Assembly: GCA_963811435.1 (NCBI GenBank)
Contig: CAWERD010000007.1
Span: 1,079,096 to 1,143,095, forward strand
Length of the DNA: 64,000 nt
DNA from: Vicinamibacterales bacterium
GTDB lineage: Bacteria > Acidobacteriota > Vicinamibacteria > Vicinamibacterales > JAMQPK01
Direction: 5' to 3'
In this document: one piece after another, positions 1-64,000 of the stretch
Position numbering within the stretch: the first letter of the stretch is position 1
How the letters are laid out: the number at the start of each line of letters is the position of its first letter
The notes under the pieces: model-generated
Told to the model about the DNA's origin: nothing
Seen by the model: the letters and a program-made list of their open reading frames with translations, nothing else
Databases searched by the model: none
Position numbers and translations under genes: made by a program

Positions 1-102
1 ACGATCGAGAACGGACGCGCCGCCGATGTGCAGAACGCCGGCCTTGTTCCGGCCCCCGAGGCGCCGCGACTGGCCGCCTGCGAGGATGGCTCCCGTCCAC
101 AT
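1..102 (-). CDS. MobA-like NTP transferase (molybdenum cofactor guanylyltransferase family), N-terminal 34 codons only; gene runs off the left edge
   Basis: Too short for the ORF track. Reverse-strand ATG at 102..100 reads MWTGAILAGGQSRRLGGRNKAGVLHIGGASVLDR. This fits the LAGGxxxRxGGxxKxxL N-terminal motif of MobA-type nucleotidyltransferases. Confidence 0.5.
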   Translation of the reverse strand, partial: MWTGAILAGGQSRRLGGRNKAGVLHIGGASVLDR

Positions 103-135
103 CGAAGTCGTCGCAGCCGGAAGGGTATCAGAAGA

Positions 136-721
136 ATGAATCGAGGGGGAGTCGGGCGGATGCTGATCGCGAGTCTCCATCAGGGGATTTCCGATCTCAT
201 CCCGACGCGGCTCGAGTTCTACGAAAACTGGTTGCACGCCATCGGGATGCGCGACGGCAAAATCGGTCTCGCGCCGCTTGCCGCCGTGCTGAGTTTTCTC
301 CGGCAGGAGGGGGAGTCGTACGACGCTCGTCACTGCGCGCGCCGGGCGAGTATGCAGCGCAGTGGACGTTTGATAATCTGTCGCCGATCGAACGATCGGT
401 GATTCGGTCGCTGCCGCGTGATGATTCGCGCGCGCATGGCCCTGCAGCTGACCAAGCGCGTCGTGCGCGAACAGCTATGACGGCAGCCGCGCGGCGTCGA
501 AGCTGCGGGCTGGACAGGGCACAATTACCCTGCGCAGCTCGATCTTCTGCGCGGTGCGCGAGCCGTTCGACTGGCCATTGTGCGTCTTTTATTCAGCGGC
601 CCTGTTCGACCGCTTTGCGCTCGTGGGCGTCGGTGGACGAGGTGCGCGTGCACAGTCTGCCGGGGCGTCGGGGATGCCGGCGTGCATCATCGCGCTGAGC
701 GTGCCTCCGGATCAAAAATAG
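136..721 (+). CDS. V4R-like (4-vinyl reductase type) small-molecule-binding domain protein, interrupted by several frameshifts
   Basis: Pieces lie in three frames (ORFs 28..402, 399..698, 580..). They read LEFYENWLHAIGMRDGKIGLAPLAAVLSFLRQEGESY, then SIFCAVREPFDWPLCVFYSAALFDRFALVGV, then CRG.GDAGCIIALSV before TAG at 719..721. The Cys-rich C-terminal pattern resembles V4R domains. Family assignment is tentative. Confidence 0.35.
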
Positions 722-726
722 AACCC

Positions 727-2369
727 ATGCAGCGGTTCCACATTCCGGGTTCCGGGTTCCCGATTCTGGTTCTGGGTTCTCGCGCCCCTGTTCCTCGTTG
801 CGACCGCAGGTGCCAGCGCAACCCGCACAGCAGCCTGATGCCCGGTTCCTCGTCATCCCCTTCGAAAATCCCGGCTCACGAAACGCGCGTGTACTGGCTG
901 GGCGAAGCATCGGCCATGTTGCTGGCCGACAACCTGAACGCGCAGGGCAGCCGCGCGTATACGCGCGACGAGCGGCTCGATGCATTCGAGCAGCTTCAGC
1001 TTCCGCCGGTGGCCTCGCTGAGCCACGCGACCGTCATTCGGCTCGGCCAGGTCGTCGGCGCCACTCACGTCGTCATCGGATCGTTCACGCTGAGCGGCGG
1101 ACGGATCTCGGTGCGGGCGCAGAACATCAGGCTCGACAGCGGCCGCATGGAGAAGCGAGAGTCGTCGAGTCGGGCGCGCTCGAAGATCTGTTCGCGATCT
1201 TCGAGCGCGTCAGCCGACGCCTCTCTGGTGCAAGCGGGCCGGGCGGGCCTGCCGGACGACCCGCGTTGCCGGTGTTCGAGAGCTACATCAAGGGGCTGCT
1301 GGCGACCGCCACGACCGCGAAGGTCGGCTATCTCGAAGCGGCGCTCAAGCTCGATCCCGGCTTCGATCGCGCGCGTCTGGCGTTGTGGGCGGTGAACCAG
1401 GACAAGGGCAACGGTCAGGCCGCGCTGCGTGGCGGCCGCCGCAGTGCCCGAGACATCGCCGCTCTACGCGCGCGCCCGATTCAACGTCGCGTTGTCGCTT
1501 GATCCAGCTGAAGCGGCTGGACGATGCGTTCGCGACACTGAGAACGATGGCGGATCGCACGCCGATCGGCGACGCTGATGAATAACCTCGGCGTCATCCA
1601 GATGCGGCGTCCCGTCACGCCGCAGACAGGGCAGCGCCACGTATTACTTCAATCAGGCGCTCAAGCTCGATCAGGACGATCCCGACTACTACTTCAATCT
1701 CGGATACGCGTACTGGGCCGAAAAGGATGCGCAGTGGGCGATTTTCTGGCTGCGCGAGACGGTGCGCCGGAAGCCCGCCGACGGCGAGGCGCACGCCGTG
1801 CTTGCGGCCGCGCTGCAGGCGACCGGTTCAATCGCTGAGGCCGCGCGCGAGCGCGAGCTCGCGACGCAACTGTCATCGACGTATGCGGAGTGGGCGAAGA
1901 AACCGACGGGGATCGAGCCCATCCCTCGTGGATTGGAACGGATCAAGCCGTCATTGGACATCTCCCCGATGCGCCGCGCCGATTACGCGATTGCCGCAAC
2001 CGGGCAGCGCGAGCAGAGGGAGCTGGCCGCGTTTCATCTGGATCGCGGACGGCGGTTCTTCGAGCAGGGGAACAATACGGAAGCGGTGACCGAGCTCGGG
2101 CCGCGCCATCTACCTCGCGCCGTACGAGGCGCAGGCGCACCTGTTGATCGGCCGAATCTATCTGCGCACCGGCCAGACGCCTGCGGCGATCGATGCGTTC
2201 AAGATTGCGCTCTGGAGCCAGGAATCGGCCGAGGGCCGAATCGCGCTCGCGCAGGCATACCTGCAGACCAAGGACGAAGCGGCCGCGCGACGAGGCTCTG
2301 GAACGCGCGCTCGTTCTCGACCCAGGTTCTACCGAAGCCAGGGAGCTCTTGACCAGGCTCAAGCCATGA
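727..2369 (+). CDS. TolB-N-like plus TPR repeat protein, reading frame broken at least 5 times
   Basis: A continuous protein can be tiled from ORFs 580..1395, 798..1502, 1385..1585, 1762..2352 and 2144..2503. Segments include FLVIPFENPG..VYWLGEASAMLLADNL, KGLLATATTAKVGYLEAALKLDPGFDRARLALW, YYFNLGYAYWAEKDAQWAIFWLRETVRRKPADGEAHAVLAAAL and AQAHLLIGRIYLRTGQTPAAIDAFKIAL. It ends LTRLKP then TGA at 2367..2369. These are typical TPR helices. Confidence 0.6.
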
Positions 2370-3674
2370 CGACATACAAAAAAAGGGGTCAGACCCCGTT
2401 TTTGGTGCTCACGTTGATGATCGCGTGCCTCCCGGCGGTCGCGCATGCGCAGGTCGATCTACTCCGCCGAGGTCGACAGCATCATCCATCCGGTGTCGGC
2501 TGAGTTCATGATCGAGACGATCGCGCGGGCGGACGCCGAAAACGCCGCGCTCGTCATCTTCACGCTCCGCACGCCCGGCGGTCTCGTCGATTCGACTCGC
2601 GACATCGTCACGAAGATGATCGCCGCCAGGACGCCGATTGTGGTCTGCATCGGCCCATCGGGCAGCCGCGCGGCGTCGGCCGGCTTCATCATCACGATTG
2701 CGGCCGATGTGGCGGCGATGGCGCCGGGAACGCACATTGGCGCGGCGCACCCGGTCTCGGGTGGCGGTGCCGCGATGGACGAGACGAGCTCGAAGAAGGC
2801 GGCCGAAGATATCGCCGCTTACGTGCGCACGATTGCGGGCAAGCGTGGCCGGAACGTGCAGCTGGCTGAACAGGCGGTACTGCAGAGCAAGGCCTTTACC
2901 GAAGAGGAGGCGGCCAACGCCAAGCCGCCGCTCGTCGATCTCGTTGCAACCAGCCGCGACGATCTCATCAAGAAGCTGGATGGCCGGGCGGTGACCCGTT
3001 TCGACGGAGGAACCGCGACGTTGCGCACGGCCTCGGCAAAGGTCGTTTCGGTCGAGATGACCCTGCGGCAGCGCATCCTCAGCTCGATCGCGCATCCGAA
3101 CATCGCATACATCCTCTTGAGTCTTGGGACGCTCGGGCTCACGATCGAACTATGGAGCCCGGGTGCGGTCCTTCCTGGCGTGGTTGGCGGCCTGTCACTG
3201 CTGCTCGCGTTCTTCGCCTTGCAGGTACTGCCCATCAATTACGCCGGCCTGCTGCTCATGCTGTTCGGCCTGCTGCTGTTCGTGCTCGAGCTGAAGGTGA
3301 CGAGCTACGGCCTCCTCACCGTCGGCGGCATCATCAGCCTCATCTTCGGGTCGCTGATGCTCATCGATTCGCCCGCGCCGGAATTGCAATTGAGTGTTGG
3401 ACTCGTCGTGTCAGTCGTACTAGGCTTTACAGCGATCAGCGCGTTTCTCGTGCGCCTGGCACTGGCGGCGCGGGCGACCGCACCTGTGACGGGCGTCGAA
3501 GGGATGGTCGGGGAGATCGGCGAAGCGTTGACGCTGATTGCGCCTGGCGCGGCGGGCCGCACACGCGTCCACGGTGAGATCTGGAACGCGACAGCGAACG
3601 AGCCTATCGCGGGCGGCGCACGGGTGGTTGTGACAAATGTGAACGGCCTGACGTTGACCGTGCGGAAGGAGTGA
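2366..3674 (+). CDS. NfeD-family membrane-bound ClpP-class serine protease (frameshift near 2450 between signal peptide and mature part)
   Basis: ORF 2445..3674 has a ClpP-like domain ([52 protein letters not shown]), four or more TM helices and a C-terminal NfeD OB-fold. The signal peptide [29 protein letters not shown] lies in another frame from ATG 2366. It sits directly upstream of an SPFH gene, the classic NfeD-stomatin pair. Confidence 0.8.
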
Positions 3675-4453
3675 GGCGCATCATGTTCGACCTTTCACCG
3701 GTGCTCATTCTCATCGTGATCTTCGTCGCGTATCTGCTGATGTCGATCAAGATCCTCGCTGAGTACGAGCGAGGCGTCATCTTCAGGCTCGGCAAGCTGC
3801 TGCCGCAGCCGAAGGGCCCGGGCCTCATTCTGGTGTTCGCGCCCATCGACCGCCTGGTCCGCGTGAGCCTGCGCACGATTGTCATGGATGTTCCGCCGCA
3901 GGACGTCATCACCCGCGATAACGTTTCTGTAAAGGTGAGTGCGGTTGTCTATTTTCGCGTCATCGATCCACGGAGAGCCATCGTGGAGGTCGAGAGCTAC
4001 CACTATGCGACGTCACAATTGGCGCAGACGACGCTCAGAAGCGTGCTCGGTCAGGTGGAGATGGACAGCCTGCTCTCGGAACGCGACCGGTTGAATCAGC
4101 AGCTGCAACAGATCTTGGATCAGCATACAGATCCGTGGGGCGTCAAGGTGGCCTCGGTCGAGGTGAAACACGTGGATTTGCCGCCTGATATGCAGCGCGC
4201 GATGGCCCGGCAGGCGGAAGCGGAGCGCGAGAAGCGTGCTAAGATCATCCATGCAGCGGGCGAACTGGAAGCCTCGGAAAAGCTGTCCCAGGCCGCTGTG
4301 ATAATCGCTGCCGAGCCTGTCGCGATTACATTACGCTATCTTCAGACGCTGACGGAAATCGCTGCCGAAAAGAACTCAACGATCGTCTTCCCCCTGCCGA
4401 TCGAGATGATGCACTTGCTGCGTCAAATCACCGGAGTTGAAAAAAGACCGTGA
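3671..4453 (+). CDS. SPFH/Band 7 (stomatin-like) protein
   Basis: 260 aa with an N-terminal TM helix, then [51 protein letters not shown] and an [12 protein letters not shown] coiled coil. The start overlaps the NfeD stop. Confidence 0.9.
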
Positions 4454-5208
4454 ACGACGAAGGCTTTCGCGAAATACAACTGAACGGCAAGCAGCTCGTC
4501 TTTCTGGTGATGGCCGCGACGGTCGTCTCGGTCGTGATCTTCCTGACCGGTGTGTTAGTGGGCCGGAATTCGCAACATGGGAGCGAGACGGTGGACGTGG
4601 CCGCGACCGACATCGCCCCCGATCCGGGGGTGCCCCCGGTCGCCGAAAATATCGCGCCGGCGCCGTCAGGGGGCTCGCCGTCACCCGACACTCCCGCTGC
4701 CAAGCCCGAACAGCTGAGCTACGCCGATCGATTGTTGCGCGAAGGCACGCCAGAGGAGAATCTCAAGCCCGCAGCGACCAAGCCTGCGGCGAGCAAGCCG
4801 ACACCGGCACAGGCCGTGCCGCCCCACGAACCGCCTCCATCGCCGGCACCAACGGTGAAGGAACCCGTTGCGGCCACGCCTCCGCCTCCGCGTCCCGCTC
4901 CGGCAACACCACCCCCGGCCCCTGCCGAAGCGGCCGCGCCCGTCGCAACGGCGCAGTCGTCCGACACGTCCGGTCCGGGCTTTGCCGTTCAGGTCTCGGC
5001 TGTTAAGGATCGGCAAGAAGCCGATACTCTGGTAAAGCAGTTGATTGCCAAAGGATACCCGGCGTTCGTGCTGGATCCGGTCAAAGGGGCGCCGACTGCG
5101 TTCTTCCGGGTGCGGGTGGGTAAATACAAAACGCGGCAGGAGGCGCAAGCGATCATGGTAAAGCTGCAAAGCGTGGAGCAGTTCAGCACGGCCTGGATCG
5201 CCCGGTAG
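4450..5208 (+). CDS. SPOR domain-containing membrane protein (peptidoglycan binding)
   Basis: 252 aa with an N-terminal TM helix and a Pro/Ala-rich linker. The C-terminal SPOR-like fold reads [53 protein letters not shown]. Confidence 0.8.
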
Positions 5209-5217
5209 CCCTACTGC

Positions 5218-6927
5218 ATGAAACCTCTGCGACTCCTGCTGGTTGAGGATTCCGAGAACGACGCGCTGCTCCTTCTGGAGCATCTGCGTCAGGGTGGCTA
5301 CGAGCCCGACTACACGCGTGTCGACAACGCCAAAGGGCTGAGCGAGGCGCTCGATCGGCAGGACTGGGACCTCGTCATCGCCGACTACACGATGCCCGGG
5401 TTCAGCGGCACCGCCGCGCTCACGATGGTGCGCGACCGCGGCTTCGAGATGCCGTTTATCTTCGTGTCGGGCACGATCGGCGAAGAGATCGCGGTCGACG
5501 CGATGAAGAACGGCGCCGACGACTACATCATCAAGAACAACCTGAGCCGGTTGATTCCGGCGATCAACCGGGAACTGCGCGACGCCGACGTGCGCCGCGA
5601 GCGGGCGAGGGCCGAAGAGCGCATCCGCCACCTCGCGTATTACGACAGCCTGACCGACCTCCCGAACCGGACACTCTTTCAGAACCGGCTCGAGATGGCC
5701 GTCGCCAACGCGCTTCGCACGCGCAATCCGTTGTCGGTGCTCATCATGGATCTCGACGGCTTCAAAGAGATCAACGACACGATGGGGCACCTGATGGGCG
5801 ATGCGGTGCTGCGCGAGATTGGCCATCGACTGCAGATGGAGCTGCGCGAGTCCGACACGGTTGCCCGGCTTGGCGGCGACGAGTTCGCTGTCATGCTGCC
5901 TGGTGTGGGACAGACTGGCGCCGAGCTGGCGGCGCGCAAGCTGATTGCGGCTGTGCAGGAGCCGCTCAGCATCGAAGGCCTGAACCTCGACGTGCACGGC
6001 AGCGTGGGCATTGCCATTGCGCCCGAGCATGGCACCGAGGCCGAGGTGCTCGTGCAGCGCGCCGACGTCGCGATGTACGTGGCAAAGGAAGATCGCTCGG
6101 GTTGCGTCGTGTATGCGCCCGAGCTCGACCGGCACAGTCCCGAGCGCCTCGCGCTGATGGGCGATTTCCGTCACGCCATTTCGCGCGACGAGCTGCGCGT
6201 CGTTTACCAGCCGAAGATCAACCTGAAGACCCGTGACATCTTCGGCGTGGAAGCGCTGGTGCGGTGGCAGCATCCGCAGCTCGGGTTCATCACGCCCGAT
6301 CGCTTCATTCCGATGGCCGAGCAGACCGGTGCGGTCCGGCCGCTCACCTTATGGATGCTCGAGCGCGCCGTGCAGCAGTGCCTCGAGTGGAAGCGGCTTG
6401 GGTACGACTTGATCGCCGCGGTGAATCTCTCGCCTCGCAATCTGCACGACCCCGAGCTGCCCGAGCGCGTGCGCGCGCTGCTCGAGCTGCTTGGCGCGCC
6501 GGCGTCGATGCTCGAGCTGGAGATCACCGAGAGCGTGATCATGTCCGACCCGCTGCGCTCCCTGCAGGTCCTCACGAGACTGAGCAAGATGGGGCTGCGT
6601 CTGGCGGTCGACGACTTCGGCACGGGTTATTCGTCGTTCAGCTACCTCCGTAAACTCCCGGTGCACGAGATCAAAATCGACAAGTCGTTCATCGATGACA
6701 TGGTCGAAGACGGTGACGAAGTCATCGTGCAGTCGACGATCGAGCTCGCCCACAATCTCGGGCTTACCTGTGTTGCCGAAGGGGTGCAGGACGAGATGAC
6801 GCTCGAGCGGCTGGCGAAGCTCGGCTGCGACACTGCGCAGGGCGATTTCATCTCTCCACCGCTTGACGGTGCCGGCGTCGCGAAGTGGCTTCAGCAGCGC
6901 GGCCCCGGCCAGGTGACCAAGCCCTGA
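5218..6927 (+). CDS. Response regulator receiver - GGDEF - EAL protein (c-di-GMP turnover)
   Basis: 569 aa. REC domain: LLVEDSENDA, DLVIADYTMPG. GGDEF domain: RLGGDEFAV. EAL domain: EALVRW, and DDFGTGYSSFSYLRKLPVHEIKIDKSF. Confidence 0.9.
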   Translation: MKPLRLLLVEDSENDALLLLEHLRQGGYEPDYTRVDNAKGLSEALDRQDWDLVIADYTMPGFSGTAALTMVRDRGFEMPFIFVSGTIGEEIAVDAMKNGADDYIIKNNLSRLIPAINRELRDADVRRERARAEERIRHLAYYDSLTDLPNRTLFQNRLEMAVANALRTRNPLSVLIMDLDGFKEINDTMGHLMGDAVLREIGHRLQMELRESDTVARLGGDEFAVMLPGVGQTGAELAARKLIAAVQEPLSIEGLNLDVHGSVGIAIAPEHGTEAEVLVQRADVAMYVAKEDRSGCVVYAPELDRHSPERLALMGDFRHAISRDELRVVYQPKINLKTRDIFGVEALVRWQHPQLGFITPDRFIPMAEQTGAVRPLTLWMLERAVQQCLEWKRLGYDLIAAVNLSPRNLHDPELPERVRALLELLGAPASMLELEITESVIMSDPLRSLQVLTRLSKMGLRLAVDDFGTGYSSFSYLRKLPVHEIKIDKSFIDDMVEDGDEVIVQSTIELAHNLGLTCVAEGVQDEMTLERLAKLGCDTAQGDFISPPLDGAGVAKWLQQRGPGQVTKP

Positions 6928-8441
6928 TTCTCGCGATCGTCTCCGGCATCCTCCTCGCCCTGAGCTTTCCGCGTTACGGCCATCCGATGTTTGCCTGGAT
7001 TGCCCTGACGCCGGTCATCGTTCCTCTCTTCGAAATCCATGGCAGCTGGCCGGCGTTTCGACGGGGCCGATCGTTCTTGCTGGGATTGGTTGCCGGCATT
7101 GTCTACTTCAGCGGAACGGTCTACTGGACCGGGACGGTGGTCTCGCAATTTGGCGGGTTGAGCTGGCCGGTGGGCATCGTCGTCGCGGCGTTCCTCGTCA
7201 CGTACCTCGCGCTCTTTCCCGCGTTGTTCACGTTGTGTCTGGGATGGCTGGGCGCCAAGTTCGGCAGCCGCGCGATTCTGCTCGCACCCGCAATCTGGGT
7301 GACGACCGAGCTCGGGCGCACCTATTTCTGGAGCGGCTTCCCGTGGCTCCTCCTGGGTTACAGCCAGACGACCGTGCTGCCGGTTGTGCAGTTTGCAAGC
7401 GTCGTCGGGGTCTTTGGCATGTCCGCGCTCGTTGCCATGGTCAGCGCGGCGCTCGCGTACTTCGCCATTTCCCGCTCGGGCGATTCCATCATCACCCTCG
7501 GCGTCGTTGCGGCGTTGTTGGTGGGAATCGTCGTCTGGGGCAATCGGCGTCTCGAGAACGACGTGCTGGTCGAGCAGGGGAGGCCGGTGCGCGTCGCGCT
7601 TGTCCAGGGAAATATCCCGCAGGATGAGAAGTGGGATGCGGCTCATGCCGAACGCATCCTGAACACGTACCTGACGATGACGCGGGAGGCGGCGGGCGAG
7701 GGGGCGCAGCTCGTCATCTGGCCGGAGTCGTCCACGCCGTTTCCGTTCATGGACGATCGCGTTGGCGGTGAAAAAATCCGCGCGCTCGTCCGTGAGACGG
7801 GCATCGAGCTGCTGCTGGGCAGCGATCAGCTCGACGCGAAGAAGGCGTACTACAACGCGGCGTTCCTGGTACGCAAAGACGGCTCAGTGGGCGGCGTGTA
7901 TCAGAAGATGCATCTGGTCCCGTTCGGCGAGTTCGTGCCCCTGAAGCAGCTCCTGTTCTTTGTGGGCCCGCTTGTCGAGCAAGTGGGAGGGTTTACGCCC
8001 GGGCGCGACATGGTGATGTTGCCGACCGCGCACGGACCGATCAGCACGGCCATCTGCTACGAGATTGTGTTCCCTCGTCTGGTGCGTCAATCGGTGCTGC
8101 GGGGAAGCCAGCTGCTGACCACGATTACCAACGATGCGTGGTACGGCCACTCGTCTGCGCCGTTTCAACATTTCCTGCAGGCGCAGATGCGGGCCATCGA
8201 ACAGGGCCGTTATCTGGCGCGGGCCGCGAATACGGGTATCAGCGGCTTCGTCGATCCGTATGGACGCGTGATTCAACGGTCGGAGATTTTCGAGCGCGAG
8301 ATTCTCGTTGGCGATGTGCGGATGCTCGAGTCGCGCACGATCTATGGCACAATCGGGGATCTGTTCGCGTATATCTGCGCGGGGTTGACGCTGACCGCGC
8401 TGATCTTCTCTGGAGGCATTCGTGGCTATCGCTCTCGATGA
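6885..8441 (+). CDS. lnt: Apolipoprotein N-acyltransferase
   Basis: 518 aa with multiple N-terminal TM helices. The C-terminal CN-hydrolase domain reads VALVQGNIPQDEKW, VIWPESS and ICYEIVFP. The exact start is uncertain because the ORF overlaps the previous gene by 43 nt. Confidence 0.85.
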   Translation: MASAARPRPGDQALILAIVSGILLALSFPRYGHPMFAWIALTPVIVPLFEIHGSWPAFRRGRSFLLGLVAGIVYFSGTVYWTGTVVSQFGGLSWPVGIVVAAFLVTYLALFPALFTLCLGWLGAKFGSRAILLAPAIWVTTELGRTYFWSGFPWLLLGYSQTTVLPVVQFASVVGVFGMSALVAMVSAALAYFAISRSGDSIITLGVVAALLVGIVVWGNRRLENDVLVEQGRPVRVALVQGNIPQDEKWDAAHAERILNTYLTMTREAAGEGAQLVIWPESSTPFPFMDDRVGGEKIRALVRETGIELLLGSDQLDAKKAYYNAAFLVRKDGSVGGVYQKMHLVPFGEFVPLKQLLFFVGPLVEQVGGFTPGRDMVMLPTAHGPISTAICYEIVFPRLVRQSVLRGSQLLTTITNDAWYGHSSAPFQHFLQAQMRAIEQGRYLARAANTGISGFVDPYGRVIQRSEIFEREILVGDVRMLESRTIYGTIGDLFAYICAGLTLTALIFSGGIRGYRSR

Positions 8442-9559
8442 TTTGACCCGCCGGTATGAGGACCTCGTGAAACGCGCCGCCGACCTCCGGAGTTATCTTT
8501 GAGGCCGCTCGCCCGCGTGACGAGCTCGCACAGATAGAAGCCCGCGCCTCTGCGTCCGATTTCTGGAACAACCAGATCGAAGCGCAAAAAATCCTTCAGC
8601 GCCGCCGCCGGGTCGAAGAGGAAGTCGAGCTGATTTCCGCCCTCAAAACGAAAACGGACGACCTGGGTGTGCTCATCGACTGGGCCGGCCAGGGAGAGGA
8701 CGTCACCGGCGAGCTGTCGTCGGGCATCGAGGAATTCACCGGCCTCGTCGAAGGCGGTGAAATAAAGAAAATGCTTGGCGGCGAGCACGATCGCAAGAAC
8801 GCCATCATCACCATCCATCCAGGCGCGGGCGGAACCGAGTCGCAGGACTGGGCCGAGATGCTGCTGCGGATGTACTTGCGGTGGATCGAGCGAAGGGGGT
8901 TCAAGCGCGAGGTAATCGACTATCAGCCCGGCGACGAAGCCGGACTCAAGAGCGCGACCCTGACGGTGGCGGGCGAGTTCGCGTTCGGGCTGTTGTCGGC
9001 TGAAGCCGGCGTGCATCGGCTCGTGCGCATTTCGCCGTTCGACTCGGCGGCGCGCCGGCATACGTCGTTCGCGTCGGTGTATGTGTGGCCTGAGCTGCCG
9101 GAGGATGTCGACGTCGTCATCGACGAGAAGGACATTCGCATCGACACGTTCAGGTCGAGCGGCGCAGGCGGCCAGCACGTCAACGTCACCGATTCGGCGA
9201 TTCGCATCACCCATCTCCCGACGGGCATCGTCGTGTCGTGCCAGAACGAGCGATCGCAGCACCGCAACAAGGACTCCGCCATGCGCGTGCTCAAGGCGCG
9301 GCTGTTCGACATCAAGATGAAAGAGCAGCAATCGAAGCTCAATCAGATTGGCGGGGCGAAGAAGGAGATTGGCTTCGGGAGCCAGATTCGCAGCTACGTG
9401 CTGCATCCGTATCAGATGGTCAAGGACCACCGGACGAAATTCGAGGTCGGCGACCCGTCGCGCGTGCTCGACGGCGATCTCGATCCGTTCATCAAGGCGT
9501 ATCTGATGCAGAAGGCAACAGGAACCCTCGGCCAGCCGAGTGACGTCGACGACGAGTAG
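8422..9559 (+). CDS. prfB: Peptide chain release factor 2, with programmed +1 frameshift at 8497..8502
   Basis: Frame 0 from GTG 8422 reads MAIALDDLTRRYEDLVKRAADLRSYL, then in-frame TGA at 8500. The +1 frame continues EAARPRDELAQIEARASASDFWNN into ORF 8669..9559. That ORF carries SPF and GGQHVN motifs. Confidence 0.9.
8488..8503 (+). promoter_or_regulatory. RF2 autoregulatory +1 frameshift site (SD-like GGAG, then UAU CUU UGA G)
   Basis: The sequence is cgg agt tat ctt tga g. The E. coli prfB site is AGG GGG UAU CUU UGA C, so the UAU CUU UGA core is identical and is preceded by a purine-rich GGAG. Confidence 0.85.
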
Positions 9560-9685
9560 CTTTTGTTTCGACGCAGAGGCGCGGAGACCCAGAGAAACCA
9601 CGAAGGCACGAAGGCACGAAGAAAAACGGATAGCACGACGGCGCGACGAGCACGACGTTTGACTGCAGCGTGAGTGGCTCTGTGC

Positions 9686-9822
9686 GGCCCGTAAGTCGGC
9701 TCTGTTGCAGATATCGACTTCGTGGGCCGCGTACGCGGCCCACACAGGAACAAGAAGAGGCCCGCATATCAAGAGCCAGTAAACGAGCAGCTCTTGTATT
9801 CGGGCCTCTTCTTGTTCCTGTG
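9686..9822. terminator. Three consecutive strong hairpins between convergent prfB and PBP1A
   Basis: An imperfect hairpin gcggcccgtaagtcg..cgacttcgtgggccgc lies at about 9686-9730. A perfect 22-nt palindrome gtgggccgcgtacgcggcccac spans 9722..9743. A perfect 22-bp inverted repeat has arms cacaggaacaagaagaggcccg (9743..9764) and cgggcctcttcttgttcctgtg (9801..9822), with an inner caagagc..gctcttg stem. Confidence 0.5.
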
Positions 9823-9952
9823 CGCCGGAGGCGCGAAGTCGATGCGAACGCTCTTTGCGTCCCTGCGTCCCGGCGTTGAGACGACACGTCAGCGCAGACG
9901 ATAAGAAGAAATGTGTTTTGAGCCCGGCGTCCCGGCGGCCCGGCGTTGAAGA

Positions 9953-12271
9953 TTAGTGCGGGAATACCGTCCCGGGTTGGGTCCCGGCGATGAACGCCTC
10001 GTCGATGCCGGTCGTGCCCTCTCCAGCGACCTCGCCGCTCGCAGCGTTCACGGGCATGAAGACGATGTTGCCCGGTGCGACGAATTCCGGCGGGTTCTTC
10101 GGATCGCGGGTGGCGATGTACGCCTGCATGAACTCGATCCAGATGGGGAGCGCGGCGGCGGCGCCCGTCTCGTTGTGCCCGATCGGCTTTCTCTCGTCGT
10201 GGCCGACCCACACGCCGACGGTGATGTCGGGATCGAATCCGATGAACCACGCATCGCCGTAGTCATCGGTCGTCCCGGTTTTCCCACCCAGAGGCCAGCC
10301 GAGCTTGGCGGCCGATGCGGCGGTCCCGCGCTGCACGACCCCGCGCAGCAGATTCGTCATCACGAATGCCGTGTCGGCTCTGATCGCATCCTGCGGCTCG
10401 GGTCGCCCTTCCTCGAGGAGATTTCCTTCGCGGTCTGAAATCTTCTCAATGGAATACGGCCGCATGCGGACGCCGCCGTTCGGATACACCGAATACGCGG
10501 AGGTCATGTCGACGAGCGTCAGATCCGCGGCGCCGAGCGCCAGAGACAGGTACGGATCGAGTTTCGACTCGAGGCCCAGCCGTTTCGCATAGGCGATGAC
10601 CTGCTGCGGTCCCAGCGAATCCATCATCTTAACCGCGGGCACGTTGCGCGAGTGCTCGAGTGCGCGCCGAAGCGTCACGCCGCCTTCGTACTTCCCGTCG
10701 TAGTTTTTCGGCGAGTAAGGTGGCTGTCCAGGTCCCGCGTTGTAGGTGACCGGCTCGTCGATGATGACCGACGTAGGCGTGTACCCGCGATCGATGGCGG
10801 CCGTGTAGACGAACGGCTTGAACAGCGAGCCTACCTGGCGGCGCGCCTGCGTCGCGCGATTGAACTTGCTGCGATCGAAGCTGAAGCCCCCCACCATCGC
10901 GCGGATTTGCCCCGTCCGGTTGTCGATGGCGACCAGCGCGCCCTCGACGAGCGGCGACTGTTCGAGCGACACCGCGTCGATGCGGGACGACACCATCTTC
11001 GTCACGCGTACCTCGATCAGATCCCCGACCTTGAACACCGCCGGCGGTGCCCGCCGCGTCCAGGCGATGGCGTCGCCGCGAAGGTCAATGGCCTGATCGC
11101 CGATACGAATCCGTGCGCTCGCCGGCGACACGGCGGTCACGAGCGCCGGCACGATGTCATCCTCGGCGATTGCCTGTGTCCACCGATCGTGACGGTAACT
11201 CTCGATCGTGCGTCCCTGCGCCACGATATTCGGCTTGTCGCGACGATAACCCCTGCGTTTGTCGACCTGGCGAAGCCCGCGGTCGACGGCCTGATTGGCG
11301 GCGCGCTGTAAACGGATATCGACGCCAGTCTGTATTGACAGCCCGCCTTCATAGAGCGCCTTGGCGCCGTACTTCTGCTCGAGGTACTTGCGTACCTCTT
11401 CGGTGAAGAACGGAGCGACCGATCGGACCGGCTGCGGTTGCCCGCGTGTCACGATCGGCTTCTTCTTGGCTTCGTCGGCCTGTTCCTGCGTGATGTACCC
11501 GTTTTCGGCCATCTCCTGCAGCGTGTAATCGCGCTTGAACTTGGCCGCTCCGCGATTGACGTACGGGCTCTGGCGTGCCGGCGACTGGATGATGCCGGCA
11601 ATCATCGCGGCCTCTTCGAGCGTGACGTCTTTCGCGCGCTTGCCAAAGTACAGACGCGCGGCCGCTTCGACGCCGTTCGTGCCGTGGCCGAAGTGCGTCT
11701 GGTTGCAGTAGAAGGTCAGAATCTCGCGCTTGGTGTAGCGCTTCTCGATCTGAATCGCGACGAGGATCTCTTTGATCTTCCGCTCAGGGCTCTTGTCGCC
11801 GCGGACGAAGCCAATTTCCTCGGCAAAGAGGTCGCGCGCGAGCTGCATCGTCAGCGTGCTGGCACCCGCGACGATGCGCCGCCGGACGATGTCGCTGCCG
11901 AGGCGGATGAGCAGTGCCGGCACGCTGAGACCGAAGTGGTTGTTGAAGTCTTTGTCCTCAGCCGAAATGATCGCGTTGCGCAGGTGCGGTGAGATGTCTT
12001 CGTATGGAATGACGAGGCGCCGCTCGATCGCGAACTCCCCGAGCGTCTCTCCATTCGACGCGTAGACGCGCGTAATTGCGCTCGGTGCGTAATCGTCCAG
12101 CCCCGAGATGAGGGGCAGATCGCCCGCATAGGCGAACATCACGCCGCTCAAGATCCCCAGCATTGCCACCGCGATAAAGAGCGCCGCAAGGCCGGCATGG
12201 CCGGCGAACCGGATGACGTAGGTCTTGGCAGACTTGTGTGATGACGGCGGAGGGGTCGACTTACTCGACAT
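9953..12271 (-). CDS. mrcA: Class A penicillin-binding protein 1A (transglycosylase/transpeptidase)
   Basis: ORF 9953..12292. GT51 motifs: AIISAEDKDFNNHFG, GASTLTMQLARDL. Transpeptidase motifs: SLFKP (SxxK), SRN, KTGTT. The ATG at 12271 (MSSKSTPP..) is preferred over the TTG at 12292. Confidence 0.9.
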   Translation of the reverse strand: MSSKSTPPPSSHKSAKTYVIRFAGHAGLAALFIAVAMLGILSGVMFAYAGDLPLISGLDDYAPSAITRVYASNGETLGEFAIERRLVIPYEDISPHLRNAIISAEDKDFNNHFGLSVPALLIRLGSDIVRRRIVAGASTLTMQLARDLFAEEIGFVRGDKSPERKIKEILVAIQIEKRYTKREILTFYCNQTHFGHGTNGVEAAARLYFGKRAKDVTLEEAAMIAGIIQSPARQSPYVNRGAAKFKRDYTLQEMAENGYITQEQADEAKKKPIVTRGQPQPVRSVAPFFTEEVRKYLEQKYGAKALYEGGLSIQTGVDIRLQRAANQAVDRGLRQVDKRRGYRRDKPNIVAQGRTIESYRHDRWTQAIAEDDIVPALVTAVSPASARIRIGDQAIDLRGDAIAWTRRAPPAVFKVGDLIEVRVTKMVSSRIDAVSLEQSPLVEGALVAIDNRTGQIRAMVGGFSFDRSKFNRATQARRQVGSLFKPFVYTAAIDRGYTPTSVIIDEPVTYNAGPGQPPYSPKNYDGKYEGGVTLRRALEHSRNVPAVKMMDSLGPQQVIAYAKRLGLESKLDPYLSLALGAADLTLVDMTSAYSVYPNGGVRMRPYSIEKISDREGNLLEEGRPEPQDAIRADTAFVMTNLLRGVVQRGTAASAAKLGWPLGGKTGTTDDYGDAWFIGFDPDITVGVWVGHDERKPIGHNETGAAAALPIWIEFMQAYIATRDPKNPPEFVAPGNIVFMPVNAASGEVAGEGTTGIDEAFIAGTQPGTVFPH

Positions 12272-12320
12272 CTGGAGGTCCCATTGTATCAAGAACTTGC
12301 GGGGTTAGCAGGGTATAGCC

Positions 12321-12349
12321 TTTACAGTAGCAGACTCACATTTCATAAT
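12321..12349 (+). promoter_or_regulatory. Candidate sigma-70 promoter of dnaK operon
   Basis: TTTACA (12321..12326), a 17-nt spacer, then CATAAT (12344..12349). A GAGGA ribosome-binding site lies about 8 nt before the ATG at 12402. Confidence 0.4.
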
Positions 12350-12401
12350 TAGGAGAGCCTAAAGCCCGATTCCAGAACTCATTCGTGCGAGGAACTCCAG
12401 T

Positions 12402-14327
<1,926 letters not shown>

Positions 14328-14340
14328 GCTGCCGGCTGCG

Positions 14341-14365
14341 GGCTCCGGGCTTCCGGCCCGGAGCC
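14341..14365 (+). terminator. GC-rich hairpin between dnaK and dnaJ (possible attenuator/processing site)
   Basis: The stem ggctccgggc (14341..14350) pairs perfectly over 10 bp with gcccggagcc (14356..14365), with loop ttccg. There is no U-tract, so it may be a stabiliser or attenuator rather than a full terminator. Confidence 0.35.
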
Positions 14366-14389
14366 TGGCGCCCGGAGTCTGACGCGGGT

Positions 14390-15484
14390 ATGGACCTCTA
14401 CGAACTCCTCGGGATTGCGCGTGGGGCGACGCTTATCGACATCAAGCGTTCCTACAGGCGACTTGCGCGGAAGTATCACCCGGACATCAATCCGGGTGAT
14501 AACGCCGCGGAAGCGCATTTCAAGGAGATCACGCGCGCGTACCAGACGTTGAGCGATCCGGAGCGCCGCCTGCGGTACGACGCGGGCGCGCTCTCGTCCT
14601 CGTCGAGCTCGGTGACCTTCGAGTTCGAAGGCTTCGACTTCACGGGTGGAGCGGTGCACAGCGACGGCACGACGTTCGGTGACCTGTTCGCGGAGGTCTT
14701 CACGCAGCGGCAGGATATTTCGTCCGCCGAGCCGATGCGCGGAGCGGATCTGTACGCCTCGATCGCGCTGAGATTCGACGAGGCCATGCGCGGCACCGAG
14801 CGGCAGATGACGCTGACGCGCCGCGACAGGTGTCAGACGTGCCGCGGGGCCGGGGTGTTGAACATCGCCGAGGCGCGCTGCCATCGCTGCCAGGGGACGG
14901 GCATGATTCGCTCGCGCCGCGGCAGCATGGTTTTTTCGAAAAGCTGTGAGGCGTGCGGCGGCTCCGGACGGCTGGCCCAGACCGCCTGTGGACGATGTGC
15001 CGGGCTTGGCGTCGAAATGCGCACCGAGACGATCACGGTCCGCATTCCAGCAGGCGTCCCCGACGGGGCGCGTATTCGCGTACCGGAAAAGGGGAACGTG
15101 GGCGAGCGGGGCGGCGATGCGGGCGATCTCTTCATTACCGTACAGGTGGAGGCGCACGAGACCTTTCAGCGCGAGGGAGACGATTTCCACATCACCGTCG
15201 CGATCGGCGTCCACGAGGCGGCGCTGGGCGCAAAGATTGACGTGCCGGCGCCCGATGGCACCGCGCGTCTTCGTGTGCCGCCGGGCACGCAGACCGGACA
15301 GCGGTTTCACATCCGGGGGCGCGGGGCGCCGTCGCCACGCAACGGCGATCGGGGCGATCTGGTGGTCGAAGTGAAGATTGTCCTGCCACGGACGCTCGAC
15401 GAGCGCTCCAAGGAGCTGCTCCGCGAGTTCGGCACCATTAATGTCTTGGACCGGGCGCCGATCAAGGTCGAGGGACGCGACTAG
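14390..15484 (+). CDS. dnaJ: Molecular chaperone DnaJ
   Basis: 364 aa. J domain: YELLGI, KYHPD. Four CxxCxGxG zinc-finger repeats: CQTCRGAG, CHRCQGTG, CEACGGSG, CGRCAGLG. Confidence 0.95.
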   Translation: MDLYELLGIARGATLIDIKRSYRRLARKYHPDINPGDNAAEAHFKEITRAYQTLSDPERRLRYDAGALSSSSSSVTFEFEGFDFTGGAVHSDGTTFGDLFAEVFTQRQDISSAEPMRGADLYASIALRFDEAMRGTERQMTLTRRDRCQTCRGAGVLNIAEARCHRCQGTGMIRSRRGSMVFSKSCEACGGSGRLAQTACGRCAGLGVEMRTETITVRIPAGVPDGARIRVPEKGNVGERGGDAGDLFITVQVEAHETFQREGDDFHITVAIGVHEAALGAKIDVPAPDGTARLRVPPGTQTGQRFHIRGRGAPSPRNGDRGDLVVEVKIVLPRTLDERSKELLREFGTINVLDRAPIKVEGRD

Positions 15485-15486
15485 GA

Positions 15487-15918
15487 ATGGCCGTCAAAAA
15501 AACGGGCAAAGCCTATTACATGATCAGCGCGGTGGCGCAGAAGTACAACATCCACCCGCAGACGTTGCGCCTGTACGAGCGCGAAGGACTTCTGAAGCCA
15601 TCGCGCACCGACGGCAACACACGGCTGTATTCGGAAGAAGATCTCGAGCAGCTCGAGACCATCCTGACGCTGACGAGAGATCTCGGCGTGAATCTTGCCG
15701 GCGTCGAGGTGATCCTCAATATGCGGCGCAAGATTCAGCTGATGCAGGGCGAAGTGAACGAGTTCATGGAGTACGTCAAGCGCGAACTCGCCCGCGGCAT
15801 CGACGACTGGGAGCAACGGCTCAGCACCGCGCTCGTGAAATCGACCTCGACCGATCTCGTCCGCGCGAATCCTTCTTCCAACAGTCCGGCCTCGGCGTCA
15901 AAAAAACACGCGCGCTGA
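15487..15918 (+). CDS. hspR: MerR-family heat-shock repressor HspR
   Basis: 143 aa with YMISAVAQKYNIHPQTLRLYEREGLLKPSRTDGNTRLYSEEDLEQLETI. It lies immediately downstream of dnaK-dnaJ, as in actinobacterial and other HspR operons. Confidence 0.85.
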   Translation: MAVKKTGKAYYMISAVAQKYNIHPQTLRLYEREGLLKPSRTDGNTRLYSEEDLEQLETILTLTRDLGVNLAGVEVILNMRRKIQLMQGEVNEFMEYVKRELARGIDDWEQRLSTALVKSTSTDLVRANPSSNSPASASKKHAR

Positions 15919-15942
15919 AAAAACTTCGCGCTATCATGTTGC

Positions 15943-16833
15943 GTGCTTCCCCCGGTGCAGAACAACAGCGCGTGCCCACTCTGCAACGGCACCGGTTGGA
16001 AATCTTTTCAGGATGGTGAGGTCGAGCGCGTGACGCGCTGCGACTGCTGGCGCGAGAACGTCAACAAGCGCCTCATCACCGAATCGCGCATTCCACGGCG
16101 CTATCACCATTGCACGCTCAACGACTTCGTCACCTACGACAACGACACGCTCGACGACGCGCTGAGCCGCGCGCGCACGATGGCCGACAAGTTTCCTGTC
16201 GTCAATCGCGGGCTGTTCTTTGTCGGCGATCCCGGCGTGGGGAAGACACACCTTGCCGTGGCGGTTCTCAAGCAGGTCATCCTCACGCGGGGCGCGCGCG
16301 GCATCTTCTACGACACGCGCGATCTGTTGAAGCTGATTCGCGGGACGTACAACAACGAGGTCAAAACCACCGAGCTCGACGTGCTGAGGCCGGTGATGGA
16401 GGCCGATCTGCTCGTCCTCGACGACCTTGGCGCGGAAAAGACGTCGGAATGGGTCGAAGAAACGCTGAATCTCATCGTCAATACCCGTTACAACGAGCGG
16501 CGTGCCACGATTTTCACGTCGAACTACCCGGATTTGCCGCCCGACACCAATCCGGCCGTCATCACGCTGCACGATCGGATTGGCTTCCGCATGCGATCGC
16601 GGCTGCACGAGATGTGCGATTTTCTCGACCTCGAGGGCGCCGACTATCGCATGCTGCTGCCGAACGAAGGCGTGGCGGCGCTGAAGCGGAACCATGAAGA
16701 GCGGCGCATGCGCGGAAAGCTCGACCAGGTCAGCCGTACCAATCGCCAGCTCAAGGCCCAGCTCCGTGGCGACGGCAAAGCCGACCTAAAATGGTCGGGT
16801 GGCAGAGCGGGATCGAACCGAACCAATCCCTAA
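15943..16833 (+). CDS. DnaC/IstB-like AAA+ ATPase with N-terminal CxxC zinc ribbon
   Basis: 296 aa. CPLCNGTGW..RCDCW zinc ribbon, Walker A GDPGVGKTHLAVA, Walker B LLVLDDLG. There is no adjacent IstA transposase or terminal repeats, so a helicase-loader-like role is favoured. Confidence 0.75.
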   Translation: MLPPVQNNSACPLCNGTGWKSFQDGEVERVTRCDCWRENVNKRLITESRIPRRYHHCTLNDFVTYDNDTLDDALSRARTMADKFPVVNRGLFFVGDPGVGKTHLAVAVLKQVILTRGARGIFYDTRDLLKLIRGTYNNEVKTTELDVLRPVMEADLLVLDDLGAEKTSEWVEETLNLIVNTRYNERRATIFTSNYPDLPPDTNPAVITLHDRIGFRMRSRLHEMCDFLDLEGADYRMLLPNEGVAALKRNHEERRMRGKLDQVSRTNRQLKAQLRGDGKADLKWSGGRAGSNRTNP

Positions 16834-17978
16834 TCACGAATCCCCAATCCCCGGGGTTTCACCGGGACTCTACGTCCACGTTCCGTTCTGCAGCGCCATC
16901 TGCAACTACTGCAACTTCAATCGAGGCCTGTACGACGAGGCGCTGAAGACGCGCTTTGTGGGAGCGCTCTTGCAGGAGATGAAGGGGTCGGGAGCCCCCT
17001 TTTTCCCGCGACACGCTGTACTTTGGCGGTGGGACGCCGTCGCTGCTCGCAGCCGCAGACGTCGAATCCATTGTGAACGAGGCGCGGCAGTCGCTGGGGC
17101 TCGCCATGGGGGCCGAGATCACCCTCGAAGCCAACCCCGAGACGGTGAGTGCAGAAAGTCTGGAACATTTTCGCCGGGCCGGTGTCAATCGTCTGAGCTT
17201 CGGAGTCCAGTCGTTCCAGGACGCGGAGCTGAAGCGGCTCGGAAGACTCCATTCGGCCGAGCGGGCGGTCGACGCCGTCAGGATGGCGAGAAACGCCGGG
17301 TTCGACAACGTCAGCATCGACCTCATGATGTGGCTGCCCGGGCAGGACGTCCCGCAGTGGCTGGCATCGGTCGACGAGGCGATTCGCGTCGCACCCGATC
17401 ACCTCTCGCTCTACATTCTCGAGGTCTATCCGCATCTCCCGCTCAAGCAGGAGATTGACCGGTTCGGGTGGACACAGGAATCGGATGAAGGTGCCGCCGA
17501 GATGTACGAATCAGCGATGGCGATGCTCGACACGGCCGGGTACGAGCAATACGAGATTTCCAACGTGTGCAGGCCGGGCCTCGAGTCGCGGCACAACCTC
17601 AAGTACTGGACCGATGGCGACTGGCTGGGCTTCGGGCCGGGTGCGCATTCGACGTGGCGGGGCACACGGTGGCGTAACATCGCGTCGACGGAAGACTACA
17701 TCCAGAAAATTGTGGCGGGCCTCACGGTCACGGCCGAACGCCGCGGCCTGTCGTGGGACGAGCGCCTCGGGGATGCATTGTTCACGGGACTTCGCCTGAC
17801 GAGCGGTGTCGACATCGAAATCATGTCGAAACGCTATGGCATCGATGTCTGGCAGAGATTTGGCAATCGGTTGATGCCGTATCTCGACGCGGGCATCCTG
17901 TTGAGACGGGATGACCGCTTGAGATTGACCCGGACGGGCATGCTGCTGGCCAACGAAGTGATGTCGGTATTCGTTTAG
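16799..17978 (+). CDS. hemW: Radical SAM heme chaperone HemW / oxygen-independent coproporphyrinogen oxidase-like (frameshift near 16990-17010 in a C5T5 run; start uncertain)
   Basis: LYVHVPFCSAICNYCNF (CxxxCxxC) lies in ORF 16799... DTLYFGGGTPSLL..EITLEANPETV..RLSFGVQSF lies in ORF 17073..17978. Confidence 0.75.
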
Positions 17979-18041
17979 ACTTGAGTTTGCGTGGCGTACC
18001 GGCTAAATATTAAGCCCCCGTTCGTCAACAAGGAGGAGTGA

Positions 18042-18476
18042 ATGCGAGCAATTATCCTGGCTCTCGCCGTCTTGGCTTTCACCGCCGTGAATGTCCATGC
18101 GCAGACGCCGAACGCCCGCGTCTTTAGCGGCGGCGCCGGACTCATTCTCTACACCATCAAGCCTGGCAGCACGGCCGATTTCGAGATGGTGTTGAATAAG
18201 ACCAAAGAAGCGCTGATGAAGAGCGAAAAGCCCGATCGCAAACAGCAGGCGGCTTCATGGCGCGTGTACAAGTCGGATGCGGCCGCGGCGAATGGCAACG
18301 TCACCTACGTGATGATCATCGATCCGGCCGTCAAGGACGCCGATTACAACATCGTCAACATCCTCAACGAAGCATTTCCGGCAGAGATTCAGGCCCTCTT
18401 CAAGGCGTATACCGAAGCCTTTGCAAGCGGGTTGATTCCCATTAACCTCCTGCCGGTTGTCGACTACGCGAAATAA
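18042..18476 (+). CDS. Secreted hypothetical protein
   Basis: 144 aa with a clear signal peptide, MRAIILALAVLAFTAVNVHAQ. I recognise no motif. Confidence 0.55.
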   Translation: MRAIILALAVLAFTAVNVHAQTPNARVFSGGAGLILYTIKPGSTADFEMVLNKTKEALMKSEKPDRKQQAASWRVYKSDAAAANGNVTYVMIIDPAVKDADYNIVNILNEAFPAEIQALFKAYTEAFASGLIPINLLPVVDYAK

Positions 18477-18478
18477 GG

Positions 18479-18622
18479 ATTGAGAGCTTAGGGCTGAGAG
18501 CTTAGGGCTGAGGGCTGCGTGAACCTCGAGCCCTGAGCACTTAGCCCTGAGCCCTAACCCTCAGTCCTCGACACTCTCTAAGCCCTCAGCCCTCAGCCCT
18601 CAGCCCTCAGCTCTAAGCCCTA
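18479..18622. repeat. Inverted arrays of GGGCTNA heptamers (long imperfect hairpin) between convergent genes
   Basis: The left arm is ttgagagcttagggctgagagcttagggctgagggctg. The right arm is ..taagccctcagccctcagccctcagccctcagctctaagccctaa. It abuts the stop codons of both flanking genes. Confidence 0.85.
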
Positions 18623-19099
18623 AAAGGCCAGGTTCACACCCGCGTACAAGCGCTGCACGGTCGAGTGCCGCGGGTTGCCCATCAGGCTGAAGACGCGATA
18701 GTCGACGCGTGCGCGGAGAGGACCGGCCAGATTGATTTTCGCGCCGCCGCCGTTGTTCAGGAGAAAGGCTGTTTCCTGATCGTTTCCGAGGCGCTCGCGA
18801 TAGACGCCCCCGCCGGTGGTCAGATAGAGCTGAAAGCCGGGCAGGCCGAACGTCTGAAGGAAGGCGTTGCCTGAGGTTGTGCGAAGCGACGGCGTCAGCG
18901 TCGACTGATCTTCCGACGAGCTGCCGTATTCGAACTCGAAGCCGACAATGAGCAGGCTGACGCCGAAGGCGAAGCCGCGGACGACCGAGCGATTCTCGCC
19001 GGCAGAGTTCCGGCCGATGAACGCGGTGAGATCTGCGTGAGCCGTCGAGGGCGCGAGGACAATCAGCGCGAGCGCGAGGATAGCAAGTCGCATTCTCAT
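18620..19099 (-). CDS. Small outer-membrane beta-barrel protein (OmpW/OmpX-like size class)
   Basis: 159 aa with signal peptide MRMRLAILALALIVLAPSTAHA. It shows alternating hydrophobic beta-strand patterning and a C-terminal YAGVNLAF ending in Phe, a typical OMP beta-signal. Confidence 0.7.
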   Translation of the reverse strand: MRMRLAILALALIVLAPSTAHADLTAFIGRNSAGENRSVVRGFAFGVSLLIVGFEFEYGSSSEDQSTLTPSLRTTSGNAFLQTFGLPGFQLYLTTGGGVYRERLGNDQETAFLLNNGGGAKINLAGPLRARVDYRVFSLMGNPRHSTVQRLYAGVNLAF

Positions 19100-19107
19100 A
19101 GCTCACA

Positions 19108-20088
19108 TTGTACCAGTCCTGTTGTGGAGTACAAGCCCGTGATAAATTCCGCAGGTTGTCTGCTCTCTCAGATTCCATCGTTGCGGGCGATCCGCGGGGT
19201 ATCGCACGCGGAATCTCGCTTGTCGAGAATGGCACGGACGAAGGGCCGGCGCTCGTCCGCGATCTGTTTGCCCGCTCGGGTCGCGCGTTTCTCGTTGGTG
19301 TCACCGGCGCACCGGGCGCAGGCAAGAGCACCCTGGTTGATGGACTGGTCACCCGTTGGCGTCAGGCCGGCAAGAGTGTGGGGGTGATTGCCGTCGATCC
19401 CACGAGCCCGTTCACCGGTGGAGCGATGCTCGGCGACCGCGTCCGCATGCAGGCGCACGCGCAGGACACAGGTGTCTTCATCCGCAGCATGGCGACGCGC
19501 GGACACCTCGGGGGACTGGCGCGGGCAACGGCCGACGCGGCGCTGGTGCTCGACGCGGCCGGCAAGGATTTTGTTGCCATCGAAACGGTCGGCGTCGGGC
19601 AGGATGAAGTCGAGATCGCGCGCACAGCCGATGTCTCGATCGTCGTGCTCGTGCCAGGGATGGGTGATGATGTGCAGGCGCTCAAGGCGGGCGTGATGGA
19701 GATTGCCGACATCTTCGTCGTGAACAAGGCCGACCGCGAGGGCGCAGATCGAACGATGGCCGAAGTCGAGTCGCTCCTCGGCCTCCATACCTACAACGAC
19801 GGGGAATGGCGTCCTCCGATCGTGCGGACGCAGGCGACAACCGGCGACGGGCTCGATGCGCTCGTCGAGACCATCGCGCGATTTCGCGAGCAGACCCACG
19901 AGGTCGACTCGCGCCGGCGCGGGCGCGCCGAAGCGCAGCTGCGGTCGATCGTGGCCGCGAAGCTTCTGCAGCAGGTGGAATCGCGCGTGTCCGCGATCGA
20001 AATGAAGGCGTTGATCGATCGGATTGCGGCGCGAAGCATCGATCCGTATTCGGCGGCCGGTGAACTTCTGGGCGGAGAGCGCGCGTGA
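19108..20088 (+). CDS. meaB: Methylmalonyl-CoA mutase-associated GTPase MeaB (ArgK family)
   Basis: 326 aa. P-loop GVTGAPGAGKSTLV, plus VIAVDPTSPFTGGAMLGD and NKADR. An alternative start is the TTG at 19156. Confidence 0.85.
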   Translation: MYQSCCGVQARDKFRRLSALSDSIVAGDPRGIARGISLVENGTDEGPALVRDLFARSGRAFLVGVTGAPGAGKSTLVDGLVTRWRQAGKSVGVIAVDPTSPFTGGAMLGDRVRMQAHAQDTGVFIRSMATRGHLGGLARATADAALVLDAAGKDFVAIETVGVGQDEVEIARTADVSIVVLVPGMGDDVQALKAGVMEIADIFVVNKADREGADRTMAEVESLLGLHTYNDGEWRPPIVRTQATTGDGLDALVETIARFREQTHEVDSRRRGRAEAQLRSIVAAKLLQQVESRVSAIEMKALIDRIAARSIDPYSAAGELLGGERA

Positions 20089-21351
20089 AAGCAACCCTGG
20101 ACCATGTTGGGATAGCGGTCAGCGATCTCGAGGCGTCGCTGTCGTTCTTTCGCGATGCGCTCGGGCTCGAGGTCGAGCCGCCGGAAGATGTGGCCGCGCA
20201 GCGTGTGCGCGCGCAATTCATCGCGACAGGGCCTTCCTCGCTGGAGCTGCTGCAGGCAACCGCTCCCGATTCGCCGATCGCCAAATTCCTCGAGCGGCGA
20301 GGCCCCGGACTGCATCACATCACGCTCAGAGTGGACGACATTCGTGCCGTGCTCGCGCAACTGCGCCAGCGGAGCGTGCGGCTCATCGATGAGGAGCCCA
20401 GGCCCGGCGCAGAGGGTGCCACAGTGGCATTCATCCATCCCTCGAGCGCACAGGGCGTCCTGGTCGAGCTCAAGCAGGCGGCGGTGAAGCGGCCCGAGCC
20501 CGAATTGCCGAAGACGATTCGGCTCGGCGACATCGACATCGTGACCGTCTCCGACGGCTTCTTTTACCTCGACGGCGGCGCGATGTTCGGCGTGGTTCCG
20601 AAGACATTCTGGGAAAAGAAGGCGCCGCCCGACGAGCGCAATCGCATCCGCATGGCGATGCGCTGTCTGCTCATCCGCGGGCCGAGGACCATGCTCATCG
20701 ACGCCGGGTCGGGCGACAAGATGACGCCCAAGCAGGCGGAGATCTACCGCTTCGAACGCGACTTCAACCTCCAGCATGCCCTTCCGGCGGCCGGTGTGTC
20801 GGCCGATGCCATCGACATCGTGCTGGCGACGCACCTGCATTTCGATCACGCCGGCGGGTTCACCGCGCGTATGCCAGATGGATCGGTAAGGCCGCGCTTT
20901 CCGCGCGCGCAGTACATCGTCAGGCGCGGCGAGTTCGACGATGCGATGAACCCGAACGAGCGGACCAGGGGCAGCTACTTTTTCGAGAACTACAAGCCTC
21001 TGGCCGATCACCACGTGCTGCAGCTCGTCGATGATGACGCGACGATCATGCCGGGCGTGCGCGTGCGACGGACGGGCGGTCATACCATGCACCATCAGAT
21101 GGTGGTCATCGAGTCGGCCGGGAAGACCGCGGTCTTTGCGGCCGACCTGCTGCCCACCGCGGCGCACCTTCCGGAAGTCTGGGTGATGGGCTACGATTTG
21201 TATCCCGCTCGACACGCTCAATTTCAAGCGGGCCTTCCTCAAAGAGGCGATCGAGCGCGAGTACCTGATTCTGTTCGAGCACGATCCTGACATCGCCGCG
21301 GGCTACATTCGGGAGCGTGACGGCAAGCGGTATGTCGAGCCTGTGGCGTGA
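20085..21351 (+). CDS. Apparent fusion: methylmalonyl-CoA epimerase (VOC/glyoxalase fold) + MBL-fold metallohydrolase; frameshift near 21205
   Basis: The N-terminal 135 aa read LDHVGIAVSDLEASLSFF..GPGLHHITLRVDDI..VLVELKQ (epimerase). They are followed without a stop by an MBL domain (ATHLHFDHAGGF). The C-terminal 45 aa (LDTLNFKRAFLKEAIEREYLILFEHD..) lie in another frame and end at TGA 21349..21351. Confidence 0.7.
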
Positions 21352-21352
21352 C

Positions 21353-22245
21353 ATGGCAGATGAGCAAAGTCGGCCGAGGACGAAGGTTGACCAGATAGGC
21401 GTCATCGGCGGCAGCGGCCTGTACGACATGGCGGAGCTGACCGACCGCGAAGAGCGGAGCGCTGAAGACGCCATTTGGCGATCCGTCGGGACCGTATCTG
21501 ATCGGCACGCTCGCGGGGCAAGCGCGTGGCCTTCCTTGCGCGACACGGCGCCGGACACCGGCTGCTGCCGTCGGAGCTCAACTTCCGCGCGAACATCTTC
21601 GGCTTCAAGCTGCTGGGCGTCGAGCGCATCATTTCGGCCAGCGCCGTCGGCAGCCTCAAGCAGGAGTACCCGCCGCTCGACATCGTCGTGCCCGATCAGT
21701 TTTTCGATCGCACCAAGGGGCGCATCAGCACGTTTTTCGGCAATGGCCTGGCGGCACACGTGGCGTTTGCGCATCCGATTTGCCCCGAGCTGGCCCGGAT
21801 TGGCGCCGACGCGGTTCAGTCGGTGGGCGCAAAGGTTCATCGCGGCGGCACCTACGTCTGCATGGAAGGGCCGCAGTTCTCGACGCTCGCCGAGTCGAAG
21901 CTGTATCGATCGTGGGGCATGGACGTCATCGGCATGACGAATCTTCAGGAAGCCAAGCTCGCGCGCGAAGCCGAGATCTGCTACGTCACGCTGGCGCTCG
22001 TGACCGACTACGACTGCTGGCATCCCGATCACGACTCGGTGACGGTCGAGATGATCGTGCAGACGCTGATGCAGAACGCGCAGACGGCGCAGCGCGCCAT
22101 CGCCGAGGCTATCGCGACGCTTCCGGCCGCGCGCTCGTGCGACTGTGGTTCGGCGCTGAAATACGCGCTCATCACGCGACCGGACGCCATCCCGGCGCAG
22201 GTAAAAAAGGACCTGGCGCCGATCATAGAGAAATACATTCAATAG
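21353..22245 (+). CDS. mtnP: S-methyl-5'-thioadenosine phosphorylase (two frameshifts near 21448 and 21520)
   Basis: [12 protein letters not shown], then [20 protein letters not shown] in a shifted frame. ORF 21526..22245 then reads [56 protein letters not shown]. Confidence 0.8.
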
Positions 22246-22304
22246 GCTTCGGGCTTCTGACTCCGGGCCTGGCCTGGAGCCTGGAGACCGCAGTCTGGAG
22301 CCAC

Positions 22305-23223
22305 ATGAATCCTATTCTTGCCGTTGGTTCTGTCGCATTCGATTCCATCAAGACCCCGTTCGGCGAAGCCAACCGCGTCGTCGGCGGCGCCGCCACGTAT
22401 TTCGCGATTGCGGCGTCGTTCTTCACTGAGGTGCGCATCGTCGCCGTGGTCGGCGAGGACTTCGGCGAGAACGTGCGAGAGGGTCTTCGGCGGGCGCAGA
22501 ATCGATCTCGCCGGGCTCGAGAGAGTGCCGGGAGAGACCTTTCGCTGGAAAGGGGAATACGGCTTCGACCTGAACAGCCGCGAGACGATCTACACGCACC
22601 TGAACGTGTTCGAACAATTCACGCCGAAGATTCCCGAGAGCCATAAGTCGTCGCCGTTCGTGTTCCTGGGCAACATCCACCCGACGTTGCAGATGGACGT
22701 GCTGGACCAGGTGCAGAAGCCGCGGCTCGTCGGCGCCGACACCATGAACTACTGGATCGAGCGGACGCCCGGCGAGCTGAAGCAGGTGCTGAAGCGCGTG
22801 GACGTGCTGTTGATCAACGACTCTGAAGCCCGCGAGCTTGCGGGAGAGGCGAACCTGGTGAAGGCCGCGCGAGCGATTCAGGCGCATGGGGCCCAGGACG
22901 CTCGTCATCAAGCGCGGCGAGCACGGGGTGCTGATGACGCGCACGCGGCGGCGGATTTTTTGCCGCCCCGGCCATGCCGCTCGAAGAGGTGTTCGATCCG
23001 ACGGGCGCGGGCGATACGTTTGCCGGCGGATTTCTGGGCTATCTCGCGTCGTGCGACGGCGTCGACGACGCCGCGCTGGCGCGCGCCATCATCTACGGGA
23101 GCACGCTGGCCTCATTCGCCGTGGAAGACTTCAGCGTCGATCGGCTGCTGCGGCTCACCCGCGACGAAGTCGACGTCGCGCTTCAACGAGTTCAAGAAGC
23201 TCACGCATTTCGACGTCGTCTAA
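22305..23223 (+). CDS. PfkB-family carbohydrate kinase (at least 3 frameshifts)
   Basis: Tiled from ORFs 21780..22646 (MNPILAVGSVAFDSIKTPFG), 22318..23223, 22886.. (LVIKRGEHGVLM) and 22974.. (DPTGAGDTFAGGFLGYL, the PfkB signature). Confidence 0.7.
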
Positions 23224-23226
23224 CGA

Positions 23227-24521
23227 TTATTTGAACTCCGACCCGTCTTTCCACAGCGCCGCCGGCGGATCGTTGTCGACGAGGTACTCGAACTCTTTGC
23301 TGAAATTCTTCGTTCGACAGCCCGGCCGTTGCCGCAAGCTTTGCGAGCTCGTGCGGATCCTCGAAATCGTCCTTCCGCAGCCGAATCATGTAACGCCGCG
23401 CGATGTGATAGCGCGTGGAGTCGACGTCGACGAGCCGGGTTTTCGCCCGGCCGGTCTTCGGGTCGAGCATCGTCCTTGAACGGAATCGGGACGAAGCGCC
23501 CGGCCTGCATCGACACCATGGCATTGGACCCGCCGGACAGCACATATTTCGCCGCGCAGTAGCCGAGATCGCGCGTGTATTCCATGTCGAACGGAATCGG
23601 GTCGGCGCATCGCAGCTCGTAGCCGATGTTCTTGGCCACGAGCGTCGACTTGATCCCGAATTCCTTGAGCCGCGTGGCGATCTGCGACCTTCAGGATCTC
23701 GCCGATGTTGACTTCGGCGATGCGCACGTGGCCGTGGGCATCGCGCTCGACGCTCTTTCAGCTCGGCGAGGTCGTCTTCGCTGATGTGCAGCACGACGCC
23801 TTCGCCGATCACCGCGACGCCATCCCGCCGGCCATAGCTCATCCGTTTGATGATGGCGCCGACGAGCGTGTCGACCATCACCTTCAGCCGCAGCGGTGGG
23901 GTGAATTCCTCGGGAATGAGCGCCAGTGTCGCGCCCGCTGCCTTCGCGATGCCGAGGCTCAGGTGGCCCGCCGTCCGGCCCATCGCAATGACGAAGTACC
24001 AGCGCGAGGTCGTCTTGGCGTCCACCATCAGGTTCTTGACGATCTCGACGCCGTAGTGACGCGCCGTCTGAAATCCGAATGTGTCGATATGCGCAGGCAG
24101 GTCGAGGTCGTTGTCGATGGTTTTCGGCACGTGCACAACCCGCAGCCGTCCGGCTGCATGCTCGGCTAGCTTCATGGCCGAGAACGCCGTATCGTCGCCG
24201 CCGATCGTGATGAGCTGCGAGACATTCAGCCGCAGCAGCGACTGCACGGCATTCTCGAGCAACGCCGGGCTTTTCGACGGGTTCGCCCTGGCGATGCCGA
24301 TGTGCGAGCCGCCGCGAAAATGGATGCGGCTGACGCCTTCGATCGTGAGCGGCGTGACATGATCGATGTCGCCCTGCATGATCCACTCGAAGCCGTCGCG
24401 CAGGCCGATGACGTCGACACCCTGCAGGCGGGCGCGTATGGTCGCTGCCCCGATAACACTGTTGAGACCGGGCGCCGGGCCGCCGCCGCATAGAGATCGC
24501 CAGCTTGTTGTGGGTTTCCAT
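23227..24521 (-). CDS. 6-phosphofructokinase, PPi/ATP-dependent PfkA family (at least 4 frameshifts)
   Basis: Tiled from ORFs 23691..24521 (METHNKLAI..), 23201..24379 (ITIGGDDTAFSAMKL..VHVPKTIDNDL..MGRTAGHLSL), 23386..23727 and 23220..23639 (GYELRCADPIPFDMEYTRDLGY). The reconstructed C-terminus is EFEYLVDNDPPAALWKDGSEFK, with the TAA complement at 23227..23229. Confidence 0.8.
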
Positions 24522-24637
24522 GTGGCGGTTATTGTAATTTTTCGTCTCTCAAGTGTGCAATTCTTGAAACCGTACCGTCGCGCGCGTCCATTTCTGCCGG
24601 CGATTCCGTTGGAAAGGAATTTGCTTCATTAAGAAAT

Positions 24638-25271
24638 GTGCGACTCGAAAAGGAATCGTTCGGACCAGTCCTCCGGGCAGCGCGCGAACGGCGGGGCGTC
24701 ACCCTCAAACAACTGGCCGCAGAAACAAAACTCAGCGTCGAGCTCTGGGAGTCGCTCGAAGAGAACGACCTGTCGCGCTGGCCCAAGCGCGTCTTTGCGC
24801 GGAGCTACGTTCGTGACTACGCGTTGAGGGTCGGGCTCGACGCGGACGAAGTGGTGAACGAATTCTGCCGGCTGTTTCCCGAGTGGGGCGATCGACGCGC
24901 CGAGCGGGTGATTCGCGAGAAGGCGCAAATCATCGCGCACGATCTCGATTGGGAAGACCTGCCCGCTCCGAATCAGCGTCGCGCGAGCGACCGCCCGGCG
25001 GGCCACGCGGGATTCCTCACGCGGCATCGCGTGCGCATTCTCGGCCGTCGCCATCGACGTGCCGGCCATGCTCGGCCTGGGGTATGCCGGCGCGCTGTTG
25101 GGCTTCAACTACTGGACCTCGACCGCCGTGGCCGCCGTGGCGTATTCGGTGGCCGCAACCGCATTTGTGGGCCGCAGTTTCGGCCTGGTGGCCTCGGAGT
25201 GGATCCTTCGTACGCTGGGAGCCATGCCCGGCACCCGGCGGTTCCTGTCCTCGCGCGCCCAGAGCGCGTAA
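24638..25271 (+). CDS. Helix-turn-helix (RodZ-like HTH_25) membrane-anchored protein, frameshift near 25040
   Basis: N-terminal FGPVLRAARERRGVTLKQLAAETKLSVELWESLEENDLSRWP. The C-terminal TM segment AMLGLGYAGALLGFNYWTSTAVAAVAYSVAATAFV lies in ORF 25059..25271. Confidence 0.55.
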
Positions 25272-25350
25272 TTCCGCCCGTTTTTTGCCCCGCGCTGTTC
25301 ATTTCTGATATCCTCACGCTCCTGTTGAGTTCGGCGAAAAGGAGTGAGAG

Positions 25351-25692
25351 ATGCAGATAGCAGAGCGGGAAGTGGGAGCAGTCACGGTCCTCGATCTTTC
25401 GGGAAAAATCACCCTTGGCGAGGGCGACACTCTGCTCAAAGACAAACTGCATAGCTTGCTGCATCAGGGCAAGAAAAACCTGCTGCTGAATCTCGCGCAG
25501 GTCAACTACGTCGACAGCGCGGGTCTCGGCGCGCTCGTCAGCGCCTACACCACCGTCACGCGCGAAGGCGGCAATCTCAAGCTCGCCAACGTGACCAAGA
25601 GGCTGCAGGATTTGCTGTCGATTACCAAGCTGCTGACGGTCTTCGAAACCTACGACGCCGAAGACGAAGCACTGCGCAGCTACAAGAAGTAA
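25351..25692 (+). CDS. STAS-domain anti-sigma-factor antagonist (SpoIIAA-like)
   Basis: 113 aa with VLDLSGKITLGEG..LLLNLAQVNYVDSAGLGALVSAY..GGNLKLANV. The conserved phosphorylatable Ser sits in the DSAGLG motif. Confidence 0.85.
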   Translation: MQIAEREVGAVTVLDLSGKITLGEGDTLLKDKLHSLLHQGKKNLLLNLAQVNYVDSAGLGALVSAYTTVTREGGNLKLANVTKRLQDLLSITKLLTVFETYDAEDEALRSYKK

Positions 25693-25771
25693 GACACAGG
25701 ATCAAAACAGAAGATCCGAGGATCAGAAGAATTGTTCTGAAGAATGTTCTTTTGATCGGCTGGTCTTCTGT

Positions 25772-27044
25772 CTATCCCTTGCGGAAGACCACAATCCGGT
25801 TGGTGTTCGTCCCCTTCGAGTTGTTTCGCACTCCCCAGCAATTGGCGGTTTTGGTGAACTGCTGGGAGTTGATCACGACCAGAAGCGGCTCCAGTCCCGA
25901 GACGATACCGCACGGCAGCACGGCTTCCTCGAGCTTGACCTTTCCGCCGCGTACTTCGCCCACCTCGAAGGCCACGTGACCCCCGGGCCGCAGCACGCGG
26001 GCCAGCTCCTGAAACACGCTCGTCATAGCCGCCTGCCACTGGTCGACCTTGCGATGAATGGAAATCTTGACCGCGGAGGTGTCGATGTCGCAGAACCATC
26101 CGCGCAGCCAGTTGTCGCCGGCATAGTCGACCACGTCGAGGAATGGCGGCGAGGTGACCACCAGGCTCACCGTGCCCGCCTTGAGTTGCGGCGTCGAGTG
26201 GGCCGGACGCGTCAGGAGCGCGGCGCGTTGCGCCGACCGTAACAGCTTCGCGCGCGTCGTGCTGTCGCAATCGCGCAGCAGCGATCGGGTTTTTGTCGCA
26301 ATCAGCGTGCGGACGTCGCGGCGCGGCGGAACCTGCTTGCGCCGCGCGTTGATCTTCGTTTGCGCCTCCAGCGACGCGGCCTGATTGGGCGGCAGCGTGT
26401 AGACGGAAAAGAAACCGGGGGAGTGACCGGTCAGCCGATTGACGGCGACCATTCGAATCCAGCGGTCGACGCCGTCGAGCGTGCCGCGGCTGGCTCGCGT
26501 CAGCAGGTACTCACGCAGGGCGCAGATTTCCCCGAGCGTGTCGGGATGGTAGAAGACTTCCAGCTCTTCCGGATACGACGCCGCCGAGGTCGAGATCCAG
26601 CGACTCGAGCCTTTCCGCAACCTCGTCGGCGGTCGGAGGAGCCAGGCGTGGCTGTGCGAGGACTGCGCTCAGCGGGTTGATGTCGCAGCCGACGGGCGTT
26701 CGCCCCGCGAGCGCAGCTTCGAGAATCGTCGTCCCGCGGCCCATGAACGGGTCGTACACGATGTCGCCCGGCGCCGTGAACCGATCGATGAAGAACCGCG
26801 GAAGCTGGGGCTTGAAGCACGCGCGGTAGGACACCTCGTGCAGGCTGTGTGCGGCGCGCTGCCGGCTCGTCCAGAACTCGTTGACGAATGTCTCGACGAC
26901 GATTGGCCGCGATTTCGCCAGCCCGACGCTCGTGATGGCGCGCGTGGTCGGCCGGCCATTCCATTCGAACGCGCGCAGCTCGCGGACAATCGATGGCTGT
27001 GGCGAAGGCGACGCTGGGAGACGCTGGGGGGCGCTTGATCGCAT
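25772..27044 (-). CDS. Solitary SAM-dependent DNA (N4-C or N6-A) methyltransferase, frameshift near 26585
   Basis: ORF 26511..27044 carries motif I (DIVYDPFMGRGTTILEAALAGRTPVGCDINP). ORF 25772..26620 carries motif IV (VSLVVTSPPFLDVVDY) and RVLRPGGHVAF. The two join as ERLESLDLDL/SAASYPEELEVFYHP. No nuclease-like ORF is adjacent. Confidence 0.7.
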
Positions 27045-27049
27045 AGATA

Positions 27050-27125
27050 GCTCTGGGGGTTCGCGGGTTCGTCAGGTTCATTTACGAACCGACGAACCGT
27101 TGTGTGAACCCTGCCTGAGCTATCT
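27050..27125. repeat. Nested inverted repeat between methyltransferase start and upstream gene stop
   Basis: The outer 11-bp inverted repeat is atagatagctc .. gagctatctat. The inner arms are tandem GGTTCG units, ggttcgcgggttcgtcaggttca / gaaccgacgaaccgttgtgtgaacc. The same unit appears in the array at 32326..32378. Confidence 0.7.
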
Positions 27126-29555
27126 ATCGGCAGAAGTGTGCAGAAGTACAGCGGCCGCCAAATAGATGGCGCCTCCGGTCAGCAGCGTGACCGAAAAGCC
27201 CCAGTTCATGGCGATGAACACGGCCAGCGTGGCGCCAATCACCGAGAGCGCGCCGTTCATGCCCCACGCCCAAGGTACGAGGGATGAACCACTTACGGTC
27301 ATCAGGCGGATGCCGGCAGGCAACGGGATGCCCATCAGCACTCCCGCCGGGGCAATGAGCAGGACGGTCAGGGCAATCCTGGCGCCACGGCTGGCGCTGA
27401 TGGCAGACCGGATGATCGGTGGCAGTGCGACGATGCCCAGAATCGCGACCGCGACCACTCCCAGCATGATGAGCGTCACCGTGCCACGCAGGCGGTCGTC
27501 AGTGATGCGACGGCTGACCAGGCTGCCGATGCCCGTCCCCAGCAGCACCGAAAACAGCGTCACGGTGAGCGAGTAAACAGGATGGCCGAGCAACAGCACG
27601 AAGCGCTGAAGCAGGGCCACCTCGATCATCATGAACCCGGCGCCCAGCATGCCGAAATACGCCAGCCACAGCGGCCAGCGGCTGCCGCGAAGCTCGCTGC
27701 CCGAGAACACGAGCGGACCGACCACGAAGAGCGTGACGAAGGTGGCCGAGATCGCCATCAGTGTCATGAGCGCGCTGAGGCCGTTGCCGAACAGCATGCT
27801 GCGGCCGAAGGCCGTATGAAACTGATCCTTGATCTTCGTCGTGTGAAAGAAGAACGGGCGATTATCGGTCGTGGGCTCGACATCGTGGTGGTACGCGTCG
27901 TAGAACGCCTGTCGATCTTTGGCGAGCACGAGCTTCGCGTAGTCGTTGGTCGCGTCGGTCTGCCCGGGAGCATAAAGGACGGTGAAGCCGAGGCCGGCTG
28001 ACGTCGCGCGAAGCTGTGCGACGTCCTGCGCGCTGAACGGGGTCTTCTTCAGCAGGAACGTCGCAACGCGATCCTGCTGCACGATGGCGATGTGATCGGC
28101 CGCCGAGCATCCGCGGCTTTCGCACGCCGCCTGCGCCAGCGACACGAGGCGCAGTCCGTCGAACACCCATCGCGTAATGGTCAGCATGCCGCGATCGGTG
28201 AGGTGGTCGTAGTAGTCCTCGAACGCTTCTTTGGTGTAGAGCGTGTTCTCGGTCAGCGTGTAGGCGCCGGCTGCGGTTGCGGCCCAGGTATCGACGAGCG
28301 AGGCCTGGATGATGTCGTAGCGCGACTGGGATCGCCGGATGAAGCTGCGCCCGTCATCCACGACAACGTTGACGTTCGGGTTCTGGTAGATCGATCCCGA
28401 GAAGTCTCGGAACTGTCCGAGCATGACGTCGTTGGCGATGATCGGGTTCACCTCGACGCCTTCGACACGGTTTGCGCCAAACACGAGCGCGGTCAGCAGA
28501 TCGCGTCCACCCCCCGGGCCGATGACGAGCGCCGTGATGGGGTCTGACCCCGAGGCGCTGGTTTTCGCGGAATCCGCGCCATTTTCCTCTTGGGGGTCTG
28601 ACCCCCGTACAGTACCGGGGTCAGACCCCACGAGGTGGAACGCGAGCCCGGTGAGCTCGTACTTCAGATACTCGACCTTCGACAGATCACCATCGAAACG
28701 GACGATCGGAGTCGACGCCGCGGAATCGATGTCCATGAACCGGGTTTCCGGTTTTGCGCCGTCGTATTTCGAGCTCAACGACCAGTCGCCGTGCGAACGG
28801 TCGTACACGGCCACGCGTGAGAACGAATTCCACTTCGCAAAGAGCACCGTGTCTTCGGCGTGCCCCTTTGTGTTGCTCACATCGAAGGGCGCCGTTCCCG
28901 CCAGCTGCAGCGCACCTGGTATGCCCACAGCCAGTGCCGCGATCGTCGCCGTGCGGGCCATCGTCCTGGCCGGTGAGAAGAGCAGCGCCGCCGCGCCGCC
29001 GAGCACCGCCGCGAGCAGCACCACGCCAGGCGCGCCGAACCGGTTCAGCAGCGGCAGCAGGAGAAGGCATCCAGCCGCTGCACCGATGAGGTCGGCGCCA
29101 TACACGATGTTCACGTGCCTTCGCAGGCGCGTGATCGCGAGGGAAATGACGGCGCCGCCGCTGAAAAACGGCAGAGCCGCCAGCGTGTAGATGGCGATCA
29201 TCTTCACGAGGTTTTCGTGCGAGTAGTTGAGCCCGACACGGATGCGCACGAGCGCCGCGAGCGACAGAACCGTGACGCCCGCGAAGAGGAGCGAGTGTGA
29301 TGTGAGCAGGTTCGCCGTCGGGCGCCGGTCGAATACCCGGCGCATGATGTAGACGTACACACCGCTCGCGCTCAGCCCGAAGAGGGCAATCGAGATGGCA
29401 AGAAACGCGAAGTGGTAGTACATCGTGACCGAGAAAATGCGCGTGAGCGCCAATTCGATCATCAGGATGGCGCCCGCGATTGCGCCGACGCCGACGAGCG
29501 TTCGAGCGAAGCTGGCGCGCGACAGTTCCTCGTGGTGCTCAGCGTGTAACGACAT
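27120..29555 (-). CDS. Fused MFS-like membrane domain / spermidine synthase-like protein
   Basis: 811 aa with about 7 N-terminal TM helices. The central aminopropyltransferase-like domain reads VIGPGGGRDLL and YDIIQASLVDTWAATAAGAYTLTEN. About 6 C-terminal TM helices follow. Confidence 0.8.
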   Translation of the reverse strand: MSLHAEHHEELSRASFARTLVGVGAIAGAILMIELALTRIFSVTMYYHFAFLAISIALFGLSASGVYVYIMRRVFDRRPTANLLTSHSLLFAGVTVLSLAALVRIRVGLNYSHENLVKMIAIYTLAALPFFSGGAVISLAITRLRRHVNIVYGADLIGAAAGCLLLLPLLNRFGAPGVVLLAAVLGGAAALLFSPARTMARTATIAALAVGIPGALQLAGTAPFDVSNTKGHAEDTVLFAKWNSFSRVAVYDRSHGDWSLSSKYDGAKPETRFMDIDSAASTPIVRFDGDLSKVEYLKYELTGLAFHLVGSDPGTVRGSDPQEENGADSAKTSASGSDPITALVIGPGGGRDLLTALVFGANRVEGVEVNPIIANDVMLGQFRDFSGSIYQNPNVNVVVDDGRSFIRRSQSRYDIIQASLVDTWAATAAGAYTLTENTLYTKEAFEDYYDHLTDRGMLTITRWVFDGLRLVSLAQAACESRGCSAADHIAIVQQDRVATFLLKKTPFSAQDVAQLRATSAGLGFTVLYAPGQTDATNDYAKLVLAKDRQAFYDAYHHDVEPTTDNRPFFFHTTKIKDQFHTAFGRSMLFGNGLSALMTLMAISATFVTLFVVGPLVFSGSELRGSRWPLWLAYFGMLGAGFMMIEVALLQRFVLLLGHPVYSLTVTLFSVLLGTGIGSLVSRRITDDRLRGTVTLIMLGVVAVAILGIVALPPIIRSAISASRGARIALTVLLIAPAGVLMGIPLPAGIRLMTVSGSSLVPWAWGMNGALSVIGATLAVFIAMNWGFSVTLLTGGAIYLAAAVLLHTSADR
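28539..28629. repeat. 91-bp block with three GGGGTCWGACCCC palindromes, in frame inside the spermidine-synthase-like CDS
   Basis: Copies lie at 28539..28551, 28593..28605 and 28617..28629, plus an inner cgcggaatccgcg palindrome. The block is translated as VGSDPGTVRGSDPQEENGADSAKTSASGSDPIT, immediately before the GPGGGRD SAM loop. Confidence 0.85.
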
Positions 29556-29600
29556 TCGCTTCGAAGTTTAGCATCAGGAAGTTGGGGTAAACTGGCAGCC

Positions 29601-29990
29601 GTGCCGGCGAGCGCTTCGGTTCGAACGCAATCACCCAATCACCTTCTCATCTGTGCGGCGGCCTGGGCGGTTCCCGGTCTCGGGCATTTGTGGCTCGGGC
29701 GTCGGAAAGGGCTGATCTTTCTCGTCGTGCTGATGGCGATGTTCGGGTTTGGGCTGCTGCTGCACGGGCGCATTTTCTCCATCGATTTCGCCGAACCGTT
29801 CGTGGCCCTGATGGCGCTGGCCAACATGGGAGTCGGTCTTCCGTATTTCGTCGCGCGCGGCATGGGCTATGGCGCGGGCAACGTCATCGCCGTTACCTAC
29901 GAGTACGGCAACACGTTTCTGATCGTCTCCGGTCTGCTGAACGCGCTCGTCGTCATCGACGCGTTCGATATTTCCATGGGCCGCAAGTGA
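29601..29990 (+). CDS. Hypothetical integral membrane protein
   Basis: 129 aa with three or four predicted TM helices (AVPGLGHLWLGRRKGLIFLVVLMAMFGFGLLL). The family is not recognised. Confidence 0.5.
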   Translation: MPASASVRTQSPNHLLICAAAWAVPGLGHLWLGRRKGLIFLVVLMAMFGFGLLLHGRIFSIDFAEPFVALMALANMGVGLPYFVARGMGYGAGNVIAVTYEYGNTFLIVSGLLNALVVIDAFDISMGRK

Positions 29991-30163
29991 TGGAAAGCCA
30001 TTTTCTGCTGATGCTGATTTTCTCGCTCTGCGTCTCGGCCGTCTTTGCCGGCCTGATGCGCGAGGAGACGCGTGAGCAGCTCGTGGTCGGCGCGAAGATG
30101 TTCGGCGCGATGATGGCCGCCGCGCTGATTCTCGGCTGGCTGATGCTACCGTTTCCTATCTAA
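29990..30163 (+). CDS. Small hypothetical membrane protein (57 aa)
   Basis: An ATGA overlap with the previous stop suggests translational coupling. The sequence MESHFLLMLIFSLCVSAVFAGL...AALILGWLMLPFPI gives two TM helices. Confidence 0.35.
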   Translation: MESHFLLMLIFSLCVSAVFAGLMREETREQLVVGAKMFGAMMAAALILGWLMLPFPI

Positions 30164-30225
30164 GTCTGGCGCCTACGCTTCACCGCTCACCGTTCCTGTC
30201 GTTCTGGGCCCCCGTCATCGCGTAC

Positions 30226-30555
30226 ATGGCGATGATTTTTGTGCTGTCATCTCTCTCGACCCTGCCGTCTCCGCCGGCCGGCCTGACGTACTACGATGCA
30301 CATCTGGCAGCCTATGCCGGACTGGCCGTGCTGACGACGCGCGCGCTGGGGAAGGGCCTGCGCGACATCTCCTGGCGAATGGCGGTTGGCGCGATCGTCA
30401 TCTCGACGCTCTACGGTCTCTCGGACGAGTGCCATCAGTTGTTCGTGCCGGGTCGCGAATTCGACGTGCTCGATCTCGCGGCCGATGCCGTTGGCTCGAT
30501 CGTGGGTGCAAGCGCCGTCGGAGCGTGGAGTATAATCAAGCGTCGCTCTCAGTGA
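30226..30555 (+). CDS. VanZ-like family membrane protein
   Basis: 109 aa. The motif LSDECHQLFVPGREFDVLDLAADAVGSIVGA is typical of VanZ-like proteins. The true start may lie upstream at a non-ATG codon. Confidence 0.6.
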   Translation: MAMIFVLSSLSTLPSPPAGLTYYDAHLAAYAGLAVLTTRALGKGLRDISWRMAVGAIVISTLYGLSDECHQLFVPGREFDVLDLAADAVGSIVGASAVGAWSIIKRRSQ

Positions 30556-30564
30556 AGCCGCGCG

Positions 30565-31347
30565 ATGCCCTTTGACAACCTGCTCGTCCAGCGTGAGGCC
30601 GCTATCGCGGTTCTCACGGTTCAGCGCCCGCAACGGCTGAACGCGATCGACGCGAAGACGATCGACGAAATCCGGCAGGCCATCCTCGATTTCCAGCAGG
30701 ACGAATCCGTTCGTTGCGTCATCCTGACCGGGGCAGGGGATAAGGCGTTTGTCGCCGGCGCCGACATCAACGAGCTTGCGCGCGACACACCCGAAGGCGC
30801 GCGGCAGCGCGCGCTCGACGGCCAGCACGTCTTCGATCTCATCGAGCAACTCGGCAAACCGGTAATCGCGGCCGTCAACGGCTTCGCACTCGGAGGGGGC
30901 TGCGAGCTGGCGATGGCGTGCACCTTCCGGATTGCCGCCGATACGGCACGGTTCGGTCAGCCGGAGATCAACCTCGGGCTGATCCCGGGCTTTGCAGGCA
31001 CGCAACGGCTTGCGCGCCTCGTCGGAAAGACGAAGGCGATGGAGTTGATTCTTACCGGTAATGCGATCACGGCATCAGAGGCGCTCGCGATCGGCCTGGT
31101 GAATCGTGTCGTGCCTGCGGCGAATCTCATGAACGAGTCGCGCGCCCTTGCGGCAGAACTGGCAACCAAGCCGCCGATTGCGCTACGGTACGCGATAGAG
31201 GCCATCAACAACGGCCTCGAGATGCCGTTCGCCGACGGGTGCCAGTTCGAAGCCGCCCTGTTCGGGATGGTGACCGCAACCGACGACATGAAAGAGGGCA
31301 CCCGGGCGTTTCTCGAGAAGAGGAAAGCGCGCTTCAAGAATTCGTAG
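30565..31347 (+). CDS. Enoyl-CoA hydratase/isomerase (crotonase family)
   Basis: 260 aa with LTVQRPQRLNAID, VILTGAGDKAFVAGADI and AAVNGFALGGGCELAMAC. Confidence 0.9.
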   Translation: MPFDNLLVQREAAIAVLTVQRPQRLNAIDAKTIDEIRQAILDFQQDESVRCVILTGAGDKAFVAGADINELARDTPEGARQRALDGQHVFDLIEQLGKPVIAAVNGFALGGGCELAMACTFRIAADTARFGQPEINLGLIPGFAGTQRLARLVGKTKAMELILTGNAITASEALAIGLVNRVVPAANLMNESRALAAELATKPPIALRYAIEAINNGLEMPFADGCQFEAALFGMVTATDDMKEGTRAFLEKRKARFKNS

Positions 31348-31378
31348 ATTGGAAGATTGGAAGATTGGAAGATTTGAG
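31345..31378. repeat. Tandem GATTGGAA octamer array starting at the stop codon
   Basis: The sequence is TAGATTGGAAGATTGGAAGATTGGAAGATTTGAG. A related array lies at 53373..53430. Confidence 0.85.
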
Positions 31379-31381
31379 AAC

Positions 31382-31876
31382 ATGCTGACCCTCGAAGGAT
31401 CGCAGAAAGCTCCCGGGATGAAGTTTGCGATCGTCGTGTCGAAATTCAACGACTTCGTGACCGAACGTCTCCAGGCTGGAGCGGTTGACGGGCTCAAATC
31501 GGCGGGCGTCGGTGCAGATGACATCTGCGTCATCAAGGTGCCAGGCGCGTTCGAGATCCCGTTTGCCGCCAAGGAAGCCGCAACGCGGGGACACTTCGCC
31601 GCCGTTGTCTGCCTCGGCTGCCTCATTCGCGGCAAGACCCCTCATTTCGAATACATTTCGTCGGCCTGTGCGCACGGCATCACCGACGCAGCCGCCTCCA
31701 CGGGCGTCCCCATGAGCTTTGGCGTGCTCACCACGAATTCGGTTGAAGAAGCGCTCGAGCGGGCCGTGGACGGTCCCGGCAACAAAGGATGGGAAGCGGC
31801 GATCGCCGCCGTGGAAATGGCAACCCTTCAACGCGCGCTTCGCCAGCCCACTCCGTCCAAGGGCGTCAACGTATGA
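31382..31876 (+). CDS. ribH: 6,7-dimethyl-8-ribityllumazine synthase
   Basis: MLTLEGSQKAPGMKFAIVVSKFNDFVTERL..VPGAFEIP..VVCLGCLIRGKTPHFEYI. ATG 31382 is chosen over the ORF-track start 31349, which lies in the repeat. Confidence 0.9.
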   Translation: MLTLEGSQKAPGMKFAIVVSKFNDFVTERLQAGAVDGLKSAGVGADDICVIKVPGAFEIPFAAKEAATRGHFAAVVCLGCLIRGKTPHFEYISSACAHGITDAAASTGVPMSFGVLTTNSVEEALERAVDGPGNKGWEAAIAAVEMATLQRALRQPTPSKGVNV

Positions 31877-32325
31877 GCGGCACCGGTACCGGCACACCGG
31901 GCGTCAGGCAACGCACTCGTCACCGTGCCCGGCAGGCGGCCGTGCAGATGCTCTATCAGTGTGAAGTCGGGCAGAACGATTTCGAAGACGTGCTCCGCAC
32001 CTTCTGGTCCGCGAACCTGCCAGGCGCCGAAGGCGCGCCCGAAAACGTGCGCACCTTCGCCGAACAGCTGGTGCGCTCGACGATCGGCAACCTCCCGAAG
32101 ATCGATCCGCTCATCGCGGAGACCGCCGAGCACTGGCGGCTCTCCCGCATGGCCGCGCTCGATCGCATCATTCTGCGGCTCGCCATCAGCGAATTCTTCG
32201 ATGGCGCGACGCCGCGAAATGTCGTCATCAACGAGGCCCTCGAGCTGGCAAAAACGTTCAGCGGCGAAGAGTCGGTGAAGTTCGTCAACGGAATCCTCGA
32301 CGCAGTAAAGAAGAAACTCCCATAG
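31873..32325 (+). CDS. nusB: Transcription antitermination factor NusB
   Basis: ARQAAVQMLYQCEV..RLSRMAALDRIILRLAISEF..VVINEALELAKTFSGEESVKFVNGILD. The ATGA overlaps the ribH stop. Confidence 0.9.
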   Translation: MSGTGTGTPGVRQRTRHRARQAAVQMLYQCEVGQNDFEDVLRTFWSANLPGAEGAPENVRTFAEQLVRSTIGNLPKIDPLIAETAEHWRLSRMAALDRIILRLAISEFFDGATPRNVVINEALELAKTFSGEESVKFVNGILDAVKKKLP

Positions 32326-32378
32326 AGTTCGTGAGGTTCGTGGAGTTCGCGAAGTTCGTCAGGTTCGTGGGGTTTGTG
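32326..32378. repeat. Tandem (A/G)GTTCGTG(A/G) array abutting nusB stop and overlapping the next gene's 5' end
   Basis: The sequence is agttcgtgaggttcgtggagttcgcgaagttcgtcaggttcgtggggtttgtg. In frame it reads MRFVEFAKFVRFVGFV. Confidence 0.8.
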
Positions 32379-33101
32379 CTGGCATGCGCCAGTTGCGGCA
32401 ACGGGAGCTCGCCGGCGCCGGGCGGGCCGTCGCCGGTGCCGCCGACATTCGCGATTCTTGTCTTCTCCAAGACCGAAGGCTTTCGGCACGACTCCATTTC
32501 CGCCGGTATCGCTGCCGTTCGACAGCAGGGAAGCACGCGCGGCTTCTCCATCGACGCTACGGAAGATGCGGCGGCCTTCACCGACGCCAGCCTCGCGCGC
32601 TACAAGGTGGTCGTGTTTCTCTCAACGACCGGCGACGTGCTGAATGCCGCACAGCAGGCGGCGTTCGAGCGGTTCATCCGCGGGGGCGGCGGGTTTGTCG
32701 GCGTGCATTCAGCGACCGACACCGAGTACGACTGGCCGTTCTACGGGGCGCTCGTCGGGGCATATTTTGCGGGCCATCCCGACATTCAGAATGCGACGAT
32801 TCAGATCGAAGAACCCGGGCATCCTTCGACGGCATCGCTGCCTCGCGCCTGGATGCGCCGCGACGAGTGGTACAACTTCCAGCGGAACCCGCGGGGGACC
32901 GTCACGGTCCTTGCGACGCTCGACGAGCGGACGTATTCCGGCGGGACGATGACCCCCGACCATCCCATCATGTGGTCGCATACCTACGAGGGCGGGCGCG
33001 CATGGTACACGGCAGGCGGCCATACCACGGAGAGCTTCTCGGAGCCGCTCTTCGTCGAGCACCTGGGCCGGGCCATTCTCTGGGCGTCCGGTGCAGTATG
33101 A
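32331..33101 (+). CDS. ThuA-like (trehalose utilisation / class I glutamine amidotransferase-like) secreted protein
   Basis: 256 aa with ILVFSKTEGFRHDSI, KVVVFLSTTGD, GGGFVGVHSATDTEYDWPFY and DHPIMWSH. The start is ambiguous among in-frame GTGs at 32331, 32340, 32367 and 32376. Confidence 0.75.
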   Translation: MRFVEFAKFVRFVGFVLACASCGNGSSPAPGGPSPVPPTFAILVFSKTEGFRHDSISAGIAAVRQQGSTRGFSIDATEDAAAFTDASLARYKVVVFLSTTGDVLNAAQQAAFERFIRGGGGFVGVHSATDTEYDWPFYGALVGAYFAGHPDIQNATIQIEEPGHPSTASLPRAWMRRDEWYNFQRNPRGTVTVLATLDERTYSGGTMTPDHPIMWSHTYEGGRAWYTAGGHTTESFSEPLFVEHLGRAILWASGAV

Positions 33102-33110
33102 TTTTCACGA

Positions 33111-34607
33111 ATGTCCTCTGAAGACGAACAGATTCAGCAGCGCCAAGCCAACCTCGCGAAGCTGAGCGGCCTTGGGGTCGATGTCTATCCCCATCGATTC
33201 GATCGCACGGCAACGGTCAGCGATCTCGTTCGGGCGCACGGTGAGAAGTCCGGACCGCAGCTGGAAGAAACGCGCATCGAGACGGTCACGAGCGGGCGCA
33301 TTCTCGGCATCCGCAGCTTTGGCAAGGCGAACTTTCTCGTCCTGTCCGACGGGCGATCGCGCATTCAGGTCTACATCAGGAAGGACTCGCTCTCGGAACG
33401 CGATTTCGAGATCTACCGGCTTTTCGACTTCGGCGACATCGTCGGCGTCGAAGGGCACCTGTTTCGCACGAAGACGAACGAGCTCACCATCTGGGCGTCG
33501 CGTCTCGAGTTCCTGGCGAAGTGCCACCTGCCGCTGCCCGAGAAGTGGCATGGCCTGACCGACATCGAGATCCGCTACCGCCAGCGCTACCTCGACCTCA
33601 TCGTCAATCCTGACGCGCGCGAGGTATTTCAGGTGCGTAGCAGGATCCTTGCGGCCCTGCGCGAGTTCCTCGACAGCCGCGGCTATCTCGAGGTGGAAAC
33701 ACCGATGATGCACCCCATCGCCGGCGGGGCGATGGCGCGGCCGTTCCGCACGCACCACAACGCGCTCGACGTCGATCTCTACCTGCGCATTGCGCCCGAG
33801 CTGTACTTGAAGCGCCTGGTCGTCGGCGGGCTCGAACGCGTCTACGAGATCAACCGCAATTTCCGCAACGAAGGCATCTCGACTCGGCACAATCCCGAAT
33901 TCACAATGCTCGAGTTCTACCAGGCCTACAGCGACTATCAGGACCTGATGACGATGACCGAAGAGATGGTCTCGTTCGTGGCGAAGTCGGCGGCCGGCAA
34001 GGACGAGATTCAATACGACGGCGAGACGATTTTGCTGCGAGCGCCGTTTGCGCGAGTCTCGCTGCGCCAGGCTGCTGCGGATGCGGCGTCGCGGAAGCTT
34101 GGTCAGCAGGTCTCCGAATCCGATCTGCGCGACCCCGCAAAGGTCAAGGATCTTGCGGCGCGCCTCGGCATCGGCATCGATTCCAAATCGGGTCCCGGCA
34201 AGATCACGACGACGATTTTCGAGACGCTTGTAGAGGAGTCGCTTGTGCAGCCGACCTTCGTGTACGACTTCCCGACCGAGGTCTCGCCGTTGTCCAAGCA
34301 GCGGGCCGATGATCCTGAAACAGTGGAACGGTTTGAGTTGTATATCGGGAAGATCGAGGTGGCGAACGCCTTCAGCGAGCTGAACGATCCGATCGAGCAG
34401 CGCAATCGCTTCATGCAGCAGTTAGAGGAAAAAGCCAAGGGCGATCAGGAGGCGCACGCGATGGACGAAGACTACGTGCGCGCGCTCGAGTACGGGCTGC
34501 CGCCGACAGCGGGCGAAGGGATCGGCGTCGATCGCCTGGTGATGCTCCTGACCGACAGCAAATCGATTCGCGACGTCATTCTCTTTCCGCACATGCGGCC
34601 GAAGTAG
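33111..34607 (+). CDS. lysS: Lysine--tRNA ligase (class II)
   Basis: 498 aa with an OB-fold N-terminus. Class II motifs: FLEVETPMMH, FRNEGISTRHNPEFTMLEFY, GIGVDRLVMLL. Confidence 0.97.
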   Translation: MSSEDEQIQQRQANLAKLSGLGVDVYPHRFDRTATVSDLVRAHGEKSGPQLEETRIETVTSGRILGIRSFGKANFLVLSDGRSRIQVYIRKDSLSERDFEIYRLFDFGDIVGVEGHLFRTKTNELTIWASRLEFLAKCHLPLPEKWHGLTDIEIRYRQRYLDLIVNPDAREVFQVRSRILAALREFLDSRGYLEVETPMMHPIAGGAMARPFRTHHNALDVDLYLRIAPELYLKRLVVGGLERVYEINRNFRNEGISTRHNPEFTMLEFYQAYSDYQDLMTMTEEMVSFVAKSAAGKDEIQYDGETILLRAPFARVSLRQAAADAASRKLGQQVSESDLRDPAKVKDLAARLGIGIDSKSGPGKITTTIFETLVEESLVQPTFVYDFPTEVSPLSKQRADDPETVERFELYIGKIEVANAFSELNDPIEQRNRFMQQLEEKAKGDQEAHAMDEDYVRALEYGLPPTAGEGIGVDRLVMLLTDSKSIRDVILFPHMRPK

Positions 34608-35840
34608 ATGCCATACGAGCTGCAAATCGCGCTGCGGTACCTGCTGGCCCGGCGGCGTCAGGCCTTCATCTCGATCATCTCGTTCGTGTCGACGCTCGGC
34701 GTCACGGTCGGCGTGCTCGCGCTCATCCTGGCGATGGCGATGATGACGGGGCTGCAGAGCGAGCTGCGCGATCGCATCTTGGGCTCGACGGCGCACGCCT
34801 TCGTGTTCAAGACGACCGGCATCCAGGACTACCGTGCCGAGATCGAGACGCTCCGCAAGATCCCGCATGTGATCGGCGCGGCTCCTGCGGTCGTCGGGCG
34901 GGCGCTCGCGTCGACGCCGGCCGCGGATGCGTTCATGAGCTTCAAGGGCATCGATCCCGAGCTCGAGTCGACGGTGACCGACATCGAAAAGTCGATCACC
35001 GCCGGCAAGGTAGCCGATCTGAAGCCGCAGAGCGAGGAGGGCTTCGACGGCATCTTGCTCGGCCAGGATCTCGCGAAACAGCTGGGCGTCGCCGTGGGCG
35101 ACACCATCACGCTGTTGACGCCGCAAGGGACGCTGAATCCGTTTACCGGCATGGCGCCCCGCAAGCGGCCCTTCCGCGTTGCCGGAATCTTCCGGGTCGG
35201 CCTGTATGAAGTCGACAACACCATCGGACTCGTGTCGCTCGACGTCGCGCTGAGGCTGTTGAACAAGACCCAGCCCGAGATGATCCAACTCGCGTTCGAC
35301 GACATTTACGCGGCCTCGGCCGTGAGTGCCGACATTACGCGAACCCTCGGCGATCGCTACGTGACGCAGGACTGGGCGATGATGAATCGGCCGCTCTTCG
35401 AGGCGCTCTTTCTCGAGAAGATGGCCGTGTCGATCACGATCGGCCTCATCGTCATGGTGGCCGCGCTCAACATCGTCGCGTCGCTCGTGCTGCTCGTGAT
35501 GGAGAAGACGCCCGACATCGCCATTCTGAAGACGATGGGTGCCACCTCGCGCAGCGTCATGTACATCTTCATGCTGCAGGGGCTCATCATCGGCTCGATC
35601 GGCACGGCGATCGGTGCAATCGCCGGTGTGGGAATCTCGTGGGTGATGAATCGCTACCAGCTGCTGCGGGTGCCGGGCATGGGAGAGGTGTACCAGATCT
35701 CGTACGTCCCCTTCACGCTGCGGCCGTTCGAGCTCGTCATCGTCGTGCTCATGGCGGTTCTCATTTGCTTTCTCGCCACCATCTATCCCTCCCGCCAGGC
35801 CGCCAGGCTCAAGCCGGTGGAGGCACTTCGTTATGGATAG
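34608..35840 (+). CDS. Lipoprotein-releasing system permease (LolC/LolE family, FtsX-like)
   Basis: 410 aa. MPYELQIALRYLLARRRQAFISIISFVS, a periplasmic MacB-like domain, then a C-terminal FtsX module (ILKTMGATSRSV). Confidence 0.9.
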   Translation: MPYELQIALRYLLARRRQAFISIISFVSTLGVTVGVLALILAMAMMTGLQSELRDRILGSTAHAFVFKTTGIQDYRAEIETLRKIPHVIGAAPAVVGRALASTPAADAFMSFKGIDPELESTVTDIEKSITAGKVADLKPQSEEGFDGILLGQDLAKQLGVAVGDTITLLTPQGTLNPFTGMAPRKRPFRVAGIFRVGLYEVDNTIGLVSLDVALRLLNKTQPEMIQLAFDDIYAASAVSADITRTLGDRYVTQDWAMMNRPLFEALFLEKMAVSITIGLIVMVAALNIVASLVLLVMEKTPDIAILKTMGATSRSVMYIFMLQGLIIGSIGTAIGAIAGVGISWVMNRYQLLRVPGMGEVYQISYVPFTLRPFELVIVVLMAVLICFLATIYPSRQAARLKPVEALRYG

Positions 35841-35966
35841 GTGGTCATGGCAGATGGCAGATGGCAGGCGCGTACATCGTTCAGCCGCTGTTCTTCGCAG
35901 ATGACGGAGTGCGCTGCGATGAGGACAGCGGCTCCGGTCTAAGTCCTTATTTCCCAACAAAATTGC

Positions 35967-35981
35967 TGGCACCCTCCTTGA
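35967..35981 (+). promoter_or_regulatory. Sigma-54-like -24/-12 element
   Basis: TGGCAC-ccctcc-TTGA compares with the consensus TGGCAC-N5-TTGC. It lies about 30 nt upstream of ATG 36010. The -12 C is replaced by A, so this is weak. Confidence 0.25.
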
Positions 35982-36009
35982 TATCAGTGACGCAGGGGGG
36001 AATCAAACC

Positions 36010-36555
36010 ATGAGAGCAGTCTTTGGCGCACTTGCGGGAGCCGTCGCAGTCGGTGCGATGCTGGTGTCATACAACCTCGGCGAGCGCCAGGCATTCGATC
36101 GCGCATTGATGCCGGCGATGCCTGCGACCCAGATGGTCATCGGGCCGGATGGGATTGCGAGGCCATACGCCGTGCAGGCGGGTCAGACCGCTCTCGGGCA
36201 GCCCTTCACCGGGCAATCGGCCTGGGCGCCTTACGGCACGATGACACCGGGAACCATGGTTCCGTACGGCTATCAGAACCCGGTCTATCAGCAGGGGGCG
36301 TACCCGGTCCAGACGCAATATGTCACCGATCGTCCTGTCGCACAGCCGACGGTGCGTCGTGTTTCGACGCAGCGCGTCGTCTCGTCTGAAACAAGCCCCC
36401 GGCGCACGTGGCAGAAAAGCGCGCTGTTGATTGGCGGCTCGGCCGGTGCGGGCGCCGGTCTGGGCGCCTTGATGGGCGGTAAGAAGGGCGCGCTTGCGGG
36501 CGCGGCGATCGGCGGCGGCGCGGCGGCTATCTACGATCAGGTGAAACGCCGCTAG
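36010..36555 (+). CDS. Hypothetical membrane-anchored protein with C-terminal glycine-zipper
   Basis: 181 aa with an N-terminal TM helix. The C-terminus is LIGGSAGAGAGLGALMGGKKGALAGAAIGGGAAAIY. Confidence 0.5.
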   Translation: MRAVFGALAGAVAVGAMLVSYNLGERQAFDRALMPAMPATQMVIGPDGIARPYAVQAGQTALGQPFTGQSAWAPYGTMTPGTMVPYGYQNPVYQQGAYPVQTQYVTDRPVAQPTVRRVSTQRVVSSETSPRRTWQKSALLIGGSAGAGAGLGALMGGKKGALAGAAIGGGAAAIYDQVKRR

Positions 36556-36561
36556 AATGAT

Positions 36562-36620
36562 GGCCTTCGGGCTTCAGACTTCGGGCTTCGGGCCCGGAGC
36601 CTGAAGTCCGCGGCCTGAAC
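36562..36620. repeat. Imperfect hairpin built from CTTCGGG / CCGGAGC-type short repeats
   Basis: The sequence is ggccttcgggcttcagacttcgggcttcgggcccggagcctgaagtccgcggcctgaacc. The same word family occurs at 14334..14386, 22246..22302 and 61857..61920. Confidence 0.7.
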
Positions 36621-36624
36621 CTGC

Positions 36625-37299
36625 ATGCCATTCCTCATCGCTTCCAGCCTCAACAAGACGTATCAGGTCGGAAGCCAGCGCCTGCATGTGCTGCGCGATC
36701 TCGATCTCGCGGTCGAGCGCGGCGAGATGGTGGCGGTCGTCGGCGCGTCGGGTGTCGGCAAGAGCACGTTGCTGCATCTGCTTGGCGGGCTCGATCGGAG
36801 CGACTCGGGGTCCATCTCCCTGGGTGACACGGAGATTGGCGCCATGGCCGACGAAGCGCTCACGAGTTTTCGCAACAAGCACGTGGGGTTCGTTTTTCAA
36901 TTTCACCATCTCCTCCCAGAGTTCACCGCGCTCGAAAACGCCGAGATGCCCTTGCGCATCGCTCGCGTCAGCTCGCCGGACGCGCGGAACCGTGCAAGCG
37001 AGGTACTCCAAAGACTTGGACTTGGCGAACGCCTCACCCATCGGCCGGCCATGTTGTCCGGGGGAGAGCAACAACGGGTCGCGGTCGCCAGAGCGTTGGT
37101 CACCGAACCGTCGGTTTTGCTGGCCGACGAGCCCACCGGCGACCTGGACGAGAAAACGGCCGAAGCTTTGCACGCGCTTTTGCGGGAGATGCACCGGGAG
37201 CGACACCTCAGTTCGGTGATAGCGACCCACAATATGCATCTGGCGGCGTCGTGCGATCGAATTTTGCGTCTCGAAGGCGGCCGGCTTATCCCCGCGTAA
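36625..37299 (+). CDS. lolD: Lipoprotein-releasing system ATP-binding protein
   Basis: 224 aa. Walker A GASGVGKST, signature LSGGEQQRVAVARAL, Walker B LLADEPTGDLD. Confidence 0.9.
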   Translation: MPFLIASSLNKTYQVGSQRLHVLRDLDLAVERGEMVAVVGASGVGKSTLLHLLGGLDRSDSGSISLGDTEIGAMADEALTSFRNKHVGFVFQFHHLLPEFTALENAEMPLRIARVSSPDARNRASEVLQRLGLGERLTHRPAMLSGGEQQRVAVARALVTEPSVLLADEPTGDLDEKTAEALHALLREMHRERHLSSVIATHNMHLAASCDRILRLEGGRLIPA

Positions 37300-37389
37300 G
37301 TCTGCCTGCGAGCGGACAAGTGGTGCGAAGACGGAACCTTTAGGTGCCGATATGAGGTCTAACGGATAGGAAGGTCAGTGGTTTGGCCG

Positions 37390-37395
37390 TATAAT
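37390..37395 (+). promoter_or_regulatory. Possible -10 box (TATAAT) upstream of clpC
   Basis: A perfect TATAAT lies in a GC-rich context 54 nt upstream of the clpC start. I could not pick a convincing -35. Confidence 0.25.
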
Positions 37396-37448
37396 GCCTA
37401 TAAGTCGCTAGCGCATTACTACCGCCCCTTTTTCGCAGGTTAAAACGG

Positions 37449-39885
<2,437 letters not shown>

Positions 39886-39898
39886 AACGTCTAAAATA

Positions 39899-39989
39899 GG
39901 CGCAACTGAAGTTGCGCCCTACCGGACGCAACGCCGCCACTTCGAGGGTGGGGTTGTGCCAGCGCGGTAGGGCGCAACTTTCGTTGCGC
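39899..39989. repeat. REPIN-like inverted doublet of GTAG-headed hairpins (GGCGCAAC stem family)
   Basis: 39899..39925 is ggcgcaactgaagttgcgccctaccgg, in reverse orientation. 39965..39989 is cggtagggcgcaactttcgttgcgc, in forward orientation. Confidence 0.8.
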
Positions 39990-40002
39990 TGAGGCCTTTT
40001 TC

Positions 40003-42635
40003 ATGCGAATTCAGAGCTTTTTCCTTCTGTCAGCCCTCTGGGCGGTGCCGGGGTTTGCCCAGGCACCTGTCGCCCCAGCCCCGATTGCGCCCGCTGCGCC
40101 GGCCACCGAGAAGCCGGCGGCGCTGGGTCCGGGGGGCATCCTGTCGCTCTGCAACGGGGCGTACCCGATTGGTCCGCCGGCGAGTCTTCCGCCCGACGGA
40201 TTCGGGTCCCGTCATCTATCAGGTTGTTCTCTGTTTTCCGAAGCAAGGCAACGTCTCGCTCGTCGAAGCCCAGACCTACCTCTATTACATGCAGTCGACC
40301 GACCTGGTCAGCCTGCCGTCGCAGAACGTCTGGAAGCCCTACAACGACGCGGCCGAGCAGACCATCGTCGGAGATTTCAAACGGCTGTGGGCCACCAACT
40401 TCCTCGACGATCTCTCGATCGAAACGCACGACTATCCCTTCACGAATGGCGTCACCGGCAAGGTGGTCCTCTACAACATGGAAGAGCGGCAGAGGATCAA
40501 GAACACGGTCTATAACGAAGGGACCAAGGAAATCGAGCAGTCGAAGGTCGAAGAGCGGCTGCGCGAGCTCGGCATCACCATCCGCCTCGATTCGTTCGTC
40601 GATCAGGCGACCGAGAAGCGCGTCGCCAACGTCATTCGCGAGATGATGGTCGAGAAGGGATTTCAGGACGCCAAGGTCGAGGCATCGCACGAGCCGCTGC
40701 CGGGCGGGCCGAAGACGGTCGCGCTGAAGTTCAAGGTCACCGAAGGGCCGAAGGTCAAGATTTCGAACGTCGACATCGTCGGCAACAAGATCTACAGCGA
40801 CGGCAAGGTGCGCGGCCGGATGAAGACGAACAAGGGCGGGGGCTTCTGGATCTTTCCCGGCAGCAGCGTCTACCAGGAAGACAAGTTCGAAGAAGACGCG
40901 CAGATGATCGTCGACTTCTATCGCGAGCGTGGATACCTGCAGGTCAACGTGGGCCAACCGAACCTCAAGCCCCTCCGCGACTCCAAAGACGGCAAGACGC
41001 GCTTCATGACGCTCGAAGTTCCCGTCAGCGAGGGCGCGCGGTACCGCATCGACAAGTTCGAGTTCGCCGGTAACGACAAGGTGCCGGCGCAGGTCATGCG
41101 CCCGCTCTTCAAGATGAAGAGCGGCGACTACTACAACGAGAAGCGGATTCGCCAGGGCTTTGAGAAGATCAAGGAAATTTACGGGACCGGCGGTCACTTC
41201 GAAATGACGCCGTATCCCGAGTTCGATCCTCAGGGCGAGAAAGTGAACGTCACCATCCGGATCAACGAAGGCAAGCGGTACTTCGTCAACCGGATCACCT
41301 TCCAGGGCAACACGACGACGCGCGACAGCGTCATCCGGCGCGAGCTGCGGCTGTATGAGAACTCGGTCTTCAACACCGAAGCGCTGAAGTACTCGGTCAA
41401 GCGGCTCAACCAGCTCGGGTATTTCAAGCCGCTCGAAGATCAGAAGAACATCACGATCGACAAGACGGAGGGGGCCGACAACAAGGTCGACGTCAGCCTC
41501 AAGCTCGAAGAGCAGAACCGCAACCAGTTGTCGTTCGGCGCGGGCGTGTCGCAATACGACGGCGTGTTCGGGCAGTTGTCGTTCTCGACCGCGAACTTCA
41601 TGGGCCGCGGCGAGACGTTCACGATCTCGATGCAGACCGGCGCGCGCGTCAGCGACTACCAGGTCGCCTTCACCGAGCCGTTCCTGTTCGATCGACCGAT
41701 TACGGGGTCGGTCGATGTGCACCGGCGCGACATCGAGTATCTGTACCAGTTCACGCAGGGGTCCACGGGCGGCAACCTCACGATGGGGTTCCCGCTGAGG
41801 AACTTCTCGCGGATGTTCTTCAACTACAGCTACGACCGCGTATACGTCAGGGACCTGAACCAGGCGTTCTTCGACCAGACGTGCCTGTTCACCATCGAAG
41901 GCTGCCAGACGCTCGATTTCGACAAGCTGACCGACGACCAGCGTTTTCTCATCGAGAGCAACCCCTACCTGGAGACGCGCTGCTCATCGGCGAAGGCGGG
42001 CGCCGCACGATCAGCAAGATTCACGCCGACCTTCTCGCTGAACTCGGTTGACAACCCGATTAGCCCGGTGACCGGCCGGCGCTACACGGCGTCGCTTGGC
42101 CTTGCAGGCCTCGGCGGCAACACCCGATATATCAACCCGACGGTCGAAGGGGTCTGGTTCCTGCAGCACACCGCGCGCACGTCGCTGGGTTTGCGCGCCC
42201 AGGCCGAATACATCAGGTCTCTCGACTCGAGCAGCCCGCTGCCGATTTTCGAGCGGCTGGTGCTGGGTGGCGGCTACAGCGTCCGTGGATACGATCTGCG
42301 GAGCATTGGACCACAGGATCCGATAAGTCGGATCGTCATCGGCGGCAACAAGAGCCTGCTGTTCAACGCGGAATACCTGATTTCGGTGGGCGGGCCCGTG
42401 CGGCTGATTTTGTTCTATGATGCTGGCCAGGTGAAGGACTCCGGCGTAGCGGTTCGAGATGCCGGATTTCATCACCTCGACCGGTATGGAAGTCCGGTTC
42501 TTTATGCCCGTGTTGAACGTGCCGTTCCGCTTGATCTTTGCGTCGAACCCGCAGCGGAAGGGCGTTCTGAACTACAGCACCGGACAGCCGGAAAAAGCAT
42601 TCCGTTTCCGGTTCGACGTCGGCTCAACTTTCTAA
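40003..42635 (+). CDS. bamA: Outer membrane protein assembly factor BamA (frameshifts near 40200, 41972, 42022 and 42462)
   Basis: Signal peptide MRIQSFFLLSALWAVPGFAQA. POTRA repeats (KISNVDIVGNKIYSD, RYRIDKFEFAGN, RYFVNRITFQGN). Beta-barrel (LSFGAGVSQYDG, RLVLGGGYSVRGY). The reconstructed C-terminus is VRFFMPVLNVPFRLIFA..FRFRFDVGSTF, then TAA at 42633..42635. Confidence 0.9.
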
Positions 42636-42687
42636 CCGGGGGCCCGTGCGCAGGGCGCGCGGGTTCGCCAAGCGAGGATCGTTTCAG

Positions 42688-43402
42688 ATGATGAGATTGT
42701 CTGTCGCGGCGGTGTGCAGTGTGTTGATTTTCAGCGCCACGGCGTTTGCGCAGACGCCGGCGCCGCCTCCCGCGGCAGCCGTACCGCCGCCGCAAACGCA
42801 GGCGCCCTTGAGAATGGCTTTCCTCGATCTGCAGCGCGATTGCCGCCGAATCGACCGAGGGGAAGTCGGCCAGCGGCAAGGTGCAGGCCCTCACGCAGAA
42901 GAAGACCGCCGAGCTCGCCGACAAGACCAAGGCCCTGAAGGCGAATCAGGAGAAGCTGCAGCAGGGGGGCGCGGTGCTGAACGATGCGGCGCGCGCGCAG
43001 ACGCAGCGGGAAATCGATCGCCTCACCGTCGAAATCGATCGCTTCCAGGAAGATGCCAACGCCGAGGTGCAGCAGCTGCAACAGGAGCTGCAGGGTGATT
43101 TCCAGGAGAAGCTGCGGCCGGTCGTCGACGCGCTCGTTAAAGAGCTGGCGATCGGGTTGCTCTTCAGCGCCGGCGATGCGGGCGCGATCTTACGTCGATC
43201 CGTCGCTCGACATCACCGGCGAAGTGATCAAGCGCTTCGACTCGGGCAAGTACCGACGGCGGCCAAGCCCGCAGCGCCTCCGACGGCGAAGCCCGCGCCG
43301 GCTGCCCCCTCGACGGCCAAGCCCGCGGTGCCGCCCTCGGTCACGCCTCCGGCGACACCGCCTGCGACACCGAAACCCGCTCCGGCGCCCGCTAAACCCT
43401 GA
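42688..43402 (+). CDS. skp: OmpH/Skp-like periplasmic chaperone with Pro/Ala-rich tail (at least 3 frameshifts)
   Basis: Signal peptide MMRLSVAAVCSVLIFSATAFAQ. FLDLQRIAAESTEGKSASGKVQALTQKKTAELADKTKALKANQEKLQ is reconstructed across frames. It sits downstream of bamA. Confidence 0.7.
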
Positions 43403-43405
43403 TGC

Positions 43406-43544
43406 GAGGGCTAAAGGCTAAGGGCTAAGGGCTGAGGGCTGAGAAGTGTGGAGGGACCTGCCTCAACCCTCACTTTAGCCCTGAGCCCTGAGCCCTTAGC
43501 CCTAAGCCCTTAGCCCTTAGCCCTAAGCCCTAAGCCCTAAGCCC
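43406..43544. repeat. Inverted arrays of GGGCTNA heptamers (second locus)
   Basis: The left arm is gagggctaaaggctaagggctaagggctgagggctgag. The right arm is agccctgagccctgagcccttagccctaagcccttagcccttagccctaagccctaagccctaagccc. Confidence 0.85.
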
Positions 43545-43566
43545 TTCTCAGGGTATTCTTTCCGCA

Positions 43567-44005
43567 GTGTCCACACTCGATATCCCAGCACTCCTAGACC
43601 GTCTCTGCTACCGCCATCCGTCGGTGCTCGTCGACGCAATTGTCGAGCACGATCCGGGACGCCGGCTCGTGGCCCATAAGAACGTCACCATAACAGAAGA
43701 CTTCTTTCAGGGGCATTTTCCGGGCGTGCCGCTGATGCCCGGCGTGCTCATGCTCGAAACGCTGACGCAGGTGGCGGCGGCGCTCGTGCTCGAGCGCGAA
43801 GGGCCGATGCCGATGTCGCGCGTCTACCTGCACGGCGTCGATGATGCGAAGTTTCGCCGGCAGGTCGTGCCGGGCGATCAGCTGCGCGCTCGAGGTGACG
43901 CTCAGCCGGGCCCGCACGTCGCTGGCGAAAGCCCGCGCCGTGGCATTTGTCGGCGACCAGATTGTTGCCGAGGCCGATCTGCTGCTCGCCGTCGTGCCGG
44001 ATGGC
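43567..44005 (+). CDS. fabZ: 3-hydroxyacyl-ACP dehydratase FabZ (frameshift near 43888; no stop codon before lpxA)
   Basis: LPHRHP-like CYRHPSVLVD, FFQGHFPGVPLMPGVLMLETLTQ, then LEVTLSRARTSLAKARAVAFVGDQIVAEADLLLAV in the frame of ORF 43841... Confidence 0.85.
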
Positions 44006-44831
44006 GTGCGCATTCATCCCACGGCGGTCGTCATGAAAGGCGCCGAGATCGGCGCCGGCACGATCGTTGGCGCCAACGCGGTCGTGGGCGAGCACGTAAA
44101 GCTCGGCCGCCGCTGCCGCATCGGGGCATCGGCCGTCGTTGACGGATTCACGGAGATCGGCGATGGGACAGAGATCTTTCCGTTCGCGTCGATCGGGCTG
44201 ATCCCGCAGGACCTGAAGTTCAAGGGCGAAGAGACCTACCTGAAGATCGGCGAGCGGAACATCTTCCGCGAATTCGTCACCATTCACCGCGGCACGCAGG
44301 GCGGGGGAGGAAAGACGACGATCGGAGACCGGAACGTGTTCATGGCGTACGCGCACGTGGCGCACGACTGCCATATCGGCCACGACACGATCTTCGGCAA
44401 CAACGCGACGCTCGGTGGCCACGTGTTCGTCGACGACTTCGCCACGATCAGCGCCGGCTCTGGTGTGCACCAGTTCTGCCGGATCGGGCGCCACGCGTTC
44501 ATCGGCGGATACTCGGTTGTCACGAAGGATGCGCTGCCGTATGCGAAGACGGTCGGCAACCGCGCCCGCATTTACGGGCTGAACACCATCGGCTTGATGC
44601 GCCGCGGGTTCACGCCCGAGGTCATCGGCAAGCTGAAGCGCGCGTACCGCTACCTGCTGACGTCGCGGCTCAACACCACGCGCGCGCTCAACAAGATTCG
44701 AGCAGGACTCGACGCTGTCGTGTCCCGAAGTGCACATACCTCGTCGATTTCATCCGCAGCTCGCAGCGCGGCGCGCTGCTTCGGCGGCCCAGGCCGCCGA
44801 AGAAAGGCGGCGGAGAATGGTGGCAGGATGA
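44006..44831 (+). CDS. lpxA: UDP-N-acetylglucosamine acyltransferase LpxA (3' end uncertain; frameshift near 44738)
   Basis: GTG 44006 gives [28 protein letters not shown]. Hexapeptide repeats follow ([24 protein letters not shown]), then [13 protein letters not shown] and [17 protein letters not shown] across a frame change. Confidence 0.8.
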
Positions 44832-44865
44832 GACTCAGGCCCGGGCCAGCCGGGAGCCGGAGCCG

Positions 44866-45687
44866 GTGAGACTCGGCCTCATCGCAGGGAATGGCCGATT
44901 CCCGTTTCTCGTTCTGGACGCTGCGCGCTCGATGGGCCACGACGTCACGGTCATCGCCGCCAAAGAAGAGACATTCACCGATCTCAACGACGCCGCCGCG
45001 AAAGCGCGCGCGGCGATTCACTGGATCTCGCTCGGCGAGCTTGGGAAGTGCATCTCTCTGTTGAAAGATGCCGGCGTCAGCCATGCGGTGATGGCGGGGC
45101 AGGTGAAGCACACGAAGATCTTCGCGGGCGGCATCGTGCCTGATGCGAAGTTCAGATCTGTCCTGCTGAAGCTTGCGTTCCGCAATACCGACGGCCTCAT
45201 CGGCGCGGTCGCGTCGGTGCTGAAGGATGAGGGGATCGAGCTCATCGACTCGACGTCGCTGCTCAAGCCGATGCTCGCGATCCCCGGTGTCATGAGCCGC
45301 CGGGCGCCGACCGAAGAAGAGCAGAAGGATTTCGATTTCGGCTACCAGATGGCCGACGCGATTGCCGCTCTCGATATCGGCCAGACGATTGCCGTGAAGC
45401 ACGGCGCCGTCGTGGCCGTCGAAGCGATGGAAGGCACCGACGAAGTGATTGCGCGCGCTGGACACCTGGCCGGCCCCGGCGTGCGGATCGTGAAAGTCGC
45501 CAAGCCGAAGCAGGACATGCGGTTCGACGTGCCGGTCGTCGGCCTGGCCACGATTCAGGCCATGCGCATTGCCGGTGCGGCGGCGCTGTCGGTCGACGCG
45601 GGAAAGACGCTGATGTTCGAACGTGAGGACATGCTGAAGAGCGCCGACGAGGCGGGCATCACGATCGTCGGCCGGGAAAAAATGTGA
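44866..45687 (+). CDS. lpxI: UDP-2,3-diacylglucosamine diphosphatase LpxI (DUF1009)
   Basis: 273 aa with [54 protein letters not shown] and [10 protein letters not shown]. Confidence 0.8.
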
Positions 45688-45692
45688 TATCC

Positions 45693-45766
45693 CAGCGCAA
45701 AGACGCCAAGACGCAGAGATAAACCTTTTGAAGAATACCTTTGCGGCTTTGCGCCTCTGCGTTGAG
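45693..45766. repeat. Imperfect inverted repeat of GCGCAAAG / ACGCAGAG words
   Basis: The arms are cagcgcaaagacgccaagacgcagag and ctttgcggctttgcgcctctgcgttgag. The 12-mer acgcagaggcgc is shared with 9571..9582 (reverse complement at 45751..45762). Confidence 0.7.
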
Positions 45767-45780
45767 ACATAGAAGAGAGA

Positions 45781-46714
45781 ATGAGCACTCGAGTTGCCGT
45801 TATCGGCGTTGGAGCGTTAGGTCGGCATCACGCGCGGATCCTCGCGACGCTGCCTGATGTGGAGCTCGTCGGCCGTCGTCGATATCAAGGAAGCGCGCGC
45901 TCGCGAGATCGGCAGCCTCGTCAACGCGCCGTGGGTGACGAACGCGGCCGAGATGCACGGCCGGGTCGACGCCGTGACGGTCGCCGTGCCGACCGAATCT
46001 CACTTGAACGTGGCGCTGCCGTTCCTGCAGCGCGGAATCGCGGTGCTCGTCGAGAAACCGCTCGCGCGCGATGCCGGCGAGGCACGGCAGATGATGGACG
46101 CGGCGTCGGCGTCCGGCGCCGTGCTTGGCGTAGGTCACACCGAGCGGTACAACCCGGCCGTCGCCGCGGTACGGCCGCTTCTCGATCACCCGCGATTCAT
46201 CGAAGTGCACCGTCTGGGCACGTTTCCCGATCGAAGCCTCGATATCGATGTCGTGTTCGACCTGATGATTCACGACCTCGACGTCGTGCTGTCGATTGTG
46301 CCGTCCGAAGTCGTCGCAGTAGAGGCTGTCGGCGTCGCGGTGTTGACACCCAAGCCAGACATCGCCAACGCCCGGCTGAAGTTTGCGTCCGGGTGTATTG
46401 CGAATATCACGGCAAGCCGGATTTATAACGATCGTGTCCGCAAGATCCGGATCTTTCAGCGCGACGCGTACCTGTCGGTCGATTACGCGGCGCAGGAAGT
46501 GGAGCGCTGGCGGCTCGTCAAAGGCAACGGCGCGATGCCGGTCATCGACGGCGGAAAGCTCGAAGTCGTGCAGGAAGAGCCGCTCAAGCGCGAGCTCGCC
46601 GACTTCGTGGCGGCGGTTCGCGAGAAGCGGTCCCCAGGCGTGACAGGCGCCGATGGTTTACGCGCGATACAGTTAGCGCAGAGAATAACTGAGGAAATGA
46701 AGAGGCAGGGCTAA
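45781..46714 (+). CDS. Gfo/Idh/MocA-family NAD(P)-dependent oxidoreductase (frameshift near 45872)
   Basis: MSTRVAVIGVGALGRHHARIL (Rossmann), then ORF 45857..46714 with AVLVEKPLARD and GVGHTERYNP. The stop codon TAA lies inside a REP hairpin loop. Confidence 0.75.
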
Positions 46715-46784
46715 AGCCCTGCGCTACCGCACAGCTCGACGATGTCGGTATCGGCGTATCGGTAGCGCAGCCCTTTAGGGCTGC
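46705..46784. repeat. REPIN-like inverted doublet (GCAGGGC-TAAA-GCCCTGC stem family)
   Basis: 46705..46729 is gcagggctaaagccctgcgctaccg. 46760..46784 is cggtagcgcagccctttagggctgc. The spacer contains cggtatcggcgtatcggtag. Confidence 0.85.
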
Positions 46785-46795
46785 CCAAACAGTTC

Positions 46796-48244
46796 ATGTA
46801 CTCTGACATCAACGATTTCATCGCCGACCTCGACAAGCGGGGCCTGCTTTCCCGCATCCGCGAGAGCGTCAGCCCCGACCTGGAAATTGCGGCGGTGACC
46901 GATCGCGTGTGCAAGTTGCCCGGTGGAGGTCCCGGCCTGCTGTTCGAGCGTCCGGCAGGCTTCGACATGCCTGTCGCCACCAATCTGTTTGGATCGACCG
47001 AACGCATGTGCCTGGCGCTGGGCGCGAGCTCGCTCGACGCGGTGGCCAGAGAAATCGACGAGATGATGACGCCGAAGATGCCCGCGGGCATGCTCGACGC
47101 GTTCAAGATGCTGCCGATGCTCGACCGGTTGCGCGATCTGATGCCGAAGACGGTGAAAGATGCGCCCTGCCAGGAAGTCGTGAAGCGCGACGGCTCGCTC
47201 GACGAGCTGCCGATCCTGAAAACCTGGCCCGACGATGGGGGCCGCTACATTACGCTGCCGCTCGTCATCACGAAGGATCCGGAAACGGGCGTGAGGAATA
47301 TCGGGACGTACCGCATGCAGGTGTTCGACGGCCGCACGACCGGCATGCATTGGCAGCGGCACAAGGGGGGCGCTCAGCACCATCGTGTGGCAGAGCGCAT
47401 GGGCAAGCGGCTCGAAGTCGCGGTGGCGCTGAGCCCGGAACCGATTCTCGCGTATGCCGCGACCGCGCCCATGCCCGAAGGTCTCGACGAGCTCCTGCTC
47501 GCGGGGTTTCTCGGCCGCCGGCGCATCGAGCTGGTCAAGGGCGTCACGGTCGATCTCGAAGTGCCGGCAAGCGCGCATATCGTGCTCGAAGGGTACGTCG
47601 ATCCAGGCGAGCGGCGCAGGGAGGGGCCCTTCGGCGATCACACGGGGTTCTATTCGCTCGCCGAAGACTTTCCGGTGTTCCATCTGACGTGCATCACCAT
47701 GCGCAGGAAACCGACCTATCTCACGACCGTGGTCGGCATTCCGCCGCAGGAGGACGTCTATCTGGGCAAGGCGAGCGAACGGATCTTTCTCCCGATGATT
47801 CGCAAGACGCTGCCCGAGATCGTCGACATGCACTTTCCGCCGGAGGGCATCTTCCACAACATCGTGCTGGTGTCGATCGACAAGCGCTATCCGGGTCACG
47901 CGCGAAAAGTCATGAACGCCTTCTGGGGTCTCGGACAGTTGATGTTCTCCAAGACGATCGTCGTCGTCGACAAGGACGTCGACGTCCAGAATGTCAGCGA
48001 GGTCGCCTGGATTGCAGGCACGCACGTCGATCCCCAGCGCGATATCCAGTTCACCGTCGGGCCGATGGACGACCTTGAAAATGCGTCGAGCCTGCCCGCC
48101 TTCGGCAGCAAGATGGGGATTGACGCGACGCGAAAGTGGCCGGGCGAAGGGTTCACGCGCGAATGGCCGACCCGCCTCAGGACGACGGAGGCGGCGGGCC
48201 GGAAGGCGTCGGATCTGCTGAAATCGATCGCGAAGGAAAAATAG
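46796..48244 (+). CDS. UbiD-family decarboxylase (menaquinone biosynthesis decarboxylase type)
   Basis: 482 aa with LLFERPAGFDMPVATNLFGS, TWPDDGGRYITLPLVITKDPETGVRNIGTYRMQV and GPFGDHTGFYS. It sits in the mqn gene context. Confidence 0.85.
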   Translation: MYSDINDFIADLDKRGLLSRIRESVSPDLEIAAVTDRVCKLPGGGPGLLFERPAGFDMPVATNLFGSTERMCLALGASSLDAVAREIDEMMTPKMPAGMLDAFKMLPMLDRLRDLMPKTVKDAPCQEVVKRDGSLDELPILKTWPDDGGRYITLPLVITKDPETGVRNIGTYRMQVFDGRTTGMHWQRHKGGAQHHRVAERMGKRLEVAVALSPEPILAYAATAPMPEGLDELLLAGFLGRRRIELVKGVTVDLEVPASAHIVLEGYVDPGERRREGPFGDHTGFYSLAEDFPVFHLTCITMRRKPTYLTTVVGIPPQEDVYLGKASERIFLPMIRKTLPEIVDMHFPPEGIFHNIVLVSIDKRYPGHARKVMNAFWGLGQLMFSKTIVVVDKDVDVQNVSEVAWIAGTHVDPQRDIQFTVGPMDDLENASSLPAFGSKMGIDATRKWPGEGFTREWPTRLRTTEAAGRKASDLLKSIAKEK

Positions 48245-49141
48245 ATGGCGGCCTCACTCGACGATCTCACCTCCAAAGTCGAAGCAGGGGAGCGCCTGTC
48301 GGATGAGGACATCGCGGCGCTCGGCTCGAGCCGCGACATCATCATGCTCGGCATGCTCGCGAGCATCGTTCGCCGCAAGCTGCACGGGACGGATGTGACC
48401 TATGTGCGAGTGGCCGACCTGAAGGTCGAGTCCAAGGCCGACCTCAAGGTCGGCACTACGGCAGACGCGAAAACTCCGGGCGAATTCCGAATCTTCTACA
48501 CCCCCCACACGATGAACGACTGCATCGAGGTCGTGGCGAAGGCACGCGAACTGGCGGGGACGACGCCGCTGTCTGCCTTCTGCCTGTATGAGCTCAGCAA
48601 GTTGCCAGAAGGATTGCCGGTTGTGCTCGCCGCACTGAAGAAGGAAGGCCTCGAACTGGTGGCACAGGCGCCTTTCGATCGCCTGGCCGATCCCGAGCGC
48701 ATGCTCGAGGCGCTGACCGATGCGGGACTGCAGCTGGCCCGCCTGACGATGAACGAAACGCCCGAACGCGAGTGGACGGCCGTGTGCCGCGACGTGGCGG
48801 CCCTTCAAACCACGCTTGGCTCGATACGCGTTTTTGCGCCGTTGCCGCGCAAGATCGACGCAACTCAGCCGACGACTGGTTATGCAGACGTGAAGCGCGT
48901 GGCGATATCGCGACTGCTGGCAGATCCGGTCGAGACTATTCAGGTCGACTGGGAACTGTATGGCCCGAAGCTGGCGCAAGTCGCGCTGACGTTTGGCGCC
49001 GACGACATCGACTCGGTGTCGGCAGAAGACGATCTTTCGCAGGGGCGGCGGCGATCGCCGCTCGAAGAGATCCGCCGCAGCATTCACGCCGCCGGTTTCG
49101 AGGCTGTCGAGCGTGACGGGCGTTTTCAGAGGCGCAGCTGA
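48245..49141 (+). CDS. MqnC/MqnE(CofH)-like paralog lacking the radical SAM CxxxCxxC cluster motif
   Basis: 298 aa. The ends align by eye with the intact enzyme at 50069..51271: KVEAGERLSDEDIAAL vs KIEDGERIDAADALAL, GTDVTYV vs RTVTYI, QVALTFGADDIDSV vs QLSLAYGANDMGSV, IHAAGFEAVERD vs VEDAGFVPKRR. The NYTNVCxxxCxFC segment is absent. Confidence 0.6.
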   Translation: MAASLDDLTSKVEAGERLSDEDIAALGSSRDIIMLGMLASIVRRKLHGTDVTYVRVADLKVESKADLKVGTTADAKTPGEFRIFYTPHTMNDCIEVVAKARELAGTTPLSAFCLYELSKLPEGLPVVLAALKKEGLELVAQAPFDRLADPERMLEALTDAGLQLARLTMNETPEREWTAVCRDVAALQTTLGSIRVFAPLPRKIDATQPTTGYADVKRVAISRLLADPVETIQVDWELYGPKLAQVALTFGADDIDSVSAEDDLSQGRRRSPLEEIRRSIHAAGFEAVERDGRFQRRS

Positions 49142-49142
49142 A

Positions 49143-49168
49143 GCGCAACTCAAGTTGCGCCCTACCGG
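49143..49168. repeat. Single REP-like hairpin (GCGCAAC stem family)
   Basis: The sequence is gcgcaactcaagttgcgccctaccgg, directly after the stop at 49139..49141. Confidence 0.75.
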
Positions 49169-49190
49169 ACAGGTGTAAAGCCGAACCAAC

Positions 49191-49985
49191 ATGCCGATTC
49201 GACTCGGAGCTGTCAGCTATCTCAATACGCGCCCGCTTGTGCACGGGCTCGAACATCAGACAGATCGGTTCAGCCTGCGGTTCGACGTGCCGGCGAAATG
49301 TGCCGAGCTCCTGCACGCGAACGACGTCGATCTCGGGCTGATCCCGTCCATCGAGTATCCGGGGCACGACTATCGAATCGTCCCGGGCCTTTCGATTGCG
49401 TCCGATGGTCCGGTGGCGTCTGTGGCCATGTTCACGAAAGTGTCGATGGAGGACATCCGCTCGGTTGCGCTGGACACGAGCTCCAGGACGTCGATCGCGC
49501 TCCTGCGCGTGCTCTGCGCGCGCTGGTTCGACATCGAGCCACGGGAAGTCGGCATGCCGCCGGATCTCACCCGCATGCTCGGGGAATGCGACGCGGCGCT
49601 CGTGATCGGAGACAACGCGCTCTTCCTCGATCATGAGGCGTTGGGTGTGGAGAAGATCGATTTGGGCGAGGAGTGGGTCGGGATGACCGGTCTCCCGTTC
49701 GTCTATGCGTTCTGGGCGGGACGGCCGGGCATCGTCGGTGCGGCCGATACGGCGGCTCTGCAGCAGGCGCGTGACAGAGGCGTTACCGCAACCGCTACAA
49801 TTGGCCGGGAGTTGTTTCCCGACAGCCCGGAGAAGGCCGCCCGTGCCGACCGCTACCTTCGTGAAAATGTGAAGTACGCTCTAGGCGAGCCCGAGGTAGC
49901 AGGATTGCGGCGGTTTTACGAGCTGGCGGAAGAAATTGGCGCGCTGCCTCAGGCAGAGCCAGTGAGGTTCTACGAACAGGGCTAA
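49191..49985 (+). CDS. mqnA: Chorismate dehydratase MqnA (futalosine pathway)
   Basis: 264 aa with IRLGAVSYLNTRPLVHGL and DVDLGLIPSIEY. It lacks the CPNDT motif of MqnD. The stop TAA lies in a REP loop. Confidence 0.85.
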   Translation: MPIRLGAVSYLNTRPLVHGLEHQTDRFSLRFDVPAKCAELLHANDVDLGLIPSIEYPGHDYRIVPGLSIASDGPVASVAMFTKVSMEDIRSVALDTSSRTSIALLRVLCARWFDIEPREVGMPPDLTRMLGECDAALVIGDNALFLDHEALGVEKIDLGEEWVGMTGLPFVYAFWAGRPGIVGAADTAALQQARDRGVTATATIGRELFPDSPEKAARADRYLRENVKYALGEPEVAGLRRFYELAEEIGALPQAEPVRFYEQG

Positions 49986-50061
49986 AGCCCTGTTCCACCG
50001 TATCGGTGGCTAAAGCCCTGTTCTCTTCACCGATGTGGGTGGCACAGCCCTTTAGGGCTGT
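49975..50061. repeat. REP-like cluster with co-varied stem (ACAGGGC/GCCCTGT)
   Basis: aacagggctaaagccctgtt (49975..49994), ccaccgtatcggtgg, a partial copy ctaaagccctgtt, then the inverted copy acagccctttagggctgt (50044..50061). Confidence 0.8.
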
Positions 50062-50068
50062 CTAGGAG

Positions 50069-51271
50069 ATGGACATCCAGAACATCACGCGCAAGATCGA
50101 GGATGGCGAACGCATCGATGCCGCCGACGCGCTCGCCCTCTATAGGCACGCGCCGACGCATCTGCTCGGCCGGCTGGCCGACGAGATACGGTTGCGCAAG
50201 CATCCGGAGCGCACAGTCACCTACATCATCGACCGCAACGTGAACTACACGAACGTCTGCGTGGCGAAATGCAACTTCTGCGCGTTTTATCGCGACGTCG
50301 GCTCGAGCGAAGGCTACGTGCTGGGCTTCGATGAGATCTTCCGGAAGATCGACGAAACGATCGAAGTGGGTGGCGTGCAGCTGCTGCTGCAGGGCGGCCA
50401 CAACCCCGATCTTCCGCTGACGTGGTACGAGGATCTCTTCCGCGCCGTCAAACAGCGCTATCCCGATTTCAAGCTGCATGCGCTGTCGCCGCCCGAGGTG
50501 ATTCACCTGTCGCGGTTGTCGCAGCTTCCGGTGCCTGAAGTCATCGATCGGCTCATTGCCGCCGGTCTCGATAGCATTCCAGGAGGCGGAGCGGAAATTC
50601 TCGTCGATCGCGTGCGCCGGCTTTTGCACTGCTACGGCAAGGCGACGGCCGACGAGTGGCTCGACGTCATGCGTCACGCGCATCATCGCGGGCTGCGCAC
50701 GACCGCGACGATGATGTATGGGACGGTCGAAACGCTGGAAGAGCGCATCGAGCACATGATGCGATTGCGCGAGGTACAGGATGAGACGGGAGGCTTCACC
50801 GCGTTCATCACCTGGAGCTTTCAGCCCGACCATACGGAGCTGGGCGGTACCGAGGCCACCGGCGTCGACTATCTGCGCACGCTCGCGCTTGCGAGAATCG
50901 TGCTCGACAACTTCGACAATCTGCAGGCGTCGTGGGTCACCCAGGGCGGCAAGGTCGGGCAGTTGAGCCTCGCCTACGGCGCCAACGACATGGGCAGCGT
51001 CATGATCGAGGAGAACGTCGTCCGGGCGGCGGGCGCGGCCTACTGCATGGACGAGATCGAGATCGTGCGCAATGTCGAAGATGCCGGCTTTGTTCCCAAG
51101 CGCCGCAACATGCACTACGAGATTCTCGGGGATCCGATCTTCCGCGAGCGCGACGTGCCGCGCATGCTGAGCCTTGCGACCGCTCGCGCCGATGGGGCGG
51201 CGGGTGAAGCCCCCGAGCTGAAGCACTATCCTGCCCGCAGCCAGTCCGGTAAGCACACGCGACTGATGTGA
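50069..51271 (+). CDS. Radical SAM enzyme of the MqnE/MqnC family (aminofutalosine synthase or cyclic dehypoxanthinyl-futalosine synthase)
   Basis: 400 aa with NVNYTNVCVAKCNFCAFY (CxxxCxxC), LLLQGGHNP and SLAYGANDMGSVMIEENVV. It is adjacent to mqnA. Confidence 0.85.
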   Translation: MDIQNITRKIEDGERIDAADALALYRHAPTHLLGRLADEIRLRKHPERTVTYIIDRNVNYTNVCVAKCNFCAFYRDVGSSEGYVLGFDEIFRKIDETIEVGGVQLLLQGGHNPDLPLTWYEDLFRAVKQRYPDFKLHALSPPEVIHLSRLSQLPVPEVIDRLIAAGLDSIPGGGAEILVDRVRRLLHCYGKATADEWLDVMRHAHHRGLRTTATMMYGTVETLEERIEHMMRLREVQDETGGFTAFITWSFQPDHTELGGTEATGVDYLRTLALARIVLDNFDNLQASWVTQGGKVGQLSLAYGANDMGSVMIEENVVRAAGAAYCMDEIEIVRNVEDAGFVPKRRNMHYEILGDPIFRERDVPRMLSLATARADGAAGEAPELKHYPARSQSGKHTRLM

Positions 51272-51272
51272 T

Positions 51273-52490
51273 ATGCCGTCATATCGAGCCGCATGGCTGC
51301 TGCCCATCTCGCAGCCGCCCATCCGCGATGCGTGGCTGAGGACCGAGCGGGGCCGTATCGTCGCATTCGGGCCCACCCGTCCCGGCGACTTCACGGCGCC
51401 GGATGAAATCGATCTCCGGAATGTCGCCGTTCTGCCCGGACTCGTCAACGCGCACACCCATCTCGAGCTCTCGTGGATGCGTGGGCGCACCGCAGGCACC
51501 GGATCGTTCCCCGATTGGATCCGCTCTGTCATGTATCTCAGGCGTGGCGCAGATCCGACGAGCGATGAGATCGCTCGAGCGATCTCTGCCGCCATCACCG
51601 AAGCGCGCGACTACGGAACCCCGCTTGTGGGCGACATCTCGAACACGCTGGCGACATCGATCGAGCTTGCCGGACAACAGATGGCGGCGGTCGTGTTCTA
51701 CGAGCTTCTCGGCTTTCTGGCGAACGATGCCGATCGGGTGATCGGCAACGCCCTGGACGTGCTGCGGACGATGCCGGCTGCCACAGACGTGCGCCACACG
51801 CTCGCACCTCACGCGCCTTACTCGGTATCGCCGGCGTTGTTCGGCCGCATCCGGATTGCCCTGAACCAGGATCCGTTTGCCCGATCGAGCGTGCACCTTG
51901 GCGAATCGGACGCGGAGATCGCGTTTCTGCGCGACGGGAGCGGCCCATACCGGGAGATGCTCGAAGAAATCGGCAAATGGGATCCGTCGTTTGTGCCGCC
52001 GGGTTGTGGTCCTGTGGAGTACGTCGATCGGATGGGGTTTCTCGACGACCGTCTGCTCGTGGTTCACGGTGTCCATCTCGGCGCGAGTGATCTCGAGCGC
52101 ATGGCGTCGAAAGGCGCGACCCTCGTCACCTGCCCCCGCGGCAACATCCTGACCGGTGCGGGTGAACCGCCGGTCAGCGACTTCTTCGATTCCGGCGTGC
52201 GTATCGCCGTTGGTACGGACAGTCTTGCCAGCGTGCCCGATCTCAACATGTTTGCCGAGCTTGCCGAGCTGCGTCGTCTGGCACCCGAAGTCCCGGCGCG
52301 CCGTCTTCTCGAGGCCGCCACGATTAACGGAGCGCGTGCGCTGGGGTTCGAGGCCGAGTTCGGCACGATTGACTCGGGAAAGCGCGATGCGCTGATTGCG
52401 GTCGAGCTCGATGGCGCGGTCTCGGCCATCGAAGAAGAGCTCGTGTCGGGCGTCGAGCAGTCGCGGATTCGCTGGGTATCTGAGTCGTGA
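51273..52490 (+). CDS. Amidohydrolase-family deaminase (candidate aminodeoxyfutalosine deaminase)
   Basis: 405 aa with the metal-binding motif LPGLVNAHTHLELS, plus HLGESDAE and VGTDSLASVPDLNMF. The functional guess comes from mqn context only. Confidence 0.7.
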   Translation: MPSYRAAWLLPISQPPIRDAWLRTERGRIVAFGPTRPGDFTAPDEIDLRNVAVLPGLVNAHTHLELSWMRGRTAGTGSFPDWIRSVMYLRRGADPTSDEIARAISAAITEARDYGTPLVGDISNTLATSIELAGQQMAAVVFYELLGFLANDADRVIGNALDVLRTMPAATDVRHTLAPHAPYSVSPALFGRIRIALNQDPFARSSVHLGESDAEIAFLRDGSGPYREMLEEIGKWDPSFVPPGCGPVEYVDRMGFLDDRLLVVHGVHLGASDLERMASKGATLVTCPRGNILTGAGEPPVSDFFDSGVRIAVGTDSLASVPDLNMFAELAELRRLAPEVPARRLLEAATINGARALGFEAEFGTIDSGKRDALIAVELDGAVSAIEEELVSGVEQSRIRWVSES

Positions 52491-53375
52491 GCGCCGTGCT
52501 GTCGGAACATGGGAAGCTGACCACTGTTCTCGTCAAACATGCGCGCGATGCATTTGTGAGCGCCGATCGGATTTCGGCGCAGTGGACGCACTTGAACTTT
52601 TCCGCTCCACCCGACCTCGGCAGAGCCATCGCCGAGTACCGATGCCTTCCTCGAAATTCTCGCCGGTTGTGGCGCAGACATCGTGTTCCTGCCGCAGGAC
52701 GACACTGTGACGCTCGATTCCATTTACACGCGCGACGCGTCGATCCTGAGCGCGCGTGGTGTCATTCTGGCCAGCATGGGAAAGAAACAACGCTCTGACG
52801 AACCGGCAGTGCAGGAAGTGGTACTACGGCGCCGAGGCTGGCCGGTTGCTGGGACCGTTCATTTACCGGGGCAGATTGAGGGCGGCGATCTCGTCTGGCT
52901 CGACTCGCGGACGCTTGCGGTGGGCCTGGGCGCCCGAACGAACCCTGTCGGCATTCGTCAGCTGAGAATCCTGCTCGGCGATTCGTTCGATGATGTCATC
53001 GTCGTGCCGTTGCCGGACGATCCGGGTCAACACGACGTCATGCACCTCATGTCGCTCATCAGCACGGTAGATCGCGACCTCGCGGTTGTTTACCTGCGGC
53101 TGCTTCCGGAGAATTTCCAACGCATGCTGAAGGATCGCGGCTATCGCCTCGTGGATGTGCCTGACGAAGAATTCGAGACGATGGGGACAAACGTGCTCGC
53201 GCTCGGGCCGGGCGATTGCGTGATGCTGGATGGCAATCCAAAAACACGCGCGGCGCTCGAGCAGGCCGGCGCGCGCGTGCAGGTTTATGACGGTCGCGAG
53301 ATCAGCCTGAAAGGCGGTGGCGGGCCGACGTGCCTCACGAGGCCGCTCGCGCGGGTGGGGGATGCTGAATTGTGA
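52487..53375 (+). CDS. Amidinotransferase-fold enzyme (DDAH / arginine deiminase-like), frameshift near 52640
   Basis: LTTVLVKHARDAF.., then ORF 52683..53375 with DSIYTRDASIL, IEGGDLVWLD, MHLMSLIS and the catalytic-Cys motif GGGGPTCLTRPL. Confidence 0.7.
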
Positions 53376-53542
53376 GATTGGAAGATTGGTAGATTGGAAG
53401 ATTGTTGAAGATTGAAGATTGAGGATTGAGTTTTAGTGCCTCTGTAGTTTTAGTGCCTCTGTAGCGCAGGGCTTTAGCCCTGCCTCAGTAGGGTATTTTG
53501 GGATTCGGGATTGATAGCGATAGGGATTAGGGACAGGATTGG
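53373..53542. repeat. Composite repeat block: GATTGGAA-type array, 17-bp tandem duplication, REP hairpin, GGGATT-type array
   Basis: TGAGATTGGAAGATTGGTAGATTGGAAGATTGTTGAAGATTGAAGATTGAGGATTGAG (53373..53430). ttttagtgcctctgtag occurs twice (53431..53464). gtagcgcagggctttagccctgc (53461..53483). gggtattttgggattcgggattgatagcgatagggattagggacaggattgg (53491..53542). Confidence 0.85.
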
Positions 53543-53600
53543 CGGACGATCGCTCGAACGGCTGCGAGGCGGTCGCGTCAGAACACATGGCGCGGCGTGA

Positions 53601-53969
53601 GCAGCGGAATGTCGGTGTCGCCACGGTTCGACGCTGGGGGCGGTCACGTGGGGGTTGTTGTTCCTGCTCGCCGAGGATGTCCAACGGAATCTCATCCACA
53701 AGGTTGCTTTGGCGCTAAAACCCTCCGGCCGCTTCCTCTTCACGTCGCCCGCACAGTCTTGCACCTGGCCGGACGCGCTGACCGGCCGTGAATCGCGGTC
53801 GCTTGGCACCGACAGTTACAAGGCTCTTCTTTCGGAAGCGTGCCTGGTCCTCGTTGGTGAACACACAGACGAAGGGGATAACCACTACTATGAAGCTGCC
53901 AAACAGCAGTGTGCGACGACACAGACAAAACAGAGCAGCAGTGTCAACCCGGCTGCTTTCTGGAATTAG
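53601..53969 (+). pseudogene. Remnant of a class I SAM-dependent methyltransferase (C-terminal part only)
   Basis: The open frame from 53601 reads ..VTWGLLFLLAEDVQRNLIHKVALALKPSGRFLFTSP.., which is post-motif-II and motif III of Methyltransf_11/25-type enzymes. The N-terminal GxGxG region has no room, since repeats and the previous gene occupy it. Confidence 0.45.
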
Positions 53970-53993
53970 ACGACTGCTGCGAATGGAGTATTT

Positions 53994-54422
53994 GTGAAGC
54001 TGTTTGTGAAGCGCCTTTCCGTCGATGCCACATTGCCGTCCTATGCGCATCCGGGAGATGCGGGGCTCGATCTCTATGCGGCTGTATCCGTCTCGATCGC
54101 ACCGGGCGAGAGCAAGCTCGTCGGGACCGGCATATCCATCGAGCTGCCGCCGAACACCGAGGCGCAGGTGCGGCCGCGAAGCGGCCTTGCCCTGAAGCAG
54201 GGGGTTACCGTGCTCAACACGCCTGGGACGATCGACCATGGGTATCGCGGCGAGGTTGGTGTGATATTGATCAATCACGGGCGCAGCCGCTTCGACGTGG
54301 AGCCGGGCATGAAGATCGCGCAGATGGTCATCGCGCCGTTCGTGAGCGTGGCCGTCGAGGAGACCGGCGAGCTGAGCAGTACCGCGCGTGGGCAAGGCGG
54401 ATTCGGATCGACGGGGGTGTAA
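53994..54422 (+). CDS. dut: dUTP diphosphatase
   Basis: 142 aa with [29 protein letters not shown] and [10 protein letters not shown]. Confidence 0.92.
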
Positions 54423-54428
54423 CGACAC

Positions 54429-54872
54429 GTGCCGCAGTTCTCCATGGGACCGTATTCGATCACGACCGATGCGCAGAGGCTCGACCTCGATGCGATTCAC
54501 GGCTTTCTCAGCCGATCGTTCTGGGCCGAAGGCATCCCGAAGGAGACGGTCGCCAGGTCGATCGCCAATTCGTTGTGCTTCGGTGTGTTCGACGGCGACG
54601 CACAGATCGGATTTGCGCGTGTGGTGACCGACCGCGCGACGTTCGCGTACCTCTGCGACGTGTACGTGCTGGAGACCCACCGGGGACACGGCCTTGGCAA
54701 GTGGCTCATCGACACTGTGATGGCGCATCCGGATCTTCAGGGTCTGCGACGGTTCCTTCTCGTCACGCGCGACGCGCATGGCCTGTACAGCCGTCACGGA
54801 TTCGGGCCGCCTTCCCATCCAGAGCGCCACATGGAGATTGTCCGGCACGGGATGTATCTCGAAAAGGAATAG
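54429..54872 (+). CDS. GNAT-family N-acetyltransferase
   Basis: 147 aa with IGFARVVTDRATFAYLCDVYVLETHRGHGLGKWL, the acetyl-CoA binding Q/RxxGxG/A motif. Confidence 0.75.
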   Translation: MPQFSMGPYSITTDAQRLDLDAIHGFLSRSFWAEGIPKETVARSIANSLCFGVFDGDAQIGFARVVTDRATFAYLCDVYVLETHRGHGLGKWLIDTVMAHPDLQGLRRFLLVTRDAHGLYSRHGFGPPSHPERHMEIVRHGMYLEKE

Positions 54873-54891
54873 CGGCCAACAGGGGCGACAG

Positions 54892-55749
54892 GTGTTGAAT
54901 CGATTGCGCACGTATCTCTCGTTTGTGCGTTTCAGCCATTCGGTGTTCGCGCTGCCGTTTGCGCTGACCGGGGCGCTGCTGGCGTCGCGCCGGCAGCCCG
55001 TCACGTGGAGGCACGTCGTCTGGATAGTCGTGTGCATGGTGACCGCTCGGAGCGCCGCGATGGGTTTCAACCGGCTCGTCGATGCAAAGTTCGACGCCGG
55101 CAATCCCCGCACGTCGTCGCGAGAGCTGCCGAGCGGCCGCATGTCGGTCGCGGAAGCGACGATCTTCGTGACGCTCATGTCGATGGCGTTTGTCGCATCG
55201 GCCGCTCAGCTCAGTTGGTTGTGCCTGGTCCTGTCGCCCGTCGCTCTGATCCTCATCTTCTGGTATTCCCTCGCGAAGCGGTACACGTGGGCGACGCAGT
55301 TTTTCCTGGGCCTCGCGATGGCCATTGCACCGGTCGGCGGGTGGCTGGCTGCCGGTGGAGGAGTGGGCTGGGAGCCGTGGCTGCTCGGACTGGCGATCGC
55401 GCTGTGGGTCGGCGGGTTCGATGTGCTCTATGCCTGCCAGGATCTCGACGTCGATCGCCGCCAGCACCTGAAATCGATCCCGGTACGCTTTGGTGTCGCC
55501 CGATCACTCTGGATCTCGCGTGCGATGCACCTGGGCACCATCGTGTGCCTCACGCTTCTTGGCGTGCTCACTGGACTCGGTGCCGTCTATTTCTTCGGTG
55601 TGGCCGCGGTGGCCGGCCTCCTTGTATACGAACAGTCTCTGGTGAGCGAGACCGATCTGTCGAATGTGAAGCTGGCGTTCGATCTCAACGGTTATGTCGG
55701 CATCCTGTACTTCGTCATCACCGCCATCTCGGTTTATGCCGGCCGTTAA
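54892..55749 (+). CDS. UbiA-family prenyltransferase (menaquinone/futalosine-pathway type)
   Basis: The ORF track gives 54778..55749. GTG 54892 (VLNRLRTYLSFVRFSHSVFALPFAL) avoids overlap with the GNAT gene. Motifs are GFNRLVDAKFDAGNPRT and YACQDLDVDR, with 8-9 TM helices. Confidence 0.85.
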   Translation: MLNRLRTYLSFVRFSHSVFALPFALTGALLASRRQPVTWRHVVWIVVCMVTARSAAMGFNRLVDAKFDAGNPRTSSRELPSGRMSVAEATIFVTLMSMAFVASAAQLSWLCLVLSPVALILIFWYSLAKRYTWATQFFLGLAMAIAPVGGWLAAGGGVGWEPWLLGLAIALWVGGFDVLYACQDLDVDRRQHLKSIPVRFGVARSLWISRAMHLGTIVCLTLLGVLTGLGAVYFFGVAAVAGLLVYEQSLVSETDLSNVKLAFDLNGYVGILYFVITAISVYAGR

Positions 55750-55786
55750 CCAATCCCCAATCCCTGGTCCCCAATCCCTGGTCCCT
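55750..55786. repeat. CCAATCCC/CTGGTCCC tandem array abutting stop codon
   Basis: The sequence is ccaatccccaatccctggtccccaatccctggtccc. Related copies lie at 16823..16852 and, in reverse complement, at 53491..53542. Confidence 0.8.
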
Positions 55787-55816
55787 CCAGCGAAAGATCC
55801 TTCTCGTATTTCAGGA

Positions 55817-56530
55817 ATGTTCGATGCGATCGCCGATCGCTACGACTTTCTGAATCATCTGCTCAGCGCAGGCCTGGACAAGCAGTGGCGGAAACGGGCG
55901 GTCGGCGCGCTGCAATTGACGGGACGCGAGACGGTGCTCGACTTGTGCACGGGGACCGCAGACCTGGCGCTCGCCGCGACGACGGGTCGCGCCCGCGCAA
56001 AGCGCGTCATCGGCGTCGATTTTTCCGCCGCGATGCTGCAGATCGGGAAAGAGAAAGTACGCAGGGCGGGTCCTGGAAGACCCGAAGGACACGCGGAATC
56101 CATCACGCTGCTGCGCGGCGACGCCACGCGAATTCCGCTTGCCGACGGCTCGGTCGATGCCACCACGATCGGCTTCGGCATCCGCAATGTCGACGATCCC
56201 GCGCTGGCATGCCGCGAAATCGCGCGGGTTCTTCGCGGGCGCGGCACGCTGGTGATCCTGGAGTTCTCGTTGCCGCGCTCGGCGGCGCTTCGCAATCTCT
56301 ATCTGTGGTACTTCAGAAAAATGCTTCCGCTCATCGGCCGGCTCGTCTCGAAGCACCCGAGCGCTTATACGTACTTGCCCGAGTCGGTTCAGGCGTTTCC
56401 GTCGCCTGAAGAATTCTCGCAACAGCTTCGAGACGCCGGATTTGGCACTGTGCGTGCAGTCCCTTTGACCTTCGGCATCGTCTACATGTTCGTAGCTGTG
56501 AAAGGCGGCGCGCAAGACCGGGTGCTATAA
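55817..56530 (+). CDS. ubiE: Demethylmenaquinone/ubiquinone C-methyltransferase
   Basis: MFDAIADRYDFLNHLLSAGLDKQWRKRAV, VLDLCTGTADLA, ITIGFGIRNV and GTLVILEFS. The start could lie a few codons upstream at a non-ATG codon. Confidence 0.85.
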   Translation: MFDAIADRYDFLNHLLSAGLDKQWRKRAVGALQLTGRETVLDLCTGTADLALAATTGRARAKRVIGVDFSAAMLQIGKEKVRRAGPGRPEGHAESITLLRGDATRIPLADGSVDATTIGFGIRNVDDPALACREIARVLRGRGTLVILEFSLPRSAALRNLYLWYFRKMLPLIGRLVSKHPSAYTYLPESVQAFPSPEEFSQQLRDAGFGTVRAVPLTFGIVYMFVAVKGGAQDRVL

Positions 56531-56545
56531 TCGACTAACTTACTG

Positions 56546-57499
56546 ATGTACATCGACTTTGAGGATCTGCGCCCGGAAACGCCCAGGGTCGAACGGGCAC
56601 TGTCCGTACGCGAGGGTGTCCTCATCTCGATAATCGTCCACCTTTTACTGTTTATCGCCATCCTGATTGTTCCCGATCTGCTCCCGGAGTCGGTGCGCGC
56701 TGCGGTGCCCGCCACCCTGGCCAATCGGCCGCCGGAACAGAGTCCGCGGTTCGTGTTCATGCAGCCTCGGGTCGACGTGTCGAAGCCACAGCCGAGGCCC
56801 GACGTCGATCGCTCGGATCAAGACCGCGTGAAATCGGCCATCGAGAAGCCGCCGAACCCGCAGAATGCGCTTCCGTTTGCGCGCGGCAACTCGCGCGAGC
56901 GCGAGGAAGCCGACGTCGCGCCGCCCAACCGCGGCAATGCCCCTGAAGCCTCTGTCGCGCAGGGCGCGCCCGACGCGACCGCCGAAGGGCAAATGGCCGC
57001 CAACGATCCGTCGAAATCGATGCTGAAGCTGCCGGACTCGCCGAACTCGAAGCCCTCGCTGCGGCTCGGGGACGCGGGCGGCAAAGGCCTGCTAGGCAGC
57101 GCGCTGCGGAACCTTCAGCGCTACGTACAGGAGCAGTCGTTCGAAAACGAGCACGGGAGCGGCGACGCCGAAGGGTTGATTCAGTTCGACAGCAAGGGGG
57201 TCGACTTCGGTCCGTGGCTGCGCCGGTTCGTCGCGCAGGTGAAGCGCAACTGGTTCGTACCGCAAGCGGCGATGATCATGAAGGGGCACGTTGTCATCAC
57301 GTTCAACATTCATCGCAACGGCGCTATTACCGATATCGAAGTGAAGCAGCCGTCGAACGTGGAGTCGTTCAATCACGCGGCGGTCAACGCTCTGCTCGGC
57401 TCGAATCCGACCCAGCCGCTGCCGCCGGAGTATCCCTCCGACACCGCGTTCTTCACCGTCACGTTCCTCTACAACGAAGATCCCGCGGATTTCAGGTGA
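56546..57499 (+). CDS. TonB-like energy transducer
   Basis: 317 aa with an N-terminal TM helix (VLISIIVHLLLFIAILIV) and a Pro-rich spacer. The C-terminal TonB_C-like part reads GHVVITFNIHRNGAITDIEVKQPSNVESFNHAAVNAL. Confidence 0.7.
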   Translation: MYIDFEDLRPETPRVERALSVREGVLISIIVHLLLFIAILIVPDLLPESVRAAVPATLANRPPEQSPRFVFMQPRVDVSKPQPRPDVDRSDQDRVKSAIEKPPNPQNALPFARGNSREREEADVAPPNRGNAPEASVAQGAPDATAEGQMAANDPSKSMLKLPDSPNSKPSLRLGDAGGKGLLGSALRNLQRYVQEQSFENEHGSGDAEGLIQFDSKGVDFGPWLRRFVAQVKRNWFVPQAAMIMKGHVVITFNIHRNGAITDIEVKQPSNVESFNHAAVNALLGSNPTQPLPPEYPSDTAFFTVTFLYNEDPADFR

Positions 57500-57503
57500 C
57501 GCG

Positions 57504-57587
57504 ATGGCGCGACCGACCCGTCCGCAGCAGCTCGGCCTCCTGATCCTGCTGGGGGTCGTCGTGGCCCTCGTTTTCTTCAGGACGTGA
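57504..57587 (+). CDS. Possible 27-aa single-TM micropeptide
   Basis: ATG 57504 gives MARPTRPQQLGLLILLGVVVALVFFRT, then TGA at 57585..57587. It starts 5 nt after the TonB-like stop and ends just before a terminator-like palindrome. There is no homology evidence. Confidence 0.2.
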   Translation: MARPTRPQQLGLLILLGVVVALVFFRT

Positions 57588-57595
57588 ATAGATAA

Positions 57596-57657
57596 GGGGT
57601 CAGACCCCATTTTTTGTTGATTCCGATCGCCTTGGACAAAAAATGGGGTCTGACCCC
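57596..57657. repeat. 62-bp mini-element with perfect 21-bp terminal inverted repeats containing the GGGGTCWGACCCC core
   Basis: ggggtcagaccccattttttg (57596..57616) is the exact reverse complement of caaaaaatggggtctgacccc (57637..57657). It overlaps the annotated 5' end of miaA. Confidence 0.85.
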
Positions 57658-58576
57658 TTTACCGCCGATTCTCGCCATCCTGGGGCCGACCGCCACGGGC
57701 AAAAGCGCGCTCGGCATCGAGCTGGCGCTCAGGCACGGTGGCGAAATCATCAGCTGCGATTCAACGGCCGTTTATCGCGGGTTCGATATCGGAACCGACA
57801 AGGTCCCGATGCCCCAGCGACGCGGCATCCTGCATCACTTGATCGACATTGTCGAGCCAACAGATGAGTACACGGCGGCGCGATACGTGCGCGATACGGT
57901 TGCGGCCATCGAGGACATCTATGCGCGTGGCCAGTGGCCGATCCTCGTTGGCGGTACCGGCCTCTACTATCGGGCGCTCGTGCGTGGCCTCTTTCCCGGA
58001 CCTGGCGCCGATGCGGCGATGCGCGACCGTCTCGAGACAATCGCCACGCGCCGTGGCGTGGAACATCTGCATCGCCTGCTCGGGCGCGTCGATCCCGAAT
58101 CTGCCGTGCGGATCCAGCCTCGCGATCGAAAACGCATGATCCGCGCGCTCGAGGTGTACTTCCTGACAGGCAAGCCGATGACCGAGCACTTTGCGGCGAC
58201 CGTCTCGCCGCTTGCCGGCTACAAGACAATTGGCGTCGCGCTGTCGCCGCCGATCGCTCTCATTCACGAACGGGTTGCGAAGCGTGTCGATGCGCAGTTC
58301 GAGCAGGGGCTGATGGACGAGATTCAAGGCCTGCTCGCGCGAGGTGTGCCCGAAAGCGCGAGACCGTTCGGTGGTCTCGTGTACCGGCAGGCGCTCGAGC
58401 ATCTGCACGGCGTGCGCAGCGAGTCCGAGACACGCGAGCTCATCACGCGCGAGAACCGTCACTATGCCCGCCGGCAGTTGATCTGGTTTCGCAAAGAGCC
58501 TAACCTAGTGTGGCTTCCGACGTCGGGCGAGCATCCGGACACACTGACGGCCGTAGAGGCCCTCCTGGCCTCCTAA
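57614..58576 (+). CDS. miaA: tRNA dimethylallyltransferase
   Basis: ILAILGPTATGKSALGIELA, ISCDSTAVYRGFDIGTDK, ILVGGTGLYYRAL. The start is either TTG 57614 or TTG 57632. Confidence 0.9.
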   Translation: MLIPIALDKKWGLTPLPPILAILGPTATGKSALGIELALRHGGEIISCDSTAVYRGFDIGTDKVPMPQRRGILHHLIDIVEPTDEYTAARYVRDTVAAIEDIYARGQWPILVGGTGLYYRALVRGLFPGPGADAAMRDRLETIATRRGVEHLHRLLGRVDPESAVRIQPRDRKRMIRALEVYFLTGKPMTEHFAATVSPLAGYKTIGVALSPPIALIHERVAKRVDAQFEQGLMDEIQGLLARGVPESARPFGGLVYRQALEHLHGVRSESETRELITRENRHYARRQLIWFRKEPNLVWLPTSGEHPDTLTAVEALLAS

Positions 58577-58595
58577 TCTCCTGTTTATTTGATCC

Positions 58596-59783
58596 GTGCC
58601 CCCATTGTTTTCCCGAGTCATCGTGATCGTGCTCGACAGCGTCGGTGCCGGCGCGCTCCCCGATGCCCGCGACTACGGTGATGAGGGCAGCAATACCCTC
58701 GGCAACATCGCCCGCACCGTCGGTCTGCGCGTTCCGACGCTTCGCAGCCTGGGGCTCGATCGCATCGTCGATATCGGCGGAGAGGTGAGCGTCCAGGTGC
58801 CGCACGCCGCGATCGGCCGTATGGCGGAAATGTCGGCAGGGAAGGATTCGGTGACCGGTCACTGGGAGATGATGGGCATCGTGCTCGACCGCGCGTTCCC
58901 CGTATTTCCAGATGGCTTCCCCAGGGAACTGATTGACGCGTTCGAGCAGGGAGTCGGGCGAGGTTCGCTCGGCAACTACGCCGCGTCGGGCACGACCATC
59001 ATCGACGACCTGGGGCCCGAGCACATGCGGACGGGAAAGCCGATTGTCTACACATCGGCGGACAGCGTGTTTCAGATCGCCGCTCACGAGGACGTGATTC
59101 CGATTGAAGAGCAGTACCGGATCAACGCCGTGGCCTTCGAGCTCGCGGTTCGCGGTTACGGACTCGGGCGTGTGATTGCCCGGCCGTTTGCCGGAAAGCC
59201 GGGAAGCTTCACGCGAACGGCCAATCGCAGGGACTTTGCGATGATGCCGACTTCCGAAACGGTGCTCGACCGGCTCGCGGCGGCGCACGTTGCGGTCGTT
59301 GCCATCGGCAAGATCGAGGATCTGTTTGCGGGCCGTGGCATTACGCGAGCGATTCATACAGCGAGCGACGACGAAGGCGTCGACGTCATCTCGTCGGAGA
59401 TGGCATCGACCCCGCGCGGGCTGATCTTCGCGAACCTGGTCGACTTCGACACACAATACGGTCACCGCAACAGCGTGGACGGGTATGCGGCCAACCTCGA
59501 GCGCTTCGACGCACGGCTCAAGGACTTGCTGCCGCGGTTGCGTGACGACGATCTGATGGTGATTACCGCCGACCACGGCAACGATCCCACGACGCCGAGC
59601 ACCGATCACTCGCGCGAGCATGTGCCGCTGCTGGTGACAGGACCGCATGTGACCTCTGGCGTCAATCTCGGCACGCGCACGACGTTTGCCGACCTGGGAC
59701 AAACCGTGGCGGAAAATTTCGGGGTGGGTGCGATGAAATACGGCAAGAGCTTTTTGCCGGAAATACGGCACGGGCAGGGCTAA
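58596..59783 (+). CDS. deoB: Phosphopentomutase
   Basis: 395 aa with VIVLDSVGAGALPDA, GKDSVTGHWEMMG, FANLVDFDTQYGHRN and ITADHGNDPT. The stop TAA lies in a REP loop. Confidence 0.9.
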   Translation: MPPLFSRVIVIVLDSVGAGALPDARDYGDEGSNTLGNIARTVGLRVPTLRSLGLDRIVDIGGEVSVQVPHAAIGRMAEMSAGKDSVTGHWEMMGIVLDRAFPVFPDGFPRELIDAFEQGVGRGSLGNYAASGTTIIDDLGPEHMRTGKPIVYTSADSVFQIAAHEDVIPIEEQYRINAVAFELAVRGYGLGRVIARPFAGKPGSFTRTANRRDFAMMPTSETVLDRLAAAHVAVVAIGKIEDLFAGRGITRAIHTASDDEGVDVISSEMASTPRGLIFANLVDFDTQYGHRNSVDGYAANLERFDARLKDLLPRLRDDDLMVITADHGNDPTTPSTDHSREHVPLLVTGPHVTSGVNLGTRTTFADLGQTVAENFGVGAMKYGKSFLPEIRHGQG

Positions 59784-59911
59784 AGCCCTGCGCCATCGGA
59801 TAGGCGGGGCTAGAGCCCTGCGCCGCCGGATAGGCAGGGCTAAAGCCCTGCGCTACCGATGCCGCATTACCGATGCACACTAGTACCGGTAGCGCAGCCC
59901 TTTAGGGCTGC
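59774..59911. repeat. REP-like array: three tandem reverse-orientation copies plus one forward copy
   Basis: 59774..59799 is gcagggctaaagccctgcgccatcgg. 59804..59829 is gcggggctagagccctgcgccgccgg. 59834..59858 is gcagggctaaagccctgcgctaccg. 59886..59911 is ccggtagcgcagccctttagggctgc. Confidence 0.9.
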
Positions 59912-59919
59912 CAATACAT

Positions 59920-60981
59920 ATGGCCAGCATCCGTAAACACCTCGAAGCGCGCGAGCGACAGATCCTGGCGCCCCAGGCGGCCAAGAGCGCCGACACGCGC
60001 GGACGTCTGCGCGAAGAGTCCGAAGACGACGTGCGCCCCGCGTTTCAGCGCGATCGCGATCGCATCGTGCACTCGAAGGCGTTTCGCCGGCTCAAGCACA
60101 AGACCCAGGTCTTTTTCGCGCCGACCGGAGACCACTACCGCACCCGGCTGACGCACACGCTCGAGGTGGCGCAGATCTCGCGGACCATTGCCAAGGTCCT
60201 GCAGCTTCACGAAGAGCTCACCGAAGCGATTGCGCTCGGCCACGATCTCGGCCACACGCCGTTTGGACATGCGGGCGAGCGCGTGCTCGACGAGCTCATC
60301 CCCGGCGGGTTCAATCACTACCAGCAGAGCCTTCGCATCGTCGACGTGCTCGAGAACGATCGCCATGGCCTGAACCTGACGTGGGAAGTGCGCGACGGCA
60401 TCGCGCATCATTCGAAAGGCAAGGGTGGCTCGCCTGTCGGTGTGCCGGTGTCACAGCGGTCCAAAACACTCGAAGGACAGATCGTTCGCGTGGCCGATCT
60501 GACGGCGTACGTCAACCACGACATCGACGACGCCCAGCGGGCGGGCATTCTGCGCGCCGAGGATTTGCCGCGGAAGGCCGTCGCCAGCCTCGGCGAAACG
60601 TCGTCGGCACGGATCGGCCGCATGGTCAAAGACGTCGTCGAGGCAACGTTTGCGGGCAATCTTTCCGAGATCCGGATGAGCGGCGAGGTGCTCGAGGCCA
60701 CGCTCGAGCTGCGAACGTTCCTGTTCAGCGCTGTTTACGAGAACGAGTCGGCGACAGCGGAGTTCAAGAAAGCGACCGGCATTCTCGGCGGCCTGTGGGA
60801 GAAGATTCGCGAGCGTCCCAAAGACTTTCTCGACGAACGCACCATCGCCGAAGAGGGCGTCGATGCCGCCGCCCGCGATTTTCTGGCCGGCATGACCGAC
60901 AGATACGCCGTGAACCTCTTCGAAACGCTGTTCATTCCCAAGCCGTGGGTGGGGCCGATCGATCTGGTCGATGGACAATAG
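59920..60981 (+). CDS. dgt: dGTPase-like HD-domain triphosphohydrolase (short housekeeping type)
   Basis: 353 aa with FQRDRDRIVHSKAFRRLKHKTQVF, RTRLTHTLEVAQISR and LGHDLGHTPFGH. Confidence 0.85.
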   Translation: MASIRKHLEARERQILAPQAAKSADTRGRLREESEDDVRPAFQRDRDRIVHSKAFRRLKHKTQVFFAPTGDHYRTRLTHTLEVAQISRTIAKVLQLHEELTEAIALGHDLGHTPFGHAGERVLDELIPGGFNHYQQSLRIVDVLENDRHGLNLTWEVRDGIAHHSKGKGGSPVGVPVSQRSKTLEGQIVRVADLTAYVNHDIDDAQRAGILRAEDLPRKAVASLGETSSARIGRMVKDVVEATFAGNLSEIRMSGEVLEATLELRTFLFSAVYENESATAEFKKATGILGGLWEKIRERPKDFLDERTIAEEGVDAAARDFLAGMTDRYAVNLFETLFIPKPWVGPIDLVDGQ

Positions 60982-61013
60982 TCGGTGGGCGATGGGCCAT
61001 GGATCCCCGACTC

Positions 61014-61042
61014 TGGACCACCGCCCGGTCGCAGACTATAAT
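61014..61042 (+). promoter_or_regulatory. Candidate sigma-70 promoter of the yceD-rpmF-plsX-fab operon
   Basis: TGGACC (61014..61019), a 17-nt spacer, then a perfect TATAAT (61037..61042). Confidence 0.35.
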
Positions 61043-61084
61043 GGAGCGTTCTACCAATGCTAAAACGCTGGTAGAGCGCAGGTT

Positions 61085-61612
61085 ATGCAGCTAAGCCTTC
61101 GATCGTTACAGGACGCGCACGAGCATTTCGAGAATCGGTACGAGCCGTCGCTCCTGCCCGGTACCGAAGGTGAAGCGTTTCGCGTTGTTTCCCCTGTCAC
61201 CTTGTCGTTCGACGTAGATCGGCAGGAGACCGGTCGCTATCGCGTCGCGGGGCATCTGACGGGTGAGCTCGAAATGACCTGCAGCCGATGCCTCGAGCCG
61301 TTCACGCTGCCGATCGCGACCGACTTCGATTTGCGGTATGTGCCGCGCGTCGACAACGCGGGCGACGGCGAAAAGGAAGTGGAAGAGGACGATCTGTCGA
61401 CGGCGTTCTACGACAACGACCAGATCGACCTTTCGCAGCTCATCATGGAGCAGTTCCAGCTGGCGCTGCCCATGAAGCCTTTGTGCACGGACGCCTGCAA
61501 AGGTCTGTGCCCGCAGTGCGGCACGAACCTGAACACCGGCACGTGCGACTGCGATCAGAAGTGGGAAGATCCGCGCCTCGCGGCGCTGAAGGCCATCAAA
61601 CGGACCGACTAG
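61085..61612 (+). CDS. yceD: YceD/DUF177 family protein (23S rRNA accumulation protein)
   Basis: 175 aa with Cys pairs CSRCLEPF and CKGLCPQCGTNLNTGTCDC. It sits in the conserved position upstream of rpmF. Confidence 0.8.
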   Translation: MQLSLRSLQDAHEHFENRYEPSLLPGTEGEAFRVVSPVTLSFDVDRQETGRYRVAGHLTGELEMTCSRCLEPFTLPIATDFDLRYVPRVDNAGDGEKEVEEDDLSTAFYDNDQIDLSQLIMEQFQLALPMKPLCTDACKGLCPQCGTNLNTGTCDCDQKWEDPRLAALKAIKRTD

Positions 61613-61649
61613 ACTCTTGACTTTCGACTTTAGACTTTCGACTTAGAGG
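61613..61649. repeat. GACTTTC/GACTTTA tandem array abutting the yceD stop
   Basis: The stop TAG is followed by actcttgactttcgactttagactttcgacttagagg. Confidence 0.75.
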
Positions 61650-61657
61650 ATCAACTC

Positions 61658-61840
61658 ATGCCCAATCCCAAACGGCGGCACTCGAAATCGCGCACGTCAA
61701 AGCGCCGCGCGCACGACGCGCTCGTCCCGACGCAATCGAGCGACTGCCCGAATTGCCGTGAACCCAAGCCCCCACACCGTGCCTGTCCGCATTGCGGGTA
61801 TTACCGCGGCAGACAGGTTCGCGCGGTTGATGAGGGGTAA
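61658..61840 (+). CDS. rpmF: 50S ribosomal protein L32
   Basis: 60 aa with [19 protein letters not shown] and the zinc ribbon CPNC..CPHCG. Confidence 0.95.
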
Positions 61841-61923
61841 GCACACGTGTCCGGTCGCAGCCTTCCGACTTCAGGCTCCCGGCGCGGCCCGCAGTCCGCA
61901 GCCCGCAGTCTGAAGCCCACTTC

Positions 61924-62928
61924 ATGATCCGCATCGCCGTAGACGCGATGGGGGGCGACCACGCTCCCCGCAGCATCATCGACGGCGCCCTGGCTGCCGC
62001 GCGTCACCTCGATCTCGGGCTTCTGCTGGCCGGCTCGGCCGACGTGATTCGCGCCGAGCTCGCGAGACATCCCGACGCCGACGAGCTCAGCATCCGCATC
62101 CTCGACGCGCCCGACATCATCGGCATGGCCGAGGCGCCGGCCGCCGCGCTGCGGCGCAAGCCGCGAGCGTCGATTCGCGCGGCTGCAGAATCGGTGGCGA
62201 ATGGAGAAGCTGCGGCGCTCGTCAGCGCCGGCCACACGGGTGCGACGGTGCTTTCGTCTTACGGCGCGTTCGGCATGCTGCCAGGTGTCGATCGGCCCGC
62301 GCTCGCGGCGACGATTCCGTCGGGGGACCGGCTCGGTATCCTCCTCGACGTCGGCGCCAACGTCGAGTGCCGGGCGGCGCATCTGTTGCAGTTCGGCGCC
62401 ATGGGTGCGGTGTACGCAAGAGTGTCGCTCGGCATCGATCGCCCGCGGATCGGGCTGCTGTCGATCGGCGAGGAAGAGAGCAAAGGCACCGAGCTGATTC
62501 GCGAGGCGCATCAGTTGTTGAAGGCCTCGTCGCTCAACTTCATCGGCAATGTCGAAGCGCGCGAGGTGTACAAGGGCAACGCGGACGTGATAGTCTGCGA
62601 CGGCTTTACCGGCAATATCGCGCTCAAAGCGAGCGAAGGGCTCGTCGACACGGTCGAGCGGCTCCTCGGAGAAGAATTGTCGAGAACATTTTCCGGCATG
62701 GTCGGTTCACTTCTGTCGCGGCGCGCCTTCCGGCGGTTCCGGCGGCGTCTCGATTACTCCGAGTACGGCGGCGCACCGCTGCTCGGTGTGGCGGGCGTCT
62801 GTTTCGTCTGCCACGGCCGCTCCTCAGCCAAGGCCGTCCGCAACGCCATTCTCATGGCCCACCGTTTCACGACCGCCGGCTTCCTGCATCGCGTCGAGCA
62901 GGAAATCGCCACCGCATCTGTTTCATGA
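61924..62928 (+). CDS. plsX: Phosphate acyltransferase PlsX
   Basis: 334 aa with IAVDAMGGDHAP, VSAGHTGA, CDGFTGNIALK and GAPLLGVAGVCFVCHGRSS. Confidence 0.95.
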   Translation: MIRIAVDAMGGDHAPRSIIDGALAAARHLDLGLLLAGSADVIRAELARHPDADELSIRILDAPDIIGMAEAPAAALRRKPRASIRAAAESVANGEAAALVSAGHTGATVLSSYGAFGMLPGVDRPALAATIPSGDRLGILLDVGANVECRAAHLLQFGAMGAVYARVSLGIDRPRIGLLSIGEEESKGTELIREAHQLLKASSLNFIGNVEAREVYKGNADVIVCDGFTGNIALKASEGLVDTVERLLGEELSRTFSGMVGSLLSRRAFRRFRRRLDYSEYGGAPLLGVAGVCFVCHGRSSAKAVRNAILMAHRFTTAGFLHRVEQEIATASVS

Positions 62929-63866
62929 TTGCATTCGTTTTTCCAGGACAGGGATCCCAGAAGGTCGGAATGGGGCGCGCGCTCGCCGAGGCGTTCCCGG
63001 TTGCGCGTCAGGTGTTTGCCGAGGCAGACGACGCGCTCGGCGAGTCGCTGAGCCGGTTGATCTGGGACGGGCCGGAAGACGCGCTGATGCTGACCGAGAA
63101 CACCCAGCCTGCCATTCTCACGGCCAGCATCGCCGTCTACCGCGTGCTCGAGTCCGAAGGGCTGGCGTCGAATGTGGCGTTTGTCGCCGGGCACAGCCTT
63201 GGCGAGTACACCGCGAATGTTGCCGCCGGCACCTTCTCGTTTGCGGACGCCGTTCGCACCGTGCGGCGCCGCGGCCGGTACATGCAGGAAGCGGTGCCCG
63301 TTGGCGCCGGTGCCATGTCGGCGATCCTCGGCCTCGACGTCGGCAAGGTGATGCAGGCGTGCGAGGAAGCCGCACAGGGTGACGTCGTATCTCCCGCAAA
63401 CATGAATGGCGCCGGCCAGGTGGTCATTGCCGGTTCGAAGGAAGCCGTCGAACGCGCAGGCGCACGCGCGAAAGCGCTTGGGGCCAAGCGGGTGCTGCCG
63501 CTGCCGGTCAGCGCGCCCTTTCACTGCCGGCTGATGAAGCCGGCCGAAGACCGCCTCGCCCCCGAGCTGCGGGCGCTGGCGATCCAGGACCCGCGCATTC
63601 CCGTCGTCGCGAATGTCGATGCGCAGCCGAAGCGTGATGGAGCGTCGGCGATCGACGCGCTCGTGCGACAGGTATCGGCTGCAGTCCGCTGGGAAGATTC
63701 GGTGCGCCGCCTTGCGTCGGATGGCGTCACGACATATGTTGAAGCTGGTCCTGGCACGGTCCTCAGCGGGCTCATTCGCAAGATTCAGCATCACGCGCAT
63801 GTGGCTGCCATTGGCGCGCCGGACGACCTGGAATCGGTGCGGGCGTTGTTCGCGGTGACCAAATAA
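62925..63866 (+). CDS. fabD: Malonyl CoA-ACP transacylase
   Basis: [17 protein letters not shown], the GHSLGEYTA active site, and PVSAPFHC. The ATGA overlaps the plsX stop. Confidence 0.95.
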
Positions 63867-64000
63867 TGCTCGAGCTCACGGGAAAAGTGGCGCTGGTGAC
63901 GGGCGCGTCGCGCGGTATCGGTGCCGCCATCGCGAAGCGCCTCGCCGCTCAGGGCGCAATGGTCGTGGCAGCCGCGCGCGGGACCAACGCCGAGTCGAAC
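63866..64000 (+). CDS. fabG: 3-oxoacyl-ACP reductase FabG, N-terminal 45 codons (runs off right edge)
   Basis: [34 protein letters not shown] carries the SDR TGxxxGIG motif. It sits in the conserved position after fabD. Confidence 0.85.

Follow-up and report, generated by a model that had tools for sequence, protein, structure and literature searches.

How does a run of perfect palindromes, of a sequence whose usual home is the ends of genes, come to be translated within a membrane protein, and what keeps it there? The question is raised by a 91-bp block at positions 28539..28629 (minus strand) of the 64,000-nucleotide stretch of Vicinamibacterales DNA that we analyzed (the window). The answer that we favor, with moderate confidence, is that the block is a cluster in which three copies of GGGGTCWGACCCC, a dispersed palindromic repeat of 13 bp, lie in frame in a disordered loop and are maintained as nucleic acid. 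Rickettsia provides the best-documented palindromic repeats in reading frames, and intragenic REPs are known from scattered cases in other organisms; the present locus extends the phenomenon to the soil Acidobacteriota, which are abundant and mostly uncultured.

The block and its host protein

The host gene (27120..29555, minus strand; 811 codons in the ORF list) encodes a protein in which N- and C-terminal multi-helix membrane domains flank a spermidine-synthase-like (SpeE-fold) soluble domain. The match of residues 377-459 to PF01564 is weak (19.6 bits vs a Pfam gathering cut-off of 22.9); Foldseek, using the model of the host protein, returns SpeE structures such as 1uir as its top matches (E = 4e-8), and the phmmer alignment of the protein to 1uir begins at 'DPITALVIGPGGG'. 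The AlphaFold model has a mean pLDDT of 83; residues 313-336 have values below 50 and are predicted to be a disordered loop, in agreement with the first-pass annotation, which had proposed a tolerated surface loop. The residues that flank the block are invariant, and the ORF is intact.

As that annotation had described, three 13-bp palindromes and an inner palindrome lie in frame within the ORF, just N-terminal to a glycine-rich loop. From the sequence and a pattern search, GGGGTCWGACCCC occurs at 28539, 28593, and 28617, each copy in frame and read as GSDP; the copies at 28539-28551 and 28593-28605 are GGGGTCTGACCCC, and the copy at 28617-28629 is GGGGTCAGACCCC. The coding-strand layout is palindrome-11 nt-palindrome-41 nt-palindrome, and the translation around the block is ...HLV GSDP GTVR GSDP QEENGADSAKTSAS GSDP ITALVIGPGGGRDLL. 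The block starts with the last base of V309 and runs through P339; the encoded residues, G310-P339, are GSDPGTVRGSDPQEENGADSAKTSASGSDP. The third copy on the coding strand (28539..28551; GSDP at 336-339) abuts I340-T341-A342-L343, which is followed by V344-I345-G346-P347-G348-G349-G350, that is, the GxGxG loop begins four residues on. The palindrome is stop-free in five of its six reading frames, so it can be read through as GSDP. The window contains six matches to the 13-mer at three loci (0.05 ± 0.22 matches are expected from 100 dinucleotide-preserving shuffles, none of which reached six); the family is sparse, with about three loci per 64 kb here and fewer in relatives.

Two of the copies and the 11-nt linker between them, CGTACAGTACC, form a 37-nt compound palindrome (28593..28629; GSDP-GTVR-GSDP on the coding strand) with an 18+1+18 geometry; its 18-nt arms (inverted repeat I1) are 94% complementary, and it is the dominant hairpin in the RNA fold of the block. 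The outer 13-mer copies of the block also pair, with 15-nt arms that are 100% complementary. Relative to shuffled sequences, the block region folds with z = -5.0 as RNA and z = -4.8 as DNA. Rfam contains no family that matches the window at the gathering threshold, with only noise matches in 28400-28760. The fast-evolving 41-nt spacer QEENGADSAKTSAS (28552..28592, minus strand) contains the inner palindrome CGCGGAATCCGCG (28566-28578), which is specific to the window and is not kept in the relatives compared. The spacer also includes GANTC, and an N6/N4 methyltransferase gene adjoins the host gene.

Orthologues with and without the block

Vicinamibacterales orthologues that lack the palindromes have a linker of 5-7 residues at this position (e.g., VERPGGF and MNRSVGF); thus, the block is an insertion, as the first-pass annotation had suggested in describing a normally non-coding structured or mobile element that stayed in frame in a coding region, and no homologous 31-residue segment that would make it ordinary coding sequence is present in these orthologues. 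The same annotation had allowed that the insertion might be unique to this genome; the alignment of orthologues shows otherwise. At least eight independent assemblies, with 77-89% protein identity, carry between one and four palindromes here, and in all carriers these start at the same codon (GT followed by GGGGTC). The insertion is old and common to this clade. One palindrome is found in L186, two in L188, three in the window and in L002, L081, L082, L162, and L089, and four in L163; the locus is a natural experiment, that is, one orthologous codon position with zero, one, two, three, or four copies depending on the lineage. The short linker without a hairpin is the commonest state, also in close relatives (L003-L005 and L083-L085).

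The flanks of some carriers point to the source of the insertion. L187 carries A7 and T5 tracts in frame (GAAAAAAAGGGGTCTGACCCTTTTT, read as EKKGSDPF), and L163 and L188 retain flanks of the ACAAAAAATG type that resemble positions 57636-57657 of the window; these tract-bearing flanks support an origin from the extragenic family described below. Within the clade the spacer is constant in length (41 nt) and diverged in sequence, and the loop has the same length in all 13 of the 13 full-length proteins of one 90%-identity cluster. The proposal that the block is a hot spot for recombination or phase variation therefore finds no support on short time scales; on long time scales the locus does behave as a hot spot. 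In L089, the layout of the block is mirrored relative to that in the window's clade; its spacer is homologous to the window spacer (score 5.3 vs a null of -7.0 ± 2.1) and aligns in the same orientation only, which eliminates inversion of the whole block as the source of the mirrored layout.

An assembly or sequencing artefact, that is, a chimeric or misassembled repeat, had also been raised as a possibility. Indels do occur exactly at the block in long-read MAGs (an extra C in the linker of L073, with a frameshift, and broken gene calls in P0131 and P0132). However, short-read assemblies made independently (JGI, ENA, and Logan) and NCBI MAGs agree in architecture, length, and frame, with an anchor-to-anchor length of 162 nt in the short-read JGI/ENA assemblies and the long-read MAGs alike; we reject the artefact for the window and regard its probability as negligible. 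The practical consequences are that the block yields frameshifted gene calls in long-read MAGs and that the segment is unfit for annotation as a protein motif.

The comparison of carriers also separates conservation of the DNA from conservation of the peptide. Across the gene, identity at four-fold degenerate sites is 0.46-0.64 (0.46-0.57 in all pairs except L161-L001, for which it is 0.64), that is, these sites are saturated. In the loop, the identity is 0.85 against a background of 0.52, and 1 of 100,000 resamples reached the observed value (P about 1e-5); this test uses the 12 four-fold sites of the loop at which all clade members share one amino acid (11 lie in the palindromes and linker and 1 lies in the spacer). 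The DNA of the 37-nt palindrome is almost invariant across the window, L002, L081, L082, L161, and L162, and its sole freely varying four-fold site is at the hairpin apex (ACT/ACA/ACG). The third copy (28539..28551) is kept in L002, L081, L082, and L162; in L161 it is GGGATCAGATCCC, a double synonymous change that is compensated, and in L001 it has decayed, with GLDP in place of GSDP as well as synonymous decay. The palindrome arms co-vary in the 'dialect' GGTGTCAGACACC, and rare codons are used at the conserved sites (TCT 3%, TCA 8%, ACT 3%, GTA 7%, and GGG 17%). Because the palindromes and linker keep their synonymous sites and the spacer does not stay alike, the DNA or RNA is the level at which selection, or a drive specific to the sequence, acts; to judge from these sequences, the peptide is a passenger and the nucleic-acid palindrome is what has been conserved. 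Perfect palindromes despite saturated synonymous divergence also make a purely neutral, tolerated insertion an insufficient explanation, so some maintaining force is required.

The same data bear on the converse possibility, that the function lies in the repeated GSDP peptide, for example as a motif in a flexible linker for a protease, for binding, or for modification, and that the palindromic DNA and its resemblance to the intergenic copies are incidental. GSDP is retained in most carriers, as a functional peptide would be; however, it is the synonymous sites that are conserved, with rare codons, in other genes this DNA yields GVRP, GQTP, or GLTP, L001 tolerates GLDP, the motif is absent altogether from close orthologues, and the AlphaFold model has no structure at the GSDP segment. 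We consider a functional peptide very improbable.

The repeat outside the loop and its known counterparts

The window contains two other loci with the repeat. The first (2385..2397; A7-GGGGTCAGACCCC-GT5) is at a gene boundary, between an ORF that ends at 2352 and the NfeD gene (2445..3674), and has the terminator pattern on both strands. The second is a 62-bp inverted doublet, GGGGTCAGACCCCATTTTTTGT ... ACAAAAAATGGGGTCTGACCCC (57596..57657), in the TonB-like region/miaA interval. The first-pass annotation had placed these copies at gene boundaries with A/T tracts; the locations and the tracts hold (aaaaaaa before and gttttt after, agataa before and atttttt after, and aaaaaat before and tttacc after), but the copies are not all strictly non-coding: the 57645 copy falls within the longest miaA ORF (TTG at 57614), where it is read as WGLTP, and the 2385 copy falls in a signal-peptide-like reading upstream of the NfeD gene. 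Outside the loop, 2.4 Mb of DNA from relatives contains 12 perfect copies, at least 10 of them at gene boundaries. The doublet architecture of 57596-57657 recurs in L157, between lysS and lolC in relatives, and in viral contigs; extragenic copies are often inverted A..T doublets with A/T tracts, and most doublets in viral contigs are in the A..T orientation. A near-match at 36179 was discarded as the orthologous copy upstream of lolC; it lies within coding sequence and is probably a chance match. On other contigs, an RNase R tail and a Mu-like portal gene also contain the 13-mer in frame; the motif is further present in phage contigs (38-67% GC) and in other bacterial contigs. A megablast search of INPHARED with a motif-rich viral contig gave no match; literature searches found no relevant paper on the 13-mer and, for Vicinamibacteria with palindromic repeats, only papers with unrelated titles and abstracts.

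The extragenic copies in the window have a GC-rich stem-loop and a T/U tract, that is, the features of an intrinsic terminator; no T-run follows any of the three intragenic copies on either strand by inspection of the sequence. The intrinsic-terminator consensus is matched by 2385 (both strands), 57596 (plus strand), and 57645 (minus strand), with a scan that overall is not enriched relative to shuffles. The extragenic copies thus resemble bidirectional intrinsic terminators and may have a terminator-like role.

The repeat adds a new family to a kind already described, that of intragenic REP clusters and the Rickettsia palindromic elements (RPEs). REPs are small dispersed palindromes, mostly downstream of or between genes and often in inverted dimers that fold into larger hairpins (PMC3733652); a minority of REP dimers and groups lie within ORFs, where they encode 20-30 residues and are presumed to be neutral in flexible linkers (Di Nocera et al. 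2013, PMC3733652). The repeat described here is likewise mainly extragenic and frequently forms inverted dimers with a short spacer (57596/57645, 28593/28617, L157, lysS-lolC, and the viral doublets), and the block resembles a REP dimer with one further unit. However, a REP unit is an imperfect palindrome of 20-40 bp with a GTAG/CGTC tag, whereas the unit here is a perfect 13-bp palindrome (6+1+6) with no consistent GTAG or CGTC tag in 38 copies, and its intragenic copies keep their nucleotide sequence where synonymous divergence is saturated. REPINs, the inverted REP doublets mobilised by RAYTs (Bertels & Rainey 2011, PMC3116915), are similar in that the doublets here have two inverted copies (A..T central bases) and a spacer, can form one long hairpin, and are inherited vertically with long persistence; they differ in that each arm here is itself a perfect palindrome and the spacers are unrelated between loci.

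RPEs, as summarised in PMC10969869 (Ogata et al. 2000, 2002), are translated in frame in unrelated genes and are compatible with the fold of the host protein; the block shares with them an in-frame palindromic insertion at a structurally tolerant site (the ORF is intact and the loop is predicted to be disordered). According to the same summary, RPEs are about 100-150 bp in length, are found in Rickettsia, and have their own conserved peptide; here, the unit is 13 bp and mostly extragenic, the block, of 91 bp, includes a spacer that is not conserved, and the host is a free-living soil acidobacterium of the Vicinamibacterales. The SPRITE elements of S. pneumoniae, as listed in PMC10969869, also are stereotyped hairpins with a T-tract repeated at gene ends; they are described there as longer and species-specific, and the portion of that text that we searched contains no in-frame intragenic SPRITE clusters.

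Uptake sequences (DUS/USS) are a further comparison: they share with the 13-mer a short, exact sequence that can lie in ORFs where conservation is poor and is read there as a fixed tri- or tetrapeptide, and inverted pairs of them double as terminators. A rival reading is that molecular drive, and not a local function, keeps the 13-mer, that is, that it is kept by DUS/USS-like uptake or by biased repair or gene conversion of the type proposed for the cyanobacterial HIP1 palindrome, so that the motif would accumulate wherever it is tolerated, poorly constrained codons included. The exact sequence, beyond base pairing, is kept across saturated divergence at orthologous sites (in the loop and upstream of lolC), as drive would predict, and the inverted pairs are terminator-like. 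In Neisseria, inverted DUS pairs serve as terminator-like hairpins. The preference of uptake sequences for poorly conserved residues (PMC2817400) is also consistent with drive. However, known uptake sequences occur about once per kb, in hundreds to thousands of copies (e.g., 1,471 in the H. influenzae genome; Findlay & Redfield 2009, PMC2817400), whereas the window has about one copy per 10-20 kb and the relatives have fewer (6 copies in 64 kb and 12 in 2.4 Mb), that is, a density one to two orders of magnitude lower, and the motif is palindromic; co-varying dialects, compensated changes, and the presence of the motif in phage contigs of widely different GC content also argue against drive, which we judge improbable.

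For the favored reading, a nucleic-acid element in a tolerant loop, the following order of events can be proposed, with the qualification that the NJ tree used for ordering is not robust. In an ancestor of this Vicinamibacterales sublineage, a repeat whose usual home is gene ends, with A- and T-tracts and often as inverted A..T doublets, may have inserted into the short linker that joins the N-terminal beta domain/helix to Rossmann strand beta-1 in the membrane-bound SpeE-like protein; this linker is predicted to be disordered and tolerates any length. The resident copy would have been elaborated later: the doublet of two palindromes separated by 41 nt, common to the carriers, would have gained the third copy and the 11-nt linker on opposite sides in two lineages. 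The palindrome would then be maintained either because purifying selection acts on it as a hairpin or dyad-symmetric site or because a copying or repair drive recognizes its sequence. Mobility is inferred from distribution alone, because neither a transposase (in the 64-kb window), a target-site duplication, nor a REP-type GTAG/CGTC tag was encountered; in comparison with a MITE, which has terminal inverted repeats and a target-site duplication, the 57596-57657 and lysS-lolC elements have inverted ends of 22-35 nt and no recognisable target-site duplication.

Hairpin DNA in the loop

The locus thus poses testable questions: whether function, drive, or repair maintains the repeat, and why the loop of one protein is a recurrent sink for hairpin DNA. 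Across many lineages, 21 of the 46 distinct long inserts at the loop fold with z < -3; the corresponding counts are 2 of 90 in the other variable region of the protein and 0 of 52 in random coding windows. Perfect inverted repeats (non-overlapping arms of 12 nt or more) number 13 in about 13 kb of loop DNA vs 42 in 1.3 Mb of deep coding DNA. Hairpin-forming inserts are thus about 30-fold enriched in the loop over other coding DNA, with almost none in the second variable region, so a 'permissive loop' alone may be insufficient. We do not claim that the inserts mirror the repeat repertoire of each genome: the sharing of 10-14-mers with an insert's own 20-kb flanks vs other genomes was uninformative (0.24 vs 0.16 per 10 kb for k = 13), with L024 as the only clear case.

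This enrichment, in inserts of unrelated sequence, is what would be expected if a hairpin at this exact position, as mRNA or as a protein-binding DNA dyad, were functionally selected, with each lineage recruiting its own hairpin repeats; such a hairpin might pause the ribosome or RNA polymerase between domains, provide for regulated termination or processing within the gene, or serve as a stability barrier. Conservation of the palindromes at the nucleotide level is also in its favor. However, the prevalence of the hairpin-free linker, even in close relatives, implies that the hairpin is dispensable, the palindromes are decaying in L001, and the window copy lacks a U-tract or other functional signal; in addition, the palindrome is present in disordered tails of unrelated proteins, which fits tolerance better than a site-specific function. 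We therefore regard a selected hairpin as possible and rather unlikely.

A broader proposal, which we advance as a doubtful one, has two parts: GGGGTCWGACCCC would be a signal that some protein recognises by its sequence and maintains (for instance a transposase, an RNA- or DNA-binding factor, or a factor for repair or uptake), shared by distant bacteria and their phages and compatible with coding 'by design' through its five open frames of six, and the loop that precedes the Rossmann domain in this membrane SpeE-like family would be a genuine landing pad or a selected hairpin site. If true, this would explain the convergence of unrelated hairpin repeats on the loop in many lineages; these include the GSDP palindromes and the inverted heptamer arrays RDSGFGI...NPKSPIPNP and GARGSGLGA...APSPQSPAP.

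The palindrome block and its host loop

The block at 28539-28629 contains three copies of the 13-mer GGGGTC(A/T)GACCCC, two of them GGGGTCTGACCCC (28539-28551 and 28593-28605) and one GGGGTCAGACCCC (28617-28629); pattern search finds further copies at 2385, 57596 and 57645, so the window contains six matches versus 0.05 ± 0.22 in dinucleotide-preserving shuffles (0/100 reached six). The three block copies are all inside the 811-codon ORF 27120..29555(-), where the sequence is read as ...ELTGLAFHLV-GSDP-GTVR-GSDP-QEENGADSAKTSAS-GSDP-ITALVIGPGGGRDLL...; the pattern search and ORF list confirm the first-pass annotation of three in-frame palindromes translated as GSDP. The outer 13-mer copies form 15-nt arms with 100% complementarity, 28593-28629 is a compound palindrome (18+1+18), and an inner palindrome, CGCGGAATCCGCG, is located at 28566-28578. 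The block folds far better than its shuffles (RNA z = -5.0; DNA z = -4.8); read directly from the sequence, only one of the six frames of the palindrome contains a stop codon.

The AlphaFold model of the host protein (mean pLDDT 83) has helical membrane domains (residues 13-218 and 592-810) flanking a soluble domain that resembles spermidine-synthase structures (Foldseek 1uir, E = 4e-8); the match to Pfam PF01564 is weak and below cut-off. As the first-pass annotation had proposed, the structure prediction was consulted for the block: residues 313-336 have pLDDT < 50 and are located between a helix (301-309) and a strand (340-345). The sequence alignment with Thermus SpeE starts at 'DPITALVIGPGGG', which places the block in the short loop preceding Rossmann strand beta-1.

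The comparison covered 120 homologous proteins and roughly 130 orthologous loci, of which the nearest are from Vicinamibacterales (Acidobacteriota) MAGs and contigs of soil metagenomes. Length varies in the family mainly in this loop, that is, in the segment between YELTxLAYHL and F(T/S)ALVIGPGGGRD; its commonest state is 5-7 residues (VERPGGF, VEQPGGF, MNRSVGF, KxPGF), a short linker also found in relatives sharing 82-84% identity. The window layout (pal-11-pal-41-pal, where pal is one 13-mer and the numbers are intervening nucleotides; 162 nt anchor to anchor) recurs in L002, L081, L082, L161 and L162 and, in decayed form, in L001. Thus, the block is an insertion, as the first-pass annotation suspected, but it is old and shared by a clade instead of unique to this genome; NCBI MAGs as well as JGI and ENA assemblies contribute loci with this architecture, so an assembly artefact is rejected for the window. 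The loop length is identical in 13/13 full-length members of one 90%-identity cluster, which gives no support to the suggested recombination or phase-variation hot spot as a source of fast changes in length or phase.

Other carriers (loci with palindromes in the loop) have four copies (L163), a doublet (L188) or exactly one (L186; HLV-GSDP-FTALV), and in every carrier the first copy begins at the same codon, GT-GGGGTC. In L187 the loop includes GAAAAAAAGGGGTCTGACCCTTTTT in frame (EKKGSDPF), so terminator-type A and T tracts occur within the gene. The L089 layout is pal-41-pal-11-pal; its spacer aligns with that of the window clade in the same orientation (mean score 5.3; inverted, -6.0; null, -7.0 ± 2.1), so pal-41-pal is the core common to both, and the third copy and 11-nt linker are on opposite sides in the two lineages.

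Three long-read MAG records break exactly at the block: L073 (10903-10995) has a 1-nt insertion, an extra C, in the 11-nt linker, and the gene calls for the proteins P0131 and P0132 are split at the palindromes. Indel error (nanopore) at GGGG/CCCC hairpins is the simplest and likely explanation; such long-read indels are a caveat for annotation.

Constraint on the palindromes

Four-fold-degenerate sites outside the loop are 0.46-0.64 identical between carriers (0.46-0.57 in all pairs except L161-L001, 0.64), that is, they are essentially saturated. Within the loop, 12 four-fold sites have an amino acid that is invariant in the clade (11 of these belong to the palindromes and linker and one to the spacer). 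On average, pairs of carriers are 0.85 identical at these sites versus a background of 0.52; 1/100,000 resamples reached the observed value. The apex (ACT/ACA/ACG) is the sole freely varying four-fold site in the 37-nt palindrome. Codon bias as the cause is ruled out, because the conserved codons are rare in the gene set (TCT 3%, TCA 8%, ACT 3%, GTA 7%, GGG 17%, CCC 20%). The 41-nt spacer keeps its length while both its DNA and its peptide have diverged; the third copy in L161, GGGATCAGATCCC, has two synonymous changes that compensate each other; other lineages have GGTGTCAGACACC, a 'dialect' that co-varies; and the L001 palindromes are decaying, including a Ser to Leu change. Together with the conserved rare codons, these patterns indicate that the constraint falls on the palindrome, whether as a hairpin or as a dyad site, rather than on GSDP.

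The repeat family outside the loop

In 2.4 Mb (related loci plus the window) we count 38 perfect copies with any central base, where base composition (GC content) predicts, by simple arithmetic, about 0.3; 25 of the 38 are in the host-protein loop. At least 10 of the 12 GGGGTCWGACCCC copies outside the loop are at gene boundaries: directly upstream of a lolC/ftsX-like start, after lysS (L162, L003, L008; 12-mer versions precede this start in L001, L006, L083, L161 and L013), immediately 3' of the orthologous gene (L031, L108), or between genes (L157 and the window). An additional copy (L188, 20947) is between convergent genes. In doublets the two copies are usually inverted, the first centered on A and the second on T, and they cap longer inverted repeats (window 57596-57657; L157). 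In the window's relatives, the lysS-lolC/ftsX spacer has a conserved, orthologous inverted-repeat element of roughly 100 bp that is palindrome-capped with A/T tracts and directly precedes the lolC-like start codon (L083 4909-4998; L161 236-325; L006 4771-4862; L001 from 4721; L162 3341-3430; L003 5537; L008 5753); the window lacks it, the lysS stop and lolC start abutting at about 34608, and other lineages have heptamer arrays at this spot. The dialect GGTGTCAGACACC (L035 12442-12517, four tandem copies with a 21-nt period; L106 12404/12432; L122 6900; L040 10005) and, at the equivalent place, GGGGTCAGACGGGGGTCTGACCCC (L108 3354-3379) are all in the spacer that follows the orthologous gene, close to its end and 10-25 nt ahead of the next gene's ATGGGCATCAAAGAACG start.

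On one strand or on both, the extragenic window copies fit the terminator pattern and so appear terminator-like, in a scan that overall is not enriched over shuffles. The first-pass annotation placed 2385, 57596 and 57645 at gene boundaries; the positions hold, but two of these copies overlap probable 5' coding ends. The longest miaA ORF (TTG start at 57614) translates the 57645 copy, the second palindrome of the 57596-57657 doublet, as WGLTP; since there is no ATG, GTG or TTG between the palindrome and the P-loop (GPTATGKS), the repeat probably overlaps the miaA 5' coding end or ribosome-binding region. The 2385 copy is read as RGQTP in a signal-peptide-like frame (2369-2503) that differs from that of the downstream NfeD gene (2445-3674, +), which suggests a frameshift/indel near 2445-2470 or a mis-called start.

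IMG/VR contigs with a GC content of 38-67% also carry the 13-mer, chiefly in A..T doublets or with A/T-tract flanks, and in two unrelated genes it is in frame. In L166 (IMGVR_UViG_GVMAG-S-404869-41_000001), four copies (1364-1487; ORF 1318..2256(-)) are read as RGQTP in the lysine-rich C-terminal tail of RNase R (RNB+S1); a gene for a SpoU-family rRNA methylase follows directly, the order of enterobacterial rnr-rlmB. The contig is labelled a giant-virus MAG, but these two genes look bacterial. In L165, an A4-pal-T4 ... A4-pal-T4 doublet (2063-2104; ORF 611..2326(+)) continues the frame of a Mu-like phage portal gene beyond its Pfam Portal_Mu domain, giving GVRP and GSDP; more A/T-tract copies are between genes on this and related contigs (L170, L173). 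Two more perfect copies, L060 8649 and L068 146, are inside candidate ORFs with high GC3 and may be additional in-frame cases; translation of the former would give IRGLTPT, within a membrane protein that is possibly VanZ-like.

Hairpin inserts and known systems

Across many Vicinamibacteria lineages, the codons between YELTxLAYHL and FTALVIGPGGGRD contain hairpin-forming inserts unrelated in sequence (L001-L163; e.g., L032 5050-5380, L135, L109, L036, L007 9833-9977). They include the GSDP palindromes as well as inverted heptamer arrays, whose translations read RDSGFGI...NPKSPIPNP, GARGSGLGA...APSPQSPAP and EGRGEREEG...LTPRPSP. Folding of the 46 distinct inserts that are 60 nt or longer gives a median z of -2.9, with z < -3 in 21 of them, versus 2/90 in the protein's other variable region and 0/52 random coding windows. 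Loop DNA (about 13 kb) contains 13 perfect inverted repeats whose arms are 12 nt or longer and do not overlap; the counts are 42 for 1.3 Mb of deep coding sequence and 133 for 1.06 Mb of other DNA. Hairpin DNA thus accumulates site-specifically in this loop. The main rival reading, that a hairpin at the loop position is itself selected, draws on the same inserts and the conserved palindromes; we consider it unlikely. With moderate confidence, we favor the view that an extragenic, terminator-like palindromic repeat has formed a cluster that is tolerated in frame and in which the DNA/RNA palindromes and not the peptide are maintained; the first-pass idea of a non-coding structured repeat tolerated in frame in a coding loop is supported, now for a clade.

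The closest described systems are intragenic REP dimers and clusters (PMC3733652) and Rickettsia RPEs (PMC10969869). REPs are dispersed palindromes, mostly downstream of genes and often inverted dimers; a minority is found within ORFs, where it adds 20-30 residues and, in flexible linkers, is presumed to be neutral (PMC3733652). In contrast, the unit here is a perfect 13-mer without a GTAG or CGTC tag, and membership in the REP family is not established. Uptake sequences are likewise exact motifs tolerated at poorly conserved codons (PMC2817400), but their density is one to two orders of magnitude above that of the 13-mer. Our literature search found no paper with the 13-mer in a relevant context, so we file it as a new family of an already known kind of palindromic repeat.

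The conserved downstream neighbor of the host gene encodes an N6/N4 DNA methyltransferase (PF01555), which in relatives has about 422 aa. Its counterpart in the window (25772-27044, -) is divided between two ORFs, 26511..27044 and 25772..26620, that overlap and differ in frame; this reflects either a pseudogene with a frameshift or an indel from sequencing. PF01555 includes CcrM; GANTC (GAATC/GATTC) is present in the 41-nt spacer of most carriers (window 28570-28574, L001, L002, L082, L089 and L161).

Follow-up and report, generated by a model that had tools for sequence, protein, structure and literature searches.

GTAG-type REP elements (repetitive extragenic palindromes) have been reported before to supply stop codons to genes (Di Nocera, De Gregorio & Rocco 2013, BMC Genomics 14:522). 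The families described there are short G+C-rich hairpins with a GTAG head, sometimes GTGG as in GTAG-20 of O. terrae, which form head-to-head homo- and heterodimers as well as clusters, are associated with RAYTs (REP-associated tyrosine transposases, Y1 HUH enzymes) and lie mostly downstream of ORFs, between genes that run in the same direction or converge. All of these traits are shared by the elements described here. There is also a likeness to the REP/BIME and TnpA-REP system of E. coli (Nunvar 2010; Messing 2012), with a palindrome and a 5' GTAG in two types that alternate in orientation, and both systems have RAYT genes bracketed by inverted REPs, which in loci of the E. coli type lie very near the stop codon of the RAYT or directly behind it (PMC2817692). 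A further resemblance is to the REPINs (Bertels & Rainey), in which two inverted REPs constitute the replicating unit, which is vertically inherited and depends on a single-copy RAYT.

The differences are equally clear. The stem and loop GCAGGGC-TTTA-GCCCTGC, its GCAGCCC partner and a host within the Vicinamibacterales are not named in the accessible text of Di Nocera et al. 2013, and, unlike in the families described there, it is the loop (TAA or TGA) opposite the GTAG strand that gives the stop here, with X-Q-G as the uniform tail. The stepwise replacement of a native stop documented below likewise goes beyond that text. In contrast to the bulged REP of E. coli, the stem pairs perfectly over 7 bp and closes a loop of 4 nt, and unlike E. 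coli RAYTs the RAYT ORFs terminate inside the REP loop, as read from sequence. Where REPINs are pairs of inverted REPs, the dimers here are often heterodimers with GGG/CCC-swapped stems, which makes a single long hairpin less likely than two local hairpins plus a head-head helix, and singlets and 3+1 clusters also occur. The placement of a REP on a gene end with its loop read as the stop is real, and largely an expected side-effect of REPs settling beside genes. Small repeats that lie in operon junctions or coding sequence and give host genes codons and start or stop signals are also found among the MIRUs of Mycobacterium and the Rickettsia palindromic elements (RPEs); MIRUs are direct-repeat minisatellites with small ORFs of their own, and RPEs are in-frame insertions within genes. 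Neither is known to have a GTAG-headed hairpin or an association with RAYTs.

The stretch of DNA analysed here, referred to as the window, is 64 kb long and contains the exact 16-mer CAGGGCTAAAGCCCTG on the + strand at 46706-46721, 49977-49992 and 59775-59790, with further exact copies at 59835-59850 (+) and 53482-53467 (-). When up to two mismatches are allowed the number of matches rises to 11, against 0.01 expected in shuffles. As the first-pass annotation had claimed, three unrelated genes end in this identical string: an oxidoreductase, MqnA and DeoB, all with ...QG as their C-terminus, take their stop codons from the loop TAAs at 46712-46714, 49983-49985 and 59781-59783, respectively. 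Its view that the last codons and the stop are repeat-derived was confirmed as well, the repeat being a true REP and the tails being absent from most MqnA and DeoB orthologs; at mqnA, where the stem is 9 bp, the number of such codons is three instead of two (GAA CAG GGC, E-Q-G). Each of the three sites consists of more than one hairpin, either as a head-to-head dimer or as a 3+1 cluster, and the whole gap to the next ATG (46796, 50069 and 59920) is taken up by it. Altogether five clusters with about 11 hairpins were found in the 64 kb, all within 39.9-59.9 kb and every one positioned after a gene end.

Table 1. Genes and REP features in the window.
Feature	Position	Strand	Description
GFO_IDH_MocA oxidoreductase	45857..46714	+	Pfam
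MqnA (VitK2_biosynth)	49191..49985	+	Pfam
Phosphopentomutase DeoB (Metalloenzyme)	58596..59783	+	Pfam; PDB 3M8W, E 2.6e-125
Dimer 1, left REP	46704..46729	- (GTAG strand)	+ strand reads GG-GCAGGGC-TAAA-GCCCTGC-G-CTAC-CG; stem 46705-46711 / 46716-46722, loop 46712-46715
Dimer 1, spacer	46730..46759		heads GCTACCG / CGGTAGC predicted to pair across as a central helix
Dimer 1, right REP	46760..46786	+	CG-GTAG-C-GCAGCCC-TTTA-GGGCTGC-CC
Dimer 2, left REP	49974..50000	-	GAACAGGGC-TAAA-GCCCTGTTC-CACCG; GTGG-head subtype, 9-bp stem (GAACAGGGC/GCCCTGTTC)
Dimer 2, partial internal duplicate of left REP	50006..50024	-	GGTGGCTAAAGCCCTGTTC
Dimer 2, right REP	50037..50061	+	GG-GTGG-C-ACAGCCC-TTTA-GGGCTGT
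Cluster 3, left-type REPs	59773..59858	-	three direct copies, 30-nt period; loops TAAA, TAGA, TAAA
Cluster 3, right REP	59887..59912	+	CGGTAGC-GCAGCCC-TTTA-GGGCTGC-C
Singlet REP	53461..53483	+	GTAG-C-GCAGGGC-TTTA-GCCCTGC; convergent intergenic gap; hairpin 53466-53483
Second REP subfamily, head-to-head dimer	39898..39992		GGCGCAAC-TGAA-GTTGCGCC-CTACCGG ... CGGTAGGGCGCAAC-TTTC-GTTGCGC

The hairpins are GTAG-type REP elements of Vicinamibacterales (Acidobacteriota), arranged in head-to-head dimers or BIME-like clusters. With a REP defined as a palindrome of 20-40 bp able to form a stable stem-loop, the elements have G+C-rich stems of 7 bp (9 bp at mqnA) and 4-nt loops; single hairpins have predicted folds of -14 to -15 kcal/mol (z -3.5) and dimers of -45 to -85 kcal/mol (z -4 to -5.9), the predicted dimer fold being two 7-bp hairpins joined by a head-head helix. 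A head of the GTAG type, CGGTAGCGC or CGGTGGCAC, adjoins every hairpin in the window, where CTAC or CCAC comes after the hairpin; of at least 139 copies from many phyla (L001-L120), nearly all have CTAC in this place. Two head-to-head heterodimers (46704-46786 and 49974-50061) and the 3+1 cluster (59773-59912) represent the compound arrangements. A 24-mer of the repeat is present on 79 soil-metagenome contigs, and about 45 of 69 metagenome copies have the end of a same-strand ORF within 250 nt upstream, as counted with a crude GC-frame ORF filter. Read antisense to GTAG, the conserved loop of 4 nt is T-R-A-A, which places a TAA or TGA stop 6-8 nt inside the element, while the GTAG strand has one TAG from the head and another from the loop; conservation of the T-R-A-A loop extends over the different stem subtypes and more than 10 phyla.

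Other classes of element were considered as well. Rfam covariance models gave no match at the gathering threshold anywhere in the window. The hairpins are not intrinsic terminators because they have no U-tract; no terminator-like site was found on the + strand at the three junctions, and the sole terminator-like match that coincides with a REP (46722-46705) belongs to the minus strand. When compared with TA-targeting MITEs (IS630/Tc1-like), the dimers have inverted arms, and a possible TA..TA occurs only in the mqnA copy of the window and not in the related loci L121, L202 and L203.

No RAYT gene was found in the 64-kb window, so the link to RAYTs rests on related genomes. The ORFs at 1691..2206 (-) of L040 and 798..1280 (+) of L124 match NCBIfam NF047646 (REP_Tyr_transpos) with 96.8 and 102.8 bits, above the cutoff of 80 bits, and also match Pfam Y1_Tnp. 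The L040 gene is bracketed by the same hairpin at 1684-1699 (-) and 2223-2238 (+), the arrangement of a REPtron, in which a RAYT is flanked by inverted REP copies, and in L124 a copy lies just upstream of the gene (741-764). The two genes end ...KQG and ...WQG inside a REP loop, and more RAYT-like ORFs adjoin a REP in L024, L062, L051 and L183. This points to the RAYT as the putative mobilising enzyme of these REPs.

The individual sites differ in their details. The right REP of dimer 1 has the stem of the left one with GGG and CCC swapped, which makes the pair a heterodimer (predicted MFE -46.2 kcal/mol, z -5.1), and a UbiD-family gene starts 9 nt past it. The partial duplicate within dimer 2 is missing from the corresponding dimer in L121, L202 and L203; the right REP of this dimer is followed by CTAGGAG and then by the ATG of a radical-SAM MqnE/C-like gene. 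In cluster 3 the first of the left-type copies supplies the DeoB stop, and the ATG of an HD-domain phosphohydrolase is 7 nt beyond the right REP. An ORF of 111 aa (53474..53809, -) that ends in the loop of the singlet REP looks non-coding, so that no real stop is supplied there. The loop of the second-subfamily dimer lies 24 nt past the stop of the upstream gene.

The takeover of a native stop can be followed at the mqnA end. In L122 the site is empty (TAT TAG CAG ATG, a gap of 3 nt), whereas in L205 (TAC TAG CAGGGCTGAAGCCCTG) and in L203 and L204 (TAx TAA CAGGGCTGAAGCCCTGTT) the native stop is retained and abuts the REP. It has been lost to CAA in L121 (TAT CAA CAG GGC TAA) and to GAA in L202 and the window (TAx GAA CAG GGY TAA). 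At least two REP subtypes, GCAGGGC in L205 and ACAGGGC in L203/L204, begin at the identical nucleotide after the 'TA' of mqnA. In L203 a frameshift, possibly an assembly error, interrupts mqnA 34 codons before its end, and the P0007 contigs have gaps of REP size at both junctions. Since several relatives keep the native stop directly before the hairpin, the QG tail of MqnA appears to have arisen by later loss of that stop and not by replacement at insertion. The direction of change was presumably one of loss, with loss and regain each taking a single substitution.

Alignment with orthologs indicates a lineage-specific QG tail for two of the three proteins. MqnA has its native end ...FY in 103 of 120 orthologs and FY-X-Q-G/D in 12, and DeoB ends in the native SFLxxLH type (...DLH-type) in about 50 of 120 and in ...QG or ...QS in 32. 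The structure of the B. cereus phosphopentomutase (PDB 3M8W) stops 3-4 residues past the SFL motif, which places the QG tail of DeoB outside the fold. By contrast, ...QG outnumbers every other tail in the 120 closest orthologs of the oxidoreductase (45 cases, besides 16 one-step variants; QGS in 9 and the EINRSLAQ type in 22), and this tail must therefore be old rather than narrowly lineage-specific. A full REP is present at that spot in all three ...QG oxidoreductase loci read at the DNA level (window, L204 and L205). Fossil tails are found too: the oxidoreductase of L206/L207 ends aga cag gga tcc tga (RQGS) with no hairpin, and DeoB of L203 has kept an RQG tail out of a REP that has since decayed (agg caa ggg tga ggctgc), while a dimer that is still intact lies 12 nt beyond. 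QG tails are scattered over NJ trees (26 Fitch changes for DeoB), which hints at repeated gain and loss, a hint only as these trees, built from orthologs that are 80-90% identical, have poor resolution.

An unbiased view of placement comes from soil metagenomes, in which 69 unique copies of the 24-mer could be used. About 9% of these copies supply the stop through the loop TAA, corresponding to six genes supported by Pfam or NCBIfam (L125, L135, L163, L176, L179 and the RAYT gene of L183). Three of nine loop-stop ORFs (L171, L184 and L187) have no Pfam hit and look antisense, frames of a kind that the filter on GC by codon position lets pass, and these doubtful cases lower the rate from 13% to about 9%. 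The GTAG-derived TAG is the stop of an opposite-strand gene in 4 of 50 copies (L141, L151 and L164 with Pfam support, L130 without), and the loop TAG serves as a stop in one copy (L131). As a whole the copies spread over 0-80 nt past stop codons, most of those that supply no stop lying at 0-70 nt, and about 15 of the 69, or about a fifth, are on a stop codon or within 12 nt of one. ORFs that read into the REP stop at the loop in nine cases and later in three (binomial P ~0.004 vs 1/3, computed before removal of the three doubtful ORFs). Among the cross-phylum matches listed, loop-stop use is not evident outside Vicinamibacterales-like genomes, so generality is not claimed. These results do not support, as stated, either of the two origins first suggested for the gene ends: precise insertion into 3' ends that replaces native termini does not fit the spread of copies after stops, the small share that use the loop TAA or the mqnA relatives with a native stop right before the hairpin, and strong selection for a hairpin in the last codons does not fit the RQGS and RQG tails whose hairpin is missing or decayed.

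The probable explanation is that these are GTAG-type REPs of a RAYT-linked family whose placement reflects insertion beside stops and purifying selection, with no dedicated mechanism or function. REP copies would accumulate in the first bases after stop codons, especially in tight operon junctions such as mqnA-mqnE with its native gap of 3 nt, and an insertion would survive only where both flanking genes stay intact. If a hairpin adjoins the native stop, or overlaps it, in a suitable register, a gene that loses this stop would gain just 2-3 extra residues (X-Q-G), and insertion one or two codons upstream of it would come at an equally low cost. Because losing the native stop would add merely two or three residues, the loop stop could then take over as the stop of the gene. 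The different subtypes at the same nucleotide and the scattered tails are less comfortable for chance and selection, and hint at site preference or turnover.

A possible but unlikely alternative is that the placement is adaptive and that a hairpin on or within the stop is maintained for its control of the gene upstream, which it may exert by stalling terminating ribosomes or by protecting the mRNA of the upstream cistron from 3'-5' decay and uncoupling it from the downstream one. REPs in E. coli that lie <=15 nt from an upstream stop provide the model for this, those <16 nt away causing down-regulation (Liang, Rudd and Deutscher 2015, Mol Cell 58:431, as presented in PMC12306157). REPs of this translation-attenuating kind are defined by such spacing together with ribosome stalling or tmRNA tagging and a lower yield of the upstream protein. 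The three sites in the window, at 0 nt, are the extreme case of such spacing, although in E. coli, according to the same secondary account, the REP follows the stop, whereas here the stop is in the loop. A ribosome terminating at the loop stop would have to melt the hairpin, and mRNA stabilisation or attenuation of translation by stop-overlapping REPs is possible. The fifth of copies on or near a stop, the occupation of entire operon junctions by dimers with stable predicted folds, and the REP at the oxidoreductase end in three divergent lineages (window, L204 and L205) with differing loop and stem subtypes can all be read in favour of a regulatory role. However, QG tails have outlasted their hairpins in L206/L207 and in DeoB of L203, L121 has lost both hairpins of the oxidoreductase site, L122 has none at mqnA, and other relatives fill the same junctions with unrelated repeats (GATTGG arrays and GGATCT arrays). 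The lack of a U-tract also speaks against such a role, and mismatches give no sign of stem selection at the RNA level (G-U vs A-C, 3 vs 7, n=16, too few cases).

Targeted insertion, in which the enzyme integrates the REP at a short target that stop codons contain, such as the position following TA or TAR, so that the loop stop would be in frame by geometry (TAR-CAG-GGC-TAA), is improbable. It would explain why the hairpin at mqnA begins with the third base of the retained stop in two subtypes (TAG-CAGGGC in L205, TAA-CAGGGC in L203/L204) and why TAG or TGA directly precedes CAGGGC in L126 and L167; the TAG GAG ATG after the dimer in the window also resembles the native TAG CAG ATG and might reflect a TA duplication. 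This right-flank 'duplication' is absent in L121, L202 and L203, however, and stop-REP offsets in the metagenome are spread (-9, -10, -11, -12, -14, -17, -20 ... -83) with no single register. TA is moreover rare outside stop codons in a genome of 63% G+C, so copies surviving at TA would look no different under selection alone. Enzymes of the IS200/IS605 type, and by extension RAYTs, are not known to make target duplications, which also counts against targeting.

Selection for the stop as such, and not recognition by the enzyme, could be what conserves the T-R-A-A loop. That it is more than a feature for recognition or stability and serves as a built-in 'safe landing' stop, closing frames from both sides together with the TAG of the head and the TAG of the other-strand loop, is a doubtful reading. 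If true, REPs could colonise and re-colonise the very ends of genes, and termination in the loop could couple to hairpin refolding and, through this, to how stable the upstream cistron is or how the next one is translated. Coincidence, with QG as a native C-terminus that merely resembles the repeat, would accommodate the frequency of ...QG among the oxidoreductase orthologs (45 plus 16 one-step variants of 120), but it is very improbable and largely refuted by the MqnA and DeoB orthologs, most of which have no QG, by the full REP at each of the three ...QG oxidoreductase loci read, and by the expectation of 0.01 for the 16-mer in the window.

With insertion beside stops and purifying selection as the favoured reading, the finding documents a RAYT-associated REP family in the Vicinamibacterales, a lineage that is abundant in soil but has received little study, and provides a stepwise case of a selfish repeat rewriting C-termini, from native stop to abutting hairpin, stop loss, loop stop and fossil tail. 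X-Q-G tails (also R-S-A, S-A-G-L and ...R) in the predicted proteins of these genomes are evolutionary repeat artefacts and not functional motifs, and such tails can be used as markers of past REP occupancy. The sites with 0-nt spacing are natural test cases for a possible tuning of translation by REPs near stops.

Exact copies of the CAGGGCTAAAGCCCTG string lie on the + strand at 46706, 49977 and 59775, and further ones at 59835 (+) and 53482-53467 (-). Allowing two mismatches at most, the window holds 11 matches against 0.01 expected from shuffles. At the first three copies the TAA of the repeat loop closes a domain-supported ORF (see the table), and therefore three unrelated proteins terminate in QG-stop within the repeat, which confirms what the first-pass annotation had proposed.

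Coordinates and sequences of the features discussed (L121, L122 and L202-L205, relatives' loci; L131-L164, metagenome-derived loci)
Feature	Locus	Position	Strand	Sequence or remark
GFO/IDH/MocA oxidoreductase ORF	window	45857..46714	+	closed by loop TAA at 46712
MqnA ORF (PF02621)	window	49191..49985	+	closed by loop TAA at 49983
Phosphopentomutase (DeoB) ORF (PF01676; PDB 3M8W, E 2.6e-125)	window	58596..59783	+	closed by loop TAA at 59781
Singlet REP	window	53461-53483		
Second-subfamily REP head-to-head dimer	window	39898-39992		GGCGCAAC-TGAA-GTTGCGCC-CTACCGG ... CGGTAGGGCGCAAC-TTTC-GTTGCGC
mqnA end	L122			TTT TAT TAG CAG ATG; empty site, 3-nt gap
mqnA end	L205			TAC TAG CAGGGCTGAAGCCCTGC; native stop retained, REP abutting
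mqnA end	L203, L204			TAx TAA CAGGGCTGAAGCCCTGTT; native stop retained, its last bases are stem bases
mqnA end	L121			TAT CAA CAG GGC TAA; native stop gone
mqnA end	L202, window			TAx GAA CAG GGY TAA; native stop gone
Gene approaching REP from head side	L131	3879-4685	-	
Gene approaching REP from head side	L141	1047-2498	+	
Gene approaching REP from head side	L151	859-1446	-	
Gene approaching REP from head side	L164	2323-3258	-	

The sites are composite elements of a left and a right unit with their heads facing each other; each unit combines a hairpin of 7-9 bp with a head of GTAG or GTGG. On the + strand the left unit reads (G)GCAGGGC-TAAA-GCCCTGC-G-CTAC-CG and the right unit CG-GTAG-C-GCAGCCC-TTTA-GGGCTGC, and a compensated exchange of GGG and CCC distinguishes the two stems. 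At mqnA the element belongs to a subtype (GAACAGGGC...GCCCTGTTC-CACCG, partner CGGTGGC-ACAGCCC...GGGCTGT). At deoB three copies follow one another in the same orientation with a 30-nt period, together with one inverted copy. By the terminology of Di Nocera and colleagues (2013, PMC3733652), such elements are head-to-head heterodimers of GTAG REPs. They occupy the whole gap to the next gene's ATG (46796, 50069 and 59920), and the predicted RNA fold consists of two local hairpins and a head-to-head helix (-45 to -85 kcal/mol, z -4 to -5.9). No U-tract was found 3' of the hairpins on the + strand, and an Rfam search of the window gave no match. In the stop-donating orientation the loop is nearly always TAAA or TGAA, whatever the stem subtype. 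The loop of the second-subfamily dimer lies 24 nt past the upstream gene's stop, and this dimer is kept in L121 (about 781).

The window repeat is a RAYT-associated REP. A tblastn search with an E. coli RAYT sequence placed an ORF beside the hairpin in 6 of 7 matched loci, and ORFs in L040, a Vicinamibacterales MAG (1691..2206, -), and in L124 (798..1280, +) matched the NCBIfam equivalog NF047646 'REP-associated tyrosine transposase' with 96.8 and 102.8 bits (cutoff 80) as well as Pfam Y1_Tnp. Inverted copies of this hairpin flank the L040 gene on both sides, and both ORFs terminate in the REP loop with the tails KQG and WQG. A partial RAYT gene in L183 likewise terminates in the loop of its flanking REP; within the window no RAYT gene was found. 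The hairpin with its CTAC head occurs in genomes from many phyla, which implies either one very widespread RAYT/REP lineage or strong constraint on the hairpin. Among the matches listed (L001-L120), the identical 16-nt hairpin with the CTAC head was seen in MAGs assigned to Acidobacteriota, Thermodesulfobacteriota, Verrucomicrobiota, Brocadiales, Nostocales/Dolichospermum, Nitrospinota, Elusimicrobiota, WOR-3, Zixibacteria and other groups, often adjoining RAYT-like ORFs. A loop-stop effect beyond Vicinamibacterales-like genomes was not evident among the cross-phylum matches listed.

Close homologs carry Vicinamibacterales or Acidobacteria annotation, and L121 shows synteny with window 39122-59955 (90-97% identity), its alignment being interrupted exactly at the repeat sites. 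At mqnA, the relatives form a series of empty, stop-kept and stop-lost junctions, and the QG tail therefore arose by loss of the native stop before an already resident REP, if, as we infer, the change runs in that direction. The REP loop stop is in frame three codons past the native stop, and the GAA codon extends the stem to 9 bp. The L203 mqnA carries a frameshift 34 codons upstream of its end (about 1410), probably a long-read assembly indel; the frameshifted call traverses the REP dimer to a TAG in the right REP loop and so illustrates how the right REP can close a second frame. At the deoB end, L202 has a native KELH terminus followed by GATTGG-type arrays. In L203 the terminal RQG stems from a REP that has decayed (agg caa ggg tga ggctgc), and an intact dimer lies 12 nt beyond it. 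The window's EIR-HG-QG resembles an old tail extended by a newer one, and a CoxM-like gene in the metagenome locus L176 has the same layering (ARQG-LG-QG).

Among orthologs, QG tails are mostly absent in MqnA and DeoB and are the commonest type in the oxidoreductase. MqnA ends in RFY in 103/120 orthologs and in FY-(E/Q/G)-Q-(G/D) in 12/120. DeoB tails are of the SFLxDLH type in about 50/120 and (I/L/V)RQG or RQS in 32/120; the remainder include RLA, RSA and GSA, which we suspect derive from other REP subtypes. The solved B. cereus phosphopentomutase ends 3-4 residues past the SFL motif, and the DeoB QG tail therefore lies outside the fold. In the oxidoreductase, (K/Q)(R/K)QG leads (45/120), with QGS in 9/120, one-step variants in 7/120 and a second group ending EINRSLAQ. 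The DNA of the window, of L204 (a singlet with a TAAA loop) and of L205 (ACAGGGC/GTGG subtype with a TGAA loop) has a REP at this end. The RQGS of L206 and L207 (aga cag gga tcc tga, without a hairpin) is a fossil tail; in L121 both hairpins are gone, and the protein ends in KEDTGIDR.

Other repeats were observed at these and neighbouring junctions. In relatives, GATTGG-type arrays take the place that REPs have in the window at the 3' junction of deoB, a hotspot shared by several repeat families. REP-free oxidoreductase-UbiD junctions hold GGATCT-type arrays in L122 (7463-7589) and AATCTAGA-type arrays in L206 (1990-2088). In the window, 7-mer arrays of AGGGCTA (x4.9, 43407-43440) and AGCCCTA (x9.9, 43477-43545) in opposite orientations together make up an extended, imperfect palindrome between genes, at an L121 alignment break (43360-43553). 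Arrays of the 7-8-mers GATTGGAA/GATTGAAG lie at window 53369-53464, where a 17-mer (AGTTTTAGTGCCTCTGT x2) directly precedes the singlet REP; arrays of this GATTGG type also occur in L121 (14160-14240 and 20630-20700) and L202 (11170-11370). The ORF between UbiD and MqnA (window 48245-49141; L122 9038-9964; 298-310 aa) has the CofH/MqnC C-terminal region as its sole Pfam match, with no Pfam match to a radical-SAM domain.

The frequency of stop donation was estimated with the 24-mer CAGGGCTAAAGCCCTGCGCTACCG, a probe uninformative about upstream sequence, which was found on 79 metagenome contigs. By a crude ORF filter the loop is the stop in 9 of 69 usable unique copies; other copies have stops at -10, -10, -11, -12, -14, -17, -20, -22, -23 ... 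-83 nt, and only 3 ORFs continue beyond the loop. Six of the nine have Pfam/NCBIfam support (amidohydrolase, DUF3810 protein, UDG-family protein, two CoxM-like, RAYT), and the other three, which appear antisense and lack such support, were rejected as genes. On the opposite strand, the TAG of GTAG closes four apparently real genes, three with Pfam matches (M28 peptidase, prepilin peptidase, PdxA) and one, in L130, without. Genes approaching from the head side end in this TAG (tail R) or in a loop TAG (tail SAGL), the latter closing a methyltransferase gene. Overall, about one-sixth of copies supply a stop codon; for dimers in this orientation the share is about half.

The data fit a three-part model in which REPs would settle directly after stop codons, a position reported for REPs generally, by Di Nocera and co-authors among others; at very tight junctions only insertions leaving both genes intact would survive; and the built-in loop stop would make takeover nearly neutral. 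Strong selection for a hairpin in the last codons, one of the two possibilities raised at first pass, is argued against by the fossil tails, the loss of the L121 hairpins and the unrelated repeats filling the same junctions. These observations also make it doubtful that the hairpin has an adaptive role, be it translation attenuation, by analogy with Liang et al. 2015, or stabilisation of the upstream mRNA; a link between REPs near stops and translation control is already in the literature. Some site preference is suggested by two REP subtypes that share one start position behind the mqnA 'TA' and by QG tails scattered over the trees. Targeted insertion itself seems quite improbable. Both alternatives, adaptive role and targeting, are compatible with the three-part model. 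Donation of stop codons by GTAG REPs was already described in 2013 by Di Nocera and colleagues; what is new is this REP family and its host, the loop-donated stop that gives a uniform X-Q-G tail, the stepwise mqnA series, and RAYT genes that terminate in their own REP.
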